From Iphione sp. A-MEVVRFRX5 (Eukaryota), in contig OZ320317.1 of assembly GCA_976226885.1 (NCBI GenBank), positions 11,780,001 through 11,844,000 on the forward strand: 64,000 bases of DNA, in the 5' to 3' direction. Positions 1 to 64,000 of the stretch are shown piece after piece (positions within the stretch are counted from its first letter, which is position 1; every line of letters starts with the position of its first letter). The notes beneath the pieces were generated by a model. The model searched no databases. It was not told the DNA's origin and was given only the letters and a program-made list of their open reading frames with translations. Position numbers and translations under genes: made by a program.

Positions 1-640
1 ACAGTCGTAGATATCCCGTGGTTCGGTTACTAGGGGTGTCTAATGGGGTGTTAAGTCATTTTAACAACCTGTCCATGTTGTGTATATGAAACCACTGCCA
101 AATTTCAATGTCTAGGAATGGCTTGTTATATTTTGGAACTTATGCTAGTTCTAAAAGTTACACTGATGACCATAGCTCTTATCTGGGTAGGTCTGGGGTC
201 TGTCATTACACTACCAATATATAACGTAGTACGGGCCATGGGGAGGAGGCCTTATAGGGGTGAGACATTTCCAACGTTTCATATATATGTATTTGTGTTG
301 ATACTTTTTGCAAATCGTATACAATGGCATATATTTTGTTTCACTAAAGACAAGACAAAAGAAAATCCACAAAAAGTTATGTTACTTTGGACTACTTTAT
401 CAGTCAGGCAGAGGGATATACCAAGATGATTAGGGTTGGGGGAGGGGTCAGAGATAAGGGAATATGGTTGTTTACCATAAGAATTACCCTCGTCATCTAA
501 CACTGATGGGCTGCATACTTGTGGTCAGTTGTATGAATATTGTTCGCCTTGTGAAATCTGATACTCTGATCACTGTGTCTACTAGAAAGTGGTGCAGAAC
601 ATGATGTTGGGTATACAGAGATTCTGTTGGTTATGGGATT

Positions 641-664
641 GTCCGTAAGCGAGGGATCACTGTA
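641..664. mobile_element. Isolated right-hand terminus of a Tc1/pogo-type TIR element
   Basis: gtccgtaagcgagggatcactg followed by TA reads CAGTGATCCCTCGCTTACGGAC on the other strand, a typical pogo/Tigger terminus. No matching partner end was found in the window. Confidence 0.35.
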
Positions 665-1014
665 TCAATATCTATCCGAAGTTAGGACAACAAAATGTAT
701 ATAACATAAAATCTAGACTCGTTAGCCGAGAACGTGACAGGTAATATGGTAGTGTTTTACTATACTTCATTCGTGGCTGCTCTAACACAGTGATCCTCAT
801 GGGATACTCCATATTAGACACTCTATGAGGCAAAAAAGTCATTTGAAACAGTGACAAATCTTTATACAAACCTTTTTATTACTAGCACTTAATGTATGTT
901 CTATTTAACATCATACTTCATCAATTGGAGCCTAATGATGGGAAGTCTCCTTCACTGACACTTTTATGGGTTTGAGATGGTCAAAAACAAGTTTAATGAC
1001 ACAAATCTAGAGTA

Positions 1015-2645
1015 CAGTGAATACTCGAAATTTGAACAAAGATCGTTTCAGACAAAAACGTTCGGATTTCAGGTATTTCAGATTTCAAATAGTGGCCTGA
1101 GTCCACTTATCTATAGGAGGTCAAGTCGGGCCCTAGGCCCTTCTCAACACTTTGCATACTTAAATAGAAAGTTACCCCTGCAAACTTCCATTTGACTTTG
1201 CATACCTATAAATATAAAATATATCATGTAATTAATGTGAACTATCTTAACTACTATTAAGGAGAAAAAACATAAAAAAAGAAGCCATGTCTAGGGTCTT
1301 CTGAAAAAGTCTGCAATGGTGTTCTACTTGCACTTCTTCACTACTGCCATCTCTGTCTTCTCCAGGATGGCATGAAGAAAAGACACAATCTCAGTATTGC
1401 CTTGGTCCTCCCAGAAGTATGCAGCCCATTCCAGTCCTTGCCTTGTTTGCTTGATGGTGACAGGCTCCACATCTTCCTCCTCCTCTTCTTTCTCTTCTGT
1501 CTTACTCTTGCCTGCCAGTTGGATGATGCTCTGATCATCCAGCTTTCCTGATGTAGGCTCCTAGGAGTCACAAGGCACATACTCATCTGTGGTTCCTGTG
1601 TCCTCCCCTTGCTTCTCCCAGAGGTCTTGGAGCAGGGTCCTCAGCTCTAAGAGCTCTCCTCTTCCTCCTCTTCATCTGTGGCTGGACTAGTGGTATCTAG
1701 AAGGATGTCCACATGCCTCCAACATCTGGTAATGGTGGTACTGGTGACAGCTGCCCATGTCTCATGGATCATCAGGATGGCCTTTTGTGACATCTGTGGT
1801 CTGGGGTTTCCCTGACTCAACACAAGTCAGGAAATGCCTCACCAGTCTCCTCTGATACTGGGCCTTTAAGGAGGCTATGATGCCTCCATCCAGGGCTAAA
1901 GATGACTGATGGTGTTACGATGCAAGTTAATGATCTTGAAGTTGCTGTACTCCCTGTTGGTCTTGTGGCTTGCCACATTGTCACAGGGGAGGACATATCT
2001 CCTCTTCTGTTCTCTGGCTCTGTCACCCAGCTCTTCAGGAGTTCTTCCCACAGGGTTGAAGTCATCCATGCTTTGGTATTGTTCCTCTAGGTAACATACC
2101 AGGAAGGGTAAAAGTCCCTTCCAAAGTGTCCAGGCCTGGCTGACTTGCCTATCACAAAGGGGCTGCTATTCTCAGTCCCTGTGGCATTGCAGCACAAGGC
2201 ACCAATCAGCCTGTCCTTGGATCTCTTCTCAACCTTCACAGGCCTGTAAAGAGTTTTGATCCTGGTTTGAGTTGGTAAAAGAGTCCTGACTCATTACCAT
2301 TGAAGATGTCATCAGGATCATATCCTTGTAGGATGTCTTGATGTCCTGCCTGCCTTCCCCTACAGCCTGGGCAGAGACAGATGCAGCTTCACCATGGGTT
2401 TTGTGCATCTTGATGGTGTTCCTTTCCCTGAATCTCTGGGTCCAGCCCTTGCTGTAGCCAAAGCTTTCATCCATCTGGAGCTCCTTCCCAAAGACCTTGG
2501 CCTTTTCCACCAGCATGTCATCTGTCAGGACTGCAGCTCTGGCCCTCATGTCCTTGAACAAGAGGAGAAGGGCCTTTACCAGGTCAACCTGTTCGGGACA
2601 TCTTGCCCTCACAAGGTTGCCCTCCTCATCAGGCAAGGACAGCCT
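1015..2645 (-). pseudogene. Decayed pogo/Tigger DNA transposon (frameshifted transposase)
   Basis: ORF 2229-2636 has a CENP-B-type HTH (LTDDMLVEKAK...SKGWTQRF...HGEAAS). Adjacent frames continue with YDPDDIFN..ESGLF, IGKSARP, NNTKAWMT and a C-terminal *NTIADFFRRP* ending near 1291. Several stops and frameshifts. Candidate 3' terminus is TA|CAGTGAATACTCG at 1015; the 5' end and N-terminal HTH were not identified. Confidence 0.85.
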
Positions 2646-3953
2646 GTATACCCTACATTCTACTATATTGTATATTCTCTGTTTCTATATAAGGCAATAT
2701 ATAACAATATTCTATTTTTTATGGTAATATTCTACAATGAGGTTTTCCGTTTTGTTTTTAGAATTGGAAGATGAATAGTGAGTCCATTAGATTGTCCTTT
2801 ATTAGTGTCATCGTGGGTCTTAATTAATTTTGATTTTGATAGGTAGTCAACAATAGTAAGAGTAAGCTACTTTCGTCAACTGTATGTACTGATTACATCT
2901 ATTGTGTAATTCCTCCTTGGGTCCACCTAGGCTCTCCCTATTAGATTCACTATCTCTAACATATATTTTTGCAAGGGTCCTATTTTGTGAGGAATCTTGT
3001 AAACACAGTCAAATAACCAACGTGTTGTATAATAGAGCGTTTGTAAAGAGATAATAGATATGTGGCATTAAATTATTCCTGATCATATAAAAAATGAGAA
3101 TTTCACTTGTAATTTTTTAGTTTCCCTATCAAATATTACGGCCAGATATTTAGTCATTTACTATCTCAACGTCAGTATTCAACATCTTACTGTCAAAATT
3201 TGAATCAACAATGTTCATCCATCTCACAAATACACTGATTGATAACTTAACGTTGCTTAGTTTACCACGGGCATTCTGTGTTTTAGCTATAACATTACTG
3301 ATATTAGTCTGATATTGTTTTTAATGAAGATTCATCGTAGTTTACTACGCAGTATTGTCTCCAAAGATAATTTCTAAACCAATTAGTCATCTTATGTGAG
3401 AAATTAAAGTTTTAAAGTTTTTGTAACAATAAATTACAATTTACAATATTAAATGCCTTTTTTAAAACTGACAAAGATAAAACATTGTTTTTTTATTGTG
3501 AATATAACCATATGCTCCAAGAAGAACTTCGACGACAGCTTTTCATGTTCCATGTTTAATATCACGCATGTTGATGTCAAGTAATCAGCACCAACACAAT
3601 AATATTGATACTTATTAACAATACAAAATTAGGAGATGAAGTCAATTAATCAGCTACATCCTGAGAAAATATTCAACCATCAGTTTGGGAGTATCATCAA
3701 GTAAATTAGATAAACACTTAGACATTGGTATATACATACATACACAGTAGACAGGTAGACGGTTGTGTATGTGATTATCCACATAAGCAGAGATATGGAC
3801 ATCTATATAAGGACTAGTCATTTGATGTCAATTTATCAACACCAACACCATAACTCAATACTAATAAAGACAGATTGTCAACAACATGGGAAAACTTAGA
3901 TTAAACAGAGAACAGAAAGAATTAAGTTGCATGTTAAATTTGAGAACTATCAA

Positions 3954-4435
3954 TGTCAAATAATCAACATCAGTCACTGAGACATAACCCGACTGTAACA
4001 CATGTCAGTTGACTCAATCAAGTATTGGGTATTCAGTCACATACTAGCAGGCATCCAGAGGTACGCCTCGAAATACATAGTGAATAGTAAGAGAGTGGGT
4101 GAATATATATGAATGCATTACAGTTTATCAACCCTGTTACTTATCTAGTAATCCAAAAAGAAGCGAATTGCATATTCAATTTGATAACCGCGTTAATAAT
4201 TTAACACCTATAACGGAATGTGTATGTTAAATGCAGAGTTAGTTTATGAACCGTGTATACAATTATATCCATTCAGTATGAAATTACCAGACGTAATAGG
4301 GGCATTGAATTGATGTCAACTAATTAACATCAAAATCACTGAGAAAATAGTGACTGCAACGACATGGATATTCAGTAACATACGAATAGGCATCTGATGG
4401 CATACCTCAAAATACATGCATATGAATGACATCCT
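3954..4435. repeat. Two degenerate ~120-130 bp direct repeats (about 360 bp apart) in an AT-rich block
   Basis: tgtcaaataatcaacatcagtcactgaga...gtattcagtcacatac...ggcatccagaggtacgcctcgaaatacat at 3954 matches tgtcaactaattaacatcaaaatcactgaga...atattcagtaacatac...ggcatctgatggcatacctcaaaatacat at 4314. Confidence 0.6.
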
Positions 4436-4457
4436 AGTTAAATAATCAACCGAGCTA

Positions 4458-5126
4458 CTAATCTCGTGAATTATTTCTGAGCATAGATTTGTAAAATTTT
4501 TCGGCCCAGATATCAGTTGTTTCGTCCGTTGGGTGAAGTCCATCTTTCAGTTTATTAAAGAACGATCTGTACTTAGTTTTTTGATAGTGATGAACTGGCA
4601 CCTCCAGCCATGGAGAAATATATCCATTGAAATCATTAGTTTTGATGATTACATTATTTATTTTCTGTATAGCAGCATTGAAATTCTTCTGTGTTTGTGG
4701 GTCAATAGGAGAGTAATTCTTGTCCAATGCCTTTGCAGTGTTGTACCGATCAAAACTCATGGATGAAACAGGGCACCAGATAACCCGTGGTGGATTTGAC
4801 ATGGTTTGAAGTTTGTTGATATGCTGTGAGAGCGTGGTGGTGAACCTGCTGAAGAGAGAGTCAGTATCGGTGTGAATGGGCAGTGTTTGGAAGGACATCG
4901 TGTCATGATAGATGAGGTCACTAATCCCTCCAAATACGTATATTAAATAATACGACGGTAGGCTATCGTTATGATAGATACTATCACACAGTCTATTGAG
5001 ATCTGCCCCTGGCTGTACTATAACTTCAACATCAAAATCATTTCCAGCACGGGGACCGATGGCCTCTGACAAGCCTCTTCCTCTCGCGTCGGAGACAATC
5101 AGAATTTTCTTCTTATCGGAATGCAT
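4458..5126 (-). CDS. Uninterrupted SGNH/GDSL hydrolase-like ORF (222 aa), probably transposon-associated esterase type
   Basis: SGNH blocks in the correct order and spacing: ILIVSDARGRGL (block I), QPGADL (II), VFGGISDL (III), KLKDGLHP (V). A possible in-frame acceptor tttcag|GTCGAC lies 18 nt upstream of the ATG. Confidence 0.7.
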   Translation of the reverse strand: MHSDKKKILIVSDARGRGLSEAIGPRAGNDFDVEVIVQPGADLNRLCDSIYHNDSLPSYYLIYVFGGISDLIYHDTMSFQTLPIHTDTDSLFSRFTTTLSQHINKLQTMSNPPRVIWCPVSSMSFDRYNTAKALDKNYSPIDPQTQKNFNAAIQKINNVIIKTNDFNGYISPWLEVPVHHYQKTKYRSFFNKLKDGLHPTDETTDIWAEKFYKSMLRNNSRD

Positions 5127-5237
5127 ATCATTTGCCGTGTCGACCTGAAAGATTCATAGAACCCAACTTAGTCAATGGTATTTTACAATAGAATAGACAG
5201 TGTAGTTGCTAATAGATTCAATCTCCACCAGGTATTG

Positions 5238-5401
5238 CAGGGCTGGGCAATTGTCGCATTGTTACCAAAAACGGACTACACAGACATAGAAAATGTGACA
5301 ACTTTCTTTCACTGCCCATTGAAGTGCTGAACTTATTTCTATTTCTTTTGTTACATAGATGTTACAAAATGCAACGAATGCTCTTTAGGTGCCCAGCCCT
5401 G
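5238..5401. mobile_element. 164-bp non-autonomous TIR element with 5-bp TSD (hAT5-like)
   Basis: TATTG|CAGGGCTGGGCA...TGCCCAGCCCTG|TATTG: perfect 12-bp TIR and identical 5-bp flanks. Confidence 0.75.
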
Positions 5402-6208
5402 TATTGGTCTTGATGTAGGGAGAAAAGAGGTCCAAACCTGTACCACGGATTTTATTATATGATACAAAACCAGGAGAATTGCCTGAGATCTTTTGCATAG
5501 CCAGTCTAAATGATTTAAACAAATGCACTTTACTTTGAATAAAATATATGTATGGGCTATTACAATATGGGTGAATGACGCCTCAAGGCATTCCCAGGAA
5601 AAAGCCTGATAAAGACTAAAGGCATCTCCTGTAAAGAGTGAATAAAACCTTCAGGCACCAAGGATGAGGGTACATTCTGAAAGTACACATGCTTTTTTGT
5701 GGGCTTTTTCCATAAAGTAGACATGTAATACAGTTACAATCAACACATTTTATCACAAGTAATGACAAGAATTCATACCCATTTGTACATTTGCTATACA
5801 GCATGCTTTACATGGTATTATCATATATTATCCCTTGCAGATTTGGGAGGGCATTTCATCAAACAACCCCCACCTTATGGTGATTTATTGCTGTACCTCT
5901 TCCAGCCCTAAATGGGCTCCTAATGTTTTTCAGGCTTTTGGAATCATAGGTAGATAACTTTTTCTCTCAAACTGTCTCTACCTGCATGATCGACCAATAC
6001 AGATGTTAATGCTTCATTGGCTGTACAGCAATTAGAACCTTGATGTTGGCACTCAGTGACATAATCAATAGAAAGGGGATGATTCGTTGCTTCAAAACAA
6101 TATTGTTGGTACTTACACAGTGGACACATTGTCAAGGGTAATTTACCTTCTGGTAATTTGTACCATTGATTGTGATTTTATGTTTTACCATCTATTAAGA
6201 ATGTTTTA

Positions 6209-6754
6209 GGCCCGGTTTCCATTAAGCCGGAACCATCCATGTGTATGGCTGTGTATAAATATACATACTTATCCAGCACACTGTCTTTAATGTGGAGATT
6301 TCCATATGTGTGTAACCATATGCGTACATGACCATGCATACAGCATATGTAGTTCATTTTTGGTGCATAACTGATCATTTTCCGCATATATATGCGCTAC
6401 ACACAGTCATGCAGTGATTTCTTCATATTTACTAATTTTTACTCACTTATAAGCATGATTTATGTATATTTACACACAAATCTGTCTTTTCCCAGTTTTT
6501 AAAATCATTTTTGTAATCTTTTGTAAAGTTTTTCTTGGCCATTTCCATGAAAAAGCCATTTTTTCGGCCAAGTTTCCATAAAAAAGTTTCTTTGCCATTT
6601 TTCATACGTTTCCCCTGATTTTACACATCATCAGACATTGTCCCTTATGGACTTCAAGAGACAACTCTGTGCGTTAGGATGCAGAGCAGTGCAAGATGCA
6701 TACAAATGTATCCGGACACCTTTCGTACATTTCCGCAGTAATGGGAACCAGGCC
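6209..6754. mobile_element. PIF/Harbinger-type MITE (546 bp)
   Basis: TTA|GGCCCGGTTTCCATTA...TAATGGGAACCAGGCC|TTA: 16-bp TIR with 2 mismatches and a TTA TSD. Internal ggccatttccatgaaa...ttttcggcc repeats match the reverse complement of the interior of the 39289-39943 element. Confidence 0.85.
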
Positions 6755-7519
6755 TTACCATATGACAAGTTGCTCTAAGCCGCTTCTGAATCGGCAGTTT
6801 AACAGTTGGATGTAAATCTTAGGTTAGCAGATTGGGGTTCCCATTGCAAATCAGGGACCAGACAGAAGAGCACACAATATTTAAACTTAAAGTCCCAGTG
6901 TTTTCCATGGCAGGATCTACTTGCAAATTTGCAGATGCAGAGGACACTTAAACCTATATCGAAAATATGCTCTGGAAGAGATTTCTGCCAGTTCAGTGAC
7001 AGTTCTGCCTGTTATCCCTGTTAAGGCAATTTGCAGAATAATAAATGCACTAGCATATTAAGTTAGATATTCGATAGTTCGTTGCAGCTATGAAGAAAAT
7101 TAATCAGCGAAAGAGTTCTGTGGGAAATCTCATTTCTATTTTTGGGCTATTAAAATAACCGCTACACATCTTTGTGATGCCAAGACATTCTGAAAGTCTA
7201 ATTAAACAGCCACTTTCAAAAGTAAATGATGAAGGAAAGACCAGTTCCTCTCAGAGTACATGTATGTCTTCCAAACGAGTGCAATGCCCGGCGGTAAATG
7301 TACATGTGTGTCGCCTAAACTTTCGGTGAAGACGGATGTAGTGATGTTGCAAAAGCAATTTTCCATCCGAGAGCATGTCGTAGCTTCCGTATCTAAGTTC
7401 TCCCATGGAAACTCCCCTCCCCCCTCAAACAGCATATTTTGGTTCCATTTGGAATAATTCGGGGTGTTTTGCATCGGTCCGGCGCTTCAGTGGTTAATCC
7501 AATGGGCCCTTGCGATGTC

Positions 7520-7960
7520 AGTGTGCCAGCTGCCTATACAATGCGAGACACAGTGACAACGGAAGAAATGATGGAGACGCTGGAGATTGAGGACAGTGAG
7601 AATGGAGTGACGGCTGTAAAAAAAAAATGGAAGGACTGAAAACAAAGGGGACAGTGAGAGAAGAGTGATGACAATGTCAACGTAATCAAGTCCTTGGGGC
7701 AGATGTCACTATGCCAGTTACCTACACAATATAACAGTGACGGTAGGAAAGGGGAGGGGGGATCGTTATTGAAAACAGTGAGAAAAGAGTGAGGGGTATG
7801 AAAAAGGAAGGGGCAATGGGAAAGGAGTGAAGACAATGAGTGTTGAAGGCAGTGAAGGTGGTGTGGGGACACTGAGAAAAGACATAGTTAAATAAGAAAT
7901 AAGATGTTATTGGAAACGGATGGGAACAGTACAGAGGGAGGATACAATTGAGAAGCGGTG
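7520..7960. repeat. Purine-rich degenerate low-complexity repeat (gacagtgag-like units)
   Basis: Recurrent acagtgagaa/gggacagtgag/gacaatg motifs. Confidence 0.5.
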
Positions 7961-9376
7961 GGGACAGCTGGCATACGCGTCTTTCTTGTACACATTCTAT
8001 AAATTCTTAAAGTAAACCGTTTTGAGAGTCATTTCCTGTTTCTAATTTTGGTAGACTTGCCTCACCCGCCGATCTTGTTTTCTGGTAGGATTGAGTGATC
8101 CGCTTAAAATTACCTGTATGTGAATCACATTCATACCAGATTGTTATAGAATTCTGTATTTCAAGGAATTTGGCTTCATTTTCTTGCACACCGGTCTCCA
8201 TGCAGCACGGCAATGCGTGTTCACTGTGAATTTTGGGAATACATGATAAGAGCAGGAGTGTGTCCGTGCACATGTGGAGCGTGTAGTGTGTCCTGTGTCT
8301 CCATATGGCAATATTGGAATGGGAAATGTTCCATTTTTCTATGGTGATGAACAGACATGCACCACGAAAACATGTGGTAAACACACTATATGGGTAGGGT
8401 TTAAATGATTTGGGGGATTAGAAATGTGCAAATGTTTCACAGTGGTCCACGGACTTGGAGCACGCTGCACAGAGATGCGTGTACAAGGAAATTAAGCCTA
8501 AGTTTTGTGGAACAAAAGTGGCCGATTTTCATTCATCTTTTGTCATGGGACTCCTTCACAGTTCAATTGCCTTCAATTCCATATAGTTGCTTTCACTCTG
8601 TAGACTGTTCCATGGCTTTGAATTCTTCACAAAACATTATAGGGTCACAGTGTACATGCTTGACGAAACTAGTTCAAATGTTAGCCATGTGCTGATAGCA
8701 AGGGTTTCCAGTATAATCTTGTTCCGATCCAAACGTTGCCACTACAACCGCATGTATTTTACGTTCTGGTTTGAACTGTGGATTCTAATCCATCCAGCTT
8801 CTTGTTTTTAATATTCTCATTGAAATTTGCTCTACCACTCCATCTAGCGGTTTCGCTACACGTGCTGTCCTATGCTTTCCTCTCATTGCCCGTCCCTCTC
8901 CCCCTTTCTCTGCAAGTCACTGCCACTCTCCTTTCTCTCTGATTCAATGGGGGTCAGTGACTTCAGTCTGATCTAATAATTTTGACTGTTCTTCAAATAT
9001 AAATGTTGCTGTAGAGCATAGCAGAATAAAACTTCCTTGGGGAAATTTCATCTCTTGAAATTAATCTAGGCTTCTGGTTCTGATAGGGCCTAGTCCTTGT
9101 GGATTGTTTGGTACAATAGCCCACATGAATTCTAACCTTGATTAGAATTCTGTCCGTCTTTCTTCTTTCGCCACCCGCCACCCTCCTAAAAATCTATATA
9201 TTTATTTATCCATACGAATAAAAGATGATTTCAAGTGCTTAGTGACTCGAGCAGGATGCAGGGCAACTAGACATATTCGTTATACCAATGAATATCCCGA
9301 TGTGGTGAAGGAAAATGGCAGACTACCAGTTTCTTGAAGTTTCTATGATGCTCTCTCCCTCTGATCTATCACGCAG

Positions 9377-9699
9377 GCGCCTCGGATCGTCGCCGGAAGC
9401 GCCGCACCACCATCAGCGTCCTCTCCAAGGAGGCGCTGGAACGTCACTTCCTGCGTCAACCCAAGCCGAGCAGCCACGACATCTGCCGAGTGGCGGCCGC
9501 ACTACGACTCGACAAGGAAGTCGTGCGCGTGTGGTTCTGTAACCGCCGCCAGAGGGACAAGCGGGTCAAGACGAGCCTGGCGTTCAACCAGGCCGAGCTG
9601 TCCAGCGTCTCTCTCCACAATTACCCCGCGAATGGTCAGTACCATAACCACCTCTGCGCGGCGGCCGCGTCGGCGGGTGAGTCGGCCACCAAAATCTAG
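9377..9699 (+). CDS. POU1F1: Last coding exon of a POU class 1 (Pit-1) homeobox gene; upstream exons not found in the window
   Basis: Acceptor cacgcag|GC, phase 1, then (G)[67 protein letters not shown]...KI*. WFCNRRQ is POU-specific; RRTTIS, ALERHF, KPSS and KRVKTSL match Pit-1. AATAAA at 9912-9917. Confidence 0.92.
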
Positions 9700-12053
9700 T
9701 GAAGTACACGTCTAGTTCTTGGGTGTTCTACTCTACACGCCCAGCAGAGTATTTCCATGTCGGGACCAATGAAACATTTACTCGCTTATTGACGAATTCT
9801 TTGTTATATTGTATAAATATTGTATTTATATTGTATTTGTTATATCGGTTGTTCGGACCAGAGCGTTCCTAGTTCACACTTTGGATGAATTCACTTCGCT
9901 AACCACGTCGGAATAAAGGCAGACGTCATAATCCTCAATTTGTCCTCTCCTTTCCGGACAGAAATGCCTTTACGGTGACATCCCTTATAAATCGTCTTGA
10001 TCCAGTAGATTAGATGAACTTACTAGTGACATTATGTTGACTTTGCGATAATGCTGTACACCGTTGACTCCTCAACACCACAGACTGGGAGGGTGGTTCT
10101 CAGGAGAAGTTCTCAAAGTTGATGACGAGCAACACGATCGACTCACGTTTTATGGGGACACCTCGTGTTCACCACTCGAACTAAAGAGAATGCACAGCTC
10201 TCCTTCGCAGGGGATACTGCATGTACGTGTACGTTCATGTTGTTTTCAGTGATGCACATTCGCTTTCAATAAGAGGTGAAATTAACGAAAGGAACTATCA
10301 TTCATTCAGAAGAGGAACGTAATGAACACAGGCAGTTTTACCCAGAGGAAGAATGGTCGTAAAATATTCCTGCGACACTCCATGATACACACTTAATAAG
10401 ACTCTTAACACTACATATATTAAAAGTTGCCTGAAAGTAGTCCGGCCATGGGGAGGTGGTCTCACCGGGGTGAGACTACTCCTAGACCTCATGTTTTCTT
10501 CAATGTGTTGTTACTCTTTTTTTAGAATAATTAAAACTGCCACATGTTTAAGGCAGAAAAATGAATGTAAAAGAAAATAGAAAACTTTGGCCCTACTTTT
10601 TTCAACTAGGTGTAGGTATACACACTTCCCCCACACCTTCTGCTCAGTCAAGCAGAACTGAGGGTTGTGAACTTGAATAAGTGTTATCTCCTGACCCAAT
10701 TAGACTCAGTCACACTGGCCACTACCTCCCTGTTGGGGGGGAGGGGGGGGGGGGGTTAAAATCGCCAAAGGCGCTTGTTTGTAATAAATCTTCACTCAAA
10801 CAAGAGATTTTAGAATAAGGCCATCAACCCCTTTGGGCTTTGAGATTTCTACGTGTCCAGAAATGACACTCATGATTTGGGCACATCGCTAGTTACGCAG
10901 TTACACATCATTTATAAATGGGTTGGTTAATTTAACAGTAGACGACTGGGGGGGGGGGATAGGATGTCGACCGTGTTTGCTGGATCTACGTACACACATC
11001 CACCTGCGGCTTTTATTTCATTAAAACTGTGAAAGGTGCAGAGACAGTCACAGTATTCCATCACCAATTGTAGAGTGTGATATCCGCCGCCTTAATTTTC
11101 ACCGATACCTTACGAATGTTTCAAGCCAACTCAGTATTTGCTTAAAATATATAAATACAAAGCAACTTTAACTGTTAAAGAAATTACCTGTATGGCATAA
11201 ACAACGAACATGGGGCATATTATTCTATTTGCTTTATTACTGACAGTTCGAGTGCTCTAAAGTACGTTGGAGTTCTTACTAGATAATTTTATAAATGCAT
11301 TACAACATTCACCGACGAGTCTGTCCTGAAAGGAAAGATCAAATCTGCTAAAAACGTGACAAATCGAAACATTTCGGGTTTCCGTCAATTAAATGCACTA
11401 GCCATATACTATGGTATACACGTGTAATATATACTTCCCTGATACCGTGGGTATATTCTAGTCCCTCAATTAAAACACATCAGACATGAAATATTACGCT
11501 CGGGGGGATGGAGGCGGAGGGGGGGGGGGTGTGTTTGTATTCATCACCTGATGTAACAGCTTGCACTGCCATTAGAGGATATATCTTCTAGTTGTACAAT
11601 TAAAATGAGTCATCTGATTCTGTCACAATACGCCTGAAATATATTGAAGTAGGACACGGGGCGGGTCTCTCTCCTGACAGCGCCAGGGATCCCCCTCTAG
11701 CCCGGCGTTTTCATGTCAAGAAATATCCAATCGATGCGTCGTTCCGCTGAAATACATTGGGCAAGCATGCACGATCACCTGAAATTTGCTGGGTGTGTGG
11801 GGGGCTCTGAGGTCCATCGTGTTAATCCTAGAAATTTCCATTTTCTTTTCACTTAGTTGCGTGCATTCGAGGCTGATCTGTCCGCTTGTAAAAAAACGTT
11901 GACAACATTCATAAGACTACAGGATCTAAAACGTGCTCCGTACGCCGAGTACTACGCATCTCGAGCAGGTCCACGTGACAGTCACGTGACAAGTCACTTT
12001 CTCTGCTCTAAGTTTGGGTGCCACTATCTTTGAACACCATTTCCTTCTTTGCT

Positions 12054-12160
12054 GCTGAAGGAAAAGGTTGGGCGACGTTTTCAATTTGCTGAAGGAAAAG
12101 GCATGGGCGACGTTTTCAATTTGCTGAAGGAAAAGGCATGGGCGACGTTTTCAATTTGCT
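12054..12160. repeat. 35-bp tandem repeat, 3 copies
   Basis: Unit gctgaaggaaaaggcatgggcgacgttttcaattt. Confidence 0.9.
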
Positions 12161-36200: not shown

Positions 36201-39200
36201 AAAGTTTGCTGACCGTAGTCATGTCTCGAAGCATGGTGGTTTTGTGCTTCCACTAGGTGTCAGTGTGAAGGGGAACCTCCTTAGGAGACAACCCTCTCCA
36301 TTTCTAGTGTTGAAAAATATAATAATTTCTGCAGGTTTACTGTTATCCCTATAAATGTGACATCATTGTGTCCTAATTTCTTGATGAGTGTTGGTCAGTG
36401 GAGATCAGACACGAGATGCAGCAATACGTTTGATCTCAACTATATACGGAGGGACTAATGGGTAGATTTTACTGAGCTGTGGTCATTGAATCTCCAGCTA
36501 GTAGGGTGGTGAACAGAGCTGATAAGAGAGTCAGTCCTGTGATGTTTGAGCCAGCTTCACTCTGGTGAGAGGGAGTGTACTGATGAGGGAGAGGCTGCAC
36601 AGCAAGCCCATCTACACTTTATCTTAATGCGGATGATAGCTTATGATAGCAAGGAACACACGGTGGGCCAGTCTACCCCATCCTTGATTGATGGCTGATG
36701 ACTGGATGGACAGGAAATAGCAAGGAATACATGATGAGTTGCTTTATGCCTTATCTGGTGGATGACTAATGACTAGATGGGAGGGGGATAACAAGGAATG
36801 CACAGTGAGCCCATTTACACCAGTCCTGAGTCATGGCTGATGACTGGGTGGACAGGAAATAGCAAGGAATGCCTGATGAGCTGGTTTACACCTTATCTTG
36901 GTGATGGCTAATGACTAGATGGGAGGGGGATAACAAGGAATGCACAGTGAGCCCATTTACACCAGTCCTGAGTCATGGCTGATGACTGGGTGGACAGGAA
37001 ATAGCAAGGAATGCCTGATGAGCTGGTTTACACCTTATCTTGATGATGGCTAATGACTAGATGGGAGGGGGATAACAAGGAATGCACAGTGAGCCCATTT
37101 ACACCAGTCCTGAGTGATGGCTGATGACTGGATGGACAGGAAATAGCGAGGAACGCCTGACGAGCTGGTTTGCACCCTATCTTGGGGATGGCAAATGACT
37201 AGATGGGAGGGAGATAACAAGGAATGCACAGTGAGCCTGTTTACACTAGTCCTGATTGATGACTGATGACTGGGTGGACAGGAAATAGCAAGGAATACAT
37301 GACAAACTGGTTTACACCTTATCTTAGGGATGACTAATGACTAGATGGGAGGGGGATAACAAGGAATGCACAGTGAGCCCGTTTACACCAGTCCTGAGTG
37401 ATGACTGATGACTGGGTGGACAGGAAATAACAAGGAATGCCTGATGAGCTGGTTTGCACCTTATCTTGGTGATGGCTAATGACTAGATGGGAGGGGGATA
37501 ACAAGGAATGCACAGTGAGCCCGTTTACACCAGTCCTGAGTGATGGCTGATGACTGGGTGGACAGGAAATAGCAAGGAATACATGACAAGCTGGTTTACA
37601 CCTTATCTTAGGGATGACTAATGACTAAATGGGTGGGGGATAACAAGGAATGAACAATGAGCCTATTTACACTAGTCTTGATTGATGACTGATGACTGGG
37701 TGGGCAGGGATTTGTCCTGATTGATAGGTGATAGAGTAGGACGGGAGGGGATAGCGTTAAACACATGGTGAGCCCATCTACATTCTTCCTCGTTTAGCTG
37801 GGGAATATGGGACAGTCTCATGCATTGGGAGGGAAGGGGACAGCTCTTCCTGATTGAGTTATCCACTGTGCAGCTTTCAGTCGCACCTTCAGCTAGTTAT
37901 AACTCCTCATTTAGCTGGGGTTAATGGGACAGTCTCAAGCAGTGATTTACAATTTTCTGTTTTCTCATTTCCAAAGCCTTCACTGTCATTTTAGTTTTAT
38001 GGATATCCATTTCCATAGAAACGCTATTTTGTTCTTACTTGTGCAGAATGCTAAAACCAGAAATTTTACTTATAACGGTGGTTGCATAGAATTTTTTAAT
38101 ACTTTTTTAATACTAAATTGTACGGAAAAATATATTGGACACACGCTGGCTTGGGCTGACCTGTAGCTCCCTTGAATCCCACCAGTGGACGGGACTGCTG
38201 ATATAGTGGGGACTCAGATAAATACGGACCCACAGGGGAGACCAACTCAGGGGAGTGACCAAAATTGTCCAGTACCAAACTGTGATTCCACATGAATTAT
38301 CAACTCAGAGGGGAGACCAGCACAAGGGAAAGACCAAAATTGTCCAGTTCCAAACTAATTCCACATGAATTATCAACTCACAGGGGACACAAACACAAGG
38401 GAGAGTCCAAAATTGTCCTGTCCCCAGCTTGGTCTCCCATGTGAGTTTCCACTGTACAGGAGAAACTTACTTTGCGACCATATTGCTTTCCGACCAAAAC
38501 GACCATTACAACCATTTTGGGTCGGAACGGAATCAATTTCAGTACATTTCATATGAGTGATTATTGCTTTGCGACCATAATGCTTTCCGATCATATTCAG
38601 CCTGCGACCACACCTCCTAGGGTCGTTTTCTGTATATATTATTATTGCTTTGCGACCAAGCAGCCGACGCTGGAGAGGCAGTGGTTGCAGGCTTCAACTG
38701 CAACGTCTTTGATGGTCACTCACCCTGGAGAGGGTCAGCTGGCAGTGGTTGCAGGCTTCAACTGTGACGTCTTTAATGGTCTCTCACCCTGGAGGGGTAG
38801 GCTGGCAGTGGTCGCGCAGTGGTCGCGGGCTTCAACTGTGATGTCTTTGATGGTCTCTCACCCTGGAGGGGTAGGCCGGCAGTGGTCGCAGGCTTCAACT
38901 GTGACGTCTTTGATGGTCCTTTACCTCTTTGAGTCACTTTTAGTCATCAAATTAGGCACTTTTTGGACTTAAAGTCATCAAATTCAGCACTTTTTGGACG
39001 TTTCATATGTTAATAGAGAGAGAGGGAGAAAGGGATATTGTCTTCAGCCTAGACCCCCTACAGAATTGCTTTGCGACCATATTCGCTATTACAACCATTT
39101 TGGGCCGACCCGACTGGTGGTCGCAAAGTAAGGTTCTCCTGTACTCAGGTTGCAGCCTGTATTACCTGGGTGGTAAGAGATTGCAGCCTGTATTACCTGG

Positions 39201-42200
39201 GTGGTAAGAGATTGCAGCCTGTATTACCTGGATGGTAAGAGGTTGCAGTCTGTATTACCTGGATGGTAAGAGGTTGCAGCCTGTATAAGGCCCGGTTTCC
39301 TTACATGCGTTGGTCTGCGGCGAGGTGCGGCGGGCTATGCGTGCGTTTCCAGTGCGTTGGTCTGCATTGTGACTTCACCGCATGGCGACACACAGGGGTG
39401 CCCTTTGACAACCAGTGCGGGCCAGTGCGGACCAGTACGTTTTTTGACTGGAAAATATGGAAAATGGGCAAAACCCCCCCCCGAAAAACGGCAAATTTCA
39501 TGGAAATTGGCCCGATAAATGGCTAATTCCACGGAAATTCAGCTGAAAAACGGCAAATTTCATGGAAATTCGGCCGAAAAACGGCTGATTTCAAGGAAAT
39601 TCGGCCGAAAAACGGCAAAAATGTGCGGAAAAATTCGGGAAAAAAACGGCATTGTGCGGAAATGTGCGGATGTGTGCGGTAATCACCTTCAAAAAGTGAG
39701 TTAAAGTGAGTAAAAATGAGTAAATACCAGTGTGTTGCAGTGCGTTGCAGTGCGTTTGCAGCAAATTTACGGGAAGGGTCTGAAAACTAGCACCGCACTT
39801 CAACGCACAGTAATGCACACGGACGGCAACGCAGGTAAGGAAACACTCTCACTGATAACCTATAGAGCAATAATTATGTAATTCACCGCACTTCACCGCA
39901 CAGCAACGCACATGGACACCACCGCAGGTAAGGAAACCGGGGCTTACCTGGATGGTAAGAGGTTGCAGCCTGTATTACCTGGATGGTAAGAGGTTGCAGC
40001 CTGTATTACCTGGGTGGTAAGAGATTGCAGCCTGTATTACCTGGATGATAAGAGACTGGGAGGAGGTTTGACTTGCTTCTTAATTACAGTTAGGCCAGCG
40101 GTTCTCGGTGGCTGTGGAGGGACCATCTCGTGGTTACATCCTCGAAGTATTTGACGGTCACTTTGAACTTCCTAACCTCGGACCAATCGGTGAGGAATCC
40201 GGGCAGATTTATCTCATAACCCACCCCCAGAACAAATGCACTCCATTTAAGGGAGAAAACATCATGTAAACGGACTATTTTGCTATACCTGCTTATAGTT
40301 ACTTAGAATCTGACGAATGAAATTAGTTTCACCGTCAAGATTTATTATTTTTGGCTGCGTATATGTGTGTTCGTATTTGCAACTGACCCATCATGTGCCA
40401 TTGCTTTGCCATGCTACCCTGAATGTGGAATAATGTCTCACTATTTCGCCCCATACCCCCCACCCTCCCCCCTCCAATTTAAGGAGCCAATGGGCTAGCC
40501 AACCCTCGGGACTTTTTGACGCCCAAAGCCTGGTACGAAGACCGCCCCGTTCAGAACTACAAGATCATCAGCAAATACCAGGGGGCCCTCTTCCTGGCCC
40601 ACCAGGTAGGTGGGAAACGAGAGAAAACACAACTACCAGGTCGTACAATTCTAGGCTGACCTATCGCTCATAGTACTCGTGTATTTGTATGTACACATTG
40701 GGCCCTCATTTAGACCATAGTACATGTAATTTATTCTGCTGAAAGCTACCTACAGTTACAGTTGATGCTGGTGCATCGTGACAATAGATTCAGGAATTAA
40801 AAACAAAGAAAAGAAAACCATCTCTCAATTAGCCCACCTCTGCTGATAAAGGATATTCATACCGAGTTTCAATGGATGAATGAACACAAACAGATCCTTT
40901 TATGAGATAAGAAAGCACACCTGATGAGATATCCGTCCACCTTTGTTTCGGTTGAACAACTCTCTATGGTATGTTTTATTGATATCAACTCCTCTTTTGT
41001 AGGATCATTCCCCGTTCGATGTGGTGGCTTGGCATGGAAACTATGCCCCCTACAAGTACGACCTCAAGAACTTCATGGTGATCAACTCGGTGGCATTTGA
41101 TCACGCGGTAAGCATACCGCCCCCCCGCCCCCCCACCCCCCTGATAGTCTATAGTGTCTAATCCTAACCTGAGATTGAGTGTTAAGTCCTGTAAAGCTGA
41201 AATCGGCGGCGATGTCAATTGTCGTCTGCTGCCATCAATCATGAGCCGGTGGGCGGTTGACCGGCGGCTCCCAAACAAGACATGATACACATTCAATATT
41301 GACAACCCCTCGGATGTCAGCCTGCTAAGCAGTTGTCTCAATATTCGCTCTGTGCTGGTCTTGTCGGTGCCAGGACCCGTCCATCTTCACCGTGCTCACC
41401 TGCCAGTCGCTGCGGCCGGGCACCGCCATCGCCGACTTCGTCATCTTCCCGCCCCGCTGGAGCGTGTCGGAGCGCACCTTCCGCCCGCCCTACTACCACA
41501 GTAAGACTCGCTTCAATCAAAAAAAAGCATCTCACCACAATAATTTAGTACAATGTACATTTTTATTTTCATGTTTTTCAAGAAAAAAACGTACAGTAAA
41601 GATGGAGCAATAATGACTGACACGTCTTTCATTATTGTCTTTCAATAGTACCCTGCCTAAGTGTGTATTTATAACTAGCAATATACCCTGTCCCTTCGCA
41701 CGTTTGACCATTTTTACCACACCTGTTTACACTTATGTACAATTCCGCCTGAAAACCAGCCGCTGCCTGATACCGGATTTCCCTTTTATAGAAACTAACG
41801 ATCCCAAGACTGCAGGTTTTTTTTTTTTTTATACACTCAAACTTTTTCACCCGGAATATCTCTGTGTCCGAGAAAATCATCCAGACAAGGGCTTCTCTGG
41901 ACAAAATTAAACATTAAACTGGAGGAATATGATGAATTGTCCCTCGCACAGTCATCACGGTGATGATTCTGTTTCGCTGGATGAGGAGGTTTGCTTGTAT
42001 ACTGAAGGTGAGCGTTGTGTAGGCCAGCAGCGAAGTTGGTATTTCAGGGTTGTGGTATCTCCCTCAACAAATGTCAATGTCCATGATGCTTTAAGTTACC
42101 AGAAGTTTATATTCATATATCTCCTTTAACCCTTTTCCCTGATATTTCCAGAAGGTTCAGTTGTGATATACCCCCCCCCCCTCAACCCTTATCCGCAATG

Positions 42201-44933
42201 CTTTAGGTTCCAGAAGTTCTGGTTATGGTATCTTCCTCAATCCTAATCCCCGATGCTTGTAGACACAACTCTCGTTATGTTTGTACTCAGAGAGTTCGAT
42301 GTACAGTCAGACCTCATTAACCGGATGGTGTTCGTCACATCGATTTTTGTACAGATAGCAGATAATCTGGTTACCTAAACAGGAAAACATTAAATACATT
42401 CGTTCCTCAAGTTTAGTCTGGTTAATGAGGTCTTTTGGTTGTTCTGTCTTTGGATGGTGAGGTTTGACTCTATGCATATAATTTTGCTACTTCTGGTGAA
42501 TTATGTATTATATATGTGTGCTCCGAATTACCTTGTTTAAATATTTTTTGGTGACATGTTGGAAGTGCCCTCATCATTAATCATCACAGAATAATCTCTT
42601 GAGAACAGCTGAGCAAATATTTTATTTTGCTTTGGGTTTCAGGAAACTGTATGAGCGAGTTCATGGGTCTGATCCTTGGGAAGTATGAAGCCAAGGTAAG
42701 GATCTTACAATCTTGACCACTAGATTTGAATGATTACTATTGTTCCTTTATCCTTGAACAGGACAGTTAGTAATGCTGCCCGTCTGACCCTCTGACCTAC
42801 CTTGGTGTTTGTGGCCCTGTTAGCTCTAAAACCGAAGACACCAGGACTAGGAGAATGGGACTGACTGTTCCTTTCTGTGGATTTGTAGTGCTGCTTAATG
42901 TTGAAGATGCTAGCTAAAGAAACACAGGGTATTCACATTGTTACAGTGAGACTACCTAGATGTGACGTATGAACTGAACAAGCGCTCAGAGGGGTCAAAG
43001 CGGATCAAAGCTACTTGTAAAGCCAAAATTTTGTCTCCAGCAGGTTCCTTTTGCTACTAGATTGAGATGAATTGGGAACCTGGACCTAGTTAAGTTGTTA
43101 AATAGGTTTTATATATGTGTTTTCGTGTGTAGCTGAAGATTAATTCTTAATGTTGTTGCAGTATATTGATTCGTTGAGAAGGCACACCATCTACAGGGGA
43201 AACTTGCTTTGCGACCACCACTTGGGTCGGCCCAAAATGGTCGTAATTCTGAATATGGTCGCAAAGTGATTGTGTATGGGGGTCTGGGCTTGAAATCATA
43301 TCCCTTTCTCCCTCTCTCTTTATTAACATATGAAACGTCCAAAAAGTGCTGAATTTGATGACTTTAGGTCCAAAAAGTGCTGAATTTGATGACTTTAAGT
43401 CCAAAAAGTGCTGAATTTGATGACTAAAAGTGACTCAAAGAGGTAAGAGACCACTCTTGGGAGACCCTCTCCAGGGTGTGAGGAACATCAGAGACGTCCC
43501 CGTTGACGCCCGCGACCACCCCGGCCAACCCCTCCAGGGTGAGAGACCATCAAAGTCGTCGAAGTTAACGCCCGCGACCACTGCCGGCCAACCCCTCCAA
43601 GGTGTGAGGAACATCAGAGACGTCCCCGTTGACGCCCGCGACCACCCCTGCCAACCCCTCCAGGGTGAGAGACCATCAAAGTCGTCGAAGTTGACACCCA
43701 TTGACACAATCCACTGGCTGGGTGGTCGCAAAGTGATAGTAAAATATAATGAAAATGACCCTAAGATGAGTGGTCGTATGGTGAATTTGGTCGGAAAGCA
43801 ATATGGTCGCAAAGTGAGTTCCTCTCATGTAGGATATGTACTGAAAATAATTCCGTTCCGACCCAAAATGGTCGCAATAGTCGATTTGGTCGCAAAGTGA
43901 GGAGGTCGCAAAGTGAGTTTCTCCTGTATTGAGAAAATAAAACAAGTGGCCATACACATTGTGTGGAGAGACAATACGAACAAAAAGCGTTTTGTGTGTG
44001 ACCTGATAGTGTATAAATTCTTTACATACCTTTACCTGGACAGGAAGGTGGTTTTAACCCTGGAGGGGCCAGTCTCCACAGTTGCATGACCCCACACGGC
44101 CCTGACGCTGACTGCTTCGAGAAGGCTTCCCAAGGTGACCTCAAGGCACAGCGAATCGCAGACAACACACAGGTACGTTAGTGCACCATGTCCAGGGTAA
44201 AGACTGTGGCCAACGAGTGAACTTTAGTAACCGTGGCCACCTGTGTCTGCCCACTGGTACAAAGTCATGGTCACATTTCGCTGGTGAGTTCATGTATTCG
44301 ACTAATTTAATGTTGCCATGACTCAGATCACCTGTGAAGCAGTGGTGGTAAAATGCAGTGAATATAGTCTCTGTACATACATCTCACACACACAGAAGGA
44401 TTAACCCATGTTCATCTGGTATTTGCGTGTTGAATATTATCTGCACATTATGTTATCCCTATAGCCTTTACATGGGTTTAGTTTAATGTGCAGGTTCATT
44501 GTGTTTCATTGTGATGCCTTAGTTTCCATGTTAGTCGCTTTTGATGTCGGTGCTCTGTTGTACATTGCATACAGTGGTCCCCCCTTATCTGACATTTTTG
44601 GTTCCTTAAGATTTCAGTGGATATGTGAGATTTGTCAGATTAAGAAACATTTTCAATCAATTCTTTACCTTTGGTCCATAGAAACTCTGTCAGATAAGCA
44701 GTATTGTCGGTCATCGGTGGAAGGGGGACCACATGTATACAGAACATTCGCTTCAAATGCAACATTGAATGACTCTTTTGTCTTTCTTTTTTCAGGCTTT
44801 CATGTTTGAGTCCTCGCTGAGTATGCGGGTGACCACGTGGGGAAACGAAACATGTCAGAAGGTCGATCATGAATACTTCCAGTGCTGGCAGCCACTGAAG
44901 AAACATTTTGACCCAAACTGGAAGCAAACGTAA
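30295..44933 (+). CDS. HGD: Homogentisate 1,2-dioxygenase, 15 coding exons, 443 aa
   Basis: Exons 30295-30318, 32893-32964, 33407-33495, 34070-34175, 34369-34428, 34968-35059, 35477-35511, 35863-35942, 40090-40189, 40484-40605, 41003-41107, 41374-41500, 42643-42695, 44044-44172, 44796-44933. Hallmark peptides [74 protein letters not shown] and MTPHGPD; the Fe-ligand His/Glu/His are present. Exon 1 (aacATGG...GAG|gtaagg) is assigned by phase and splice signals only. Confidence 0.96.
33899..33990. repeat. Short tandem repeat with tagacagtttgtct core, 4 copies
   Basis: The core recurs at ~23-25 bp spacing. Confidence 0.7.
34481..34681. other. Assembly gap (run of N) in HGD intron 5
   Basis: Run of about 200 N following a (GT/GC)-type simple repeat. 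Confidence 0.99.
35154..35279. repeat. Long inverted repeat: 57-bp arms, 12-nt spacer, 3 mismatches
   Basis: Arm 35154-35210 is the reverse complement of 35223-35279; weaker pairing extends about 30 bp further out on each side. Confidence 0.9.
36640..37710. repeat. 142-bp satellite made of two related 71-bp subunits, about 7 copies
   Basis: (g/a)ctgatgactgg recurs every 142 bp from about 36693 to 37687. Each unit has two halves of the form gatgact...gga...aaggaat...tttacacc. Confidence 0.9.
38207..38454. mobile_element. Probable small Tigger-type MITE with internal ~75-bp repeats
   Basis: Right end catgtgagtttccactg|TA (CAGTGGAAACTCACATG on the other strand); degenerate left end TA|tagtggggactcagat. 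Internal accaaaattgtcc...ttccacatgaattatcaactca repeats. Confidence 0.5.
38457..39141. mobile_element. Tigger-type MITE (685 bp), copy A
   Basis: TA|CAGGAGAAACTTACTTTGCGACCA...TGGTCGCAAAGTAAGGTTCTCCTG|TA: 24-bp TIR with 1 mismatch and a TA TSD. Confidence 0.9.
39148..40055. repeat. 31-bp minisatellite interrupted by a MITE
   Basis: Unit gttgcagcctgtattacctgggtggtaagag, about 4 copies before 39289 and 3-4 copies after 39943. Confidence 0.9.
39289..39943. mobile_element. PIF/Harbinger-type MITE (655 bp), related to 6209-6754, opposite orientation
   Basis: TAA|GGCCCGGTTTCCTTACATGCGTTGGT...ACCACCGCAGGTAAGGAAACCGGGGC|TTA: 26-bp TIR with 3 mismatches, inserted at the TTA of a minisatellite unit. 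Confidence 0.88.
43194..43926. mobile_element. Tigger-type MITE (733 bp), copy B, inverted relative to copy A
   Basis: TA|CAGGGGAAACTTGCTTTGCGACC...GGTCGCAAAGTGAGTTTCTCCTG|TA. The reverse complement of 43194-43370 aligns closely with about 38970-39141. Contains 31-bp and ~60-bp internal repeats. Confidence 0.9.
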
Positions 44934-45553
44934 GCTCTCGTGTGAATAAGTCAATTGTAGATACCTTTTATTCAAGGGGAAGACTCCTCACATTTACTTT
45001 TTTCTAGGGATTAAAAACATTATTCACGAGGCCTGTATCACTCTGTTTCTTGGGAAATCGTGTTTTTCTGTATTTAATCCCACCCTTCTTTTGCGTGAGG
45101 TAGCGTACCTACATCGTATAGTTTGAAAACGTTTAATTCCACCCGATATATGATCACCTTTCTTCATCTCAAGCGAAAGGTTAATACTTGATGGGGAGAC
45201 CAAAGTTTACCACTGCTACATTTTCCAGTGAAAGAAATAGGAAGCAGAATCGCTTTTTACTATCAGTCATGAAGACCTGAATTATCATGTTACAGGACCT
45301 GTGCTTGAGCCCTAGTTGATTATGATTGACATGCGCCGGTACATTGCATAGATGATGCAAACAAAAAAATGTTGGCTATGATCCAAAAACTTCAAGTGTT
45401 GATAAGTATTTGTTTTCCTTATAATCTTGCACTGGTATAATCTTGCACGGGTCAAGGTATTTGCAAAAGTACCTGTGGTGATCCAATCCTTCCATCTTAG
45501 TTTGGTGCAGTACAGATCAGTTTATGTTCTGTTTTATCTCTATCCTGTGCTAG

Positions 45554-45608
45554 AGATGGGGAATCAGCTAATGGAGAATCTCCAAAGAAGAAAGTGAAGA
45601 GAAACTAG
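45554..45608 (+). CDS. HGD: Probable additional terminal coding exon of HGD encoding (T)DGESANGESPKKKVKRN*
   Basis: Donor AAC|GTAAGC at 44929/44930 overlaps the default stop. Acceptor tttatctctatcctgtgctag|A at 45554 is phase-compatible (phase 2). The frame is open to TAG at 45606-45608, followed by a second strong donor CAG|GTAAGC at 45614/45615. Confidence 0.65.
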
Positions 45609-45621
45609 AATCAGGTAAGCA

Positions 45622-45820
45622 ATATCCATGGTTAATCAACAAGACATTGCTGCTGTTTTTCATTTATAACACCAATGATAAAAAGGTATCTGCACTTAAC
45701 CAACATGATAATATTGCTGTTTTTAATTTATACCCACCAATAATGATAAGGTATCCATGGTCAATCAACAAGATAATGCTGCTGTTTTCAATTTACAACA
45801 CCAGTAATAATAAGGTATGA
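45622..45820. repeat. ~63-bp tandem repeat, 3 copies
   Basis: tatccatggttaatcaacaag..attgctgctgtttt.attta.aacacca.t.at.ataaggta recurs. Confidence 0.75.
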
Positions 45821-47231
45821 CAGTTTATTCTCTCTGATTATTAATGAGGACTCACTTTCTTCCCCTTCCATTACCTCTAACCGCCCAATTTATCTGCCAG
45901 TCTGTCTGCTGATCTGTCTTTTTCTCAGGACAGCCTACAGCCTATCTTTGGTGCCATACTGATAACTTGTTTGTTAATTATATTATTACCTCTCACAGAA
46001 TAGGAAGTTAAAGGTTGATTAGGGGTTATATAAACACAAACAGTTTTATATATGAATACTTTTTACATGTTTCTCTTGCCTGAGCCTAGGCCTGGGTCTG
46101 ACAATAACCACCATTCCATACCCTTACTCATCTGTTTATCATCTGGATCCTTGTATAATAATTATGGGAAAATATTCATTTCAAGCACTGGACTATGGAC
46201 CTTTACACATGGACCCAATCACAAGGATTAGGCCCAGTTGATTGTTATAATACCGTCTTTTCCTCTACAAACATATCCTTAGTCTGTTTTCTTAATTGAC
46301 CAATCACTGTGTATCTGCAAAACACGCGACACCGTCCAATGACAGATAGTAATTAATCAAGACCATATCTTAATAAGGAAGAAGTTATCTTAATAACCAT
46401 TTGTATCATTTAGACAGACACCCACTAGTATCTGCAACTACAGAAACTAGAATTAGGAAAATTTCTAATTGCTATGGGTCACCATGGGATGTAAATTGAA
46501 GACAACATCACATGACCTATCACAATGGGTGGCAGTTATGAATGGAACTTTTCAGTGCCATTAGTCAAGGTAGCACTAGCAGGACACAGTCAACCACAGC
46601 CTCGTATATCGACATCATAATAAGGAAGAAAATGAGCCAAAACATGGCTTAAGGATTCCATGGCCATGTAAAGTTTTGCTGTGGATTTGTGGTAAAAAGT
46701 ACTGAGAGTCCGCATATCAATGTAAACACTATCGTTTGTGATGTCCAGTGCTTCATGGATACATGGTGACCAGTAAGTTGGACACATGAAATATATATAT
46801 TATATGAATAAATGTTATGAGATACACAACAGAATCTTAGTTTTGATATGGACAGAGACATTCTAATGTTGAGGAATTACATGATATAGGGGCATGCCAT
46901 TAAATTAATAACAAACATTTGTATGATGAGCCTGATGTATGAAGTAGTTTGTGTGTGTTAAAATATTAGATGCCGAAATGATAACCCAGTAAGGATGCAT
47001 GATAGGCCCCTCTTCAAGGCCCCAAATAGGAAAAAAACAGATAAAATTGATTTCATTAGAGCACCTGAATTCTTAGTAAGCTTCTCAGTCATTTTCACCT
47101 CATCAGCACCAGGCATCATGAATATCTTGCATACCAAGTGGAAACTACCTGGGTATGATCTATGTACAAGACCTCCATACTCATACAAATTGTGGCAGTG
47201 CTTGCAAAGTCTTTGATGTGAAAAAGCCATG

Positions 47232-48130
47232 AAATTATCATTTCCACTGCCACCTCTGCAATGTCTGCCACTTGCTTCGTCTCCCCTCCCAATGGCCAGG
47301 TGAAATTACCACTGCCTCTGCCTCCTCCGCTATCGCCTGTATGACATCTGCCACTTGCTTCATCTGCCCTCCCCATGGCCAAGTTAAACTAACACTGCCT
47401 GTGGCTCCTCCACTGCTACCTCTGCAATGTCTGCCACTTGCTTCATCCCCCCCCCCCAATGGCCAGGTGAAATTACCACTGCCTCTGCCTCCTCCACTAT
47501 CACCTCTCTGACATCTGCCACTTGCTTCATCTGCCCTCCCCATGGCCAAGTTAAACTACCACTGCCTCTGCCTGCTCCGCTATCACCTCTATGACATTGG
47601 CCACTTGCTTCATCCCCCCCCCTCCCCATGGCCAAGTTAAACTAACACTGCCCGTGGCTCCTCCTCCACTGCTACCTCTGCAATGTCTGCCACTTGCTTC
47701 ATCCCCCCCCCCCCCCAATGGCCAAGTTAAACTACCACTGCCTCTGCCTGCTCCGCTATCACCTCTCTGACATTGGCCACTTGCTTCATCTCCCCTCCCC
47801 ATGGCCAAGTTAAACTATCACTGCCTGTGGCTCCTCCACTGCTACCTCTGCAATGTCTGCCACTTGCTTCATGCCCCCCCCATGACCAGGTGAAACTACC
47901 ACTGCCTCTGCCTCCTCCGCTACCGCCTCTATGACATCTGCCACTTGCTTCATCTCCCCTCCCCATGGCCAGGTGAAACTACCACTGCCTCTGCCTCCTC
48001 CACTGCCACCTGTGCGATGTCTACCACTCTATTCATTTCCTCTCGTCATGGCCAGGGGAAACTATCACTGCCTGTGGCTCCTCCACTGCTACCTCTTCGA
48101 TGTCTGCCTCTCACTTCATCCCCCCCTCCC
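47232..48130. repeat. ~83-84-bp minisatellite, about 10 copies
   Basis: tgccacttgcttcatc...ccccatggcca.gt.aaacta.cactgcct recurs at about 47266, 47349, 47432, 47516 and onward. Confidence 0.92.
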
Positions 48131-48304
48131 CATTGCCAGGTGAATCTACCACTGCCACCACCAACACCCTTGCTATGTGCCCTCCCCCCCAGAGAGCATC
48201 TACTTGTAGGCTCTTTACCTCCCACATGGCAAAACTACTGCCACTACCTTCACTTCCACCTTCGCTGCCACCTCCACTGCATCTACCCTGACATAATCCC
48301 GCAT

Positions 48305-48308
<4 letters not shown>

Positions 48309-48378
<70 letters not shown>

Positions 48379-48382
48379 TCAC
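48309..48382. repeat. (CT)n microsatellite
   Basis: Long tctctc run. Confidence 0.95.
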
Positions 48383-49499
48383 CATCTATCTCTCTTTTGC
48401 TTTCTGTCTCTTTCTTGGTGCTGCCTTGGCCACCCTTGTCACCTCCTGTCCCCTGTGACTATCTTAAACTGCCACCACTGTCACCTCTCCTTCATCTACC
48501 CTAACATAATTCTGATCTCCCCCCCCCCCCACCTCATTGAAGGGTGCTAGGGTGGGACCAGAGGTTAATATGATTTTTGACCGGTCGTGACCCAGGGCAT
48601 GCACCCCAGTTGGAGGTCAGGTAACCTATGACCTAAGGTTGCGAACTATGACCAGAAGGTTACAAATCCCTGACATAGGGTCCTGACCTATCAGTATATA
48701 ATGTCTCGATCTCTTCACACTTTTCGGAAAGCTCTTGCGACTACTACCTGTATGGTCTACTTGGCTGAAATAAGGATCAACTAACTTGGAAACCTGTGTC
48801 GTCTTGAGTTGTGTTACAATATGGATGAATATGATAATCAGGCTATGCTGTAAAAACTTGTTTTTAATTCAACTGGCGGACCACTGAGTATTCTTTTAAT
48901 TGCAATATTTACAACGTTGGTGTACTGGTCTCCCTCGTTCTCTTGTAGGTGCTCGGTTGAGGTATCGACAGTTGAGTGACGTCATTTGAATGCACTGGTT
49001 GGCACGACCAGACTAAGCCCAGACACCTGCGATGTGCATTTGTGAGGATAACTGTTTCAAAAAAAGGTGGACTCTCAGGACAGCTTCACAGTAACATCCA
49101 AAGTCAGATAAAATGACGGTTTATGATTTAGAGTTGAAGACAGGTAGCTGGCTGTAAGTGAATCGTGACTATGTACATGATAAGATATACAAGTCTTTAA
49201 TACCGCTTTGGTGCTTGGACACATTCATAGATTAGTTTTTTAAAAAACCTACCTGTGTAACTATTGTTTCTGGTGAAATGGTAGTTCTGTAGCACTGTGG
49301 CTGCTATACTATCGATGAAAAATTTGTTTATTGTTTGCATTGATATTTTTTTTTATTTTACATCAAGTGAAGATTCGTCATGCTTCTAGGGGACAATGGG
49401 TGATAATCCATTGAGCTTGAAAGAAGAAGATGACTAGCATACAGACATCTTCAAAAAATGACTTGCATGTGTAAGAATATCCATGTCAGAGCAGGATAA

Positions 49500-49807
49500 A
49501 GAGGTATTTACATGTATCCATGTTTTGGTCAATACATCTCCGGACCCGTAGATGGGTTTTTTATCTGTCCAAAGCATTATTACTGGTGTCTTTACATGCA
49601 TCCATTCTAAATGGACACTGGTCCTTGGCCTATTTCAAAACCCATCCAGGTTGTATTTTATACAGATAACCATCCATTTCTCATAGACTTCTATAGTAGA
49701 GCAACATCTGCTATACACGTCAGCAATTCATGTATAGACTGGCAGGAGGTATTCCATGTCTCCGGACCCGTGGATGGATTTTTCCTATGGATACATGTGA
49801 ATACTGC
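49500..49807. mobile_element. Degenerate Harbinger-type MITE related to 56880-57175
   Basis: Ends TAA|agaggtatttacatgtatccat and atggatacatgtgaatactgc|TTA. The interior (ccggacccgtagatgggttttttatctgtccaaag) resembles the 56880 element. Confidence 0.55.
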
Positions 49808-49811
49808 TTAA

Positions 49812-50098
49812 GGCAGGGTTTACATGTACACATTGACTTTCATGGCAGACGTTCCGTTTGGCATTATTTTCAGACAGGTCTTGCTTACCTAATGAACCCC
49901 AGATGTCCAGCGCGAGGAAGTACAGCATAGAATTTCTTGGTAGTGCATGCGTTTTCGTTACAATCCGTTCTGGACTGTTTGGTGAAACGGACATGTTTAT
50001 GTAACGGTTGTGATCAGACAAAAAGGTCGTTAAATTCCGTGACTACTCAGTCACACAGGGTAATGTGGGAAACAAAATGTGTACGAGTAAAACCCACC
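49812..50098. mobile_element. Second degenerate Harbinger-type MITE abutting the previous one
   Basis: GGCAGGGTTTACATGTACACA versus the reverse complement of tgtgtacgagtaaaacccacc (16 of 21 identical). Confidence 0.4.
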
Positions 50099-51760
50099 TT
50101 GGGGGGTGGGGGTGGGTGGATTTTCATTTCCTGTATGTTTTAACACACAGTGCAGCGCTGTGCATTAACCCCCTAGTAGAGGTACATGATACCACATTGT
50201 AACAAGGTGTCTCTTGCAATACCATCCTATGCTATCACAGAACGAGATGCGCTATAACCCCACCAGACCAATGAGGGGAAACACAATAGGATGCATCAGC
50301 TTCACGAATGAACACATGTAAACACGCTATTAGATATGCTATGTACTCTAGCATGGAAACACATGTGTTACCCCCTCCCCCGCCCTTAGAAGGGTGTTCA
50401 GAAATCGTTTATCGCTATATTTGAGTATTTGGTCTCAAGCTGGGCCGGGTTATTTTTATGACACCGTGTGTTGCACAGTTTGATGACACTAGAGAATGAC
50501 ATTACACGAGTATTGCGCCGTACTTAACCTCTCCGAGCGTATGATATCCAAGTTTGACGTTACCGGAAGGCAAACAGTATTACATATTGACAATGTTGTA
50601 TTTTTTTAATTTGTTTTAGTTCATGGGAAGTGTATATTTGATATACATGAAGTTATGTACTCGCGGGCCCTACACCAGCAGGATACTTGACAGAATCGGT
50701 GGTGGTCTTGACATTGTTGGTTCCATATACACACTTAGAGTTAATCATAGAATCATATTATTTAGTTTACGTTTCCTGTTTTCCTCATATTAGTTACTAT
50801 AGTAGTGGTGGTAACCAAACAGTATGCTGTTTGACTAGTAAATAAATCCTTAAAACTTGCTGTCGTCTTGTTTGTTTTTTGTTCCTATTTACAATTTCTT
50901 TCATCATTATTTCCTACCTAAAGAAGCCTACAGCTTAATTTGTTTTCATCCGTAAATTGGAAACACGTTCTCTAAAGACCCTGTGCACTACCTGTTGTAA
51001 TTGGGATTAAGTGTATAACTTTGCCCGTAATCTCGCAGTCAGACGGTCGATCGAGAGGATTGACACAAACTACCAGATACAAATAGACCATTAATTTTGG
51101 AGAAGGGTGGGCTCTGGATGGTTTGCTGCCTGGAGTGCCAGCATTGCTGTCTGTCACCTATCTTATATCAATGATAAGAGTGCTGTCAATATCTACTCCA
51201 ATAATTTGCCTTCAAAGTGATCATCATTTCTACACATGACACTGAAAATGTAAGTAATTGCTTCATAATGTAGCGTGAATAGTAATGGAAATGCATTTAA
51301 ATTACAGGGATTGATATGTCCACCAAAAAAATACAATGTTACCTAACTACACCTAGGTTGCTGTTACACACTGTTATGCAGCACTATGAAAAAGAAGGAA
51401 GGATTGAGGGAAGAAGTGATGGGAGGGAGGGGTGAAGAATGAGGTGAACAAGAGAAAAATAACATTATCATTATCATTATTTGACTATATTTCCACTGGT
51501 TCTTATTCATACAATAAATTTGTAGCTGTATTCGGTACCAGCATGTCTGCTCAGGTGGAGCTACGTCATAATATTAAATCATAACATAACTTCACGTATA
51601 ATGGAGACAGGTAAGAAGTGATGAATGAGTGATAAAGGAAAACAGTAGGGGAGAGTGATAAATAAACAGAGAGAAAGGGGAAGAGAACGGACAGAAATGA
51701 AAACAGTGAGAGGGTAAAGCAGTGGGGGAGACGGGAAAAGAAGTGAGGGGACCTGATTAC

Positions 51761-51991
51761 GAGGCCCATAGCCAAGGGGGTATCTGGAGTATTGTCCGAC
51801 ACCCCCACCCACCCACCCATTCACCCACAAAGGCCAATGAGTACCACCCAGAGACCTACCTATAATACCTATATATGTACATGTAATACTCTGTGATGTC
51901 AAAATGCAGAAAGATGGCCATAAGTGCTCACCAGGAGTTCCACCTCTCTGCTTTTGGATACCCAGCACAAAAGTTCCTGCCTACGGGTCTG
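51761..51991. mobile_element. 231-bp TIR element with 5-bp TSD (hAT5-like)
   Basis: ATTAC|GAGGCCCATAGCCAAG...CCTGCCTACGGGTCTG|ATTAC; same family as 58958-59304, opposite orientation. Confidence 0.75.
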
Positions 51992-53079
51992 ATTACTATA
52001 AGCTCAAGGGTCGCTGTAGTTTCAACTGCTTATGGCATTGAGATTGAAATGTGATTTCCTACGTGTTAAGTTAGGCAGTGAACAGTTCCAAGAGAATCCA
52101 ATGAATAGCTCAAAGCAACAAATTAAAACTAGTTAAAGAATTACTTTGGGAACAACTAAGAAGGATTTGAGCAGTAACACCAGCCTGAGCTAGTTTATAA
52201 AATCTATGGTGTTCTTTTTCCTGTGTGTCAACTGTGACGATGGTGCAGTGAGCTTTATAGTTCACTTTTGTTGTCAAAAAACTAACTGGGGGCCAGACGA
52301 AAAGAATACTAATGGATAGGATGCAGGAACATTTTCTGAAGATCCCCAAACTATGTATCAAACGACACATAGAATCCCAATAGTGCATTAATGTAGTAAT
52401 ACAATGATTATTACAGACCACTAGCAACAAAATAACACCTGATGAGCCCTGAGGGGAGAAACCTTGTGTGAATATCCTGCTATGATGATAAAGATTAATG
52501 GACATATGATCCATGAGTTTAAAAATCCATCTCTATCAAGCATTTTTGATTTAAAGAGAAAACTATTTTTTTTCAACAAGTGGAAAGGAAATAGAGGATG
52601 TCGACAGAGAAAGATATGTTATTTCCTCATAGGTTTCACTACTCAATGACAGAATAAAGACAGTTTGAATAAGGTTTTCGTATGTCTTTATGTATGCTGA
52701 CAAAATTATACATTTGAAGCACATGTACTTGAATGGTCAGGCCAATCATTGCTCAGTATTCATTCAAAAACTATGCAGTACATGTATTGACAATATATAT
52801 GAGTAAAATGGATGGAATGGAATGTGCTTTAATATATACAATGAAAAGACACCGATGCACATATCTCTCATGGTTAATTTGGGACCATTCCAATACAGGA
52901 GAACCCCACCATGCGACCATACGCTTGGGGCGACCACTCGCCCATGGCGACCACTTTTGGCCAGAACCGACTGCAATTTAGTACATTTGCTATATGATAA
53001 ATGGTGCCCAAGGCGACCACTGGCTTGGGCGACCATTCGCCCATTAGGACCACCATTTTAAGAACAGAAACGCTTGTTT

Positions 53080-53650
53080 GAGGGTGCCCGGGGCGACCAC
53101 CAGCCCTGATACCCAATAAACACTATGAAAACGAGCTTTGAGGAACTCCTGTCGCACTTCTTTGAGGGAAACCGGGGCGACCATGGGCTTGTATCCTGCC
53201 ATAACAAGCCAAGTTAGTGTTTTCTGAGGGTATCCGGGGCGACCGCCAGCCCTGATACCCAATAAACACTATGAAAACGAGCTTTGAGGAACTCCTGTCG
53301 CGCTTCTTTGAGGGTAACCGGGGCGACCACGGGCTTGTATCCCGCCAATTTGAGTGGAAACGTCCCTAGAGGAACTCCTGTCGTGCTTATCTGAGGGTAT
53401 CCGAGGCGACCACCAGCCCTGATACCCGCCAATTTGAGTGGAAACGATCCTAGAGGAACTCCTGTCGTGCTTGTCTGAGGGTATCCGAGGCGACCACCAG
53501 CCCTGATACCCGCCAATTTGAGTGGAATTGATCCTAGAGGAACTCCTGTCATGCTTGTCTGAGGGTATTCGAGGCGACCACCAGCCCTGATACCCGCCAA
53601 TTTGAGTGGAAACGACCCTAGAGGAACTCCTGTCGTGCTTGTCTGAGGGG
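53080..53650. repeat. Subterminal arrays inside the Tigger: two ~130-bp units then four 84-bp units
   Basis: Recurrent ggcgaccaccagccctgatacc and gaggaactcctgtcg. Confidence 0.88.
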
Positions 53651-53695
53651 CGGCCACAGGTGGTTATAAGCGTCCACAGCTGACCCTCTGAATCA

Positions 53696-53962
53696 TTCAC
53701 TCCAGCACTTCTGCCGACCACTCCAGCACTTCTGCCCACCACTCCAGTCCTTCTGCCGGCCACTCCAGCACTTCTGCCCACCACTCCAGCACTTCTGCCC
53801 ACCACTCCAGCACTTCTGCCGACCACTCCAGCACTTCTGCCCACCACTCCAGTCCTTCTGCCGGCCACTCCAGCACTTCTGCCGACCACTCCAGTCCTTC
53901 TGCCGGCCACTCCAGCACTTCTGCCCACCACTCCAGTCCTTCTGCCCACCACTGCAGCACTT
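53696..53962. repeat. 21-bp minisatellite, about 13 copies, directly upstream of the transposase ATG
   Basis: Unit ctccagcacttctgcc(g/c)acca and variants. Confidence 0.92.
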
Positions 53963-53966
53963 CAAG

Positions 53967-55565
53967 ATGTCTTCCCCCAAGAGAAGAGAACTGTGTCTTG
54001 CTGAGAAGGTGAAACTCATCCAGGCTAGTGAGGGTAAAAGTCAGAGGACTCTTGCCAGCCAATTCAACATAGGCAAGACACAAGTTCACAACATCTTGAA
54101 GAGGAAGGCATCCATCATGGAGGACTTTGATAGGTCCTTCAACCCTCAGGCCAAGAGAAGACATCTATCCCCTGACCTCACCCTCATGGATGAGACAGTC
54201 TTCACCTGGTTTCAGACAGCCAGGGATTCCCAGGTCCCTGTCTCAGGACCATTGATCAGGGAGAGAGCCCAGCATATCAGCAAGGAACTGGGGATAGACA
54301 ACTTCTCTGCCTCTGAGGGATGGCTCCACAGATTCAAGAAGAGGCACTGCATCTCAGGGGTCAAGTTGTCTGGAGAGAGGGCCAGTGTCCCTGAGGGGGC
54401 AGTAGAGCAGTGGCATGAGAGGCTGCCCACCCTCCTTGAGGGATACAAGGAAGAAGACATCTTCAACATGGATGAGACTGGTATCTTCTTCCGGGTCCTC
54501 CCAGACAGAACCCTTGCTGTGAAGGGCAGTGACACAGCTGGGGGTAAGAAGAGTAAGGAGAGGTTGACTCTTGCCCTCTGTGTATCAATGGCTGGACACT
54601 TTGAGAAGCCCCTGGTCATTGGGAAGGCTGCAAGACCCAGGGCCTTCAGGAATTTGGACCTCAATGATTTACCAGTGACATGGAGGTCCAACAAGAAGGC
54701 CTGGATGGTCTCTTCAATCTTTGAGGGGTGGCTCCAGGCCTTCAACAAGAAGATGAAGGCCCAGGGCAGGAAAGTGGCATTGATCTTGGACAATGCCCCT
54801 TCACATCCACATCATCTGAAGGTGTCCAATGTGAAGTTGGTCTTCCTCCCTGCCAACACCACTTCCCTGCTGCAGCCCCTTGACCGGGGGATCATCAAAC
54901 TGGTGAAGAGCCACTATCAGAAAGCAGTCCTCAGGCATGTGCTGGCCAAGTTGGACAGTGGAGCAGACTCCCAGCAGATCATCAAAAGTGTTGATGTCCA
55001 CATGGCCATCACCTGGATGAAGGCAGCTGTGAAGGCTGTGCCAGCCAGCACAGTCTTCAAGTGCTTCAAGAAGGCAGGAGTATCCCCTGACCCAGGTGAT
55101 GCTGACCTCAGCCAGTCACAGCCTGAGGAGGAAGATGAGGAGGAGATCCCCCTGGCAGAGCTCCTCAGAAGGACACATGAAGGACTTCACCTCCCAGGGA
55201 CAGCTCTGACCAGGGAGGACTATGAGGAGATGACCAGCTGCCCATCTCATGATCCCCAGGACATGGGGTGGGAACAACGTATCATTGAGGAGGCCAAGGA
55301 GAAGGCTGGTCTACAGGTACCAGATGAGGAATCCAGGGATGGTGATGATGATGATGATGATGCTGATGATGATCCCATCCCAGGAAGCCAGCACAATCAT
55401 CATGAGATCCTCAACATGCTGGATCATGTTAGGGTGTATTGCCTGTCCAAGGGTATTGCCCCTGCATTGGACCCTGTCATGGACATTATTAACATTCTTG
55501 AGAAAAACCAGGCCCAAAGGATCAGGGTGCAGCCAACACTCCACCAGTTTTTTAAGAAGGAGTAA
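53967..55565 (+). CDS. Intact pogo/Tigger transposase, 532 aa, DD30D
   Basis: N-terminal HTH (LCLAEKVKLI...SQFNIGKTQV), CENP-B HTH (VSGPLIRERA...ASEGWLHRF), catalytic NMDETG, ILDNAPSH and LQPLDRG (30 residues between the last two Asp), acidic linker and C-terminal QPTLHQFF PIP box. AATAAA at 55623. Confidence 0.95.
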   Translation: MSSPKRRELCLAEKVKLIQASEGKSQRTLASQFNIGKTQVHNILKRKASIMEDFDRSFNPQAKRRHLSPDLTLMDETVFTWFQTARDSQVPVSGPLIRERAQHISKELGIDNFSASEGWLHRFKKRHCISGVKLSGERASVPEGAVEQWHERLPTLLEGYKEEDIFNMDETGIFFRVLPDRTLAVKGSDTAGGKKSKERLTLALCVSMAGHFEKPLVIGKAARPRAFRNLDLNDLPVTWRSNKKAWMVSSIFEGWLQAFNKKMKAQGRKVALILDNAPSHPHHLKVSNVKLVFLPANTTSLLQPLDRGIIKLVKSHYQKAVLRHVLAKLDSGADSQQIIKSVDVHMAITWMKAAVKAVPASTVFKCFKKAGVSPDPGDADLSQSQPEEEDEEEIPLAELLRRTHEGLHLPGTALTREDYEEMTSCPSHDPQDMGWEQRIIEEAKEKAGLQVPDEESRDGDDDDDDADDDPIPGSQHNHHEILNMLDHVRVYCLSKGIAPALDPVMDIINILEKNQAQRIRVQPTLHQFFKKE

Positions 55566-55664
55566 CTGATCCACATGGACTATGATACAATTTATTTATT
55601 CAGCATATCCATTTCTCATTGCAATAAATGTATGTAAATGTTATTCTTGAAGTCAGTTGTATTT

Positions 55665-55975
55665 CTTCATTTTACATTCAGTTAATGTACACTTCTTTTC
55701 CCCATAATACATATTCAGTTAATGTACACTTCTTTTCCCCATAATATTCAGTTAATGTACACTTCTTTTCCCCATAATATTCAGTTAATTTAGACTTCTT
55801 TTCCCCATAATATTCAGTTAACTTGGACTTTTTCCCCATAATATTCAGTTAACTTGGACTTTTTCCCCATAATATTCAGTTAACTTGGACTTTTTCCCCA
55901 TAATATTCAGTTAACTTGGACTTTTTCCCCATAATATTCAGTTGATTCAGACTTCTTTTCCCCATAATATTCCCC
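55665..55975. repeat. ~31-33-bp minisatellite in the Tigger 3' region, about 9 copies
   Basis: Unit ataatattcagttaa(tgtacac/cttggac)tt(c)ttttcccc. Confidence 0.9.
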
Positions 55976-56879
55976 ATAGAGAAGGACACATAGAGAGGGA
56001 CATAGAGAGAGAGGGAGACAGAGAGAGGGACAGAGATGGAGAGGGGGAGCCAACCAAGGGGGAACCAATGCCTTAGGAGACCAGTTGCCTAATGCGACCA
56101 CTTAGGCTCAGTCCCTTAGGTGGTCGCAATAGGCGGGTTCGCCTGTATTTGATAGGTAATGGAAGGTGGGAATACAACAAAATGCTCCTGCAGAAATTTT
56201 CAACAGTTTATCTTTTAGAGACATTGAAAGGTCCGGCCCTATATCAACATTGTGAGTGATTATAGAATGTGCCCAGCTTCTTAAGTACCAAAAGAAAAAC
56301 TTGTGTGAACCTCTGCGCCCTATTCACCCCACACTGTCTAGAAATTTTCTACTGTGTTTTTCATCTATAACGTATTTTTTGTAAATTCTGTTTTAGAGTG
56401 CATGTAATCATGTGGCTAAAAACATTTGTTTCTTACTCAAGCTATAGAAATGAACGCAACTATAGGTACAACATTCTTATTCCGTGTATAGATTAATTAC
56501 ATACTCAAGATGTGCAGACCAGATTTCCGGGCAGCTATCGTAAATTATACATGTATAAAGGGAATGGTTGTAGTTTCTGAAGTTGACAATAAAACAAAAG
56601 CCATCCTTTTTCCTGCCATTGTTCATGTCACTGATTCTAGTTGCATTTTAGATGACAGCACAACCAGGGAAAGTAAGAGACAAACAACAATGCAGAATAA
56701 CCTAATAAAAGGATTAATATTAGCAGAAAGTAACAGATGCTCTGAAGCAGCAGTAGCTAAACCGGTTTTGCCACTTTCCAAAATTCCTTCTGTTACAGTA
56801 GTAAATGCAAAGGATAATGTCATAATATGAAATCTACTCCATTCCTGCTTTTGTTGATAATATGTGTTATTCACTGTTA

Positions 56880-57175
56880 GGCGGTGTTCACATGCATCCG
56901 TATTTTTGTAAATGGGTATAGACCCATGGACGTTTTTTATCCATCCAAAGGTAATGTACTAGTGTGTCTACATGCATCCCTTTCAAAACAGATACGGTTC
57001 TGTATCCGTTTTCTGATCCATCACCAATGGATTTTTTACGGACACCAATCCATTTCTCATAGGCTGCAGTGGTCTGACCTTACATAAGATAAGCCTTGAA
57101 TAAACAGAGCAGGGGGGTTCCTACATCTATGGACCTGTAGATGGTTTTTCTTCACGGATGCATGTGAACACTGCC
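56880..57175. mobile_element. PIF/Harbinger-type MITE (296 bp)
   Basis: TTA|GGCGGTGTTCACATGCATCCGT...ACGGATGCATGTGAACACTGCC|TTA: 22-bp TIR with 1 mismatch and a TTA TSD. Confidence 0.9.
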
Positions 57176-58957
57176 TTACAAGTGCTTTCAGCATGGAGGG
57201 TGAAACTGATAGCCCCGGCGACCATCTGACTAGGGAGGTGTGAGGGGGAGGACAGTGCAAGCTCCCGAGTCCAGTTAAGCAGAACCGAAGGTTGTAAAGT
57301 TGAAAGACCAAGAGCTCGGGGGAGGGTGTCAGAGATGGGAGAGTGGTCAAAGTAGAGAGTGTACATCATATCCCTACTCAATGTTGAGAAAATAGTGTCA
57401 CAGATGTCCTTATTTTTAGCGGTAATCATCCTACATACAGAAAACAAGAAGCAGCATGCTTCTTTTTTCCTAAAATATCCTTATTAATCTTTCAGTAAGA
57501 AAGTACAAGTGTTTGACGGAGTCTAACACCCATGAGAGCTCCTCCCCATGGCCGTACTACTTTTAGGCAACATTTAATATAGGTAGTGTTATAATTATAA
57601 CAAAACAAGGCTGACCTAATCACTCATCTCTTGAAGCTAACTTGTTGTGGAGATGATAGGTAAAGAAACAAGATATATGTAGATATTAACATATTGTAAT
57701 GTGTCTCTGTTCTTGGGTGAGTGTTGGCATTTGAAATAAAAGTTGTCCACACAAGTATGCATTTGGTGTTGCTCTCTTCAAGTGCAGTGAGAGTCTGCCT
57801 TTATTCAGGAAAAATCTGGGCCCTTATATACACAGTCTGGCTCTAAAGTTAGCCTTAGTTATGCAAGAACATCTTAAATATAGCAACAATTAACACCTCC
57901 TGATTGATCTTCCCGCTTGCACCGGAAGATTTGCAGATTGCACTGAGCCCTACCTTTTCCTGTCTTGAGTCAGAAGAATTCCACTTTGATACATAATTCT
58001 AACAGAGCGAGTCCTTAGCTAGTGAAAGTGCAATGTTCCAGGTTGACTGCTACAATATGTTCTAGTCAACACTGCATATGGGTTATTGCATTGAGATTGG
58101 TGACCCTATCCATAGTATTCCTAGATGTGCAAAACTTTGCCCTTCAGTTTCACTACTCATCCAGCTCCTCATTATAGTACGTGCATTAGCCTGTTCTTTT
58201 TTCTCATAATTATTCCAATTCTGTTTGAGAGGAGGGATAGTGATAGGGAGTGCGTGGTGTGTGGATAGAGGGCGGAGTGTGGGAGAGTGAGTGGGAATGA
58301 AGGAGTGAAGGAGTGAAAGGAGTGAAGGAATGAAGTGAGTGGCATAGAGTGAGTGACATGCAGTCACTCACTTCTGTCCATTACCCCCATTATCCCTACA
58401 ATCCCTTAATACTGCTCTCCTTTTGGTCCTTGAACGATACACTTCTTTATCCTTTCATGGCTGTAGAAAAACAGCTTCTCAGCAGATTTGACTATTACTC
58501 AATTAACGGATTGCTGAAGTGTCAATGACACCGTTACAACACTTATGTTTACCATTTCTTAAGAAAATGTCTGGAAAACAAGCAAGCTGACTGGTGGATT
58601 CTCTATTATGACATCACGAATAGTAAAAAACGACCTGTTGTAATTGCTTCTGGCGATACGTTAATCATTGATATAATTCTATCAGTTTTGTACTGATCTT
58701 ATGGCCTGTTTTTCACGAAAAACAATAATTTCATTAATGTTTTAATAAGAACAAAAAACAGGAGACAATCTGACCAGGTTTCAACAAACGAACAATAGAT
58801 TAATTTCATATATTATATCTCTAGAAACAGACAACTTTCATCAACCTCATCTGGATAGTCACCTGATCCTCCCTATGGCTTATCTAACATTCCCCGTCAG
58901 CATACTCCTAGCCGCTATCCCCGACTCTCATCTGTCAGCTTAGCAGCTCATAAGTTG

Positions 58958-59304
58958 CAGGCCCGTAGCCAGGAAATCTTAAATTAGAGAGGTGGAAGTT
59001 ATAGCTAGAGAGGTGGAACTCTTGGTTAGAGAGGTCTTCCTTTCCCTCTTTCTCTCTGCTCTCTCTCTCTCTTTCTCTCTCTCCTGTCCCTCTCTCTCAA
59101 CCTCTCTTTCTCTCTCACCCTCTCTCTCCCTCTCTCTCTGCTCTCCCCTCTCTCTCCCTGTCACTCTCTCTCACCCCCCCTCTCTCTCTCTCCCTCTATT
59201 TTTCTCGTGATACACCCTTTGCTATAGGCCTAGAGAGGTGGAATTCCTGCCTTTTCTGGGGGGTATCGGACGATACCCCCAATACCCCCTTGGCTACGGG
59301 CCTG
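58958..59304. mobile_element. 347-bp TIR element with 5-bp TSD (hAT5-like) carrying a CT-rich tract
   Basis: AGTTG|CAGGCCCGTAGCCA...TGGCTACGGGCCTG|AGTTG: perfect 14-bp TIR and identical 5-bp flanks. Confidence 0.85.
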
Positions 59305-62300
59305 AGTTGTCAATTTTGCCCACGGCCCCATATTTGACTATAAATTAGCAATACTATGAGTTTCCCACAGTTAAAGCTGGCGAGCGTGCTCAGAGAGGGA
59401 GTCCTGGTCATGGAGAGGTCTTGCTATGACCCTGCCTCCTGTTGATGCCAGTTCTGTCCCTCTCTGTGCATCCTGCTGCGCTCAGCATCAATTACAGCTT
59501 CAGGACCGGTATCCACATTGGTGTGTTCGTGCGTGTGTGTCTTGTTGCGTTCACCGCGATGATGCGTGGGAATGCAGAGGTGTGCCAATCTACTTGCATT
59601 TGTATTGGGTTGGGTTGGGTTGCCCATGCCCATTCCCCAGGCGCCAATGGCTGTTCCCCAGGCAACGCAACAGAGTAAACCTGGGGGAAAAGCTGCACAA
59701 CAGAGCAAATAAAAACATGGCACTCTGGCTGTGAAAACACGTATACGGTACATGTAAATCATATGGATACATGGAAATCAAACCTTAGTTTCAGTAATTT
59801 CCTCCTTTCTGAGAGTTTCCTTTCTGGTCTATTCCTTTCACCCAGCAAATAATAATTACAATATAATGTTAAAGTGTGTGGGATTGGCTTCTACCGAGCT
59901 GGAGAAACACCAGGTAGGCCAGGATGCATTCCTAAAGATACATCCAGGAAAGATCGGAATGTATCTTCTAACAGAACTGGGAAAATTATTTACTTGATGA
60001 AACCTATGTCCTGATCTCGTCCTGCATGTCACATGATGTAAAAACATGTACTGGTTTTACTTCACAAGTGTGACACTAGACGGCTGGCCTGAATGGGTTG
60101 AAAGCTTGTCATTTCTTTCGGGTGTGTTGGTTTTGATCATTTCAAGTTCATTTGATAATTTAGGGACTAAAACGATGAAAAAACAGTGAGTGCATGACCA
60201 CAGCACTGTCTGATGACAGTATGCTTTGACCTGTGTTCCAAACCACTATGTTGACATCACAAAGGTAGTCCTAGTGATGGAACAGTTGTCAATGACTCTT
60301 TTTGGTTGGACTCTGATTGGAGAGATGGTTGCCTGGTGAGGTGTTGCCATGTCTCCCGTTGGTAAGGGAGTCTCTCTTGGAAATATTTATTTGAATTTAA
60401 TTGTTTTTCCCTTTTTAGTGATGGATACTTGTGGGACTGACACTATGCAGTGGATTTATCAGTGCCAGGAGTTGAATTGGGATATGTAAGAGGCTCATAG
60501 TGTGGTTTCAACTGGAGTGTCTCATCAGGTGCATATTTAGTTTTGTTATATGTCTGTATAAAAGTGGCACGAATGACCTTAATGTCAGTGTGGTAATTTA
60601 TACTAAGACTTTTGCAAGATGTAGTGGTTTTGAGTCCTTGGTTTAGAGAACCCTACCTGGACGTAATTGTCCAGTACCAGACTAGTGGTAAGAATGTAGT
60701 CTTATGCTGGGCAGGTGTAGCGTGGCCAGACCTAGTCCACCCATCGATTTGGGCGACAGGCACCTTGACTGTTCCATGTATCCATATGATAATTTGATAA
60801 TTTAAGTTTAATCCTGCCATTTCCCCGACGGATTTGCCGCCCGTAATCTTCTGGGTTGGACTTTTTCTATATTTCCCAGTGGGAAAGGTAGCCTATTAAT
60901 TCCTATCATCTAAACTCGAAGAGCAACATTCGGATTAATGAATTATTCTCATCTCCACTTTTTCTGTTCATTGTAAATTGGATAGTAACAGAATTAGCAT
61001 GTCATATTACCTAACCTGTTAACTCACATTTGAGGCTCTCCGCCAACTTTAAATTCTAATTCTCACTCTCCGTCAGATGAACACACGTGCACCGAGGTCT
61101 GTCTTGGACGACCGACCCTGTACGCCCCCTAGTAGGGAAAATCTCAACCAACCCTCATGTACGACAAGCCCTGCCCCATATATCAGCGCAATAATACATC
61201 GAGTATGTGTATTGATCTTTGAAATCCAAATCAACTAGTGAAACAGACTTTCGATGAGGCTTCTAGTGTTTTTCTGCATTTGGATATGGAGAATCTTTCT
61301 GCGTCTCTTCAGGATCAATACGATGTTCTCTTTGTAAAACACGTTCATCGAGTTGCAAAGTATTTTTGTCTGAGGTGTTAATTAAATTAAAGGTTAGAGA
61401 AATATTGACATTGATCCGGAGGACTCGGCAGTGAAATTTTAACCTCTCTAGAGTAGATATTTGCAGAGGATGTTTGCTTGTCGATCTCAATACCCTTTAC
61501 GGTCGGACTACACCTCGTTAGGTGGGAGGAGAGGGTGGACGGAGGGGGAGGGAGGGAAGGGGGCTGACCTTCTCGCCGTGTTTAACTAGTTGACAGGCTG
61601 AAACCAACAAATGACCTCGATCAGCATGTTTTTAAAATCAAGGGAAGGGGGGGGGGAGATCCCCATGATGTTGAACTTTGTTAATAACACGATGTACATT
61701 GTATTATTTGATAGGGCAAGCAGCAAATCTGCACTTGAAAGTCGTGATTATCTTTTAGACCAATAATTAGGTTGGTCTTGTTTTCTCCCTCTCTGTCCTA
61801 AACTAAATAAAAAAATGAAACGATCTTTTAAGAGATATCCAGTGGTGCACTAGCACAGACTGGTACTGTGCTTGTATATACGACTGGTGAAATATGTTTT
61901 TATGAACTGTTATACATGTGTACATGTATACAAAGTTCCAGCCACAAATGATCCATCAGCCCACCCACCCACCCACCCACGCCCACCGCCTCCTCCATTA
62001 CACTGTGACCACCACCCACCACCACCGACCCACCACCACACCCACTAAGAGTTCCATGTGGATTGAAAAGGAACTTTCCCTGTCTGAAAGACCTAGTTAT
62101 GGGTCTGGGGTTTTTCTTTGCCGTTCACAAGTTTTACTCCGAGGTATCATTGGCTCTGTATGAATTACGAAATTGTAAAGATACATCAAATCCCTTTTAT
62201 GTGGGGTAGGTTATTATTTAAATAAAATGCCATGAGACCCATTCTGTTATTTCAAGTCATGAGACAGCCATCGTTTTAATATGAACTGAAATTTGTATCA

Positions 62301-62383
62301 GTTGTAATAATCAATACTCTACGCTTATAAGTTTCCTATAACATAGCTGTATTACAAGTAAGAATACTATAATTATATAGAGA

Positions 62384-62388
62384 GAAAA

Positions 62389-62427
<39 letters not shown>
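62384..62427. repeat. (GA)n microsatellite
   Basis: agagagag run. Confidence 0.9.
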
Positions 62428-64000
62428 TATTTTAAACCGCTGCCGACGGTGCCCTGCGGATAATTCAATCCCCCTATAGAGTTAACCTGAAGTTACCTAC
62501 GATTGTGAAACAGAACGTGCCTCCCCGTTCAACATCTGGGAGGTCTGACTCATGTAAACCTCCGCATGTAAATGAGGGACTCAGGGGTAAACTCCTGGTA
62601 ACTCTGACCGCTGGCCGAGCATTCAGGAGAGACCTAGCAGCTAATCTGCTTACTGTTTAAATACATGTACATGTACTGACCCTGTCCGCATTATAATACG
62701 TCCATGACCTGTGGACCGACCTTGCATTTAAATCGGTGTTTTACCGTTCGTGATATTATCAGCGTATACATGTATTTATATACAACATTTCCTGTGAAGG
62801 TACATTAGGGGAAAAAAGAGGAAAAAGAGGAGAGAATAGCCAGTACCAATACATGTATCAATAAAAATATACTTACAGAGATACTCTTACATATGCCACA
62901 TGTAAAACTTACATTATGAAACAATCTCTCCTTTCCTATACACAACTCACGTGTTAATTAACCTCCAGGTGTAGGAAAGCTGCGTGAATTAACTAGACTG
63001 ATTCAACAATTTTTCTGGGAGTTTTGAACAGCCATACCATTGTGAACTTACGACCCTAGTTAATGGCCACCCTTTCCGTTTGTATTGAATATGCCTAAGA
63101 AGATTATTGCTATTGAAGTTAGTGCAAAGCCTGTGCCTTTAGCTGTGTGTCACAGGTAGCAGTTAAAATACATGTATACAGTATGTATGTTGGATCTGGA
63201 CCCCCGCGTGGGTCGTACCCGCTCAGCGGTAGAAGATTCGTTAGACTGGAGCTCGATGTTCCCTGGAGTTCAGGTACTCATGGAGGTGGCTACACTAGCT
63301 TAGACGAATCTTGGATTGAGAACAGGCTGACGACCCAACATTTAAATCGGACGAGGGCCCACCACTGCCCATCACTCTCTGGCATTATCCATGCTTTAAG
63401 TGAAGATTATTTCATGCCTCATCACACCAAATTAGGAAGTGACTCATGCTGGAGCATAAATACATAAATTTTTAAAGTTGAATTAATATCTGCTCTTCTG
63501 CTAATTAATCCAATTACTTTGTTTAGCATGCTTGTAGAAGATGGGTAGTTTTTCTTTTTAGAAATATCCAATTTGCCTTTGTAGTCTGCTGAGGAGTTAA
63601 TCCGGGAAAATGGTCTCAAAACGTCCAAAGCAATTATTTCCCAGTCATTAACATAAGAAATGTGTTCAAAAAATCTTCCATTTCTTGCTTCACTAGCCAT
63701 ACAGTAGATAGATGCACAATTTTCAGAATCTGCCACAAAAATTGTAGCACAAAGCCAACACCACAAGTCAGGTTTGATATCAGCCTTTTATTCTTCTCAG
63801 CTGCAACCAGTACAGCAAGTGAGCATCATGACAGCAGCACGAAGGCGAGTCCCAGGAGAGCATTGGAGTGCAAAGCTTTTATACCTCACAAGCCAATAGC
63901 GTCAACACATCCTAAATACCATTGACCAGATGCAGTTGTACATACATATCATGAACACAATGAGTCATTTAAGTCTAAGGTGTCATGACATCACTAGCGT

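Follow-up and report, generated by a model that had tools for sequence, protein, structure and literature searches.

In Iphione sp., the gene that encodes homogentisate 1,2-dioxygenase (HGD) contains an additional 61-nt exon; the enzyme form carrying the tail that it encodes is likely the main product, and on balance we favour the prediction that this tail includes a nuclear localisation signal (NLS) by which the enzyme would enter the nucleus. HGD is the enzyme of alkaptonuria, and its step in tyrosine breakdown is regarded as cytosolic.

A complete HGD gene lies on the + strand of the window, by which we mean the whole 64,000-nt stretch of DNA that was analysed. It begins with an ATG at 30295, and its 16 exons, all bounded by GT-AG introns, form one open frame of 460 aa, whereas a halt in intron 15 leaves 443 aa. 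Exon 11 matches the Pfam family HgmA_N and exon 14 matches HgmA_C; all three exons tested against the HgmA families scored above the curated cut-off. The His/Glu/His motifs, which we take to be the iron ligands, are intact in the translation, and the product is predicted to be a homogentisate 1,2-dioxygenase. Exon 15 has a single match across the 1.18-Gb genome, on which ground confusion with a paralogue was rejected; the gene is single-copy. In a tree of 45 rows the window HGD falls inside an 18-row clade with Capitella and Dimorphilus (SH-aLRT 96), which makes the animal a likely annelid, and an earlier tree placed it beside Owenia and the same clade rows with lower support; both were quick trees, built without bootstrap. 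The features of the gene are listed in Table 1.

Table 1. Features of the HGD gene and its 3′ region (positions in the window).
Feature	Position	Strand	Basis
HGD coding exons 1-14	30295..44172	+	GT-AG junctions, single open frame; Pfam
HGD exons 1-5	30295-30318, 32893-32964, 33407-33495, 34070-34175, 34369-34428	+	
HGD exons 6-10	34968-35059, 35477-35511, 35863-35942, 40090-40189, 40484-40605	+	
HGD exons 11-14	41003-41107, 41374-41500, 42643-42695, 44044-44172	+	
HGD exon 15, final exon of the catalytic core, phase-2 end	44796..44929	+	HgmA_C positions 117-153 of 153
Intron 15, 624 nt; weak donor overlapping TAA 44931-44933, weak acceptor	44930..45553	+	Splice scores
ATTAAA, possible poly(A) signal for the short 443-aa form	45010..45015	+	Chance frequency
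Exon 16 (61 nt), encoding an acidic/NG linker, an SP site and a basic cluster; stop at 45606-45608, followed by 6 nt of 3′ UTR	45554..45614	+	Counterparts in L004, L016, L014, L028
NLS-like motif SPKKKVKRN at the C-terminus	45579..45605	+	Consensus fit; register conserved in annelids
Strong donor of a 3′-UTR intron, 6 nt past the stop	45615..45620	+	Score 11.0
Likely last, non-coding exon 17, up to AATAAA at 46807	45929..46812	+	Acceptor score; poly(A) hexamers

The additional exon had been proposed from the sequence alone, and the features on which that proposal was built were confirmed. Joining 44929 to 45554 proceeds in phase and produces 460 aa rather than 443 aa, with the tail as it had been given. 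Exon 15 ends AC/GTAAGC, and reading through gives ACG followed by TAA; a further donor, AG/GTAAGC, follows position 45614, 6 nt past the tail's stop. The acceptor AG of exon 16 occupies 45552-45553 and the stop of the tail is a TAG. Splice sites were scored using matrices built from the HGD gene's own 14 upstream introns. The donor at 44929 scores 4.9 (the 14 upstream donors range from 4.7 to 12.7 by leave-one-out), which is in the top 5.6% of 3746 GT sites, and the acceptor at 45554 scores 2.6, below 13 of the 14 upstream acceptors and in the top 12% of 3721 AG sites; intron 15 has weak splice sites at both ends. The donor at 45614, at 11.0, is in the top 0.24% of the window's GT sites. The first strong acceptor 3′ of exon 16 is that at 45929 (score 8.4), and skipping of exon 16 to this site would yield a non-basic end of 11 residues. 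Among 149 candidate acceptors downstream, a strongly basic product arises from two, 45554 and one 17 kb away; the latter sits in a purine-rich stretch. A search downstream for an exon end of the chiton/limpet type, [KR]-x-[FY]-x-[FY], did not find one, the single match, at 57473, being unrelated.

Several lines of evidence indicate that exon 16 is almost certainly real. Of 239 overlapping 1.5-kb tiles cut from the window, 8 contained a phase-2 acceptor whose product ends in K[KR]x[KR] (at 3 distinct sites), and block shuffles of the real downstream DNA gave a basic-tail acceptor in 4 of 300 cases; when an upstream NG was additionally required, a condition chosen after the tails had been seen, the counts were 0/239 and 0/300. 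Conservation of the exon in relatives had been put forward as a check on the sequence-only reading, and it was found. A pattern scan of metagenome contigs returned 28 loci, 24 of them HGD (L002, L003, L020 and L027 were dropped as non-HGD), and the intron-15 region was examined in 10 of 29 loci. Four HGD loci (L014, L028, L006 and L025) are intronless over >420 codons, and for this reason are likely mRNA. L014 and L028 run for 434 and 437 uninterrupted codons and then, still in frame, enter a basic tail whose last residues are SPKKRIRTS in L014 and TPRKKSKTK in L028; no basic tail was seen in L006 or L025. The genomic loci L004 and L016, which lie on unrelated contigs, match the window in the codon and phase at which a GT stands; 265 and 976 nt downstream of it, respectively, follows an exon that includes NG and ends in a basic cluster. 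In L004 the acceptor of this exon is the best-scoring one within 1.5 kb; in L016 it is not (6.8 versus 11.6, 10.3 and 8.3 elsewhere in the region). Shuffles of these two regions reach such an exon in 3 and 5 of 300 cases, and in 0/300 when NG is required. L005 has no GT at the position of the intron 15 donor, and L007, L008 and L021 have the GT with no basic exon within 1.5 kb.

The orthologue check suggested with the original reading gave the same answer among protein records: a basic tail is present in annelid and bivalve relatives, and is patchy within the annelid clade. Fused, truncated or frameshifted records (e.g. P0049, P0058, P0064, P0145 and P0171) were omitted from the species tally, and P0137 and P0120 were left out because the anchor was missing. 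Basic tails occur in records of two of the three named annelids, Capitella teleta (ELT89014) and Dimorphilus gyrociliatus (CAD5119267-70), and in 20 of 23 bivalve species; for 18 of these 23 species every tallied record is tailed. One of the three annelids and two of the 23 bivalves have records of both kinds, tailed and tail-less. The listed oyster and scallop records are all tailed and the mussel records mostly so. None of 71 non-spiralian records (vertebrate, other deuterostome, ecdysozoan, cnidarian and sponge) and none of five other spiralians has the tail. Three gastropods scored positive, of which only Lymnaea has a true basic tail; those of Nucella and Candidula were set aside as apparently incidental motif matches. 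Chiton, limpets, abalone and Solemya have a [YF][ST]F end in place of the tail. In the annelid clade the tail is found in 6 of 17 rows besides the window and is missing from 11; tail-less P0181 is sister to tailed P0291, and tail-less P0207 to tailed P0183, which implies that the tail is dispensable or often spliced out. The tailed species are kin, and represent two or three lineages rather than twenty events. In Dimorphilus, four records on one contig, likely isoforms, have two different ends that part at the codon of the window's exon 15, and one of the tails has NGES in common with that of the window. Homology of the annelid and bivalve tails is likely, if short of proof.

The likeness of the tail to the SV40 NLS, pointed out in the sequence-only reading, is upheld by closer comparison. 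The tail contains the K-(K/R)-X-(K/R) core that the available part of PMC7764567 gives as the classical monopartite consensus, and its predicted P1-P5 residues, K K K V K, would keep a Lys at the P2-like position, which is described as a conserved and critical NLS residue in the portions seen of PMC9563117 and PMC4569319. To select tails without regard to residue order, we required at least 4 K/R in the last 9 residues, which retained 9 of 22 annelid and 22 of 25 bivalve sequences. Among the nine annelid tails, position -6 is Lys in eight and Arg in none, as against K17:R19 at the neighbouring positions (Fisher p 0.0065, with independence overstated since the rows are related). Position -8 is Pro in 7/9, -5 is K or R in 8/9, -4 varies, -3 is K or R in 9/9, and NG or DG stands upstream in 8/9; the register of the Dimorphilus tail is shifted by two. 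This pattern suggests a P2-P5 ligand rather than a generic basic patch. The bivalve tails are almost all Lys, with no P2 signal (p 1.0) and a variable register, and weigh neither for nor against it. The SP site to which attention had been drawn is present in the window, but no more than 5 of the 9 annelid tails and 2 of the 22 bivalve ones have the full [ST]PxK/R motif.

The model of the relative P0017, built with 110 sequences, has a mean pLDDT of 91.5 and core blocks of 73-99, and in this monomer model residues 441-463 have a pLDDT of 59-65 and are without secondary structure. A complex prediction of the importin-alpha ARM domain (P0331, 86-505) with the P0017 tail (434-463) scored 0.72 against 0.64 for the unrelated-chain control, too narrow a gap to count for or against binding; P0331 comes from another animal, and even a clear pass would have mirrored likeness to solved NLS complexes. 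The genome itself has three matches to the Arm_3 family (importin-alpha). Judged on its residues and their conservation, the tail has a fairly good chance of being a working NLS, and entry of HGD into the nucleus is predicted as likely.

That exon 16 might be a pseudo-exon arisen by chance in an A-rich 3′ UTR is highly improbable: pairs of an acceptor and a strong donor do turn up fortuitously, the window having 17 of them on its + strand and 14 on its - strand (real exons included), but the architecture shared by L004 and L016, the in-frame tails of two intronless contigs, the NGES common to the window and Dimorphilus and the null tests argue against this, and we rejected it. The status given to the two ends by the sequence-only reading, a default stop and a hidden alternative tail, is not supported either and is probably reversed, given that intronless contigs of relatives carry the tail, as do the oyster, scallop and most of the mussel records. 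The overlap of stop and donor, to which it had pointed, is shared by the gene's other two phase-2 introns, so that 3/3 run into an immediate stop upon read-through; as a GTAA or GTAG donor in phase 2 always gives a read-through stop, the overlap is uninformative about the default end. We consider the tailed 460-aa form to be probably the main product, with intron 15 normally spliced and exon 16 usually included. Nonsense-mediated decay follows a 50-55-nt rule. With its stop only 6 nt ahead of the final junction, the mRNA with exon 16 would escape decay, while an mRNA that retains intron 15 and has lost intron 16 would have its stop ~680 nt before the junction and become a target. For the short form to be made, polyadenylation would have to occur within intron 15, and tail-less minor forms may come from such polyadenylation or from skipping to 45929. 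A regulated splice switch, in which the 443-aa read-through form would be the abundant cytosolic enzyme and the tailed form a conditional nuclear isoform, appears unlikely. It could explain the weakness of both sites of intron 15, the ATTAAA 81 nt into the intron, the 7 residues of the read-through tail (an unremarkable length, seen also in the P0037 cluster and in L005/L007), the differing tails of Dimorphilus CAD5119267/68 and 69/70, parting at the window's codon, and the X1/X2 records of Mercenaria and Ruditapes with and without the tail. However, the overlap of the stop simply follows from phase 2; ATTAAA is at chance frequency (the gene's other introns predict 0.75 for 624 nt) and is absent from the corresponding intron of L004; intron retention would invite decay; the Dimorphilus short end is incompatible with phase-2 GT read-through by codon logic, and so indicates a second exon and not retention; and the tail is in all tallied records of those 18 bivalve species. 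While we retain the tailed form as the likely main product, the records of Dimorphilus, Mercenaria and Ruditapes make a switch by alternative last exons plausible in the clade, and putative for the window species.

One may also accept the exon and see in its tail a flexible polybasic patch whose target is nucleic acid, an acidic lipid or some partner, or which affects stability, in an enzyme that stays cytosolic. Short basic motifs are indeed common, the tail is patchy in annelids and replaced by the [YF][ST]F end in the molluscs named above, and HGD is regarded as cytosolic. Such a patch is nevertheless rather unlikely, since a Lys fixed at one position while K and R swap elsewhere would not be expected of it, and the endings of other sorting signals occur in a minority of tails or are absent. 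A di-lysine signal for ER retrieval combines Lys at -3 with a second one at -4 or -5 and acts on a membrane protein; HGD is soluble. The window tail fits KxKxx, but just 3 of the 9 annelid and 8 of the 22 bivalve tails share this spacing, and this candidate was discarded, as were PTS1 ([SAC][KRH][LM]) and CaaX (Cys at -4) ends, seen in 0 of 31 basic tails.

If the tail is an import signal, it would project, flexible and exposed, from the HGD hexamer, which at ~300 kDa is too large to diffuse through nuclear pores, and would dock on importin-alpha, its Lys at -6 occupying pocket P2; through the SPKK site next to it, a CDK may adjust import. Within the nucleus the enzyme would most likely clear homogentisate as usual, a guess that we favour over moonlighting of the kind reported for nuclear FAH with CDK9. 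Homogentisate can autoxidise and damage DNA. Specifically, damage to DNA by copper-catalysed autoxidation is mentioned in the accessible portion of PMC9338888, citing Hiraku 1998. By our own reasoning homogentisate is small enough for nuclear pores, and a nuclear enzyme is without obvious need. We put forward only tentatively, as a possibility that we consider less likely than not, the wider model that HGD of annelids and most bivalves would be nuclear by virtue of an exon-encoded classical NLS dating from the lophotrochozoan ancestor and toggled by alternative last exons (in some annelids, by a CDK), with tyrosine breakdown, or a moonlighting function, partly nuclear.

In the largely open-access literature searched, we found no report of nuclear HGD or of a basic HGD tail, nor a paper with a phrase stating that HGD is cytosolic; PMC3013027, in the part available, treats HGD only as an HNF4 target gene. 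The basic tail already exists in public protein records, while both it and nuclear HGD are apparently unreported in the literature searched. We regard the tail as real and conserved, nuclear localisation as predicted from it, and the function there as a guess. For annotation, a phase-2 stop overlapping a GTAA donor should not be read as the end of a gene, which here would lose a conserved exon 16. Public records of oyster, mussel and Capitella are already tailed, making the NLS reading testable in these animals at once.

The window protein has the Pfam families of homogentisate 1,2-dioxygenases (PF20510, HgmA_N, and PF04209, HgmA_C) and is 70-77% identical to animal HGDs, and its relative P0017 aligns with the human HGD structure (PDB 1EY2) over residues 3-442; it differs from known HGDs in a 17-residue extension encoded by the additional exon. 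The annelid and bivalve HGD records resemble it in having an acidic or NG-containing linker followed by a terminal basic cluster, although they are automatic annotations, whose names are shown with no remark on the tail, and the bivalve tails, nearly all Lys and in a different register, are unlike that of the window. Compared with K K K V K at P1-P5 of the window tail, SV40 has K K K R K and c-Myc, with Val at P4, has A K R V K (Table 5 of PMC9563117, as far as seen); a phosphorylatable site just upstream is a further likeness to the SV40 NLS (PMC7764567, same part). Unlike classical NLSs, the window motif stands at the very C-terminal end of an oligomeric metabolic enzyme, for which import is a prediction. 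Another metabolic enzyme, PFKFB3, is made as splice variants whose C-termini either have or lack an NLS, and its alternative last exons set nuclear entry, whereas the corresponding switch in HGD is putative. From the same pathway as HGD, the tyrosine-catabolism enzyme FAH is reported to have a nuclear pool in breast cancer cells; in the portion of PMC13626039 available, the text on NLSs concerns an added NLS, HGD figures only as an mRNA measurement, and FAH relocates under drug and binds CDK9. Should the import signal prove true, nuclear HGD would be a pool built into large animal groups, in contrast to the nuclear FAH of tumour cells described in that part of PMC13626039.

Among the protein records of homogentisate 1,2-dioxygenase (HGD) from Pomacea (P0026, P0062 and P0065), Owenia (P0012 and P0068) and Patella vulgata (P0288 and P0289), the last residues are the sole difference within each set. 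These differences at the C-terminus indicate that the last exons of HGD vary across lophotrochozoans, and on this comparison of sequences such variable last exons are widespread in the group. In the window, a 64-bp repeat array begins just 3′ of the donor of exon 16, the exon encoding the basic tail, and each unit is closed by a donor-like AAG|GTAT. The stop of the corresponding tail exon in L004, a metagenome contig carrying HGD, once more overlaps a GTAAG and lies about 60 nt past the acceptor at 301; this GTAAG is a possible second phase-2 donor.

HGD introns 8 and 13, as read from the sequence, hold related repeat elements. Elsewhere, the 440-codon frame rich in (M/I/V)DRG, for which no Pfam match was obtained in the two pieces searched, is apparently one exon of a multi-exon gene; the start of this gene seems to lie near 29900, in a head-to-head arrangement with HGD. 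A Pfam search with the 231-codon frame was likewise without match, and short tandem repeats precede the transposase frame.

Repeats and other open frames in the window
Feature	Position	Strand	Characteristics
231-codon open frame	4458-5153	-	
440-codon frame	24512-25834	-	many (M/I/V)DRG tetrapeptide repeats
Repeat element, HGD intron 8	38445-39010		opposite orientation to related element in intron 13
Repeat element, HGD intron 13	43109-43900		opposite orientation to related element in intron 8
64-bp repeat	45623-45818		three copies
Tigger/pogo-type transposase	53964-55565	+	uninterrupted frame; CENP-B_N, HTH_Tnp_Tc5, DDE_1

Comparison of the protein records also revealed a second recurring HGD C-terminus, [YF]-[ST]-F, found in a chiton, limpets, abalone, other gastropods, Solemya, one crinoid and one sponge (P0010, P0026, P0090, P0095, P0120, P0186, P0189, P0212, P0237 and P0290). 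No exon encoding an end of this type was found downstream of HGD within the window. The [YF]-[ST]-F end looks like another conserved terminal signal, a C-terminus of the PDZ class II type.
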